Below the pieces are notes generated by a model, which saw only the letters and a list, made by a program, of their open reading frames with translations, did not search any database and had not been told where the DNA came from. From contig OX597822.1 in NCBI GenBank assembly GCA_951406725.2, forward strand, positions 28,954,001 through 29,018,000: DNA of 64,000 bases, read 5' to 3'. Shown piece after piece: positions 1 to 64,000 of this stretch; position 1 is the stretch's first letter; the number at the start of each line of letters is the position of its first letter. The DNA comes from Octopus vulgaris (lineage: Eukaryota). A program made the position numbers and the translations under genes.

Positions 1-159
1 TTACATCGATCCCAGTGCGTAACTGGTACTTATTTAATCGACCCCGAAAGGATGAAAGGCAAAGTCAACTTCGGCGGAATTTGAACTCAGAACGTAACGG
101 CAGACGAAATACCGCTAAATATTTCGCCCAGCGTGCTAACGTTTCTGCCAGCTCGCCGC
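1..159 (-). mobile_element. tRNA-derived SINE, family A (truncated by the window edge)
   Basis: Reverse complement of the element at 16833-17060 (GGCGAGCTGGCAGAAACGTTAGC...GTTCAAATTCC...GCCTTTCATCCTTTCGGGGTCGAT). Confidence 0.9.
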
Positions 160-411
160 ATTTTTTTCCCACAGATATTAACAACGGAAATGATGAGGCC
201 TGAAGTGAAATAGTTACAAATAGCTAAGATGATACGTGGTAATATGAAGTAAATTTGATTGCTATTCATTACAGTTCAAACTGCTGAGTAGAGGCTTTCT
301 CTTTGACTCACGTTATTGTTTTTGATGTACTTATTGTTTTAGTTTTTTCTTCTTGTTGAACTTATTTTTTAAATTTTATTTTTTTGTTTCTTTTTTCTTC
401 CATTAATTCAG

Positions 412-511
412 ACAATAATTTCCTTGAATCTGCTGCTGCCGCTACACTAGCAGCAATTTCATTGGGTCATTTTGAGAATCAAAACTTCATAGTTGCGGCC
501 GGTGCAGCGGA
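412..511 (+). CDS. ANKAR: ANKAR-like gene, first visible internal exon (NNFLESAAAATLAAISLGHFENQNFIVAAGAAE)
   Basis: Polypyrimidine tract with CAG acceptor ending at 411, GTAAGT donor at 512, ARM-repeat-like peptide, phase-compatible with the next exon. Confidence 0.85.
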
Positions 512-845
512 GTAAGTAAGCTCAAATATTCTACATTATGTTATTAACAGTCGTTTCTGAACAGCATGTGGGGTGGGGGTGAACCTTGCTTCCCAACCAT
601 GTTGTTTCAGGTTCAATCCCACTGTGTGACATAGAATCTTCAGCAAGTGTCTTCTACTATAGCCTCAAGACGATCAAAGCTTTGTGAGGCGGGTATTTGG
701 TAGACGGAAGCTGAAAGAAGCCATTGACATCATTTGATGTTGTAAACGAACGGCATTCATTTCCAGTCATCCGTCAAAACCATGTCTGGCCATGGGAAAA
801 TATTACCTTGATATGATAATGATGATAATATGATAAAGACAGCAT

Positions 846-1310
846 TCACCCGGGCTGGGTTGAGCTGACTTCATTCATCCTCAATGCTGCATCTCTCACA
901 AACGCCGACCAGGCCTGGCGATTTGAGGCTAACGACCGCGTGATCTCCAACCACTCCTTATTCCAGCGGCGAACGCCATAGATATGGGGGCCTAAGTTGG
1001 GTTCCAGATCAGCCTTGACTGTCATCGGCCAGGGTTTTTCGTTGTCCACCACATCGCTTTCGCCAACCCTGAAGGGGAGCTGGGGCAATTGCTTCGTAGA
1101 TGAATTCTCCTGGTTGACGACGGAGGGCATGACCCAGCCAACGCAGACGTTTTGTTAGGATGACTTGTTGGAGGGAGGTGATTTTGCACTGGTGTCGCAC
1201 CGAATTGTTGGAGACAAAGTGATGCCATCGGACACGGATGATGCGGCGTAGGCAGATATGGGTTGGCAACAGGAAAGGCATCTGGCTGTAGAAGATCTGC
1301 CTGAAATAAT
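846..1310 (-). mobile_element. 3' fragment of a non-LTR retrotransposon ORF2, RTE-like
   Basis: LRRIIRVRW...RLRWLGHALRR...WRKRCGGQRKT, then frameshifted ...LASNRQAW; typical post-RT C-terminus. Confidence 0.8.
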
Positions 1311-1394
1311 TCTTACTGACCAACGCAAACATAGAGAAGTAGAAATTGAAACGATGATTTTGTGAGTGTGTGTGTGTGTGTGTGTTCAAAACAT

Positions 1395-1640
1395 TTACAC
1401 AAACAGGCAGCTCACCCGTGAGGGTACTTGGCTTTTCCAGCAGCTTAGCCTCGCTGTCATCCATGGTAATGCTGCAAGCGTGCTGGCTTGCTTCCATGGG
1501 TTGCCTTGTGGTGTGCGACTAATTGAAGCATTTGGTGCTGTATTGGTGCTTTTCTTTTTCTCCTTCTCCCTTTTTTTGGTTTCTTTTTCCTTGTTTTTCT
1601 TTTGTTAAATAAATTCCTGTTCATTATTTTGAATAAAAGA
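1395..1640 (+). mobile_element. 3' end of a CRE-like (RLE) non-LTR retrotransposon
   Basis: WLFQQLSLAVIHGNAASVLAC resembles the LFQRLSIAxQRGNAxSVL terminus of CRE-clade elements; followed by AATAAA motifs. Confidence 0.6.
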
Positions 1641-1792
1641 TAATTGCTGAAAAAAAAAATGAACAATTTCCAGCGGAGAATTTTTTAAAATGGTGGTGGT
1701 GGTAATGTTGTTGCTATTGCTGTTGTTGTTGTTGTTGTTCTGGCTGTACTTTCATTTAATTCACATATTAAATACTCTTTAAAAATTAACAG

Positions 1793-1940
1793 ACCACTGG
1801 TGAATCTTACTCGAAGTCGGAACGTCGTGCTACAAGTGAAAGGAGCCAGAGCAATCGAAGCTCTTGCCGAGAAGAACCCGAATAACCAAAGTGTGTTTCT
1901 TAAACTGGGTGCAGCAGAAGCACTTGCTCAACTTCTTAAG
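1793..1940 (+). CDS. ANKAR: ANKAR-like exon (PLVNLTRSRNVVLQVKGARAIEALAEKNPNNQSVFLKLGAAEALAQLLK)
   Basis: AG at 1791-1792, GT at 1941, armadillo-repeat peptide, in frame with neighbours. Confidence 0.9.
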
Positions 1941-2528
1941 GTGAATTTCAATAAACCTGTTTCCCACTTTTCTAGAAATTTTTCATTTTCTTTATATCTT
2001 AACTTTAACGTTTTACCTATAATTAATGCGAAGAGCTGGCAGAATCGTTAGACCATCAAACAAAATAACTTGCAGTATTTGTTCCAGCTCTTTACATTCT
2101 GAGACAAATTCCCACTAAAATCAACTTTGCTGTTTATTCCTCAATAAAATAAAGTACAAGTCAGGTACTGGAGTCAATAGTATTGATTAACTCACTTCCC
2201 CTCAAAATTGCTGGCTTTGTGCTTAAATCAGGGCTTAATTTATTGAACTTAGATTGATTATTGTCAATGTGGACCATATTATCTACACTGCCATAATATC
2301 TAATTCTCTGTCCTCGGAGTTTTTTATCTTTTATTATTTTGGTGGGGAGGATGTTTTGTAGTATTGCTTCTAACTGTTTATGCTAAGAGTTCAAATAATA
2401 CTTTTGCTTTCATCTACTCAAAGTACCAGTTAAGTACTGGTGTCACTGGTCTCAAATAGTCCCCCTCCACCAAAATGTTGCTAGCCTTGTACCTAATCAG
2501 AAACCATTATTTAGCTCCAGGAAAGTCA

Positions 2529-3175
2529 GTGAGCTGGTAGAATCATTAGCATAAGGCGGTGAGGTGGCAGAAACGTTAGCACGCTGGGCGAAATGCTTAG
2601 CGATATTCCATCTGCCACTACGTTGTGAGTTCAAATTCAGCCGAGGTCGACTCTGCCTTTCATCCTTTCAGGGTCGATAAATTAAGTACCAGTTACGCAC
2701 TGGGGTCAATGTAATCGACTTAATCCCTTTGTCTGTCCTTGTTTGTCCCCTCTGTGTTTAGCCCCTTGTGGGTAGTAAAGAAATAGGTATTTCATCTGTC
2801 TTTACGTTCTGAGTTCAAATTCTGCTGAGGTCGACTTTGCCCTTTCATCCTTTCAGGGTTGATAAATTAAGTACCAGTTATGCACTGGAGTCAATGTAAT
2901 CGACTTAATCCCTTTGTCTGTCCTTGTTTGTTCCCTCTACGTTTAGCCCCTTGTGGGCAATAAAGAAATAAGAATCATTAATTAGCATGCTGGGCAAGAT
3001 GCTTAGAGGCGTTTCTTCTATCTTAACATTCTGAATTCAAATGCTGTCAAGGTTGACTTTGCCTTTCATCTTTTTGAGGGTCAATGAATTAAATACTAGT
3101 TGAGCACTGGGGCCAATGTAATCAACTAGCCCCTCCCCAGAAATTTCAGACTTTGTACCTATAGTAGAAAGAATT
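2529..3175 (+). mobile_element. Nested cluster of family-A SINEs
   Basis: An older copy interrupted by a younger copy and a duplicated 3' half; AGAATCATTA repeated at 2539-2548 and 2971-2980. Other decayed copies at ~2030-2230, 3510-3710, 4480-4620, 9480-9640. Confidence 0.85.
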
Positions 3176-3950
3176 ATTTAACTCAATATTAAAAACTGAG
3201 TAAGCAAACATATGCCAAAAGGCACTGCAGCTTTGAGAACTACAGAATCTAATGTTCTGATGCAAGCATGGACAACGTTCGTTTGAGAAGCTTGCCACAT
3301 GAGGCACACAACTAGAAAAAATTCAAAGTAATATTTCATTAAGCATGCCATTCAGAAAGTTTAACAGACTGCATGCCAAAGTTTCACGTTTTGTAATTTA
3401 AGACCATAAGGTGTGAACTGAGAAAGATTTAACTATTATTTCTAGCACTTGATCAACTGTCTACTATCTAGAAGCTTTCTTTTATTTCTTTAAGTATCTC
3501 AAAAGCTGCAAGCTGACAGAATCATTAGCATGCCATGCAAAATCTTTGCGGCATTTCGTCTGCTTTTACGTTCAGGGTTCACATTCCACCAAGGTCAACT
3601 TTGCTTTCATCTTTACAGGGTTGATAAAAGAAGTACCAGCTGAGCATTGGGGTCAATGTTCTTGACTTACCCCTCCCCCAAAATTGCGGGCCTTGTGCAT
3701 AAATTTAGAACCATTTCTCTAAGAATCTTAAATTTCATGTCTATATTACTCCCATTGATATAAAGTTAAAGGTATTTAGAGGAATGAAGATGGATATTTT
3801 TAAAAGTCATGTTTTGCACAGAAAAGTCATTCCAATTGGAAATTTCACTCAGGTTGCAGAAATGGCTCACTATGACAGTAATTAAAACCATCAACCATGT
3901 TTCATTTGTTCCAAGAAAAATTAAAAATCTCATTTTCTTTTTCTGCTTAG

Positions 3951-4107
3951 AGTATCAATGGCAATGAAAGAGAGCAAGGTGCCTGTGCCCTCTGGGCTTT
4001 GGCAGGTCATACACGTCCTCAACAGAAGATAATTGCAGAAACCATTGGCATTTCCAATATAATTAAGATGTTACTTGAAAACAAATCAGAGAAATTACTT
4101 TTAGTCG
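3951..4107 (+). CDS. ANKAR: ANKAR-like exon (SINGNEREQGACALWALAGHTRPQQKIIAETIGISNIIKMLLENKSEKLLLV)
   Basis: TAG acceptor, GTAAGT donor; EQGAxALWALAG..QQK matches vertebrate ANKAR as recalled. Confidence 0.92.
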
Positions 4108-4634
4108 GTAAGTTTAGAATCAATTTATCTTTTAACTGTTTTAGTCTTTGTTCTGTGACCATACTGGGGCACTACCTTGTCAGACTGTCCAACCATGCCA
4201 GCATCAAAAACAAACGTTAACCGATGATGATGATGATATATATATATATAGTGTATATATCTATATATATAAAACTCAACTTGTGTGTCTGTGTGTGTGT
4301 CTGTGTGTTTAACTTCCTGGCACATCTCCTCCTAGCCAACAAATCGTAGAACCACCAAAAATGGGTCACTTAAAGTTTAGGCAAATGAAAATTGAACCGC
4401 GCTATTTCTGTTCCAAAATTCATCTCGCAAGTGCAAAAATCGATAATGTGTTTGTTTAGGCCTTATCCCATGCATTGAATAGTGAACTTTACTCAGTTAC
4501 ATTCTGATTTCAAATTCCGCCGAGGTCGGCTTTCCTTTTCATCATTTCAGGGTCGATTAAAAACTGTACCAGTTGCACACTAGGGTCGATATAATTGACT
4601 TAATCCTTTTGTCTGTCATTCTTTGTCTTCCGAG

Positions 4635-4636
<2 letters not shown>

Positions 4637-4670
<34 letters not shown>

Positions 4671-4873
4671 CAGTGACAGAGAGAGAGGGAGAGGGACAGA
4701 GAGAGAGGGAGAGAGAGTGGGGGACAGAGAGTGTGATAGAGAGAGTGAGAGATGGAGAGAGTGAGAAAGACAGAATGAGAGAGAGAGTGAGAGAGAAAGA
4801 GTGAAATAGAGAGTTAGAGAGATAGTGAGAGAGTGAGATAGAGAATGAGAGAGAAAGCCGGGTAATACTGCTA

Positions 4874-4920
<47 letters not shown>
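4637..4920. repeat. (GA)n-derived tract followed by (TA)n microsatellite
   Basis: Seen directly; explains the SLSL/ERER ORFs. Confidence 0.95.
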
Positions 4921-4924
<4 letters not shown>

Positions 4925-4931
4925 CATACAT

Positions 4932-5108
4932 AGGCACAGGAGTAACTGTGTGGTAGGTAGCCTGCTTACCAATCACATGGTTCCGGATTCAGTCCTGCTG
5001 CATGGCACCTTGAGCAAGTGTCTTCTACTATATATGTATGTGTACATATATATATATACATACAATTCAAACATATAAGGGATGGCTATAATAATATATA
5101 TATACATA

Positions 5109-5164
<56 letters not shown>

Positions 5165-5337
5165 ATATGTATATGATAGGCTTCATTCAGTTTCTGTCTA
5201 CCAAATCCACTCACAAAGCTTTGGTTGGCCCCAAGGCTATAATAGAAGACACTTGCCCATGGTGCTATGCAGAGGGACTGAACCCAGAACCATGTGGTTG
5301 GGAAGTAAGCTTCTTACCACACACCATGCCTACACCT
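4932..5337. mobile_element. Two family-B tRNA-derived SINE heads in opposite orientation, separated by (TA)n
   Basis: GGCACAGGAG..TGTGTGGTA..GGTTCCGGATTCAGTCC..GCACCTTGAGCAAGTGTCTTCTAC at 4932-5030; its reverse complement at ~5178-5337. Confidence 0.85.
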
Positions 5338-5421
5338 AAGTTGGTCTCCTTTATGATTTTCATGAAATTTCTTACATATTAACAACGAACTGAATTGAAT
5401 TTTATTGAATTTTTCTTTGAG

Positions 5422-5583
5422 GTTGCCTCTCGGCCATTGGACTGGTCAAAGAAGATCTTGTTAATCAAAGCAACATGGTTAAAGCAGATGCACTGCAACA
5501 GCTAGTTCGGCTTCTCAACGGGAACCATCTTTCTCAACAAGTTACCACAATGGTAGTGAAAGTTCTGGGAGTGCTGTGTATTG
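5422..5583 (+). CDS. ANKAR: ANKAR-like exon (GCLSAIGLVKEDLVNQSNMVKADALQQLVRLLNG...VLGVLCI)
   Basis: GAG acceptor after a U-rich tract, GTAAGA donor, phase 1-1, ARM peptide. Confidence 0.85.
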
Positions 5584-5734
5584 GTAAGATGCTAGAAATT
5601 TATCTAAATACAAATTTCAGTTACATTCAATCACAAGAAGTAATTCCTAAGCCATATTTTTTTTTTCTCTTAAGAAAGCCAAATTTCATTTTTTAAAAAA
5701 ACTGTTCCCAGCCTGACCATGTTTTAGTTACATA

Positions 5735-6098
5735 CTAGCACTATGACCTGGCAACACCGGGTCATAGTGCTAGTGCATACATATACAGCTGCGTGCGTTC
5801 ACACATACACATGAGTACTGTCCAAATCTCCGACTAATTACATACAGATAGCTGGCATTCAATTGGCGTATCAAGTTTCAGGCATTTTGATTGGGTTTTG
5901 GATAGAAAATTCACAAAAAAGTCACTTCCATTGATTTTTTAATGGCTTTGCGGGGTGACTGGGGAAATGTAATGATGTGCACGACCACCCATAGGCGGTT
6001 TTGAATGACCATAGAGAGTGCAAGCCCTCTAACTGAAAAATTGTGGATTTGTATAAAGGATACACACACAGACATTTTGCCATTTATATAAATAGAGA
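5735..6098 (-). mobile_element. Non-autonomous Helitron-type element
   Basis: 5' TC and 3' CTAG on the minus strand with terminal hairpin CTAGCACTATGACC...GGTCATAGTGCTAG; near-identical copy at 62064-62429. Confidence 0.8.
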
Positions 6099-6347
6099 TA
6101 ATATAATGGAGTTCTGATCAAAGCACACCATTTAACTTATCATAACTTTCTTATTTTTTAGTATTTTGAGAAAACTTTCACAAATTTGTATTCTACACAT
6201 TATCTCATACAATTATGCAAAAGGAACAAGTTTCGGATTTAAATTTTTCATTCCCTCACCTCTAAATCCAAAAAAATTTTTACATAAAAATGTTATGGCA
6301 GGTTCAATGGTATTCTTCGATCAGGACCCTGCCAATATAATGTATGA

Positions 6348-6620
6348 TCTAGTGATTAGAGTGCTGCACTCACAATCATGAAATCATGGGTTCAATTCTC
6401 AGACTAGGTGGTGCATTGTGTTCTTGAGCAAAAGACTTCATCTCCTGTTGCCCAGTAATCACTTTGGCATCTGATGTGCAGTACACTGTTCACCTGTTCA
6501 GGTAACATCAATTTGATGGAGGGAGTGAAATTAGGAGCAACATAAGCAGTCGATCACTATAAACAAATTATTTGTGCAGGTCGTTAGGCAAGAAATTGCA
6601 GAACCCTCATCTGTTGTTGA
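6348..6620 (+). mobile_element. Decayed tRNA-derived SINE, family D
   Basis: A/B-box-like CTAGTGATTAG...GGTTCAATTC, then GTGTTCTTGAGCAAAAGACTTCAT; related copy on the minus strand at ~30990-31110. Confidence 0.6.
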
Positions 6621-6916
6621 TTAATGAAACAATGATGGGAGAGTTCATAATATGTGTGTGTGTGTGTGTGTGTGTAATTGTGGGGTAATTGAATTCATAC
6701 ATACACCCATACATATTTAGGTGGACAGAATAAAAGAATAAAAGAACTAAATCATATATGGACCCCACAAGGGCCATGTGAGGAGGTTTGATGGCAGAAT
6801 CGATAGATCCTCAATGGAAATATCTTGTGCTATTTGGTTGTTTGGTTTAAATCCTGCCCAGGTCCACATTGACAGTAATCAATCTAAGTTCAATAAAATA
6901 AGCCCTGATACCGTAA

Positions 6917-7136
6917 CCCTTTAGCATTTAATCTGGCCAAATCCAGCCCAAATATTCTACCTGTTTTATGTTCAAATCGGCCAGATCCTGCCTCTCACAC
7001 CTACCCAACAATATCCTTTTGAAAATTTACAATCACATCATCAAAATCTCAACACTACAATGTGAGAAATGATTAGTTGAAAACAATTTGGAAGAATAAA
7101 TATTATATTTGTCAGAGTAATGTGAATGCTAAAGGG
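6917..7136. mobile_element. piggyBac-type MITE (220 bp)
   Basis: 12-bp TIRs CCCTTTAGCATT/AATGCTAAAGGG flanked by GTAA and TTAA (degenerate TTAA TSD). Confidence 0.75.
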
Positions 7137-7277
7137 TTAAATGGCAATCCCCTAATATGTCCCTAATCCAGCTGTTGAAACCATCATCACAAAAACATAT
7201 TATTATGATAAAAAATTGTTTAATTGTATAACAGTATATTGATATAGTGCTTCTATATTTGTATCTAATAAATCCAG

Positions 7278-7507
7278 GTGTTGCTTACACCAATAATGAA
7301 TATGTACAGTCAAAAATCGCTGAAGAAGGTGCAATACCTGTTTTGATTCAGCTACAAGATGATTCCTCATGTCCAGAGATGCAAGTAGAAATTCTCACAA
7401 CATTGGCATGTATTGTTCTACAGAACCAAAATAACCAGACATTGCTTTCAAATGAGATGAAATTCAATTGGAATTGTCTCCTGAATTTGCTACAGTCTCC
7501 AAAACAG
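7278..7507 (+). CDS. ANKAR: ANKAR-like exon (GVAYTNNEYVQSKIAEEGAIPVLIQL...LACIVLQN...SPKQ)
   Basis: CAG acceptor, GTGAGT donor; GVA.T.N..Q and PVLIQL...LACIVL motifs as recalled for ANKAR. Confidence 0.92.
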
Positions 7508-7578
7508 GTGAGTAAAAGTTAATTTTTTAAACATAAACCCATGTAGTTGCTTAACTGAATTTATGCTTTTATAGTTTT

Positions 7579-7610
<32 letters not shown>

Positions 7611-7613
<3 letters not shown>

Positions 7614-9204
7614 AGTAGAGATACCCAGCGTTGCCCGTGTTACATGCAATTGAAGAATTAGACTCTTCTGTTATATTTTCTGTAATGAACTGGAATACCT
7701 ATGTTTCGAATTTCATCAAAATTGCAGATGAGGGTTATTTCCCTCTTTACACATCCTAAAAAAATTGTAATCGTACTACATGTATCCCATACTACTGATT
7801 TTTATGCACATATTCCAAAATTCCAGCCTTATAGAACCTGTTAAATGGATTTTGCTCCTAAAAAATGGAGGTCATGGAGCTCTAGAATGTGAGAATTAAG
7901 GCCCCTATTGGGGGTGGGTGTCTTAATGTCAACCAGCGAAGTTGAATTGTTGAGAACCTTTAACTTGGGTCTTATATCTATTGTTTGAATTTCTTTTGAA
8001 ATATATATTCACTGGGTTTGTAAAAGAGAACAAAGCTACAGGAAACCAAAAGACACAATAAGCAGTCAGCTACCCTACCCTTGTCGTTACCACTCCCAAT
8101 GTAGGATTCCACACCATCCAGGTGACAGGCACAGCCGTAAGATGCAATTGGAAGGGTGTGATCCAACTGAAATAAACATTAACAACTGTGTGATGTGAGG
8201 GCTAAGGAGAAATGAAAGTGTCACCTCTGGAGTTTGCAAATGACCACTATACTGATACGTAACTGGACAGAATAAATTTACAGTCTATAAATGTCTTTGA
8301 ATAAGCAGTCACTCATCTGGAAAGGCCTTGAAATCATTGTTACCATATGGGGACTATGTGTGACCCAGTGATAATAAAAAGACTGAAAGGAGGTCTGCAA
8401 TCAAATAACTTTACTCAACACTTTGCAACTGAATCATTGGAAGCAAAGATACCTCTCATTTACTTGACAATTTATGCAGCACATTGCAGAAATCACAATC
8501 TAAGTGTATGTCAAAGCAAACTCTTACACTGTTGTACCATTGAATTACAAATAATGCTCATCTTTTATGCTCAGGTGACCCTACAGCTTCCAAGAGTACA
8601 ACTGTATTCTTTGCTTAGATAAAATGACTAAATTGTGGGGTCTTTCTAACTTGTAAGAAGATGAATTTTATAAATATTACTTCATTTGTGTCTAATATCT
8701 TGGTTAAAATTTCATCAACAGCAAAAATATATGAATTATCATGGGGGTTATGACCCTTATGCATAGAATATAATTTCCAAATTTCGTAAAAGTCCATTCA
8801 GTACTTTTGACCTAGTTTTGGATTATAAAAGAAATGACTAAAATTTGGGAGTTAAGGCCCCCATTAGGGTGTCTTAGAATCTTCATGTGAAGTGGAAACT
8901 TGGAGAATACTTCTTGATGTGTGTCAATTACCCATGGTTGAAATTTCATCAACATTGAAAATTTATGAATTTTCATGGGGATTCTGCCCCCTTTAAGCCA
9001 TCAGAAATTCAAACCAAACATATTGCATTATACCTGCCCTTATGCATTGAATCTAAGTTTCAAATATCATAAGGATCCATTCAGTAATTTTGGTCCGTGA
9101 AATTGCATGAAACACACAGCATTACCCTTCCCACTAGGCTTGGATTTTGTGTTCTAAATTTCATCATGAATGGATCCTTATGATATTTGAAACTTAGATT
9201 CAAT
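7611..9204 (-). mobile_element. Decayed Helitron-like or composite repeat with internal subrepeats
   Basis: ACAAGTAGAGATACCCAGCGTTGCCCG resembles a reversed Helitron 3' end; recurring AATTTCATCAA and TTAAGGCCCC..ATT.GGG subrepeats; boundaries uncertain. Confidence 0.45.
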
Positions 9205-10258
9205 TCTTCTTTCCCTTTTCCCCCACTTCCATCCCTCCTTCACAATATCATCCCCACCCACACGCTATTTCCCTTCCTCTTCCTTCTGCCATGCTTATCT
9301 TAACACCTTACATATCTACTATCATTTCCAGTGCCCCCTCTTGTCTTCCACCATACTCACTAACTATAACTGCTCCTTGTCTACACCCCACCAATTCTAT
9401 GCCTTGCTCATCATTTTCTACTCCAAGAGCCACCCCTATCTCTCTCTTCCTACCTAATTCCCATACTGATATTTCTCTTTATGTTTTGAATTCAAATCTC
9501 ACCGAGGCTGACTTTGCCTTTCATCCTTTCACGGATCAATAAAATAACGTAGCAGTCCAGTACTGGATCACTTTGATCAGTTAATATCCCTCCACCACCA
9601 TCACCACCAATTGTGTGGCTTTGTATAAATGTTAGATATAATTTGATAAGGATTTCTTACATTGGTTCAAAGCTGCAAAGGAGAAATAGAAGATAAAATT
9701 ATCATCCACAGAAACAACCTTTTGTCATCATCATTTAACATCTGTTGTCCACACTGGCATGGGCTGGACAATGTGACCAGAGCTGGCAAGCTGGGGGCTG
9801 CACCAGACTCCAGTTTCATTTGGTTTGGTTTCCATGGCTGGATGCCTTTTCTAACACCAACCACTTTACAGAGTGTACTGGGTGCTTTTATGCGGCACCA
9901 CACAGGTACTTTTACATGGTACTGCATGGACACTTTTACATAGTGCCACACTGGTGCTCTTATGCAGCACTGCATGAGCACTGCATATGGCACTGCAGTG
10001 TGGAACAAAATCAGACATTGAACTCAAAATATAGAGGAACTAAATCTAAAAACTACAAAGAATTTAAACTGGTGCTCTGCTGTATTTTTTTTTTTATCAG
10101 GGCACATTTGACTATTACTATGAAAAAGTGCCAATAAAAGTCCAGAACTTACAGGACTGCCAAGATAAATCTAGGAATCCAGGACTTACTACTTCAAACC
10201 TTAAGTTCTTCAACCCTGCCTTAATAAAAATAAAATATTTATTTGTTTATTCTTATAG

Positions 10259-10417
10259 GACATACGTTTACGCAGTGGAATGGCATTGACAATATTTTCA
10301 TTTAATAACTTATCCTACCAATATTCCATACGTCATACAGGAGCCATTGATTACAGTATATATGAAGAATTTTTGGAGTCACCTGATCCATATTTCAGAT
10401 CATATGCAGCGTTTCAG
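10259..10417 (+). CDS. ANKAR: ANKAR-like exon (DIRLRSGMALTIFSFNNLSYQY...FLESPDPYFRSYAAFQ)
   Basis: TAG acceptor, GTAATT donor, phase 0-0; absent from the ORF track but open and ANKAR-like (DI.LR.G.ALT.F.FNN, AAFQ). Confidence 0.9.
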
Positions 10418-10908
10418 GTAATTTGAAGGACATAAAATATTTTCCTTTTTGTTTGTTTTTTTTCTATTATATTCCTGTATTTTCTATCTTCACCTATATT
10501 AATGAAAGGTGTTGCAATAATAAAGTTACCTTTCAGCATCCTTTACAAATTTGCCAGGGAGTTAAATCCTTTCTCTCCATGGATAACCTACAAATCTATA
10601 ATAGATTTTTTTTTTTGTAACTACACTAAAAATACAGTTCAGTTTAATTCAGTATTACAGACCAGGTAAGACTTATTGAGTAATGTCATTTTGGGTTGTA
10701 CAAGATATGATATTGTGTGCATATGTGTAAGTTCTAGTTATATATTGTAATACATTTGATGCTGTATCCTGCAAGAAATTTGTTTCCCTATCAGATGGTT
10801 CCAGGTTCAGTCCCATTGCATAGCACTTCAGGCAAGTGTCTTCTGCTATAACTCTGGGCTGACAAAAGCCTTGTGAGTGGATTTAGTCGAAGGAAACTGA
10901 AAGAAGCT

Positions 10909-10945
<37 letters not shown>

Positions 10946-12719
10946 ATGGTTTCGATTTTAGTTGTAATGGGAGAAATTGATTGGTAAATGTTATTATGAA
11001 TTATTGGAGGAGGCAGTGGTAACAATAATGATTTGTGGTTGTTATTGTTTACTGTAAGATGTGAAAGAATGAACAATGCATGAAGTTTTAAGAAAATATT
11101 AATTTACTGTTACATTACAATACCATGCCTCGACAGGCAGGTTATGATAAATCCAAAAGCATGTGAAGTTTTGTTTGGGTTCTCATCATTGTTTAATAGT
11201 AATTGCAGAGACAGATAGAATGATGTTGTAAGAGAACAGAATCAGAGCTAGTGAGAATTGTAGGGTGTTGTCTAACAGTAAACTTCATTTCTCCCTCTGA
11301 CCAAGGTTGGTCAACCAGACCTCATTAAGTCGTCAGTCACGATGTTACTGACTGATTTTTGCTTGGGCTGTTGTGCTTGCTTATATTAAGATCCAGAAGG
11401 ATAGATATATCATTGAGAACAATAGATTTAGTTGGTGGTCTTGTTATCTATTCTAGCTTTTGGTGAAGTAGAAGAGCTTAGAAAGGATCAAGTGGTGAAG
11501 ACATTATTTTGGCCTAGCTAAAGGCATCTGGAAAAAGTAAAACTGCTGCCAAAGAAAAACCATTGTTCCACCGTGGGAAAAGTTCTGTAGCAGTGTTAGC
11601 TTAAATTTGCCTATAGTGGATCAAATCCACTTCATGCATGCAAGATTCGCTACACACATATATATACACACACACATACACGTGTGTGTGTCTGTGGATG
11701 TTTGTATTTGTACCTTCACATCACTAGACAACTTGTGTTGGTTTGTTTACATACCCTTATTTAAACAATTCAGCAAAAGATCATTCCCAGTACAATAAGT
11801 ACTGGCAACGATTTGTTCAACTAAACACTTGAAGGTGGTGCCCCAAGCATGGGTGCAGTCCAATAGCTGACACAAGTCATCATCATCATCATCATGATCA
11901 TAATTTAATGTTTGCTTTACATGCTGGCATGGGTTAGACAGCTTAACTGGAACTGGTAAGCCAGAGAGCTACACCAGGTTCCAGTCTGAATTTGGTTTGG
12001 TTTCTATAGCTGGGTGCCCTTCCTAATGCCAACCACTCCAAGAGTGTAATGGGCACCTTTTACACGTCACTGGCACAGAAGCTGTGATGTGTCACTGGTA
12101 CCAGCTACAACTAAGATTTCACTTGGCTTGACAAATCTTCTCAAGCACAACAAATCGATAAAGATCACAATCACTTGTCATCACCTCCATGAGACACCAC
12201 ATTCGGTCCCTTTTCCCAAACTGCTAAGTTACAGGGATGTAAACACATCGGTTGTCAAGCGATGTTGGGAGGACAAACACAGATACACACATATATACGA
12301 CGGGCTTCTTTCAGCTTCCGTCTACCAAGTCCACTTTCAAGGGCCTTTGGTTGGCCTGAGGCTATAGTAGGAGACACTTTCCCAAGGTGCCACGCAGTGG
12401 GACTGAACCCGGAACCATGTGGTTGGTAAGCAAGCTACTTACCACACAGCCACTCCTGCACCTATATTTATTTTATTATAAATGCAAAACAATACCAAAG
12501 AGGAATCGATGTAAGCTTGAATAGTAAACAGCAATATGGCAAGGGATTAATGTATATATTTACATACATACATTCATACATATGTGTATATGTGCACATA
12601 TATATATGCATGTGGATATATCTGTAGGAATGAATGACTGTAGGTGATGGGTGTGTATGTATATAGTTCAGCTTATATGTACACATGTATGTATATTGTC
12701 TAAATTTCTTATCCTCTAG

Positions 12720-13147
12720 ATTGTTGTCCTTGCACGTGTGGTTATGGGTCGCAGTTCTGTATTCCTAACAGCAACTGGTGTATCTATCTTAGTTGAGACA
12801 CTAAAATCTGAAGACGATGATGTTGTCATCTTAGCAGCTAGCCTTCTCTCAAGCTTATCACACATGCGAGCAGGGATTACAGATGCCATGGTAACTGTTG
12901 GCGCCCTTGAATTCCTTATAGAAAAATTGAACACCACTTCAAACCCTCAACTGAGCAGTGCAGTGGCAATAACTCTTGGATATCTCACTTTCAATGCAAC
13001 TGCATCCAGAAATCTGTTTACTGCTTGTAGAAATATGCCAGGCTTGTATAAAACATTGATCAAAAACTTGAAAGGAAATGCCAAGATTAACTCCAAGTTC
13101 ATAGATGACTTCAAAATGGCTCGTGACATTGGACTGCCCTCACAATG
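12720..13147 (+). CDS. ANKAR: ANKAR-like exon (IVVLARVVMGRSS...RAGITDAMVTVG...LGYLTFNA...CRNMP...IGLPSQ)
   Basis: TAG acceptor; GT donor at 13148 gives the phase needed for the next exon; ORF 12738..13157. Confidence 0.9.
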
Positions 13148-13264
13148 GTTTGTATGATTGCTTTTTAATGTATACTCTTTGTTTCAATCATTGGGTTGTG
13201 GCCATACTGGAGCACTGCTTTCTACATATATTTAGGTTGCTACTTTATTCTATAAAAAAACTGT

Positions 13265-13478
13265 CATGAACTTCATTAGTTTACAACTGTTTCAGCTGCA
13301 ACATGTAACACACTCAGATTTGAGTGCTTATGTATCTACCTTATAGCTTCATCAGAGCTTCAAAATTGAAGTGCACTTCATTTTTGAAGCCCCAATGCTA
13401 TAGGATGATATATAAGCACTCAACTATGAGTGCATTGCATCTTATAGCAGAAACACCTGTAAGCTAATGAAGTTCATA
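13265..13478. mobile_element. Fold-back element with a hammerhead ribozyme core, Penelope-like pseudo-LTR remnant
   Basis: Imperfect ~215-bp palindrome centred on GTGCAC (13371-13376); minus strand reads CTGATGA-AGCT...AGCT-GAAAC-AGTT-GTA. Confidence 0.65.
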
Positions 13479-13609
13479 AGAAAATTTTTTATTCCTTTGT
13501 CATTTAAATAATTTTTTATTACTACGCTGTACTTGATGCTTTGTTCTGAAGCATATGTATATCGAGTTTTAACAGCAGGCTATTTGTATTGCTATGCCTA
13601 AATGAAATA

Positions 13610-13650
<41 letters not shown>

Positions 13651-13656
13651 TTTATA

Positions 13657-13855
13657 CTCTTTTACTTATTTCAATCATTTGACTTTGGCCATGCTGGAGT
13701 ACCACCTTTAGTCGAGCAAATCGACCCCAGGATTTATTCTTCATAAGCCTAGTACTTATTCTATCGGTCTCTTTTGCCGAACCGCTAAGTGACGGGGACG
13801 TAAACACACCAGCATCGGTTATCAAGCGATGTTGGGGGGAAAAACATATACACAC

Positions 13856-13898
<43 letters not shown>

Positions 13899-14057
13899 AT
13901 TTCTTTCAGTTTCCGTCTACCAAATCCACTCACAAGGCTTTGGTTGGCCCGAGGCTATAGTAGAAGACACTTGCCCAAGGTGTCACGCAGTGGGACTGAA
14001 CCCGGAACCACCTGGTTGGTAAGCAAGCTACTTACCACACAGCTACTCCTGCACCTA
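13657..14057 (-). mobile_element. Full-length family-B SINE
   Basis: tRNA-like head, central (TA/TG)n, 3' body ending GAAATAAGTAAAAGAG; other copies at ~583-724, 10795-10912, 12220-12463, 14130-14250, 53488-53890, 55400-55710. Confidence 0.9.
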
Positions 14058-14834
14058 TATATATATATCCCTCTCTCTCTTTGGGAGAGGCACAAGCACC
14101 TACACGCACATATGCACACACGGCAGTAACTTCCACCTACCGAATTCAATCACAAAGCTCCGGTCAGCTCGGGGCTATAGTGAAAGACACCTACCCAAAG
14201 TGCCACACAGTGGGACTGAACCCGAAACCATATAGCTAGGAAGCAAGCTCATAATGAGAAATACTTCAATGATGGAGATTTTACATTTATATTAAAGCAT
14301 TGCTACATGTGTTTCAGCATGATGTATTTTTATGGGACCATTTCACCATATCCACAAGATAGGGAAACCAGCAACAAGTAGCATAGGAGCTCTATCAGAG
14401 CACAGGTGTGTGTGTGTGTGTAAGAAACTAGGAAGAGGAGGACACAGAAATTTCTGATTTGGTACCCAGGTGCACATTTAGTCTACCAGGGTGGGTCCAA
14501 CTCTTAGCTGTGGCAAAGACAACTAACCCAGGTGATAAAAACTCTAATAAGAAAACCTGAGGTATGTTGTTCATTGAGTTTGTGGAAAACATTTGCACCC
14601 ACTTTCAACTACCAGCATTTCCAAAAAATGTGAATGGTTCTTCACAAGCCTTCCTCACTGAAAACAAAACATCTGTAAAAGATTGTAATAAGAGAACTGA
14701 AGAGGCAAAAGAATGGCAGTAGACCAGATTGAATACCCTCCCAATGTATTGCGGGTAACTTCTGAGTCCAAATCCTCCCAACAATATAGAATTCGTTACA
14801 TTTGTTTGCTTGTTTATTTATTTTTGTCTTGCAG

Positions 14835-14887
14835 TCTGGAAATAAACGGTGGCTTCCCAGTGCAGAAACCTAACCAATGTATGAAAG
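14835..14887 (+). CDS. ANKAR: ANKAR-like short exon (CLEINGGFPVQKPNQCMK)
   Basis: CAG acceptor, GTGAGT donor; continues GLPS..LE.NGG as in ANKAR. Confidence 0.85.
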
Positions 14888-14961
14888 GTGAGTGAACAGC
14901 AGCTTTCATAGTTTCAAAACTTTAAGAAAGTTGCACACATAGTTAGATATACACACACAGG

Positions 14962-15557
14962 AAATGCCGGTGGCACGTAAAAAGCACCATCCGAATCGTG
15001 GCCGAAGCCAGTCCCGCCTCGACTGGCTTCCATGCCGGTGGCACGTAAAAAGCACCCACTACACTCACGGAGTGGTTGGCGTTAGGAAGGGCATCCAGCT
15101 GTAGAAACATTGCCAGATAAGACTGGAGCCTGGTGCAGCCTTCTGGCTTCCCAGATCCCTGGTCGAACCGTCCAACCCATGCTAGCATGGAGAACGGACG
15201 TTAAACGATGATGATGATGATACATGATCGTTACCAGTATCGCCTTACTGGTACATGAACAAAACATTCAAGCAAGGTCGTTGTCAGTGCCGCTGGACTG
15301 ACTCCTGTGCAGGTGGTACGTAAAAAACACCATTTGAGCGTGGCCGTTGCCAGTACCGCCAGACTGGCTCTCATGCCGGTGGCACGTAAAAGCACCCACT
15401 ACACTCTCAGAATGGTTGGCATTAGGAAGGGCATCCAGCTGTAGAAACTCTGCCAAATCAAATTGGAGCCTGGTGCAGCCATCTGGTTTGCCGGTCCTCA
15501 GTCAAATCATCCAACCCATGCTAGCATGGAAAGCAGACGTTAAATGATGATGATGAT
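14962..15557 (-). mobile_element. Two tandem copies of repeat family C ((CAT)n-CGTTTAACGTCC..CCATGCTAGCATGG..GGATGCCCTTCCTAAC)
   Basis: Same family at ~9725-9990, 11880-12080, 23545-23700, 27675-27840, 34850-35000, 39100-39360, 56425-56561, 58248-58422, 62648-62880; orientation is arbitrary. Confidence 0.85.
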
Positions 15558-16090
15558 ACGTATGCATATATGTGCAAGTACATGTATATATATACACACA
15601 CACACAAGGAGGTTCAACACAGACTGTCTACCATATTCATTCACAAGGTATTGGTCAGTTCAGGATTATATATAGTAGCAAACACTTGCCCAAGGTGCCA
15701 TATAGTGGAACCAAACCCTGAACCATGATTGTGAAGCAACTTTCTTAACCAGAAAACCTTGCCTCTGCCCACTATTTCATTACCATTTTCACTTCAAAGT
15801 GTCATAGGGTGTGCCAGGTTCACCCACCATAGTCTGCATAATGACATTGTCTCAACTCAAACCAAACTAGCAATCACTAGCGCTGCACTTCAGTTTATAA
15901 TCACTGACCTGAAGGGAGAAAATACATGCTTCCCAAGAAGCAATGAACTCCATAGCGTATGTCCATGTATGTGTGTATGAATGAGATTGACTCTTAATGT
16001 CTGATACTTGAGTGCATCTGTGTTTTAGCAGTCGTAGTTTTATTGTTGTTGTTATCGTTAGTCTTTATGCTCCTCTTTCTTATTTTTCAG

Positions 16091-16287
16091 TAAGCCATTG
16101 GTGCATGAATCCGCCACTGGTGAGAGATCATTCAGCTGGTAGTAAATATGGAAAAGGTACTAAAACACACCTACTGCGAACCAAATCTGCCTTTCCCCTT
16201 AGACAGAAGTCTCCTCAGAGGGGTAAACCTTTACTGGAAAAGTCCAAAACGATGATTGAAGTTAGAACTACACCAAAGAGCCCATGA
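16091..16287 (+). CDS. ANKAR: ANKAR-like terminal coding exon (VSHWCMNPPL...RTTPKSP*)
   Basis: TTTTTCAG acceptor, phase compatible, TGA at 16285-16287, AATAAA at 16307-16312 and 16604-16609. Confidence 0.75.
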
Positions 16288-16832
16288 TCCATTCAACATC
16301 CATAGAAATAAAGATAAATGCTATATTGAACTGAAATACATATTACACATTCAACTAAGTACACAGGCACCTCATAGGTAAATAGATACCTTTTGTACAT
16401 TTTCATCTGTGTGGACACTTCTTTAATCCCTAGCGAGCAACCACAGAGACTGTTCTCCCAACCAATACAGTGCTGTGGGTGCCACTGGATAACAGACTGA
16501 TGTTATTTCACGCTTTCCGATCCATGATGCTGGCCTGAGCATGCACAAAGCATATCTACTAAATTCTAAATTAAATATATCAAATGACGTTTTTGTTTCT
16601 AGAAATAAAGCTTTCAAAAATTACTGCTTTTATTTACTTTCAAGATTCCTGTTTACAAGAACCAACCATTAGCAGTACTCACACACACATGCTCCACCTC
16701 ATGATTATCTATAATTCTAAATGTTAGTGGACCTTCCAAATGTTGATTTTGGTTCATTAGATACAATAGCAAATTTGTAAACCAAAAAAGTTTTAGTTTA
16801 CGGAATTGACTAGTATATTAGATATCATAAAA

Positions 16833-17060
16833 AGGTGGCGAGCTGGCAGAAACGTTAGCACGCCAGGCGAAATGCGTAGCAGTATTTCGTCTGTCGTTAT
16901 GTTCAGAGTTCAAATTCCGCCGAGGTCGACTTTGCCTTTCATCCTTTCGGGGTCGATAAATTAAGTACCAGTTACGCACTGGAGTCGTAATCGACTTAAT
17001 CCCTTTGTCTGTCCTTGTTTGTCCCCTCTGTGTTTAGCCCCTTGTGGGTAGTAAAGAAAT
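16833..17060 (+). mobile_element. Young full-length family-A SINE with target-site duplication
   Basis: TSD ATATTAGATATCATAA (16815-16830) and ATATTAGCTATCATAA (17061-17076). Confidence 0.92.
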
Positions 17061-17455
17061 ATATTAGCTATCATAATACCATAAACCCACAAAATGATAA
17101 ATGGTTAAGATAATCTCAGACACTGGGATTTGAATTCAAAGGAATGTATGGTGGCACGGACTGCTTGTGGAATGTTGGCCTGCGCTCCTAGCCAACTGGG
17201 TGGTGTCAAAGGCTAAAACAATACAAAGCATATTGTGACCAGCAATAACATCAGATGGTCTGGTCAATACTGTGATATACATATATATGAATACATGTTA
17301 TTCTTTTCATGGCATGCTTCTTTCAGTTTCTGTCTACCAAATTCACTAAAGGCTCTGGTTGACCTGAAGTTATAGAAGACACTTGCTCGAGGTGCCATGC
17401 AGTGGCACCTTGGGCGAGTGAACCCAGAATGATGTAGTTGGGAAGCAAGCTTCTT

Positions 17456-18300
17456 TATTTCATTTAATTGGCCACAAGGACCTTACACAGAAAGGAAGCT
17501 GCGGGCTGGACACACACACACACAATATGACAAGTGAAATGGTGAAAAATGAGGGCAACAACAACGCCCGCTGATTGCTGTACACCCGAGCACATTGCTC
17601 TTTTATAACACATTTCGAGGCAATGAACCTCTTACTCAAATCCTTTTAGGTATCAAAATTAGAATCTTCTTGCCCAAGACTCCAAGCCTCAGAAAAACAC
17701 CTGTACAGCTCCAAGTCGGGCCAATTTAACATAAATCTATAGGTATCCTTGGGGAAGGAATCTATTATCCTGAACAGGTTCTCCCTCATGACCTTCGCAG
17801 CCACCTGCGAAGGCCAGTCAGGGTCCTCTGTGCAGGACAGGACTCTTTCCTTTTGAGCTTGCCAACAAAGCGCTCCACTGTCCCTCCCTTATGGAAGAGG
17901 ACCACAAATTCCTTCTCTATATCATGGAGGGACTGTACAGTCTCCAATTCCTTGAAATTATTTTTCAAAAAAAACTTCCACGCAGGCAGACAAATAGTTC
18001 TCGCAAATAACTGAGAATAATTCAATTCTCAAATTAAATTAATATGGAGGCGAAACATGCCTCCAGACAGCAGTTCTGACACCTAAGTGAGAAAAACACA
18101 TGTCTCTACTGCAGGCAGACCAAAAGCTCAGAATCCAGTGAGGACTCCTTGCTTGTACAAAAAAAAAATCTCACAAACAACGAATTCCACTGGACTCAAG
18201 AAGCAAAAAGTCTTACCTTACAGTAGAGCGTCTTTCAAATACGATTTTCGTCCGCTGCACACTAGCGAGGTACAGTGAAGAACACTAACGACCGGAACCA
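17456..18300 (-). mobile_element. Unclassified 845-bp insertion with a 14-bp TSD inside a family-B SINE head
   Basis: GAAGCAAGCTTCTT (17442-17455) and GAAGCCAGCTTCTT (18301-18314); the SINE resumes after 18314; decayed ORF inside. Confidence 0.7.
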
Positions 18301-19099
18301 GAAGCCAGCTTCTTACCACGCAGCCACTCCTGCACCTATGTATGTATAAGCAATTATCTCCTTGACATGACATCATGTGATAGTTGAGTCAGTCATGCAA
18401 ACAGCATCCATTTCCAACCTTCCATAAAAACGTGTATGTATGTATATATGTATATATATATATATACACACACACACAGAGAGGGATGGAGTGTTTATTA
18501 GTCGCTCATTTGACTAAAAATATTTAGCCCAAAAGGCTTCTCTTCATAGTATTCTGGGATTTATTCCAGTTTAACTCAGCATGTCAACAGAGAACATTGT
18601 TAGTTTCCCTGGATTCTGCTTTATCATCATAATCATCCATATGCAGTGTAAAGACATTCTTCAATTAAGACTTCTACAACCTCTTCATTTATAAAAGTGG
18701 AAATCACTTCACATATGCAACAGATGCTGGGATAGAGCAAACTGCATATACACAACTGAATTTAGTTTTTTTCTTTTTTTTTAAACCAAGATTTTTGTTT
18801 AATCCACAGGACATGATTTGGTTACTATTTCTAGTAGTTGGGTCACAGGATCAACAAGGCAAAGACAAACCCTAGTCTTTAATAAAAAATTTTTAAATAA
18901 AAATTGAAAGAAGCTCAGATACAGTAATCTTCAGAACAAAATAACCTGAGAAATGTATAGTTAAGCACTTTATCTCACCTCCAACTGAATACAAATAGGA
19001 AGTTGGTCATGAATTATGCACATGTCCAGATGTCAACAAGGATGCCAGTCGTTTAAGATGAGTCGATTACATATTTGTTTATGAACATCAATGAAGAAA

Positions 19100-22000
19100 T
19101 GAAATAAAAACTCAAAGGCTGATCAATATTTTTTATTATTATTTTTCATTAAGTACAACCACATGTTCATTATCACTTAAATGAACTATGATGTAAATGG
19201 TGGTCGGTAAACCAGCAGTGATATCACATGCCCTAACAGACCAGCTTAATACATCACAGCATGTTAATTGCAGCCAGACTTTGCTGATAGTATTCTCAAT
19301 GATATTCAAAATTTACATGCCGTCCTATATAAAAATGATCTCACGTTCCCAAATTTAAAAAAAAAAAATTTAAAAAAACGAAAAGTCTTACAGTAAAAAA
19401 AAAAAAATCATGGTTGCTCATTTTTATAAAAAAATTACAATCTCGCAATAATCAAAAAAAAAATTAAACATGTGTTGATATCACATGAAGTTGAAAAAAT
19501 AAATACAGAGTACTGCAAAAATGGAAATAAATAAATGTGTGAATGAATCCCATTCCTTTAGTGCAGAGAATCCCTGATTCTCGAGATCTGGACTGCAAGA
19601 AATAACAGCTGCCCTACAAAAATCAGGGGGCAGTATGACTAGCTTGTCCTTAACATTAGTGGGCTTTAAAAAAAAAAAGAAATTGAAAATAAATCACTGG
19701 GTTTTTGTCCTGAAAGGACAGGGACAAAATATTTATGGGAAAATGGGGCAATATATTTAGGGGAAAGGGAAAATTCAAGTCTGGGGAAAGGGGGCAAAGC
19801 GTATACATACTTCATATATACATTTATATATACATATATCAAATACCTACCCACTGTAACTATTGTTTACCGACCATCTTAAAAAAGGCCCACTTGTGCG
19901 AGATGCACTTTCAAAGCTACTAAATTTTATTTGTTGATTTACTATTCGTTCAAACAGCATTTTTAATAGTTTCTTTTTTTTTTATTTATTAAATAATCTT
20001 CATTATATTTAAATGCTATTGTAATAATTTCAGCACTTTACATATAAAATTTTTTTTTCTTCATATTTACATAAGTCCAAAGAAGGCATAAATCGCTTTT
20101 TACTGTCTCTGGTCTGATAATGATACATGAAAAAAAAAAAGTGAAAAATGGAAAATGCTTTGTTTTCTGTAGCACTCATGTATTTGGAAGTCAATGAATT
20201 TTTCTTTTTTTTTTTTTCTCTTTTTCAGAATATATCTTTCACTCCTTTTGTAGTGATAGTAGAACTAAATGAAAGACACAGTATTTGAACAATGTAAAAA
20301 AGATTATTTTTGTTTTGAATGGAAAAAATAACACCACCATAACACTCATTCTGATCTTAAGCAACACAGTCAACTTAACTCTCACACACCGCAGACACAA
20401 GTGGACCATGATTATTTAAACTTATTGGTAACTTGTAAATGTCCCTCAATGAAATATTTTAATGGAGATTTTGTAAGGAGGAATTTTGTATGGTTTCTTT
20501 GGGGGGGCAAAGGGGAGAATAAAATCTAGGTTTACGGGATTTGTAATTTACATAAATGTATGCGCCAAATGGAATACTTACATAATGACTGCTTGGTTTG
20601 GAATTGAAAAATGTAAGAAAATTAATGGAATGTACATTTTCTTTTAAAGAATAAAAAAAAGAAAACCACCTGTTTTAATAATTTAGAAATTATCTTAGTG
20701 CGTTCAGACAGCTCCACAACTCACATTAGGGCCTCTCTGCAGCATTACAAATGGGACACAAAACTTACCTTTTTATTTGCTTGTTTATTTGGGATCACAC
20801 CAGTTAGCTGTGGAAGTGGAGTTGGAAGGAGGGGGTGGGCAAGTACAGCTGCAATAACCTAGCACATTCAGCAGGCAACTGCCAACTACCAACACAGCAG
20901 CAACCAAATTTTACTCAGAAAATTTGAAGGGAAAGTAAAAAAACAGTTGCTGCTGGGACATTTTGCAGCCTTGCCAGCAATGAAGGCTTTAAATGTTTAC
21001 AATGGCTCGGGAAGCTTAGCCACCGACATCAGCCACTAGAGACATGTTAAAACGGGAAGAGGAAGAGGCGGCAACAGTGGTACAGTAATATAAAACAAAA
21101 ACAAAGGGAGAAAAAAAAAAAAAACTAGCTGGTGTCCTTGTAGCTTGTCATCTGATAGCTTTAACAAAGTCCTTCAAAGTACGACTTCATTTCAGTAAGC
21201 CTTTTTTCTCTTTCATATGTTTACGTATTTATGATATGCTTTTCCGTCAGTGTTTACAGGGGAATGTATATGCACCCTGTAATCAGAACACCACGAACAA
21301 GTTCTACACCAAATAGGATTTAGAAAAAAAAACTTTTATAATCACCTTACTTCCTTTACCAGAAAAAAAAAATTTCAGGGAATTTGGAAATATTCGTTTT
21401 CTTTCCAAAGTCCTCAACTATTCTATATCATCAGTAAATGCAATTATTTTTAAAATTTGGGTAAAGTTTAACTTCACCCAGAGATCTGGATATCATCAAA
21501 AAAATTTTTAAAAAGCATGACTTTTTTTTTTTTTTTTTTGATATCAAAGAGGCACACGTTTTGATACTGTCAATGGCAACATGTAGAAAAGAGGTGCAGA
21601 CAGAATAAAAAAAATAGAATTAAAAAATTTTTTTATGCCTTAAGGGCTTCCAAATTTAATACAGCATGCCTTACAAACAGGCACAATGCAACTGTACAAT
21701 GCGTGTTGAAATTCCATCTGTACACTTCAGCAAAAAGGATTGCTGCAACAATTATTTCAACATACACGTATTATTTTTTAGATTTTTTTTTTTTTTATTA
21801 TGATTTTAAGTAAGTTCAGGAGTAGCCAAACTGACGTACAAGAATGAGCTAGCTACCTGTAACAATGCTACAATGTTGACACACCAACAGCTCAGCAATC
21901 CATGTTCCCCATTTTAATGTTTTCAAAGAAAAGGAAAGGGAAAAGCCTTGACAGAAGAAAATTGTTTTGCTTTAGATTTTCAGTTATTGTTTTATTTTGT

Positions 22001-23268
22001 TTGTTTGTTTGTTTTTGTTTTGTTTTTTTACCTTAGCGGGTTAACTCAAGAATTGGGTTTTCTTTCTTGTAAACTGCACCTCAACAAAATGTGATTTGCA
22101 GTATATGACAGGACGGCATATATACCTTTGTTTCTTTTTTTTTCTTTTTTTTCATTTTTTTTTTACCAGTTTATTTTCATTTTTTCCATTTTTTAACCAT
22201 TGTAGTCTGGCTAACTCTCTGGGAAACAAGGTGTAGAACCAGCAGAAACTATAAATTGAATCTAAAGATTTTTTTAATGAATTATTTTTTTTTTTAAAGA
22301 ATAGAATTCCTTTTCAAGGTTATTTTTTTTCTCCTTGATTTCAGAATTTTGGAAATTATCCAATTTACAAGATTTGATAAGGGGATAAAAAAAAAAAGCA
22401 TATATGTATATATACTTATATATACACACACAATGCTAAGGAGGATAAATACTCCAATACAAACAACAGTGAATCAAGATGTGCTTTTTTTTTTTTTTTT
22501 TTACAATAGGAATCTAATAATTCATAACAGTATTGAATAACTTTAAGAAAAAAGTGAATGAAAAAGCTGGAAATGTACCTTTCTTCTGCAATGAAAAAAA
22601 GTAAACGGTGACAAAAGAAAAAATATTCCAAAAATAAGTAGAGAACATCTAAAAACAAATTAGATATAATACAGTCTGAAAGGGAAAAGGGTGAAGCCAG
22701 TAACATACAATGGGATTTTTATCCAATCATAAAAAAAGAAATTAAAAAAAAAAAAATCAATGGGAGAATCATACATAAGCTGACACTGGCAGACAAGAAA
22801 ATGATTAGTGAGTAGTCAAGTGAGTGCAAAATTTGCAGCTAAAAGTTTCATCACTACATTCATAACCATGTAGGATTCGATTATGACCCAACATGGTTGA
22901 TGAGAGAGAGAGAGAAAAAAAACAGGAAAAAAAAATAAAACGCCACATCAGATAACATAGATACATAAAATTTCTAAATGTCTACCAACACAAAAGCTTA
23001 ATTTGGCCCACAAAAAGACCAACAACAGAAATATTGTTCGTTATTCTCAAGAAACTATTTTTTTTCTTTAAAGAATTTTTCCTATTAAAAATTTAACTTT
23101 TTTTTTTGTGTGTTTTCATCGATTGTTTTTAAAACAAACTTCTTTTCAGCCAAATGTTTCCTTACAGAATTTATCTGGTCACTGGTTCTACGTTGGTGTT
23201 TACCCTGTATTTAAAGTCCCGCTACAAAATGTGGTTGGTTTCTTAGTTGTGCTTTAAGAGCTGTTGGT
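19100..23268 (-). other. Putative long 3'UTR of DDX3 (3' end uncertain)
   Basis: About 4 kb after the stop without recognisable SINEs or TEs; U-rich on the minus strand with several AAUAAA (plus-strand TTTATT, e.g. ~19132, ~19927, ~19981). Confidence 0.6.
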
Positions 23269-23452
23269 CTAATTGCCCCACCAATCGTGGACTGGTTGGG
23301 CATAGGATCCACCGTAAGAGCCTCCATAGCCATTAATCTGCATGCAGTTGTACGGGTTGAATCCTGAATTGCTGTAATTCACAGTTCCAGCAGGTTTCGC
23401 AGCTTTCTGGGCAGGTTGACGGTAATCCCGACCTCCAAAAGATGTAGAAGCT
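23269..23452 (-). CDS. DDX3: DDX3/PL10 terminal coding exon (ASTSFGGRDYRQ...GYGGSYGGSYAQPVHDWWGN*)
   Basis: TTTGCAG acceptor; FGGRDYRQ and C-terminal DWWGN are diagnostic of the DDX3/Ded1 subfamily; TAG stop. Confidence 0.95.
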
Positions 23453-25090
23453 CTGCAAATTAAATAAAATGGTCAGTTAATGTTAACCAAAACAAAATGT
23501 TCAACAACCCTAAAAACCATATAAACTACCAGTATTATCTTTTACATCATCATCATCATCTAACATCCACCTTCCATGCTAGCATGAGTGGGACAGTTTG
23601 ACAGGAGGCAGCCAAGCAGAAGCCTGCACCAGTCGTGACTATTTTGGCAGGATTTTTACAGCTCGATACCCTTCCTAACACCAACCACCAAGCATCCGAT
23701 GCATGGAATGTGGTAAGAAGATTTCTTTCTAACATGGTCTCGGATTCAGTTTCACTGCACTTAGACAATTGTTTTCCAATGGAGCCCTAAAACATCCAAA
23801 GCCTTGTGAATGAACTTGAAAGGAGCCCACTGTGCACATGTGTGACTGTCCACCACAACTTAACCCATTTTCAGTTTAGTGAGTGCATATGTGTATTCAT
23901 GTGTCATCTGAATCAATTTTAGTTTGTAATTTTCTTCAAACAATGATGAATTTCGGTATTTCATACTTTTATATATTTAAGGTACATCAGTTCTGTAATA
24001 TGCATTCAATCCAATACCACGCAGAAGTCTATACGACAACTGTTATATATCCCAACCAAAAATCGGTTAATAATTCAAATGGTAGTGTTAAAACAGTAGG
24101 TTTTATATTTCACTAAATTTGTCTGTAATCATAGCAGTTTCGTGACAAATTCCAAAGATAAGCATGTTCCAAACAGCACATGCATCAATGCATAAAAATT
24201 TGTTGATGCATTAAAAAGTCTTAGCTGTTTTACTAAGCCAATCTAAGTTCACAATCATTGCTAAATTTCCAGTATTTTAGAGAAATATGGTAACACAAGG
24301 ATTAAGGGAGACAAAATAAAAGCTGCTTGGCTATCAATAACAAAGCCTAAAAATACATACTCAGTTACATAGTTGTTATGTCTTATTAGCCTGGGGTCAA
24401 ATTTTTAAGGAATTTAAATCATTAAGCCAAGTAAAAGCAATGCAAAGGACTCTTTTCAGGGTTTCCAACACTTGTGGAAAGAAGGTTATCCCACCATACA
24501 GGATCTGATGCTTGCAACAGAGGCCTCACTGATAGCATGAAAAAGCCAGGTACTAGTGTTAAATACTATGACATAAAATCTACCAGCCCAGAAATGGGAA
24601 CTCTGATGGACTGATGCTGGGGTTGTCTAACAAATTTTACTCTCAATTTGTTGCCCAAGTTTTCATAAACAATCTCCATGCAAATGAAAAATTAAATTCA
24701 TCCTTGCATAAAAATTGCATGTTTATTATATATACATCAATTATGGCACAAAAGTTGCAAAATATATCATGAGACTTACAAAAGAAACTGAACTTAAATG
24801 GAGAAGTTATATGCAACTAATTTTTAAATACATAATTTATAGCTGCTAATTAAGCCGGATATTCAAAACACACATTCTATATCAGCATTTCATTCTTTCA
24901 GCATTCCAAAACAGAATAAAATTCTGAGTGATTAAAAATTCTTTGCAGTTGTGACAAAAAGACACACTGCTAACAATTACAAGGGCATCGTTTGAAAAAG
25001 GATCCCAGTCACAACTTCATTAAATACCTGGAGGAAAAAAAGAAAAAAATGCCAATGACAGGATAAAGAAGATATTAAGCACTGAACTCA

Positions 25091-25291
<201 letters not shown>

Positions 25292-26807
25292 TCAAAACTA
25301 TGTTAATATTTTAGATGTTTTTACACTTAAAATATGCAGTGTTTCCCAACCTATTTTCCTAGGCCCCACTATAACTTTCCAAGAAATTGTCCCACTAGTG
25401 GTTGGAAAAAAACTGTTTTAATATTTTATCACAATTATTTAATACAAAATAATCAACTATTAAGTACCGAGATAATAAAAATACATTTTTGACTAAGAAA
25501 AAGTATTTTCACAATTCCATGTCTCACTAAAAATCTTAAAAATTAAAATTTGGATCCCATGCCCCACTGGTAGGTGTATACCCCCATGTCAGGAATCACT
25601 GCACTAATGTTATATCTCAAGTCAGTTATGTCTAACACTCAAAAAGAAGGCAAGTCTTTTTTAATAAGCAATTTGAATAAAATTGAAAGCATTAAAGCTG
25701 AATAACATTTCAAAATCTGTTTCTCGATGCTAACATGGGTTGGATGAAGACATCTGAGATAATATTATGGTCAGACTCTCTTCCTATTACCAACCCTTAT
25801 TTTACCAGTATGGCTTTTTTTTTTCTTTTCCAAAGAATGTTAACATCACAGTTTTGCCCAGGTGTTGACAAGTGAAGAAACAGAACATCAACATTTATGC
25901 ATACATGCAAAAAGACACATGAAACAGGCCTAGTTTGTCTGCCAGTTCCACTCACAAGGCATTGTTCAGTCTGAGACTATAACAGAAGACACTTGCCCAT
26001 GGGTCATGCAGGGAAAGAGAACTCAAGTTCACAGGGTTACAAAACAAACTCCAAAACCACACAGCCATGCCTATGTAAAGTGTTCAAGTGCATCTTTGTT
26101 TTAACACTAAATATAAAATACATTTCATCCAACAGGTAAGGAACAAGTAACACAGTAAGAGAATAAAAGAACCTACTGATTTCATAAAAGTGCTTTGTAT
26201 ATTACACCTTGCTATGGATGACAAATTGAAGTCTAAATTACACACCACATTACATTTACTATGACTCAAAAATACAAGGTTTGCAATTTACACAAATATG
26301 CAACTAACCAAGAGGCATTGAGCATTTGTTGCATGAAATATAACTTTAATGTTATTTATATGTAATATTTGTATAAACTGAATGTAACCTATTATGAGCA
26401 ATGGAAACATCATCAAAGTTGGTGCTCCATGAGTTGAGCTTTCTCTTAGTTCTTGCTAATATTGCTTGGAAGAGGAGTAGAAACAAAATTACTTCAGCAA
26501 AAATACAGCAAATGTTTCCCTGTCAGGAAATGTAGCATGATTGGGATATCTTCTGGCAAAAGTATATTTTAGGAAAGTGAAATTTATAAAAATAAGAAAA
26601 GATTGAGGTTGATGGAAAAAATAAATCAATGCATACACTAGGACATTTAATAATTAAACATGGTAAATATAGCTAATAGATAAGAATGGTAACATATTTC
26701 CAGTAAGTAGTGTGACGGGAAACATATCTTTCTATATTTTCCAGTCTGACAGTATACAAAGAATGCATTCCAAAATATTAGTGAAAGAGATAAAACAAAT
26801 GTAGTCA

Positions 26808-26933
<126 letters not shown>

Positions 26934-28360
26934 CTAAACAGAAATTATTTTCATTATGATGTAAATAAATTTTGCAATACAAAACAGGTGAGTGAAAGTT
27001 TGTATAGATGAGTAATAATAATAATAATAATAATAATTGTGTACAGTGCTCAGGTGCACTACAACTCATCTAAAGTGTATATATAATCAGGTGAAGTTTC
27101 GGCGGATTTCGGGGAAACTTTAAAAAATAAAGCAGTAGTAAATTGGCTCTTTAAATCCCAGTGATTTTCATGTTAAATAACATGAAAGTCAATGGATAAA
27201 TAAGCTTCACATTCCATTTTACAGCAAGAGTTTCAGGAACACTTCTGAAATGTGGAAGATACTTGCACTTGAAATGGTTCCAATTCCTTGAAACAAAATA
27301 AACATTATTTTAAAGACTCAATGTTTATCTTCTTTAATGATTACTTTAAAATGGCAGCATTTAAAAATGAATCCTTTCAGTACAAACACAAACCATCATT
27401 TCTGTTTGAATTTACATTCTTATTTTAATCAAAATACAATAAATTGTGTTACTACATTAGTAATTAGATTACTATATGGGGTAAATATTTGTATATTGTC
27501 CAACACTGTCACTTAATTTTCTCAAAATTCAGTTACTTCCATTTTCAATTTATTACTTGTAATTAATGAGTAAAACTTAATTAGGATGCAAGAAATAGAG
27601 AAACAGAAAAAGAATTTATTTTGCAAGTTTTCCCAAACATTTATAAATTACAGCATTTGATGCTATATGATCATCAGTTAACATCCATGTTCCATGCAGA
27701 CAATGATTGGACAATTTGACAGGATCCAATAAGTTCAAGAACTGTATTATGCTTCAGTGCCTACTTTGGCATGGTTTCTATGGCTGGATTCACTTCCTAA
27801 CACCAATCACTTTACAGTGCAGACTGGGTGCTTTTGGGGGCTACCTGCACTACTGAGGTTGCCATGCAGATTGCAGGACTATGAACACTAGGGAGATGGG
27901 AGGGGTCAGCCTTGTGCTAAGGGACAAGAGGATTAGTATTACTATATGGAGGAGGGAGGAGCAGTTTCATGCATGGCAACCTGCAGCCCACAGGCTGCAT
28001 ACAACCCTCAACAAGTTATTAGGTTACTAATTTCATACTAAGACAAACTTTCACACTCATTTCTGTATTAGCCACTGAAGGCCCAACAGAGGGGACCGTA
28101 CATGTACAGGTAAAACAAGTAGGGACATAAAACATAAAAGAATGAATGAAAATGAATTATAAATACATGAAGGTGCAATGGCTACTTGAACCCCTCTCTC
28201 TTTCATGGTAGCAGGTGCATGATCTTTCCATTATTTTTATATTAAGACTAAGGTAGTTTATATATGGTTTCAAATCATCATAGTTCACAACTGGAGGTAG
28301 GGCATCATACACCACTTCCACTCCTAATAGGTCAATGTTTGACCCGGTCAACTCCTTTAA

Positions 28361-29762
28361 CCCTTTCGTTACTAACCCGGCCGAAAAATTTTTTGCTTCA
28401 TAATACCAACCCGGCCGTGAGAACTTATTATTTAAATGTAAATTTGAACCCAAATCTTGTTGGTACATTCGTTAAAACATGTGATTTCACTTTGTAAATA
28501 GTTGGCTTATAGTATCCGACATTGCTTGAAGTGATATCTCAACTCAGTGAATTTTGGGAGATTTTTTTCCACATATTTTTCGGCATCGATTTTTCTTCAA
28601 CTTTGAAAATGGATAGGAGTTTCATGTTATCAAGCATTGATTCCGAATTTAAAGCTTTTTCAATGGAAAATAGGGAGATATCGAGAAAAAGAATGAAATA
28701 GGTACTAAAGCACGTGGTGTACAAAATAATGAATGATATTTTTTTTATCCGAAAATGAAAGCAGCGCCTTCCGAAGAAACAAAGCGGCAATGGCGACAGC
28801 AAAGACGATTTTACATCGGAATGAAGTAAAAAAAACTTTTTAAAATGTTTTTATTAGCAATTTTTCTGGGGAGATAGTTTATCTATAGTTTTTCTTAGGA
28901 AGCGAAACCGTTAGACTTTTATTTTTTTCAATATGCTAGTTTGAAGCGATCACTTCGGAAACAAATTTACGCAGAATGTAAACAAACACAAAAGTTTGGA
29001 AAATTTGTGAAGTAAATACTGGGTACTGTTGTGGATTTAGATTTTATACAGGGAAACTAATGTTAGTCAGCATGGCTTAGGGTACGATATGGTCTGGAAG
29101 TTATTGTTTGAAGCGATCAATGTGGAAACAAATTTACGCAGAATGTAAACAAAACAGAATGGGGGATCAAATTTCGGAAAATTTGTGAAGCAAAATACTG
29201 AGTACTGCTGTGGATTTAGTTTTTATACAGAGAAAATAATGTTAGTCAGCATGGCCTAGGGAACGATGTGGTCTGGAATTTATCACTTCCATACCATAAC
29301 TATGGCCGTATATTATTTTTTGACCGATTTCTTTAGTTCGGTCAAACTTGCAGTGGATTCCAGTATTTCACTTTATTCCACCTTTATGGTATACCTGTTG
29401 TGCATTAAATTCAACTGATGATCTAGTGATGTGCACAATTCTTCTTTATCAAAATTTTGTTGCATACCCATTTGAATATTAGCTGATGATTCATTTTCTA
29501 TGATGATGTTTAAACAAAATTTTAATATTTTTACCTTTTGCTCAATTTACCTGGATTTACCTGTAATTAAAGTCACTTTGAGACAAAAGTTATGCAATAG
29601 AATTGATTAAGAACCCTTTCTTTAATTATGTTCCAAATATCACATTAATATGTTGATAAGTTACAGTTATTTAATGAAACAAGCCTAAATTCATGATTAT
29701 TTTAGAATTTAATTGAAACTCATGAGGGGTGTATTTTGGTCAGAAATATAGTAACGAAAGGG
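28361..29762. mobile_element. Non-autonomous piggyBac element, copy 1
   Basis: TTAA TSD on both sides, 14-bp TIR CCCTTTCGTTACTA/TAGTAACGAAAGGG, internal ~165-bp duplication, no transposase ORF. Confidence 0.92.
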
Positions 29763-29869
29763 TTAATTTAGCATATCTTTCCATGTTTATTAGTATAGAT
29801 TTAGTGTTTTCTGTATATTCCTCAGCTGGCAATTTCACTAATCACCGATTTGAACAAGATGATTTTTCA

Positions 29870-30560
29870 TTCAATTACCATACGTTTTGTGTACTGCCTA
29901 TCCTAATTCTTGCAACTCTTGCCGCAGTGGGTCAGCAGGAGCACCCATTCTTCTGATCTCAGTAGTGGAGTGATTTATTGCCTCTTCTTCAGTAACAAAC
30001 CCCACTTCCACTGTGCCATATCTTCTTCCTCTTGTATAGAGAATGATGCAACACTATTTCTTCCAGACATTTCTCTATGGCTTCCTCTACTGTTATCTCA
30101 ATCCTTTTACTGGTTATGAACAGCGTTCTGTAAACCACTGTCCTTTCCGTTTTGTTGGTTACTTCCTCTGGAGGGGTCAACCTTAAACTTGACCCCTCCT
30201 TCTGGATCAGTTCCTTGTACTCTTCCAACTTCTCCAATTCAATTATAACATCCCACACCTCCAGCAAATCCGTCGCGGTGGTATGGCTTCCAGCCACCGA
30301 AGCATAGCTCCCAGCATGGGCTCATTCTGGTTCACAATTTATGCCCCACCACCAAGCCTCTTCGCCCCAAAAGGGGGAAAGAAAACAAACAAAACAAAGG
30401 CCTGTAGGCAAAATGGCAACATTATTCAACAAAATTCAACAATAGGCATACCCGCTAGGGAGAACCTTTCAGAAAAGATAAGGCTTATCTTCATCAGAAT
30501 CGCAAGAGATTTAGACAAATTTACAGTCAACTGCAAAAAATTCAGTGTGAAGTAGGCAAG
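29870..30560 (-). mobile_element. 5' portion (ORF1) of a decayed L1/Tx1-like LINE
   Basis: ORF 29989..30297 (...ERTVVYRTL...), with frameshifted RGRRYGTVEVGF and RVARIRI; resembles Tx1-clade ORF1 as recalled. Confidence 0.5.
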
Positions 30561-31314
30561 TAATATTTCATTTCATGCATATATATTTTATCATGCAGCC
30601 CTCTCCCACTTGAAAATGGTACAATGCAGTCGAGGAAAGGTTGCCCATCCCTGATGTAGAGGATCTGCACAGCTACTCTCATCTAGTAAGGGAAGGGGAT
30701 ACAGGAAAACAAAATGATCAGTAGTAGCTGCAAGAGATAGATAACTCTGATGAGGAGCCCAAGCGACCCCACAAAGTACAAGGAGTGAGTGAGTGGATGG
30801 CTGTGTATCCGAAAGAGAATGAGAGGTGAAGGCAGAATACAACACACAATCTTAAACTCCTTCCCAATTACTTATACCAGCCGAATGGTTTAGTCCATTT
30901 TCTATGGGGCATAGGGCTGGTTTACCTGTTTCTCTGGCATATATGTTCCTCCCTGGACAGGATGCCAGTCCGATGCAGGATTACTCATTTTAGCCAGCTG
31001 AGTGGACTGGAGCAATGTGAAATGAAGTGTTTTGCTCAAGAACATAATGCATCACCTGGTCCAAGAATCAAAACAATCTTACAATCAAGAGTCCAGCAGT
31101 CTAACTGAAATGTCATGTACCTCAACATTCCAGCTGAATATTGGTTAATAATTTATACAGAGATTTTCCGACAATTTTACCTGAACCTGCCTATAATTAA
31201 TTAAAAGAGTTTTAAGATGAATATTAAGTTGCATTTTCTAACAGCAGTCAAATTTCATGCAAATTTGATTCAAAAATGTAAGTGGTTATAAATAATATAG
31301 TAGTAAATGGGTCA

Positions 31315-31581
<267 letters not shown>

Positions 31582-32901
31582 TTATCCTACCTTACTCTTC
31601 AAGAAGAAGAAAAAAATATCACCAAAGACAATTTTCATTTTTTAAACTTTCTTCTGCACTTCCTTACAAAAAGAATTCACAAAATTCTGCAACAATCGGC
31701 AGTCAAATATGAAAAGAATAATAAATGACCGACAAAACCATTAAGCCCCTTACACCATCATTACTCAACATAAACCATACAGTACAGTATATTTGTGAAA
31801 ACCAACTTCTGTTTAAGACCAAATGAAGCTGTAGAGCTACATATACACAACCACTTTGTGGGGCCAAATCTAGAGTAAGCATTAGATTTTGCAAACATTA
31901 TCAATCTTCCAAAGACTATTGTCAATTCATGTTATAGCCCTTGTTGCAGATTTCTACCAATAGTTATTGACTGATTCCAGTATTACCTCCCTTAACCAAT
32001 TCTTTAAGTTTGCAAATGAAAAGATTCTAAAATACCATCTTATTAGGTTGACTTTCCCAGTAAGCTACATTGTATTCTGATTAATGGTTAACATCTTATA
32101 CAAATGAAGTATGCATCATCATCGTTTAGCGTCCACTTTCCATGCTAGCAAGAAACCCAAGGTTTAGGATGAGGTACTAATTAGGACTTAAATTGTATAT
32201 ACTAGAAACACCACTATGAATCCAAGTGCCATGATTTCACTTAAATATTTTACTTGCATTTATAAATTGCAAGCAAACACATACTTTCAATCCACCTTCC
32301 TTTTGATGTGCGCAGGTTTACGCAATTAGATTGTTACCTAACCATCCATTGAATCCCCAGCACAAAATATTGTGATAATATCAGCCATAATGGATATATA
32401 ATACTGTACATTTCAGATAATATACCTACTCTATTGACAGATATACTAATGCATTTCTTGACTTATGGACCCTTAGACGCCCCCCCCTCTCTCTCTCTCA
32501 GAGATAGTATTGATTCAGGTCCATTTTTATAATCCACTAGCATACTATTAAACTGTAGAAGGTACACTTTTCCAGCTTGCAGACATCTGGTCAATTGTTT
32601 AGCACAAAAAACCTTCAGTCTATAAGATTCCTTTCCATAGAAATCTTATGAGTATCCTATAAAATTTTTTACTCTTACTAGTTTTAACAGCCAACCATTA
32701 AAGTAAAACATTTCAAGCTATCTTGACATTTCCTAATCTTCCATTAAAAACCACAACTAAAGCAATCTTGATGCATTACAGCAACAAGCAACATTTGCAA
32801 AACCAATAATTAAAATTCTACTCAAATTACAAATATTAAAATATTAAATTTCATCCACATTTTTAAGGTGGCTGCTTACCAACCCCTGCCCCCATGTTTT
32901 A

Positions 32902-33060
<159 letters not shown>

Positions 33061-34288
33061 CTAAACAAAAAAGGTTTTAAAATTAGATTTAGTTAGAAAC
33101 ATTAATGAATGAAATAAAAGCAATATATATAAATTTCAGTTATTCTACATCAAAGATCATTTTCATACATGTTCATACTATTATTTCAGCATTAATTCTT
33201 TAAAAATCTATATTGTTACTGATTAATCATTTGTAAACCTGAAAATGTTTGTACACCAAAATAAAATGGAACCAATTTTACACAATACAAAAATAACAGC
33301 AGTATTTAAAATTATATTCAGAAAATCTAAATCTCAACAGATAAAAGTATATTCCTGAAGAGATCAGCTTATACAGGAGTCAAACTGGCTCACTAGCTGT
33401 ATATTATATAAAACCATATTCCTGAACTATCCAGCTTCTAGAGATTCTCTGTAATACTGTGCAATATATTGAATAATCAGACTGACTTTTAAGTTCCTTA
33501 ATTTACAAAGTGTGTTAAAAATTGTTCTTTACTTTTTTTATGTGGATTGATAAAGATTCAATATATTGCTTTACACGTGTATTGATTTGTATGTACTTAT
33601 ATCTGTTAAAATCATGCCCTTTACTTTTTTCTTCATTTAATTTTGAACCTGTAAACATACTGTATACATGGTTTAGTATGATATATTTTTAAAATTTTTA
33701 AGTGAATTAATAAATATCAAATAGACCCTGCTTCAGGAGTTTACTTTTTTAATACTAGTTTTTTTTTTTGTTGTTTTTTTTTTACAGTATATATTAAAGT
33801 ATATTGTATTAAGGTTGTCTCCAAAATATGGGAAAAAGCCAGAAATCTAGACTAGTTCAGTCTGATATTGTGCTATCATATACAAGACAAAAACTACATA
33901 CACATTTTTCCTTATTTCTTTAAATTCAGACAGGAATTAGTATACAGTGAACCATTTTATGGTAGATATTTTCATATCTTAATATAATTGCTACTATTTA
34001 AACTACATTGTAAACTAAACAATGAGTGACAGTATGGATTTTGTGTCCTTGGAATCTGGCTATTTTCCCTTACCTTTATTTTATTTTTTAATTTCAATTT
34101 CCAGTATTGTACTAAATACACTAAGTAAATTCTTTTATATTGTACTTAAGAATTAAAACTAGCTACTGATGAAAGGATAAGTACATCAAGACTATCAAAT
34201 GCTCAGCATATGTAACTGAACATGTAATAACCTAGATAAATCAGTATAAAACTGAAGCAGCTAAAGTGTAAAGTGATACAGTAATTCA

Positions 34289-34513
<225 letters not shown>

Positions 34514-35163
34514 TTACTCGTTAAAAATCTATTTAATAAACAGTGGATTACAAAAAAAATCCTAAAACAGCTATAAAGTGGAATAGTAGTTGAAAAAACA
34601 GATTGAAAAAAAACTTCAAAAACAATCCTTTTCAAATTCAGTTATGTGCAGTTCTTACATTTCATAAACTAATTTCTTTCATAAAATTAAGTATTCCAAA
34701 ATCTTAGAAATAATTTTCACAGATGCAGCAAATTATTTAATGTTACCAATGGTTAGTTAGTATGTGGTTATATTTGATATCTTACCAGTTTAGCAAATGT
34801 AAATAAAAACTGTTTCTGTTACAGCTGATAAATAATTCTAAAGTTTTATCTGCAAGGTGGTTGGTGTTAGGAAGGGCATCGAGCAAAAAAAACAACCATG
34901 CCAAAACAAACACTGAAGCTTGGTGCAGTCTTCTGCCCAGCCAACTCCTGTCAAACCATCCAACCCATGCCAGCATGGACAGCGTGTGTTAAATGATGAT
35001 AGTTATGTCAGCAATTTAAGCACTACTGCAATAACACCGATCAATTTAAATGTAGATTTCATTGATTTTGCTTTTAAAGATTTTTTTTTTATACTGGTAC
35101 AGCAAACATGGTGGTGAAAAAAATCGAAGATTAAAACAATGAGTGTAAGATTTGTTACACTTA

Positions 35164-35334
<171 letters not shown>

Positions 35335-35467
35335 TTAATGGTTTAAAATGCAATTTTAAAAGCAAATATCTTGAGAGAAACATGATAAACTAGCAGAGAA
35401 TTGTATTCTTAAATCCTTCAAACCTCAACAGAACAAGTCTGCAGAACAGTTCTTTCCCTATTGGTTC

Positions 35468-36731
35468 TAGCTGAGTAAAAAGTAAGCAATGTTTTGAAAC
35501 AAGAAATTCATCACGATATATTTCAACAATGCGGAAATTTTATTCATCAAAGTGAGTACCATTACAATCAACACATTTTTGCCAACGAGTTACAAGTTTG
35601 TTTATTCCAGTAACATAAAAATCTGGAGTTCTGGAGCTGATGAACTCTGAACACACTTCTAGCATCAGTTTGATTTCTGAACTCCTCTCCTAGTAAACCA
35701 TCAAGGTGCTTGAAAAAGTGGTAGTCAGTAGGAGAAACGTCAGAATAAGCTGGGTGAGGAAGAACTTTCTAGCCAAGATCCCTCAACTTCTGGAGTGTCA
35801 ATAGTGAAACGTGCAGTCAAGCATTGAATTGAAGAATGACTGGCCTTCTTCTGTTGACCAGTTTTGGGATGGAAGAGTAGCAGTTTTTTTGTTCATTTTG
35901 GCAATTTCATGGTAATATGTTTCAGCAGTAATGGTTTCTTTCAACTTTTAAGTTATGGTGGATGAGTCCAGCAGTACACCACCAAACAATCACCATAACC
36001 TTCCTTTTGAAGAGCTTGGATTTAGGGATGGTTTTCAGTGCTTCACTCTGGTTCAACAACTGCTAAGAATATTTTTTATTATTTTACAGAACCCACTTTT
36101 CATGACAAGTTACAATACTGTCAAGAAATAGACTGACTGGTTATGGGAAATAAGCAAGAAGCAAATTTCATATCTGTGCATTTTCTAATTTTCATTCAAA
36201 TCATGTGGTCGAGCTTTTTTTGACGTTCCAATTGCATGCAAATGGTTGCAGGCAGTTTGGCTAACTTGTTCTTTTGCCAGTTTTTGAGTGGTTTAAATGG
36301 ATCTTTCTCAATGGTCTTTAATTGACCATCATCAATGACAGATGGGCGTCCACTACGCTCACTATCTTCAAGTCTCAGGTCGCCACTGCAAAATCGTTTA
36401 AACCATTTTCAAGCTGACCACCCACTGGTCATTTTCTCACCAAATGTTTTGTTGAGATTGCGAGCAATTACAGCTACTTTATGTCCATTTTTGAAGTTGA
36501 AAAGCAAAATTGCTCGAATATCGTGCTCTGACAGTTTCATTTCAGATGATTGTAACAACAGTGAAAAGAAAAAAATCCATGTTAATTTATTGATGCATTT
36601 GGGCAAGTATATGCCTGTATTATCAGACAATTGCAAAAGTAAATGTTTAAAAAAAAATTCAAAACTCTGCAAAAATCCTGTACAAATTCTTCATGGTTCA
36701 AAACATTGCTTACTTTTTACTCAACCTGATA
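35468..36731 (-). mobile_element. Full-length but degenerate mariner transposon
   Basis: 27-bp perfect inverted repeat (35472-35498 and 36697-36723); MKLSEHDIRAILLFNFKNGHK...KWFKRF...LEDSERSGRPS and PHPAYS..SPTDYHFF remnants with stops and frameshifts. Confidence 0.92.
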
Positions 36732-37407
36732 AGTATTAGTTTCTATAAGCTATCCTACAAGTTAACTTTTGTCTACTTCACACTTAAAGTAATGCCTTTT
36801 AATTTCTTTGCAAGCCTAAAATTTTGTAGAACAGTTTGTGGGGTTTTTTTTATTTATGAATCATTAAATTTTGATCAAATTTCTTACAGTAACCTCCTAA
36901 AATGTATGTACACAGGCTACTAGATTTGCAATTAGGCTTTTAATAACAATGTCCTCTTGACTTATTCTAAGGTTAAGAAGCAACTATCCAACAACCAAAT
37001 CACAAATTGATAACAATTGCAAAGTTAATTTTGTGGTTGAGCAAAGCATCATCAGGTTAGGTAATGATTAATTAGCTCTGTGTTAACAAGTAGCAATCTA
37101 AAGTGCTAAAACCATGCTTCTAGATGTTTGTCAGTTGTTTCTTCCACAATACTAAACACTGAAGAAGTTCACTTGGTAAGTTCTTTAAGAGATACCCAGA
37201 CAGTCACATGCTGGTTTTTATTGTGGAGGTTGAGTTCGTCATTTTGGGATTTAATGTTTTCATTATATCTGTTAAAATACACTATCATTGTTTCAAAATT
37301 ATTTTCTAATACTTTTATTTCATCTTATTTAATATTAAAAGCATCTTAAAAGAATCCATTTTCATCTGCATGTTAAGTAATTTATCTCAAAACAATTTAA
37401 ATAATTA

Positions 37408-37548
<141 letters not shown>

Positions 37549-37756
37549 TTAATTTTAAAAATTAGTTCAAATTCTCAGAGGTAGCATCTAGTCAACAAAA
37601 TCAACTCACTCAAATTTATCAAAATGGACCAAATATATATATATATATAACTGGTAAAAATTAGACACAGAAGGCACCTTGAGCAAGTACCTTCTACTGT
37701 AGCCTCAGGTCAATGCATTGTTAGAAGTGGCACATGGAAACTGTATAGAAGTCATT

Positions 37757-37789
<33 letters not shown>

Positions 37790-38644
37790 TTTTCTTGTGT
37801 CTAGGGATTATAGCAATGACAATAAATTACCTCAAGCTCTGCACTTGAGTGGAATAAAATCATTTTTTAAAGCTTCCCTTAATTTTAAAACAGTTGAAGG
37901 TGAGCAGTAAAACAATGCTTCAATGTGTATTCATTCCTCCAACCAATACTTGCATGGTAAAATGGACAGAGTACGAGAATTGCTTTTCATCAGCGATATA
38001 AAACTTGGAAGTCAATACAACCACTAATCACTATCTGATACAAGATGGAGGATGGAGTGCCGATGTAGTTGGACTGCCATTAGGACCTTGGCCTGCAGCA
38101 GAAGGCCATGCATTCCATGGCACAGGAGCACTGCAGAATTATACACATAACAGATAGCAGGATTGCATTCCTGATGTAGAGATCTTGCGGTGGGCCTCTA
38201 TTACTTCATCACAGCTGAACTTTATTACCTCCACAGATGGTGGGCAGCAGGCTCCAAAAGGCAGATGCTGAACTGCATCAGGATCTGAAGGGGCTATGAT
38301 GGCCAGGAGTTGCGACACATATGCTGAAGAGATATATGAACTCCAGCATCTCCCCAGACACCTAGGAGAAGGCCCCATAGCATGATGAATGGCACCAATT
38401 GCTGAAGCTTGTAATTTCAGCCATTGAAGAGAAAAAGAGAACATGAGAAAGAACATGAAAGATCACATGAAAGGCAACTCTTTCGTAGCACCAAGTAGCT
38501 TTACCTGTGGCAGATCAAGAGCAGACCTTGTGGCCCACATGCAAGCCTGCCAGAGATGATTACTGAACAAAACCAGTCAATGTTGACCTATGATGAACAG
38601 TGAACAAGTCACTAGATTACAAATATAAAAAACATAATACTTAC

Positions 38645-38718
38645 TGGCATATCAATAGGTCCTTGCTCATACAGAGCATTCAAAATGGGAACCAAGAAGG
38701 CAGCGGTTTTGCCAGAAC
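38645..38718 (-). CDS. DDX3: DDX3 exon, motif I (GSGKTAAFLVPILNALYEQGPIDMP)
   Basis: TAG acceptor, GTAAG donor; Walker A GSGKT. Confidence 0.96.
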
Positions 38719-38805
38719 CTAGAAAAAGAATTCAAGAGTTAAAACAAAATAAAATTTATTTTAATTCAAAGTAATTTTGTAAATGTTTCGTTCCTTCAAA
38801 AGTCA

Positions 38806-39006
<201 letters not shown>

Positions 39007-39437
39007 TCAAAAACCTATACGGGATGTTTTTTTTTTATGTATATAAAATGGCAAAATTTTACATTCATTTGGCTCAGTAAAAAAATATCGTAATTTCATA
39101 GTCATCGTTTAACATCTGCCTTTCATGCTAACATGGATTAGATGGTTTGACAAGAGCAGGCCAGACAGAAGCTTGCTTATGTGTGTTTTTGCAGGTTTTT
39201 TACAGCTGGTTGCCTTTCCTAACACTAACCACTTAAGCAGAGTGGACCGAGTGCTTTTTACATAGCACAAGCGCAGAAAGGTCAGTTTTTGCAAGGTTTT
39301 TACAGCTGGATGCTCTTCCAAATGCCAACCACTTTACAGTGTGGACTAGATGCTTTTTATGTGGCATCGTCATATAAGAATTACTTCAATTGGTAAAAAG
39401 GTTAAGCAATCAACCAACATCCACTAGTTTCCAGTCA

Positions 39438-39626
<189 letters not shown>

Positions 39627-40964
39627 TTAATTTGTGATTAAATACAAACACATTCAAACTTAAAAGAATATTTATTTCAACTCATGCAAACCCCTTACCC
39701 ACTAATATTCAATTGACCACTATTCCAAAACTAAAATTTACTTTTTAACAAAATTCACTCACTTTCTGCTGTTTTAAAAAGCCTTTCTATTAGAATGAAA
39801 AAAAGCCACTGAAGTATCAGAAGACTGTTTTGAATTCAGAGGAATGTAAGCAAATACTGAGATCAAGCTACAAACTCCTCCAATCTAAGAGATAAAATGT
39901 AAAGTTTTAAAAGTACAATCAAAATTATAACTGACAGTTTTATGTCTGAATCCCACTCAGAAAACAGCAGTCGTGACAGTAAGGAGGTTTTCACAATAAG
40001 TGTTAGCCATTCCTGGAAATGTTGCCACACAAAAGACTAAAACGAGTGATGAGTCAAGACTCAATGAAGCCAGTTAGATGAATAGGAAATAAAACTGAGA
40101 AAGGTTCAGGAATGGCTGTGTGATTAAGAGGCTTCTTTTCCAACCATGACATCTTGGGCTTAGTCCCACAATGTAACAACTTGGACAAGTGTACTCTACT
40201 ATAGCCTTGATCCAACCAAAGCCTACGGGTGGATTGGGTAGATGGAAACAAACAAACAAACCTGTTGTATGTTTGTGCATACCATCATCTTGACATCATA
40301 CAATGATTGTCAAAAAGCACCATCATACAATAGTGTTTGTTTAATATTTGATGGTGAAACATTACCTTGCTTAGAAAACAAGTGTATCCAACTCATGCAA
40401 GAATGAAAAGTGGTTAGTAAAATGATAAATGCAGGAATTAAGATCAAAATTGTATTTTATGATCAACTTTTTTCATTGACATTATATTGCCCATCTAATG
40501 AAAAACTTCACACCGTGTTCCTACCTCAAAGAAACCTAGCAAAACTTGTATTAAGCTATTTGATTCATTTTGTAATAAAAAAAGTCAATGCTTTGATCTA
40601 CTGTTACCAAAGCCACAGTTATTGTTCTAAAATATTTCAGTTAACTCCTGTGTTACCTCTCATCCTCCAAGCTCACAGAGTGGGAGGGTCTTTCTGAGCC
40701 AGAATCTTACAGCCAGTTGTCTTTCCTGACACTAACCACTCTAAAGATGGGACTTTTCGCCCTGCTGTGTAAGCCTGTTTAGGTAGTAGAAAACTCAAGG
40801 GCTGTCTTGAGCTGCACACACTAGCTGTCCACTGCTAAATATGTTTCATTACATATTTTCATAAACAAGATAGTGATCGTTTTGTTCAGAAAACTAATTC
40901 TAGAAGAATATAATTCAGCAAATCTATGTTCTATCAAAGCCAATGATTGTTACAAAACACTCAC

Positions 40965-41240
40965 TATTCTAATTTTTCATTCTTTTGTAGAGGTACAGAC
41001 CAATCTTCTTTTTTGCCGTAATCGTCATTTTTCCAGCGATTGTCACTTCTGTTGTCCCAACGATTACCATTACCCCAGTTTCCACCACCACCACCACCAC
41101 CACCGCCTCCACCACCTCCGCGGTTGTCCTCACTACCTAAATTATCCCATCTACTTGGGAAAGGTCGTTGTGGTGGTGGTGGTAAACTGCCTTGTCTGTC
41201 TTGTCTATTGCTACTCCAGCGGTTATCATTCATGGGAGCC
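40965..41240 (-). CDS. DDX3: DDX3 N-terminal low-complexity exon (APMNDNRW...poly-Gly...EDWSVPLQKNEKLE)
   Basis: CAG acceptor, GTGAGT donor; DWS.PL...E.LE precedes ELF as in DDX3; phase 2-2. Confidence 0.92.
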
Positions 41241-41475
41241 CTGTAAAAAGAAAGAAAAATTTATAGCAAGAAACAGGAATGATATTCTATGAAATGTTAA
41301 CTTAATTGAAAATTTTAAAAAACAAATTCACTCACTATGAATCTTAAATTTAAAAACTATTTTGAACTGATTTATATCCTATACATTAAACACATTTCCT
41401 TTGCAACAATGAAAAATATAAATAATCAATTTCAATTAAGTAATTAGCAATACAGATAATTTATGAACAGTTTAA

Positions 41476-42769
41476 CCCTTTCGTTACTAACCCGGCCGTA
41501 GCCGCCCGAAAAATTTTTTGGTTCAAAGTACCAACCCGGCCATACCCGGCCGTTAGAACCCATTGTTATTTAAATGTAAATTTGAACCCAAATCTCGTTG
41601 GTACATTCGTTAAAGCATGTGATTTCACATTGTAAATAGTTAAGTTATAATATCCGACATTGCTTGAAGTGATATCTCAACTCAGTGAATTTTGGGAGAT
41701 TTTTTTCCACATGTTTTACGGCATCGATTTTTCTTCAACTTTGAAAATGGATAGGAGTTTCATGTTATCAAGCATTGATTCCGAATTTAAAGCTTTGTCA
41801 ACGGAAAATAGGGAGATATCGAGAAAAAGAATGAAATAGGTACTAAAGCACGTGGTGTACAAAATAATGAATATTTTTTTATCCGAAAATGAAAGCAGCG
41901 CCTTCCGAAGAAACAAAGCGGCGAAGGCGACAGCGAAGACGATTTTACATCGGAATGAAGTAAAAAAAACTCTTAAAATATTTTTATTAGCAATTTTTCT
42001 GAAGAGATAAAGTTTATCTATAGCCTTTCTTAGGAAGTGAAACCATTAGACTTTTATTTTTTTCAGTATGCTAGTTTGAAGCAATCACTTCGGAAACAAA
42101 CTTACGCAGATTGTAAACAAACCCAAAATCGGGGTTCAAAGTTTGGGAAATTTGTGAAGCAAATACTGGGTACTGCGTGGATTTAGTTTTTATACAGGAA
42201 AAATAATGTTAGTCAGCATGGCCTAGGGAACGATGTGGTCTGGAATTTATCACTTCCATACCATAACCAGGGCCATATATTATTTTTTGACCGATTTCTT
42301 TTGTTCGGTCAAACTTACGGTGGATTCCAATATTTCACTTTATTCCACCTTTATGGTACACCTGTTGTGCATTAAATTCAACTGATGATCTAGTGATGTG
42401 CACAATTCTTCTTTATCAAAATTTTGTTGCATACCCATTTGAATATTAGCTGATGATTCATTTTCTATAGTGATGTTTAAACAAAATTTTAATTTTTTAC
42501 CTTTTGCTCAATTTAAAATTTTAATATTTTTACCTTTTGCTCAATTTACCTGGATTTACCTGTAATTAAAGTCACTTTGAGACAAAAGTTATGCAATAGA
42601 ATTGATTAAGAACCCTTTCTTTAATTATGTTCCAAATATCACATTAAAATGTTGATAAGTAAAAAAGTTACAGTTATTTAATGAAACAAGCCTAAATTCA
42701 TGATTATTTTAGAATTTAATTGAAACTCATGAGGGGTGTATTTTGGTCAGAAATATAGTAACGAAAGGG
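41476..42769. mobile_element. Non-autonomous piggyBac element, copy 2
   Basis: TTAA TSDs, same 14-bp TIRs and highly similar internal sequence to 28361-29762, same orientation. Confidence 0.92.
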
Positions 42770-43079
42770 TTAACAGAATTTTTGAACTTACCATATATTT
42801 TACCTTATACTTCCACTGTAAATTCTAACACTAAAAATATCTAACTGAAACTTCAATTTGGTTCAGTTGTCAAAACTTTTTGGCATCAATTACAGAATAA
42901 ATTCCATTTCAAATAATTTTAAAATAACATTTGTTCCCAAATATGTACTATTTTACCAAAATGGAATGTTTTATCAAAACTAGAGATTCATCAGGAAACC
43001 TTAACCTTTATATACTTTCCTAAATATACTTATTCCATGTTATCTTAATATACTTATTGTATGTTTTTATTTTTTTTAC

Positions 43080-43112
<33 letters not shown>

Positions 43113-43522
43113 TAAATAAATAAATGCACACACACACACACACAGGCAACACTTAAGCACATTGGGCAAAATGCTAAGCATTTGTCTCGGCTCATTACAT
43201 TAAAGAGGATAAACTATAAGTAGTCTTATAGCAGCATCTTGTTAGATAAAACCTTTACCATCATTATCAGAATATCATCAATCAAGAGCTTTCTGTTCGC
43301 TTACAGCTTTTTTGAGGTTTTTTTTTTAATGGTTATCTCACATTTCTTGCCAAAAGTTCATTATGCTTTCACAGCAATCTCATTCAGAGCAATGAGTGTT
43401 TCAGAAAACCAAAAATCTGGTTTGTATCAGAATGAAGGTGTATCTAATTTCTGTGACTTTAATATGTAGAAAGCAATAGGTTGTATTCTTTGAGACAAAA
43501 AGATTATGAAAATGTTACTCAC

Positions 43523-43655
43523 CGGCCATTATAGCGGTATGCTGTTGGGCCACCACGCCTATTATCATAGCTGTAGCTATTAGCACCCCTATTGCTTGGA
43601 GGGTAGTTAGTATTGTAGTATCGGTTAGCTTGAGGTTGGTAATTGCGGTCATAAT
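43523..43655 (-). CDS. DDX3: DDX3 N-terminal Y/N/R/G-rich exon (YDRNYQPQANRYYNTNYPPSNRGANSYSYDNRRGGPTAYRYNG)
   Basis: T-rich CAG acceptor, GTGAGT donor; phase 1-2 links upstream phase-1 exons to 41240. Confidence 0.88.
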
Positions 43656-46442
43656 CTGAGAAAAAAAATTTCGATATAGGTAATTTTGAATTAGATATAC
43701 AAAAATTTCCACAAAAGTTTTACTACAAAATCTTTAAAAAGTTTAAAACTGCAGCTTAATACTTTATTTTAAAAATTCAAGGTCATTTAAATTGTAAACT
43801 ATTTTGGAAAATACAATTCACCTTACAAATAAAATAAATAAAAGCAGCATTTGCACACAAGAACACACCTTTGGAGAAGGAATATCTTGGAGCAGATATA
43901 TTTGTATTTTAAGCTTAAAATTCAATGAAAGAAGTTATGAAGAGAATCAACTTAATCTTAAACCATTATGTCAATGCAGAAAACTATCACCTGTACCATT
44001 TCCTATATCTCATTTGCCGGAAGAACAAAACATTTTAGCAGAAAAACCCTGCCTTGTATAAAATAGTACGACTTGGTGAGAAGTAACAGTATTATAAGCC
44101 AATATGGTTACAAACTTACCACCAGATGAAAATTTAACAGTAAAATAGAGAGGCAATCAATTACCTAGTCAAACATTAATATGGGAAATGAAATACATCT
44201 CAAACAATGCTCTGTCTATATCAACTGTTTTGATAAATGGCCTAAACCTTATGTTCTGCAGCCAGCCATCAAAATAAAATATTCACAGAAGCACATCACA
44301 ATAGATTTGTGAATACAAAATATAAATGAAATTGCTGTTCCTCAAAGCAAATCAAAGTCCTGCGAATGTTAACTAAGCGTATTTCTGAACTTGAAATTTA
44401 TTATACTGCTGAAATTTCTACATTAGAGATGCCAAATATACCTCAAGGTAACAGTCACAAATTACAAATCAATAACTGAGCATAAGACTTAAACTACAAT
44501 TTCAAAGAGAAACCAAACAAATATTTCACTTTCTACTTATAATGAAAAACTTTAAAAGACTGCTCAATTACAAGTTTTAAAGTTTTGATTTACAACAACA
44601 AACCATTTGTATACAATATTTATATTAAACTACATCATGTGGCATTATTTATATTACACTGACTCTACAGAAAACAAGAACTTCGAAAAAGTCACAGAGA
44701 AAATTAGTGAACACCATGTAGATGCACAGAAATTGGAAGATGGATCTCAGCAATCATTTTATCTATTTTCAAATAGATAAAAAAGCAGTATTGAGAACTT
44801 AAATGAGTTCTTATGTGTTTGTTGCACAAAACTAGATTGTGTTAGTTCCAATAAGTTCAAATATTATTTTCTGAAATTTAACAATGTAGCAGTAAAACAT
44901 CAGGCTTCACAACTTGTGAGAGCAAAATGTAAACTAAATTATTCAACACCCAGTTGCTATAAAATGACTTCAGGATGGTTTTTTTATATTATTTTCATTT
45001 AAAACCTTAAATTACAATACACCATATCTTGAATTACTGCGTAACCTCAATAAAAAATATTTATAGCAAATGGTGATTCTAGAAGAAATGCTACAAATTT
45101 TTATACAAAAATCAAAAATTATTCATTGTTAATATCTCCAAGTCTAAAAATTGCTACAGGAATAATACTTTGAATAGAGGGAATCTTGTTTTTTTTGTTT
45201 TTTTTAACAACTCTCACATTCAAACCCCCAAATAAATATAAATAGAGAAAAAAAAACGTCAATACTCATGCACCATATATACTAAAGATATCTACAAAAA
45301 TAAAGCATGCAAAAAGAAAATGGTAGGACACAAAAAGAAAAATGAATATTTAGGAAAATATTTATTCATATGGTCTTTAAATACTATAGACCAAGTTATT
45401 GAAAAGAATAACTACCAAAACAAAATTGGATTTAGATAATTCTCTTATAAATTAAATTTAAATACTGTTTTGTATTTAAAAAAATCCAAATAATGCAATT
45501 TTATAGCTGCCTTTTTAAAACCAGACTTTCTGAAAGCAAAGTTTCTATGTCTACAAAACATTAGTACTAAGAATGTAGAAGAGGAGCACATGAATTAGCT
45601 GTTTATTCTGTTTAAAATAATTTGCAGTGGAAATTATTCAACTGCCCCCATCCGTGTTCAAAACTGCCTCAAGCATTAACCTAATCAAACCCTTTTTTGT
45701 GATAGCAGAATGTTCTGTGTAACAGTACAAAATATGAAATCATACACTAAAAATTACTTCAAAACAGATTGAGAATAAATTCATTTTTAACTTTTTCTAT
45801 CACTGTCAAACTTGAGAAATGATGCATAACTATTTAATGAGATTTTAATCTGAACATGTGAACAGTGCAGTCCAAATTAAAATCTAAAAATACTTCACTA
45901 AAAACAGTTTTGAGCAGTCTTTCAAAGTTTTTATTTTCATTAAAAACAAAAAAAAATTGAAAATTTAATTTCTAACACAAACAGATCCATCACAAACACT
46001 AAGTACCTAGTCTAGCAAGATTCTAATATTAATGAATCAGAAAAATTAAAACCTTTCTTATTTAAAAATACTTTTCTGCGTATAATGAAAAACTACTAGA
46101 TCATGAAATATGCTCCACAGGTAATCTGAACAAGAATATGTATGAATCTACTAAGCAATAGCTTAGTAAATGTTAAGTTTATAGCTACTTGTAGAGAGCA
46201 AACTGGAAGTAAAAATAATACTCAATGTAATATCTTTAACAGAAGCTATTAACAGAAATAACTAGTTCATGTCCACTCCATGTGAACAATAAAACATGCC
46301 ACAATGGGCAAAAATATACAGACGAATACACATACAACATGTGATTTCATTCAACAACATAAAACATGCATTGCCTTTTTTTTTTTTCATTCAAAGACAT
46401 TTGGTCAGCTGAAGCATACCCAAGGTCACTAAAACAACATAC

Positions 46443-46523
46443 TTGGTTGGCCAAGTCCTTGGGCTGGTAAGCCACCAATATAACCACTTCGTTGAGCAGC
46501 CCCATATGCTCCCAAGAAGTTAT
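46443..46523 (-). CDS. DDX3: Putative symmetric 81-nt cassette exon of DDX3 (NFLGAYGAAQRSGYIGGLPAQGLGQP)
   Basis: TTTCCCACTGTAG acceptor, GTATGT donor, phase 1-1, open frame, GC-rich island in an AT-rich intron. Confidence 0.7.
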
Positions 46524-48808
46524 CTACAGTGGGAAATAAACATATATTACTTATTTGCATTTAAACAGTACCCTAAAATAACAGGGTACCTGGTTTCAAT
46601 AGTAATTTTTAAAATATTTACTTTATGCAAATTTTAGGGCATGGCAATTTTCTTTTATCAATATACAGATTTCAAAGAGATCAAATGCATTTATTTAGTT
46701 TGCAATATTAAAATACAAATCATACTTGAGATCACAGTTGTTGAAATGGTCAATAGAAACTTTTGAAATTAATTGCATTAAATAAAAACAAAATGCTGCA
46801 TTATTAATTATTTAAATTTCTGAAATTCAGGAAACAAAAGTTCTCTAATTCTCAATTTTAAATAAACAGTACAGCTTAAAATTCAAAAGCACAATATTTA
46901 CATCACAACATTCAAATTTTAATTTAAATTTGTAATGACTAAATTTTACTATCATCACAAAAAAAGTGAATGGTTTTAAAATAGGAGACTTCAACTGGAG
47001 TCAGATAATTATCCATATTCTCAACATCCAGTCATACTTCAAATATACTTCATTGGCTATGGTATCACCCAATATTTAATTCTTTAATATTTTATCAGAA
47101 GGAAGTTAGCAAATTTGTGTCAATATCAATAAAATTTGCTTACAATTAATTAGAAGTTTTAGACTATCAACATTTTGGGTGGGGAGGATTCTGACAAATA
47201 TGATTTATTATTGCATCAAAAACGTGAAATACAAAATATAGTTTAAAATATTTAAACACAAGAACACTAATGCATTTCAGCACACTATATACAAAAGGAG
47301 TTTACAAATTGGATTCCAACTTATAAAACATGACCATCTACTCACATAAAGATGACCATCTACTCACATAAAGAAGTTTCCATTCCAACCAACTAAATTT
47401 TTAACTAATACAATTCATACAAAAGGCTGGTTAGGAAATTTAAAAGCAACCAAATCCAGTCATTTATAGCTGAGAATGAAATAAAATCCAAGCTTTTCAA
47501 TAATTTTACTGACAAAGACATTTCATTACAGAAATGTACATTAAGTTGTTTTATTTTAATGAAACAATGAAGCATGAATTATGCAATACCCACCAGTTCC
47601 ACTAAATTAAAAATGTGGAGCAAGATCATCCAAGTGAAAAAACAGCTTTATATGAAAAGCATTTGATTTACCATAAATGGGGGGGGGGGAGTGTGTACGT
47701 GTAAAAACATTTTTAAATGAACATTTAGGATTGTCTATAGGTATAAACAAACTACAAAATATAAACACTAAAACCTTTTCAAGAAAAATTTAAATGTATA
47801 CTATTTAAGTCCTACTTGTTCACAAAAACTTGGTTTGGGTCACTTAGAATGAAGAACTCAAAGTGCTAGATCTAAGTGTCATGGTTTCATTAAAAACAAT
47901 GAGTCCCAAATTATATTTTGTTTTTGTCTAGAAGATGACAGGTTGGGGTGACAGCAAGAAAATAATGATGGTGGTGGTGGTGGTGGTGATGGAGTGGGAA
48001 AGTGGGAGAGGAATAACAATGAGTGATAATGGTGGCGTGACCACAGCAGTGGAGGGAGCCAGTAGAGTTGGAGCTGTAGTGGGTGGCTACAATGATGGAG
48101 AGGATACACTGCTGAATGTAGAAATTTTAGTATTATGACCTTGATTTTTAGACATTTTATTGTTCCCACCTCATAGCTTGAGAAAATTCCAACATCAACA
48201 CATTTGTTGTCCCACCTTTACTGCCAACAACTTACAACCCATAAATGCATCACCACCGTAACTTTTGTACAATCTACACCTCACAACTAAAACCCCATCA
48301 TGATCATTTTAGAAATTACCACACCAACTTCCATCATCAACACTACCACCATGTACTAATATACATAATTCCATTGCCACCACCACATACCTCTTCTTTT
48401 TCAGGAGTACCACCTTTATCACTGTTATCTTGCTCCTATCAATCCAGTTGTCTCTCTGTCCATCAGTTTCTTTCTACGTGCAGCACTTCTATATGTTGTT
48501 AGCCACTAATCTACTCACCACTTAACCCTGCTAGCAACTAATCTCTGATGAGTCTTCAGATGAAACAAAATGTATTTTGCTGGACTCATTGTTTTCAATA
48601 TAAGTTTACATGCATAATGAACATATTTAATAAACATATTTAGATTTGCTATGTAAACAAGGCTCTTTCCGAAGAACAAACCAAGAAAAAGCTCAATTAC
48701 ACAAGTTTCATCTGGTTTTTTGCTAATTTTTCAAGAGTATCTATTCCATTCCACTCTACAGAAAAATAAAGCAGATTACAGATACTTATCAAAAATGCTA
48801 TGAGTAAC

Positions 48809-48916
48809 CTCTTTCAATGCTATCATGAACAGATAAACCGCTCTCCTCAAGGTTGCGCAGGTGCGGGGGCACATAACGCTCTTTAGATGCTGTAGGAGCA
48901 GGAGGAGGAGGAGACC
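48809..48916 (-). CDS. DDX3: DDX3 YVPPHLRN exon, downstream copy (SPPPPAPTASKERYVPPHLRNLEESGLSVHDSIER)
   Basis: TTTTTATAG acceptor, AG|GTTACT donor (weak), 108 nt, phase 1-1; SK.RY.PPHLRN as in DDX3X. Confidence 0.8.
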
Positions 48917-49944
48917 CTATAAAAACAAATTTATAAGTTTCCATTAACTGGGCATTCTTAAAAGGAATGGGAATATAAACTGTTCAAGTAAAACAAAACA
49001 GATTATTACATCTATGCTCAAATAACTAGTCAAAAATAAATTCTGAAAAATCTGAATTTATTTCAAAAATATTAAATATCTTTAATCTGTCTTCAGAAAA
49101 AAATTAACAGTATTGACTTTAAAATTTATCTTTGAAAGGTATTAACTGTTATAAGAAGAAAAGTAATTTTTAAAACTTACTTTCAATTTATCAACAAAAT
49201 TAACTTTCATAATGAAGATGAGTTTATAGAAAAAAAATTACATTTAATTCAAAATAAACAGTTCAAGGATGTGTTTATGCCAGCTACTGAGACAGCATGT
49301 GTGAATATGCAAATAATTGGCAAATGTTACTCAGAGCATTTTTGATTAACTTGTTGGCTTCTTTACCTCTATCTTTCTCTCGAGCAAAACAGATTAGACA
49401 CTTTTGACTTGATAGATCAGTAAAATACAAAACAAGTCTAGCCAAGCCATTCTCTAGTCCATTTCGCAGAGAGAGCCCTGTGGTTAAAACCACAGGATGT
49501 TTGTTCAAGATTAAATACATGTTTAACAGAAAACATGTAAATTTATTTACATGTTTCTCTACATGTAAATAATGTAGCCATACACAGGCATGTGTATATA
49601 TAAGCATATATTTAAGTCGAGAATGATTTTATACTTACAGTGTGGAAAAGCAATAACACTTTTAATTGTGAAAATCATCAGAAAAACAAAGTCTCTTTAA
49701 AATTATCAATTTTATAATTAAACAAAAAAGCTGAAAGGAAAAAACATTAAAGCTTTTAAACTTTACACATTACAAATACTTCATGAAAGCCTTTTTTTTT
49801 TGTTTTTTTTTTTTAAATGATCAAGACTGAAGAGTGAAATATGATGCTGCCCCCTTTATCATCTGGGATTCCACAAATGAAAATTATCTAGAGGTATGAA
49901 AATCTGCCCCCAAAATTGCAATAACTAAAAAGTGATCCACCCAC

Positions 49945-50088
49945 CTCTATTTCTCCGGTCATCACCAGGTGGAATCAAATCTCTTTCAAGGCTATCATGA
50001 ACAGATAAACTTCTCTCCTCATGGTTGCGCAGGTGCGGGGGCACATAACGCTCTTTAGATACTGTAGGAGCAGGAGGAGGAGGAGAAC
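49945..50088 (-). CDS. DDX3: DDX3 YVPPHLRN exon, upstream copy (SPPPPAPTVSKERYVPPHLRNHEERSLSVHDSLERDLIPPGDDRRNR)
   Basis: TTTTTATAG acceptor, AG|GTGGGT donor, 144 nt, phase 1-1, open frame. Confidence 0.8.
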
Positions 50089-53000
50089 CTATAAAAACAA
50101 ATTTATAAGTATTCCATTAAATTGGGCATTCTTAAAAAGAATGGAAAAATAAACTGTTGAAGCCAAACAGAAAACAACAGAATATCACAGAACTAAGTCA
50201 ATGCTTAACTAACACTGAAAGATTTGATCTACTCTCAACAGTGTTGAAATATCTTTAGCCTGTCTTTTTAAAAAAAAAGTAAACATTAGCATTAACTTAA
50301 AAATGTATATCTTTGAAAGGTATCATCAACTGTTATGTAAAAAATGTCATTTTAGAACTGCTTTTAAGTATCTATAGCAGAATTTTAATTTTCGTAGTGA
50401 AATTTGAACTTGTGGGAAAAGAAAATTACATCTGAATGATTCCAATAATTAGTTCAATGAAGTGTTTATGCCAGCTGTTGCTTCAGATAGCGAAAATGCT
50501 GAACAATGGTTAAATTACACAACAAATTTAATGCCTGTAAAGTCTAATTTAATCTATGTTAGGAATTTAAATTAAGTTCTTACATCATATTCACACAAAA
50601 TATTTGAAACCATCTCAAAACACTCTAGTCATGTTAATGGACATTCATTCATGGAGACATTTCCAGGGTTTTTGGTATGGGTTAGTTTAACACCCCTCAA
50701 AAGTAGCACACGGAATTTTTTTTCTCTCTATCTCTTTGTGAGAGAACTATAATAGACTTTCTAAAAACATAATGCACTGAAGTATTTCTAAACCAAACAT
50801 TCGAAATATTGATATCCTTTTTTTTGCTTTGTTTTTTTTTTTTTGTTTGTTTTTCTTTTCACGCTTTGTAGTTTACCACCAATATTCCCACTACGTAAAT
50901 ATACAAGTTTCTGCCAGAAAATCTTTTCTGGCTTTTGTCTGAATAGAAAGGGAGAATGACCAATATGATAAAGAGAGTAATTGTGAGAATATTTAGCAGC
51001 AGGTGGAAAACCAGTCCAACAGCAAGCAACAAAACTTCACTCTAGACAGTCCATTATTAATTAATAAATTAAAACTTCATTAGAGAAAGTCCTTTCAAAT
51101 TTTGAAAAGGAAACAACTGTTCCAGAGATAAGGTCATGTTCAGTTGTTTAAATCCCTTTGAGAAATCTTCCATTAAATCACAGCAAACATTTTATCTTAA
51201 TACCTAAATAAAAAAAAAGCAAATACATAATTTTTCAATGTTAGAATGCAAAATTCATTTAGAATAAACAGTATACTTTACCCAAAAGAATGCTTCAAAT
51301 GAAATTTTTTACTGTTAACATTTTTTCCCCTATGTTTGACTAATGGAGGAAAGCACTTGTTCAGCTCTAAAACAACTGACAGTAAGAGTTACTAAGCAAG
51401 ATTAGTTTTGCTAATGTTCAGCTTTGAAGTATAAAATTTAATATCTGAAGGAAACTGGAATGAATGTGGTATTGTTTTCAGCAAGAAATTTGAAATTTAA
51501 AGAGTAGAACTGACAGGCAGAAGAAAGACAACTGTAATGGTGAAGGCAACAAATTGGCAACTTGAGAGCAGACACTACTTACAATAACAGTGAAAATGTT
51601 GAATTGTATGGCTTCAATCATGTGTATATACACATGCACAAACCCACACCCATACATTTTGAGGTATATTTGTAATTTTAAAATGAACCATTCCTAGTCC
51701 TAAAAATTCAAAGAATGCAGACAAGTTTGAATGAAAATGTTGGTGTTGCAATGATACTTAAATATAAGCATGTGTTACATGGTTATTTGTAAATGAATAA
51801 CCAACTAAGCAGTCCTGTAAATGTTTTTCCTATAGAGGTATAAATTTAAAATATTGCAAAAGAATTATTTCTAACATCTCCATTCCTGAAAGATGTAGAG
51901 TTAAAAGTCAATGAGAAGGTTGCCGAAAGAAAGTCTAAGAATTTAGGAGGAGCAAATGATATAGAATTGTGCATTAAAGGAATTAAATAGATCAACTTAA
52001 GAGCAAGTATAAGGATGTCACTGATATCTAACCAGAGAGAAAAAAAAACATCCACATTAACTGAAAACAGGAGTAGAAACATCTAAGATCCATTTTGTCA
52101 AGTTTGCATAGGTCAGACAGAGTTTGAGGCAAATTTCCAACAGTTGGAGGTTTCCAAACAAGATGATTTCCCCAGTGTTAGACATGTTCTCACAGCATAT
52201 TAACAATGAATGATACTGCTTGTATGACAGTGACAACTATTACATGATATCAAGACTAGGAGACTGGACTGAAACCTACACAAGACAAGTTTCTTTCAGT
52301 TTCTGTCTACCAAATCCACTCACAAGACTTTGGTTGGCCCAGGGCTATACTAAAAGACACCTGCTCAAGAATCTTAAAAGTAAAATTGATCTTAAAAATC
52401 AGAAAAAATAAAATAGGAAAAGTATTTGGCCATTGTATAATGACCTAAATTTTAATAATGGTTTTTCCAAATAGAGTCAACTTGTGTTAATGGCTGGGGT
52501 TTTCCAAATCAAATGACAGCAAAAACAAACATTCTTAATACAAAAACCATAAAATTATCAAAACATTCACCTTAAGAGCCAGAAAAATTGAGTTGCTTTT
52601 AGAAATTACAAATAACTAATACAAAACCTGGATTTAAAATAATTATGCCAATTACAAAAGAACTAAAAGATAGTCATGCTACATGACCCATTCATTAATC
52701 TAACTTGCCCCCTGAGCCTATGGAAAAGAAACCTATTGATTCTACACTGAAAAAGGCAACCCTTTTTACCATAAAGTAACATATATATTAAGGGTAATCA
52801 ATCTGACAAAATAGTGTCAAATTAATATGATGATATCCAAGATTGCAGACCTTAGAAGATGTACTGTTAACCAATGAAAAGGAAACTGTAATAACAATTA
52901 TAAAAGCATTTCTACATTTAATATCTTGATTTTAATTTACACTGAATCAATTTTATTACACCAATGGAATTCTGGAAAAACAAAAACCATCAGGTAGCAT

Positions 53001-53652
53001 TTTTTTTGAGTTCTTTAAGCATCAAGCTGGACAACTGAAAATGCAGATGAATCTAGAACCAAAATTTGGTCCTTGCATATATCAAGTCCACTGTTGAAAT
53101 TGTCACTGGTTGACAATTTCTGCATCAGTTGTTTGCTCATTGGACACAGTCAGTTTGCTTTCAATGAAAGCCAGCTAAAATCATCTTTAAAATCAGAAAA
53201 TAAATTTAAAATAGCAAATTGTAAAAATGACCTAAACTATTAATGGTTTTTCCAAATCAAGTCAATTTGTGTTAATGGCTGGAGGTTTTCCCAATCAGGT
53301 GTCAGCAGAAACAAACATTTGTCTATGCATATGACATATATACACACAGGCATCTACACACGTACATGTCATACACACATGCATGTGTCATACACACACA
53401 TCTATAAATATATGTACACACACAGAGGCATCTACACACGTACGTCATACACACATGCACGTGTCATAAATACACACACACACATATAGGCACAGGAGAG
53501 GCTGTGTGGTAAGTGCTCAATTACCAACCACATGGTTCCAAGATCCGTCCGACTGCATGGCACCTTGGGCAGGGGTTTTATACTATAGACTCGGGCCAAC
53601 CAAAACTTTGAGTAGATTTAGAAGACAGAAACTGAAAGAAGCCATCATATGC

Positions 53653-53687
<35 letters not shown>

Positions 53688-53924
53688 ATATATAGGTGTG
53701 TGTATATGTTTGTCCCCACATTTCTTGAAAATCAATGCTGGTGTGTTTATGTCACTGTAACTTAGTGGTTCAACAAAAGAGACTGAGAATAAGTATTAGG
53801 CTTACAAAGACCTGGGATCAATTTGCTCAACTAAAGGCAGTGCCCCAGCATGGCTGCAGTCAAATGACAAACAAATAAAATAATAAAAGAATACATAAAC
53901 ACGTGTGTGTGTGTGTGTGTATAC

Positions 53925-53950
53925 ACACACCGAAGTCTATACATAGACGG

Positions 53951-53987
<37 letters not shown>

Positions 53988-55335
53988 CACACACACACAC
54001 CGACGTCTACACATATATACACACACACATCGACGTCTATACATATATATACACACACCGACGTCTATACATATATATACACACCGACGTCTATACATAT
54101 ATATACACACTGACGTCTATACATATATATACACACCGACGTCTATACATATATATACACACACACACACCGACGTCTATACATATACACACACACCGAC
54201 GTCTATACATATATACACACACCGACGTCTATACATACATACACACACCGACGTCTACACATATATATACACACACCGACGTCTACACATATATATACAC
54301 ACACCGACGCCTATACATATAATATATACACACACCGACGCCTATACATATAATATATACACACACCGACGTCTATACATATAATATATACACACACCGA
54401 CGTCTATACATATAATATATACACACACCGACGTCTATACATATATACACACACACCGACGTCTATACATATATACACACACACCGACGTCTATACATAT
54501 ATATACACACACCGACGTCTATACATATATATACACACCGATGTCTGCACATATATATACACACACACACACCGATGTCTATACATATATATATACACAT
54601 ACCGACGTCTATACATATATATATACACATACCGACGTCTATACATATATATATACACATACCGACGTCTATACATATATATACACATACCGACGTCTAT
54701 ACATATATATACACACACACCGACGTCTATACATATATATACACACACACCGACGTCTATACATATATATACACACACCGACGTCTATACATATATATAT
54801 ACACACACCGACGTCTATACATATATACACACACACCGACGTCTATACATATATATACACACCGATGTCTGCACATATATATACACACACACCGATGTCT
54901 ATACATATATATATATATACACATACCGACGTCTATACATACATATATACACATACCGACGTCTATACATATATATATACACATACCGACGTCTATACAT
55001 ATATATATACACATACCGACGTCTATACATATATATATATACACATACCGACGTCTATACATATATATATACACATACCGACGTCTATACATATATATAT
55101 ACACATACCGACGTCTATACATATATATATATATACACATACCGACGTCTATACATATATATACACACACATCGACGTCTATACATATATATGCACACAC
55201 ATCGACGTCTATACATATATATACACACACACCGACGTCTATACATATATATACACACACCGACGTCTATACATATATATACACACACCGACGTCTATAC
55301 ATATATATATACACACACCGACGTCTATACATATA
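53925..55335. repeat. Minisatellite, unit ~26-34 bp: (CA)n-CCGACGTCTATACA-(TA)n
   Basis: Dozens of near-identical units seen directly; explains the long HTDVYTY/RRLYIY ORFs. Confidence 0.97.
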
Positions 55336-56395
55336 TGCACACGTGTGTGCATATATATATATACATACACACACACTTGTCTATATATTCATGAGTGCGT
55401 GTCCCTCGCTTGACAACCGATGTTGGTGTGTTTATGTCCCCGTAACTTAGCGATCCAGCTAAAGAAACCAATACAATAAGTATCAGGCTTACAAGGAATA
55501 AGCCCTGGGCTTGATTTCTTTTACTGAAACCCATCCAGCATGGTCACAGTTAAACGACAACACACACAAGTGTCTACATATGTGTGTGTGTAGGCGCATG
55601 CGTGACATTATGGTCAGAAGCTTGCTTCCTAGCAAGGTTTCAGTTCTGCTGTGTGGCACCTTGGGCAAACCAAAGCACTGAGTGAATTCAGTAGAGAGAA
55701 ACTGAGAAAAGTGTCATGTATGACTGAGCTCATAATTAAAACTGCAATAGCAAAGTGCAGTGTAAAGTGATTAAATTGTAATTGACAACCTGCAAGAAAT
55801 TTAACCAGAAATTATTGACAAGGTTTATTAAACAGCCTTTTATTGCAAAGTAGATCAATAGGACATTTAACCTATTGACAGCATCTGATCTCAAATGTAA
55901 CGCTAACAGTTAAATCTGGAATAATTTTTTAATACATCAATACTGAAAATTTTAAAATATCCACTGAATCTTCAGATTCAAGATTTATGTATGAATTGTT
56001 GAAATACTGAAGAGTGGCTTTTTCTATCCAACCCAAAAATATGTATTTAACAACAAAGCACTTTAGACTGTCAGCTCAGTTTTGGCTAATATTATAATTT
56101 TTGTACTGTTATGAAATAAATTACAGACTGAACTTAAGATAAAAAGGAAGTCGGATCCATTGCATCATATCCAAAAATAGCCTCAAGCAGTGTATTGTGT
56201 ATTCAGTATTGCATCATAATGAAAATACAGGATTGCTTCCACAAGCAATTTACACATTTTTCTAAAGCACTAGTGTGGTTGATTTCCCAGTTCAGTCCCA
56301 CTGAATGGCACATTGAGCAAGAGTCTTCTACTATAGCCCCAGGCTGATCAAAGCCTCATAAGTGAATTTGGTTGAGGGAAATTAAAAGCTTGTGT

Positions 56396-56426
<31 letters not shown>

Positions 56427-56591
56427 TAGGAAGGCATCCAGCTGTAGAAACACTGCCAGATCAGACTGGGCCTGGTGCAGCCTTCTGGCTTCCCAGACCC
56501 CAGTTGAACCATCCAACCCATGCTAGCATGGAAAGCGGACGTTAAACGATGATGATGATGATATATGTGTGTGTGTGTATCCACATTTAAC

Positions 56592-56777
56592 ATCACATGA
56601 TGGTTATAAACAAGTGTCACCATCATACAAGCAATGTTATCCATTTTGAGTTTTCCTTGACACATGTCTAGCCATGGGTAAAAATCACATGATGGTTATA
56701 AACAAGTGTCACCATCATACAAGCAATGTTATCCGTTTTGAGTTTTCCTTGACACATGTCTAGCCATGGGTAAAAAT
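56592..56777. repeat. Near-perfect tandem duplication, period 92 bp
   Basis: ATCACATGATGGTTATAAAC...GCCATGGGTAAAA starts at 56592 and 56684. Confidence 0.9.
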
Positions 56778-57914
56778 TACTGTGCTTAGAAACAGATGAG
56801 GATTGGTGAAATGAAGGGCATCTAGCCACAGAATATCTGCCTCAACAAACTGCATCTGACCCATGCAAGTATGGAAAAGTGAACATTAAAGCAATGATCC
56901 TAAACAAGAAACACTGTGATTTAAGACTTGTTTGTCTACTGCCCTAGTGAGGACAAGTATATTTTACACTAATGGTTTCATTTATAAGGAGAGATGTTTG
57001 TTTAACATTTTCCAAAAAAAAAAACTGGAAAACATCAGATAAATATAACAGTTGTAACAAAATACTGCTTCTCCATAGTATTGCATATACTAGGATTTAT
57101 GAAGTGATTTGTACAGGATTTCAAGAAAGCGGAACACTATGAACGTTTTACAGATCAATTTTTAAAATATTGAAAACAGTGAAGTTTGGTGTTCACATCG
57201 CAAATAAAATCATTTTTACTAGAATTCTTTGTGAAACCAGGATGGAGTACAATTACTGAAGTCCATTTGCCACACAAACAAAAGATCAAAGAGACATCAA
57301 AGACAATAAGGAAACAAGATGTGCATAATGACCTAGTGGTCAAATAGTGAAAAGTTATATTCACTGTATTATTGCACTCCACTTGAACAAGCTTTTTGAT
57401 ATTAACAAAAAAGCAATGTTTAATAAATTAAGATTCAAAACTAATTTTGTACATCCAATATAAATCAGCAACTTCAAATGCTTTGAGCTCATTGCAAATT
57501 ATCAAATCAACTGATAACATTTCATGCTAAAGGGGCAATGATTTTCTTAAACTAATCAGAAAGAGCACCAGAACCGGACAATTTATATATGTTGGCAAGG
57601 AAGAAAATGACAGGAATTGGCTAAGATTACAAACATTTTAAAAATTACAGGTTTATTTAAACTTTTAATACAAGAAATTTTTAAAAATAAATGAACACAA
57701 TACAGTGGTACAGCTTAAAAGTAAAATATGCAATTTCGCATTTCAGTTCTGAAAAAAAGTGATTATTGAAATTGATGAAGTCCAACAAGCCAATAAAACA
57801 GCTCTTATCTAATCTGAAATCATAAATCAGAATTTTATATATCAGAAATAGCAATAGTTGAATAAAATAACTTACTACTGGGTACAGGTCTGGACTGGCT
57901 CGGAAAGTACTCAC

Positions 57915-57966
57915 TTTTTCCTCTAGTATTTCTTGCAGACGAGCTATTCAAGTCTAGCCCAGCAAA
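57915..57966 (-). CDS. DDX3: DDX3 exon 2 with the second half of the NES (FAGLDLNSSSARNTRGK); an alternative donor extends it to 57876
   Basis: TTTTCAG acceptor, GTGAGT donor; FAGLDLNSS matches the DDX3X N-terminus as recalled; the ATG-bearing exon 1 was not found in the window. Confidence 0.9.
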
Positions 57967-60900
57967 CTGAAAAATAAAAGTTATTTTAAAATTTATATTC
58001 ATTGATAAAGGTTTTATATATTTTGTATCAAGGAAAAAATATGGTGGCAAATCAATGATACTGGATCAATTAAAATTGGTTTAAATAGACCATAACTTCA
58101 AGATAATTAGATACAAAAAAACTCAATGAACATTAAATTTTAGTGCAAATCTTAATTTTTCCATGTTCCCAAATCATTTTCATTCAAAACGCACTGCACA
58201 GACACAGCATAAATTTATAATTGCAAGAACACATTTCCCTTCTATATCATCATCATCATTTAGCGTCCGCTTTCCATGCTAGCATGGGTCTGACAGTTCA
58301 ACTGGGGTCTGGGAAGCCAGAAGGCTGCACCAGGCCCAGTCTGATCTGGCAATGTTTCTACAGCTGGATGCCCTTCCTAACACCAACCACTCTGAGTGTA
58401 GTGGGTGCTTTTTACGTGCCAGACGGGGAGGGGGAGAGGCATGACATTTGAAAATAAGGCATAACTGATCTGCATACAGCATGCATCTGAGTGTGTGTGC
58501 ATATTCACGTGCCAATCTGCATAACTGCATGTGAATGGTGCATATGTGCATGTACAAATGTATGCATATAAGGATACATATTTATGTACTTAAGATCCAC
58601 TGCCAAGCTGCATTGTCTTAATTTTAGAGAGCTGTCTTGCAGTTTCTAATTTTCAAATACACCTACAGTGAATTTTTTACCTTGTAATTGCAGTGATACT
58701 TTCAATTCTTTTTTTTTTAACTCATTATCTATGTGAGACAACTGCTTAAATCTATGCAGAACACTCCAAGAGATTTGTTGTACCTTACACACACTTTCAT
58801 GTGTGTGAAGGGTAATGCAAGAAATTTAATACAAAACAGGGTCAAAATTAGTGACATTATACTCAAGTGTAAGGGATAAAATTATTTTTAAACTCAAAGA
58901 TAGAATTGTACTCAAGTAAATACAGTGCATCAAACACACACAAAATGGTTTCAAAAAGCTGCACAAAGCATATAGAGATATCATTGGCAAAACAAGACTT
59001 GGCAGTGTATTCAGGATACAACTGTGTGCAGGTACATTACACACACACACACACACATCATCTCTTTATTCCATGCCACCTTCCTACCTAACTTTCTGCC
59101 TACACACATCCTGATAAAATGGAATTGTACCAAATCTCCCTACAGAACCCACTCCATCTTTCTTCATCATCCTCCCCTTTCCTACTAATGCTTAACACTA
59201 CTACTATTTCCAACTGTGCTGTTATTCTCCCTACTACCACCATGTCACAAAACTGTTCCTTTCATTAACTCACCAAAAATCATCACCCTCCTTTCAGTTA
59301 TAGTATTTCTTCAGTCTTGCCAGTTACAAGTGACCTCATTAGAAATGATAACACATAAGCACCTAGTACGCACTATAAAGGAGCTGGTGTTAAGGGCATC
59401 CAGCCACAGAAACCATGCCAATATGGAAGGTGGACATAAAATGACACATAAACACTTTTGTACACACATATATACAAAATACTGCATTATGTATATACTT
59501 AGATACACACTGCAAAGCTCAGATGAGGCCCACAACTGAATATTTGCTCTCACATCTCAGTGCTGCTGCACAAAAAAGACATCCTAGATCACAACAAGAA
59601 AGGGTTACACAACTGATTAGTATAAAGTTAGACACACTAACCTCTAACACACAAGCAAGCCATCTCTTTTGGCTTCTTTTTCAACTACCACTGATACATT
59701 CATTACACACCTATACACATGTTCACAGACATCTATCATTTTTACAAGTGTGTGTGTTTATATCTGTACATATTATACATTTTACATCTGTTTTCCATGC
59801 TAGCATACCTGGTCTTGCATTTTTTTTATGGTATCAGAACTATAAAGTTACCTTGCTACATAACCAAAACCCAATTCCAGATTTTGCTTCCATGACTGGA
59901 ATTTCAAATGGGCAACTTGTCTTAAATTTCTTTATTACAGCTTGGATCGCAATAAAAAGGGCTGCGAACGAAGCTTTTAATTCCTTACTGAACTTAATGG
60001 TGATTTTTCATCCTGCTCAACTTGAGTAGCTCTCAAACCTTTCATTTAGTTTTCATAGTGATAATCAAGTCAGAAGGCAAAGAAATTTTTAAAAAGCCTT
60101 CTTCAGAAAGATGAATGATAAATATAAGAGTTTGTTCCGAGCCATGTATTTCTACAGCACTTTTCTCATACAGTATATGTTATCAGTGATGCCGATTCCC
60201 AGAACACATGTAGATTAATACTGTCCCTAGAAAACAGATGTAAGTTTGCCTTTCAATACTGACTTTAGGTTTAGTCCCACTAACTGGTACCTATTTCTTC
60301 TACTCTGGTAGATAGAAACTGCACAGAAGCTAATGCTGTGTGTAGATATTTATGTATACATAACACATAGATCTCATAACTTAATCATGTAATACATAGA
60401 CAAATATCTGCCACACAAAATAAGTACCGAAGTGAAATGATCAACTAAATCTTAAAGCCCAAGAATTACTGCAATTCAATGACTGGAACAAATGAAAACA
60501 ATAATTGCACTAAAATTTAATTAACAAAACTTCTGTACAGCAGTGCATAATTCAAATTGACTGTATGAGCATCCCATAGTAAAATCTTTTATGAACATAT
60601 GATTACACAAGAATGTTGCAAAAGAAATGTGTATAAACATACAAATACATTACTATCCACATATAATTTACATTGAATACAATATCATCACCTTTCTTCC
60701 ACAAGTTATTACCAATGTACAGGATTTCAAACAAGTGATAGGTTTTATTCTAATTTTACTTTTATATATCATTGCTATTATGCAAAAGTACCAGAAGTCC
60801 AAAACGTAGCTTTTTCAGAAAATGTAAAAATAGTTTCACCATTTCATTTATTTTTACATTAGCAACAGTTTCAGCTTAACAATAATACTTTGTTGGGTGC

Positions 60901-61861
60901 ACAAATTTGTAACTATATTTTCGGTCAGAAATATTTTTACCAAACTGTCAAATGTGGAGCTTACTACACTTTTGAAAAATGCCAAACCATTGTACTACAC
61001 TTTGACAATTTTCATCTGAAGCAGCTGGAGATACAATACTTTTACCAAAAGAGCCGGCTATCGCAAGCAAAATCAAATATTGAAAAAAGAAAATGCATTT
61101 GGCCAAATTTGGACATACAACAGTTTAACATAACGATATATACACATATGTCAGTGGGAGTGAAATTGTCAATTTAACATCCCCTTTCCATGCTTGCATG
61201 GGATCAGAGGAAATTTGATTTTCTACAGCTGGATGACATTCATGACACCAAACCTTACAAGTTTTCCAGCAAGGAAATACTTCCTCATGGCTAGACATGT
61301 TTTTAAGAGAATGAAAATTAAAATGGTTGAATGATGGTGATGCATGTTTACTATGACCATGGGATGTCAAGGCAAAAAGAGACACACATACATGAGCTCT
61401 TTTCAGTTTCTATCTACGAAATCCACTCCCATAGTTTTTGTTGGCCTAGCACTTCCAAACTATGTGGTTTAGAACCAGAAACTTCACATGATCATGACTG
61501 CACTTATGCTGTATATGGGAATATTAAGTACTAGCTTAAAAGCTGCACACCATGTGGACTTCTAAGCTAGCTCCTGCAGAGGGCTAATTGGGCTTGTGGC
61601 CCAAAACTAAAGCATTTATTGGTATCCTATCACCTCAGATTTACATCACAAAGTATCACATTTGGAGAATTTTGTATCATTGTGACATTTGGAGGTCAAT
61701 GTAAAGCAGCAGGATAAACAATATACTCAGTTTTACCATTTGGTGTGAGTATAAAGAGATTGTTGCAATTTCCAACTCTGGAACAACCAACATAGGAGCT
61801 GACCATGGGGAAAAAGCACTGCTGCCTGAGGTGAAGTCCAAGAATTTTGAGTGATAGTCCT

Positions 61862-64000
61862 TGTTATGACGTGGATATACACATCTGGTGTAAAATGGTA
61901 TACAAATAAATAGTTGGTTGTGGTTATCTAAAAATCACTTATTACAGAAATACGTTACCACAGAACACACTACTACTCAAAATTCACTCTTCAATTGCTG
62001 ACTGTTAAACATACATCAAACTAACATTGTAAACCAACAGTCGAATTAACACTATCAACTACATCTATACATATATAAACGGCAAAATGTCTGTGTGTGT
62101 GTATTCTTTATACAAATCCACAATTTTTCAGTTAGAGGGCTCGCACTTTCTATGGTCATTCAAAACCATCCAAGGGTGGTCATGCACATCTTTACATTTC
62201 CCCAGTCACCCCGCAAAGCCATTAAAAAATCAATAGAAGTGATTTTTTTGTGAATTTTCTATCCAAAACCCAATCAAAATGCCCGAAACTTGATATGCCA
62301 ATTGAATGCCAGCTAGCTGTATATGATTGATCGGAGATTTGGACAGTACTCGCGTGTATGTGCGCACGCACACAGCTGTATATGCATGCACTAGCACTAT
62401 GACCCGGCATTGCCAGGTCATAGTGCTAGTGCCTAATAGTTCACTCAATTCTTTCTTATCAGTTAGTCAACCTTCAGTCATTTAGGGATGGTCAGGATTC
62501 TCTCATAAAATCTCCCCTTTTTTAGAATTTAACACCACCCAGATTTAAATATCTTTTGCATTTAAGGTCTATTTCAAGTACTTCTGTTCGTTTGCTTTTT
62601 CTCAAACTTAAACATGTAGTTTCCACAATTTGTTTAGACGTTGGTACATCATTTAACATCCGCCTTCCAGGCTGCCGTGGCTTGGACAATTTAACTGGTG
62701 CCAGGGATTTTGGCAGGAATTTTATGGCTGGATGCCCTTCCTAACAACAACCACCCAGCGGAGTGCACTGAGTGCTTCTTTACGTGGCACAAGAACAGGC
62801 GAGGTCAGTTTTGGCAAGGTTTTTACAGCTGGATGCCCTTCCAAATGCCAACCATTTTACAGTGTGGACTGGATGTTATTTAAGTGGTACCGGCTGGATA
62901 CTTTTTAAGTGGCATAGGGTCACCAAGTAACTTGCAAGACAAAAATCTTTTGAGAGGGGAGGGGCCACTGGAGGAGATGATTTTGTGTCAGATGAAAGGT
63001 TATTAATGAGACAGAGACAAAAAGGTGTCTTACTGCAGAAGAGGTACAAGGTTACTTGGTGGGAGTGAGAGAGAGCAGGAATGAGGACAGAAACAGGTGT
63101 GCTGCAGTAAAGGAGATACCTGAATGGAAGAGCAGGAGAAGAGAACTGGAGACAGCAGGATAGAGATGGTGGCCAAGTGCCAGACATATAAGGGCTAGGG
63201 CATGCCCTTGAGGTTTAAAAGCCACAATATAAGTGGCATGACATTGCCAAAGAAGTGTAAGTAGAGTGGGGAAAGGAATGCAGTGAGTGGTGAAAACCTT
63301 TAGAGGGGTTCCCCAAAGAGCAATGATAGAGAAACAGGGTTGTAAAGACAGATTTAAGGCGTGAGAAGTAAGCATTGTGCATGAAGGAGGAAATGTGAGG
63401 AAGAGATGTAGTTTGGTTTGTTGTCTCGCATTCCTTTTAACGATTCTAGCGTATGTAATAAAATCGTCCTCTCGTTTTGTAATATTCATGCACTGCAAGC
63501 AAGTATATATAAAGAGCATTTTTCGCAAAAAAATCTTTGATAGAATATTCAGCTTCTTTAAAACAGACTTCACCCAGTTTCTTTAGTAATATGTAATTGC
63601 AATATTTCTCATACTCAGCTGGTCCAACTTTCTCAACGAAAGTAAAGTTTCTTTCTCATCTTGCCAGTTGCAGCATTCTTCTAACCTAAAAATTTCTTCA
63701 AGCGGAGAAAAGTAGTACCCACCTCTGGGTTATATGCGAACTCTCTGATCGAGTTTGCAACAGTGTCAGGGGTGAACTAGATGTATTTTCTTTTTCCTTC
63801 TATGTCCGAAATTCCAACAAATGCTGTTTCAGTAATTGAATTACTGAAGCTAGTAAAGTTTTCATATTCAAACAGAAGTCCTTCCAGCATGAGCTTCAAA
63901 TAATCACGTCGCCAAAAATGTTATGACGTGGGTATACACGTCTGGTGTAAAATGGTATTATACAAATAGTTGGTTGTGGTTATCTAAAAATCACCTATAG
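61862..64000 (-). mobile_element. Internally deleted Gypsy-type LTR retrotransposon (5' LTR runs off the window)
   Basis: Direct repeat TGTTATGACGTGG... at 61862 and 63919; PBS TGGCGACG beside 63919 on the minus strand; PPT AAAAAAAGGGGAGA at 62511-62523; degenerate gag (TPDTVANSIREF.YNPE, LSKIF, QCMNITKREDDFITYA) and pol tail (RKSKR..LEIDLKCKRY). Confidence 0.85.
62064..62429 (+). mobile_element. Non-autonomous Helitron-type element inserted in the Gypsy 3' LTR
   Basis: A|TC...CTAG|T termini, terminal hairpin, homologous to 5735-6098. Confidence 0.82.

Follow-up and report, generated by a model that had tools for sequence, protein, structure and literature searches.

A truncated duplicate of the motif-bearing DDX3 exon in Octopus vulgaris is probably a silent pseudo-exon enclosed by an inverted repeat

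In the window, the 64,000-nt stretch of Octopus vulgaris DNA analysed here, a DDX3 exon encoding the YVPPHLR motif is present twice, as copy A and copy B. Copy B is probably a silent pseudo-exon, made by gap filling in the manner of Pack-TIR elements, muted by a predicted stem and refreshed by gene conversion. The duplication is real, but the reading given in the initial annotation, according to which the gene could make isoforms with zero, one or two motifs, is mostly not supported.

Judged from its sequence, the host gene of the duplicated exon is a DDX3/PL10 helicase of the Ded1/DDX3 subfamily. A search with exon A retrieves the DDX3X protein of O. bimaculoides (P0001) at 96% identity. The core exons are 83-100% identical to this protein, which comprises the DEAD-box core and the N-terminal YxPPHLR, and P0001 maps exon by exon onto 57966-25091 by tblastn. 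This identity confirms the earlier assignment of the gene to DDX3. Exon 1 lies about 6 kb outside the window. The exons concerned are the following:

57876..57966, minus strand: DDX3 exon 2 (91 nt), the upstream partner of A; placed by tblastn, and the loose-end letters at 50088 are its 3' end
49945..50088, minus strand: copy A, the DDX3 exon in use, 144 nt, phase 1-1, carrying YVPPHLR; seen in joints and matching P0001 residues 47-93
48809..48916, minus strand: copy B, a 108-nt truncated duplicate, likely a pseudo-exon; six differences from A, skipped by the joints in four of four runs
46443..46523, minus strand: exon C, an 81-nt cassette exon; included and skipped forms are found (contigs; P0001 versus P0003)
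43523..43655, minus strand: exon D; placed by tblastn and contig joints

Copies A (50088-49945, 144 nt) and B (48916-48809, 108 nt) lie on the minus strand with an offset of 1172 nt, and a genome search for the exon found these two copies in total. They are homologous neighbouring exons of compatible phase. Their acceptors are identical (TTTTTATAG), the identity covering the last 20 nt, and each copy exhibits a GT donor, an open phase-1 frame, SPPPPAP and YVPPHLRN. The initial annotation was accurate with regard to the coordinates, lengths, offset, acceptors, donors, frames and both motifs, and its statement that all exon combinations are in frame is borne out by the phases and frames. Two of its claims hold in part. 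The exon is indeed duplicated, but B corresponds to the opening 108 nt of A rather than to the whole exon; the upstream introns are indeed homologous, but the homology starts at 49325 (equivalent to 50515), beyond the 49271 and 50462 that had been proposed. The upstream donor had been placed at 57915, which proved incorrect: the exon 2 that is joined to A ends at 57876. Position 57915 is an in-phase, well-scoring GT, and its use was not seen among the loose contig ends listed.

An assembly artefact, raised together with the duplication as a possible explanation of it, was rejected and has practically no chance of being correct. The two upstream introns diverge by 26%, the flanks are unique, and independent contigs of run X1 cross both copies and their unique flanks (46496-48880, 48859-49974, 49945-50052 and 50031-52000). 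In addition, both 3' ends are found in the run labelled organism C, which is described below.

The RNA evidence comes from four of the 23 listed runs, belonging to four studies with organism labels A, A, B and C, and covers the region 43300-52000; the word shares of the other 19 runs and three rows at 0.00 were left out of the evidence. The four runs contain RNA, since spliced GT-AG joints are present. All four consist of assembled contigs from unspecified tissues, and such contigs lose rare variants and may collapse or prune an alternative path that is 94% identical. The joint from A to exon C (49945>46523) was found in all four runs, at contig depths of 57, 150, 37 and 9, and the joint from A to exon D (49945>43655) in three of them, at depths of 101, 49 and 6. 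The contigs of all four runs also exhibit the joint from C to D. Upstream, the letters of the loose ends at 50088 correspond to the 3' end of exon 2 (57876) in X9, X10 and X12.

Both junctions that had been proposed from A into exons C and D were therefore found, whereas none passes through 48916 or 48809: among the four joints listed for 43300-52000 in the contigs of the four runs, of which the fourth is a non-splice joint described below for organism C, none lies at either boundary of B. Spliced use of both copies, which tandem alternative exons need, was accordingly seen for A in four runs and for B in none of the four, in contigs from which rare forms can drop out. No B-derived contig cover was found in X9 and X10, where A reaches depths of 200 and 74, and the depth bins over B are matched within 0.01 by intronic contigs in both X9 (3.08 and 10.2) and X10 (0.40 and 7.36). 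In X1, unspliced contigs cross B at a depth of 8.6-9.7, versus 74 for A. Copy B is absent from the dominant transcript forms; rare or tissue-specific use is possible. The initial annotation had named a lack of junction reads into one copy as a result that would speak against it, and this is what the contigs show for B. The isoforms that it envisaged, with B alone or with A and B together, found no support, with no B joint listed in the four runs and none of these products among 113 proteins.

The boundaries of B point to an inverted repeat, and its anatomy comprises the following features:

48809..49325, minus strand: the whole copied unit, 517 nt (intron and 108 exon bases); aligns to 50515-49981
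49981..50515, minus strand: the source of the copy, 535 nt, from the alignment
49326..49346, minus strand: arm 1 of the inverted repeat, the upstream one in the transcript; complementary to arm 2 at 20 of 21 positions, duplex -24.6 kcal/mol
48788..48808, minus strand: arm 2 of the inverted repeat, which opens with the donor GT of B; predicted pairing of 0.98-1.0 at donor positions +1 to +8
48610..48808, minus strand: old dispersed repeat beginning with arm 2; 71% over 136 nt to L012, E 6.7e-8
49367..49546, minus strand: degenerate inverted similarity to 48600-48771, which extends the repeat outward; score 68, reached by 0 of 200 shuffles

The upstream introns of A and B are homologous at 76% over 509 nt (E 8e-92). 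This homology begins at the first base past arm 1 and stops at the last base before arm 2. The match of B to exon A is limited to the opening 108 nt and does not include the donor of A; it stops at the point where A has GAG-ATT, so that the GT of B stands where A reads AT. The sequence right after B exhibits no similarity to the downstream intron of A (score 38 versus a null of 35.9). The GT after B belongs to the repeat arm and not to the exon.

The 21-nt inverted repeat itself (49346-49326 and 48808-48788) was found by self-comparison. With regard to the flanks, the repeat on the right matches L012, which lies on another contig, with a score of 121 against a shuffle maximum of 39, and decayed inverted similarity reaches about 200 nt outward on each side (score 68 versus a shuffle maximum of 43). 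The segment 49367..49546 taken alone does not match L012 (20 of 200 shuffles reach its score), and a genome search with the left flank gave no other match. In both L012 and a second locus, L017, GC stands in place of the GT of B, and the sequence continues into an ATTT that is also present in the template at the left junction, a stretch of 4 nt in AT-rich DNA. Neither contains a palindrome or a long inverted arrangement. The arm sequence has one other match in the genome, which is about the chance level (0.7 expected); this match, L007, has one mismatch, no wider similarity and no family, and was dismissed as chance. A possible target-site duplication of 6 nt next to the arms, alike at four of six positions, was rejected because the repeat extends past arm 2. 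The searches gave no repeat family, and neither a target-site duplication nor an empty site was identified, the outer ends of the repeat being too decayed to show such a duplication.

Folding was performed at 37 C and across the 517-nt loop. The complementary arms are predicted to flank B and to cover its splice site: in a 751-nt fold, arm 1 is predicted to pair with donor positions +1 to +8 at a probability of 0.98-1.0. A comparable inverted match of more than 13 nt was found at none of 250 sampled intronic GT sites, and a 596-nt region is predicted to fold more stably than every one of its 100 shuffled versions (z -4.2). The arms exhibit one mismatch in 21, versus 22-36% expected from the age of the copy, with P between 0.04 and 0.001 for a comparison chosen post hoc. 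The donor of B scores 3.6 bits, which is lower than 13 of the 15 donors of the gene, on a small, home-made matrix derived from these same 15 donors. Two genuine donors of the gene (1.0 and 1.3) fall below that of B, and 161 of 1193 GT sites in 41300-57800 score at least as high. Read-through past the donor of B meets a stop four codons on, and a strong GT (9.8) lies 398 nt from the acceptor of B.

The divergence between the two copies is uneven. Within the exon, 6 of 108 sites differ, and all six differences change an amino acid, none being silent (P 0.19 versus neutrality, with few changes). The acceptor flank differs at 4 of 68 sites and the far intron at 84 of 329, or 36% by another aligner; the upstream introns differ at 26% of aligned sites. 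The exon and 70 nt of acceptor flank are thus about 94% alike, versus 74% in the far intron. This conserved block has 10 differences in 176 sites, versus 21-32 expected for neutral change in one lineage (P at most 0.006). Of about 26 silent sites, none is changed, versus 6-9 predicted at intron-level divergence (P under 0.002). The likeness is at the nucleotide level, because the reverse would be expected from selection on the protein. B departs from the A exon of O. bimaculoides at five of the six differences, as judged by codons against P0001. We infer that the likeness of A and B reflects gene conversion at a later time, over a tract of about 180 nt, which we prefer, or constraint on a splicing element.

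In the run of organism C, one contig (depth 5.12) follows the upstream intron of A to 50007, exhibits two other letters and continues from 48822. It gives a B-ended exon of 98 nt that is out of frame, the B end being 10 nt short. This run also contains the 3' joints of A and sequence at 49242-49580, and both 3' ends therefore exist there. The contig is probably an A/B chimera joined through shared sequence; the B end is without the 10 nt either way, but a single contig is weak evidence.

These features are consistent with the following origin for B. A break would have occurred at the centre of an old foldback or MITE-like element in the intron after exon A, and it would have been repaired by gap filling from a template 1.2 kb away. 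Gap filling would have stopped 36 nt short of the donor of A, and arm 2 of the repeat would have supplied the GT that follows B. In the pre-mRNA, the arms are predicted to pair, to loop out the copy and to bury the only in-frame GT able to close B. Later gene conversion from A, and not selection on the protein encoded by B, probably keeps the exon and its acceptor alike, and selection possibly keeps the stem, as the post hoc complementarity of the arms may suggest. What speaks against a silent pseudo-exon is that the frame of B is still open, its acceptor perfect and its motif intact, and that the block of exon and acceptor is better conserved than expected from neutral drift. Should this origin be correct, a duplicate exon may be born muted, as the repeat that captures it both supplies and hides its donor, and such a muted birth could be a route by which an essential gene carries a spare exon cheaply.

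The retained frame and acceptor are also what would be seen if B were a latent regulated exon, with a stem that comes apart in certain tissues or at certain temperatures or editing states and yields DDX3 with B alone or with A and B. We consider this unlikely. The in-frame joins, the shared acceptor, the high likeness of exon and flank relative to the far intron, and arms whose complementarity exceeds that expected from the age of the copy all favour it, but no B joint is found in the four runs, B words occur in none of the 113 proteins, no difference is silent, and the B-type end in organism C is out of frame. A more specific version, in which the 21-bp stem acts as an RNA switch responding to low temperature, A-to-I editing or DDX3's own unwinding, so that B is spliced after A to give a two-motif DDX3 and skipping gives a motif-free form, is decidedly unlikely. 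If B were a regulated exon, its interest would be much higher, and a two-motif octopus DDX3 could exhibit altered behaviour in condensates or initiation complexes. The same nucleotide-level conservation, confined to exactly the acceptor and the exon, could instead mark B as a non-coding splicing element that tunes the use of A or the level of DDX3, either as a decoy acceptor or, if its donor is masked, as the entry to a poison exon. The stop reached on read-through and the strong downstream GT fit this rather unlikely possibility; nevertheless, none of the joints listed for the four runs enters at 48916 or leaves from 48519, and conversion gives the same pattern without any function.

A simpler history would be a tandem duplication of the whole exon followed by a deletion in B, with a repeat that is incidental or later and a weak donor that alone causes skipping. 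Tandem exon duplications are common, being reported for 7-17% of metazoan genes (PMC3342872), and a weak similarity to the sequence downstream of A is found at 47643-47259 (score 91 versus a shuffle maximum of 71). However, both breakpoints fall exactly on the arms, and the sequence after B resembles a dispersed repeat and not the downstream intron of A, which makes this history quite improbable.

With regard to known systems, the probably silent and captured B resembles single-copy Pack-TIRs, which are described as lying mostly near their parent, with microhomology, and as explained by gap filling that is independent of transposition (Tan et al. 2021, PMC8277862). Like these, B is a single copy with its parent within 5 kb and lies inside inverted-repeat sequence, and the ATTT at its left junction may be a short microhomology. 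Unlike the Pack-TIRs described there, B lies inside its own parent gene, and an arm supplies its splice donor and is predicted to mask it. Membership would need a named TIR family, a target-site duplication or an empty site at the orthologous locus, and B is accordingly a candidate. Pseudoexon 3 of glycophorin B is reported as a silent duplicate that is exchanged by gene conversion, as in GYP(B-A-B) (PMC11073628). It shares with B a duplicated exon silent through its splice site and an exchange of sequence with the active copy, both of which are probable for B. In contrast, the glycophorin copies of that report belong to paralogous genes and the splice site is inactive, whereas A and B belong to one gene and the GT of B is intact and predicted to be base-paired.

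Complementary regions have been reported to lower the inclusion of looped exons and to cover inactive splice sites (PMC8052449). In the octopus gene, similarly, paired intronic arms are predicted to surround the exon and to overlap an unused donor; the cases in that report are conserved across vertebrates and supported by probing, whereas the octopus stem is a prediction from one species. Tandem exon duplication with mutually exclusive splicing, as described in PMC3342872, likewise involves two homologous copies of the same phase side by side. Unlike the exons described there, B is an incomplete copy without silent differences, and it exhibits no splicing in our contigs. It likely adds a captured, silenced pseudo-exon to the known kinds.

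The motif exon was also followed in other molluscs, in a set of 113 DDX3-type proteins obtained from searches and cluster look-ups, from which the exon-C fragment P0114 was excluded. None of the 113 contains two motifs or B-specific words, which is thin evidence with regard to B because the clusters hold few octopus species. The motif count across cephalopods and other molluscs suggested in the initial annotation accordingly returned no two-motif DDX3 among these proteins. The octopus models P0001-P0003 use copy A alone of the two exon copies. Motifs were tallied in the 102 proteins that fit the N-terminal pattern, the other 11 being set aside: 88 exhibit one YxPPHLR and 14 exhibit none. Motif-bearing counterparts occur in the same cluster or species for 13 of the 14. 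Four motif-free proteins are of cephalopod type, namely P0036, P0039 and P0041, in a cluster holding Sepia pharaonis, and P0007, found beside P0042; nine are bivalve isoforms, comprising oyster P0032 and eight RefSeq isoforms from scallops; the last of the 14, P0017, is an incomplete model from a snail. The gap in P0036, P0039 and P0007 corresponds to the motif exon, and the junction residue is the one expected from a phase-1 skip.

At the level of protein sequences, this shows the motif exon as a cassette in molluscs. In this gene, regulation likely acts on copy A, a cassette that in other molluscs takes the motif with it when it is skipped. The motif-free isoform that had been proposed for the octopus is accordingly plausible, being seen in other cephalopods and in bivalves; in the octopus itself, none was seen in the contigs listed for 43300-52000, a region that ends short of exon 2. 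No octopus counterpart of the short alternative segment of P0041 was found. Among short protein fragments, no product of B was found, and one unspliced exon-C ORF (P0114) was present, which is weak evidence; a metagenome scan with the exon core gave 0 matches and is uninformative. A literature search of partial coverage returned nothing on splicing of the motif exon in molluscs or on the B duplicate.

As is usual in the Ded1/DDX3 subfamily, the spliced octopus protein contains one motif; unlike the subfamily pattern, the motif in molluscs is carried by an exon that some isoforms leave out. The motif region of DDX3 is disordered. A review reports the Y(I/V)PPHLR of DDX3 as mapped as an eIF4E site (PMC9642913), a premise that was carried into the earlier proposal that B tunes cap-complex valency. 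It holds in part: alanine substitution of the human motif is reported to abolish co-purification with initiation factors and to fail in translation rescue, but a peptide of the human DDX3X motif exhibited no direct binding to yeast eIF4E by NMR (both PMC11251518). Direct eIF4E binding by the motif is thus disputed, and tuning of cap-complex valency is doubly uncertain. In the octopus motif, the residue after L is R, and not hydrophobic as the canonical YXXXXL-hydrophobic pattern requires. Deletion of the motif is reported to reduce LAF-1 phase separation (bioRxiv 10.1101/2020.01.06.894576), and the cephalopod and bivalve isoforms with and without the motif are natural proteins to compare.

Alternative splicing in the DDX3/PL10 gene, encoded on the minus strand, was seen at exon C, both splice forms of which occur in the assembled contigs of three RNA runs (X9, X10 and X12) and among the cuttlefish-cluster proteins. 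The features concerned, together with the repeats around the gene, are as follows (window positions).

46443-46523, minus strand: exon C, 81 nt, alternatively spliced
57915, minus strand: alternative donor that keeps the phase, lying within exon 2 and 39 nt short of its end at 57876; score 10.5 bits on a matrix from the gene's own 15 donors
53300-55400, within intron 2 of DDX3: long array, unit of ~30 nt, CACACCGACGTCTATACATATA-type
56433-56559 and 58246-58372: 127-nt inverted repeat, 94%, either side of exon 2, spacing 1686 nt
48603-48540 and 47941-47884: inverted pair, 37 nt, 86%, ~700 nt apart, second to the 21-nt arms around B, the partial copy of the motif exon

The alternative donor within exon 2 scores well, yet no use of it was seen among the run contig ends listed. 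In a fourth run, X1, long unspliced contigs span the intron between the motif exon A and exon C (46496-49974) at a depth of 8.6-9.7, and the intron between exons C and D is almost bare. This possibly reflects a slow or retained A-C intron, but parts cannot be ranked by contig depth. Loose ends with nearly identical letters at 46372 and 50716 (X9, X10 and X12) probably stem from other transcripts that match here over a short length.

The YVPPH(L/M/Q)R exon is absent from DDX3 isoforms P0036, P0039, P0041, P0007, P0032 and P0078-P0099, a set made up of transcript proteins of cephalopod type and RefSeq models from bivalves; in P0041, a short different segment replaces it.

With regard to the repeats, the arms flanking exon 2 could also pair in the pre-mRNA. 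For the 37-nt pair, whose end has matches at four or more further loci (L010, L011, L013 and L014), the likely reading is another old TIR element, adjoining B.

At the 3' end, the O. bimaculoides model (P0001) ends at an exon finishing near 25091, and the octopus model P0003 extends past ~25091 to a last exon, 23427-23272, which the window contains.
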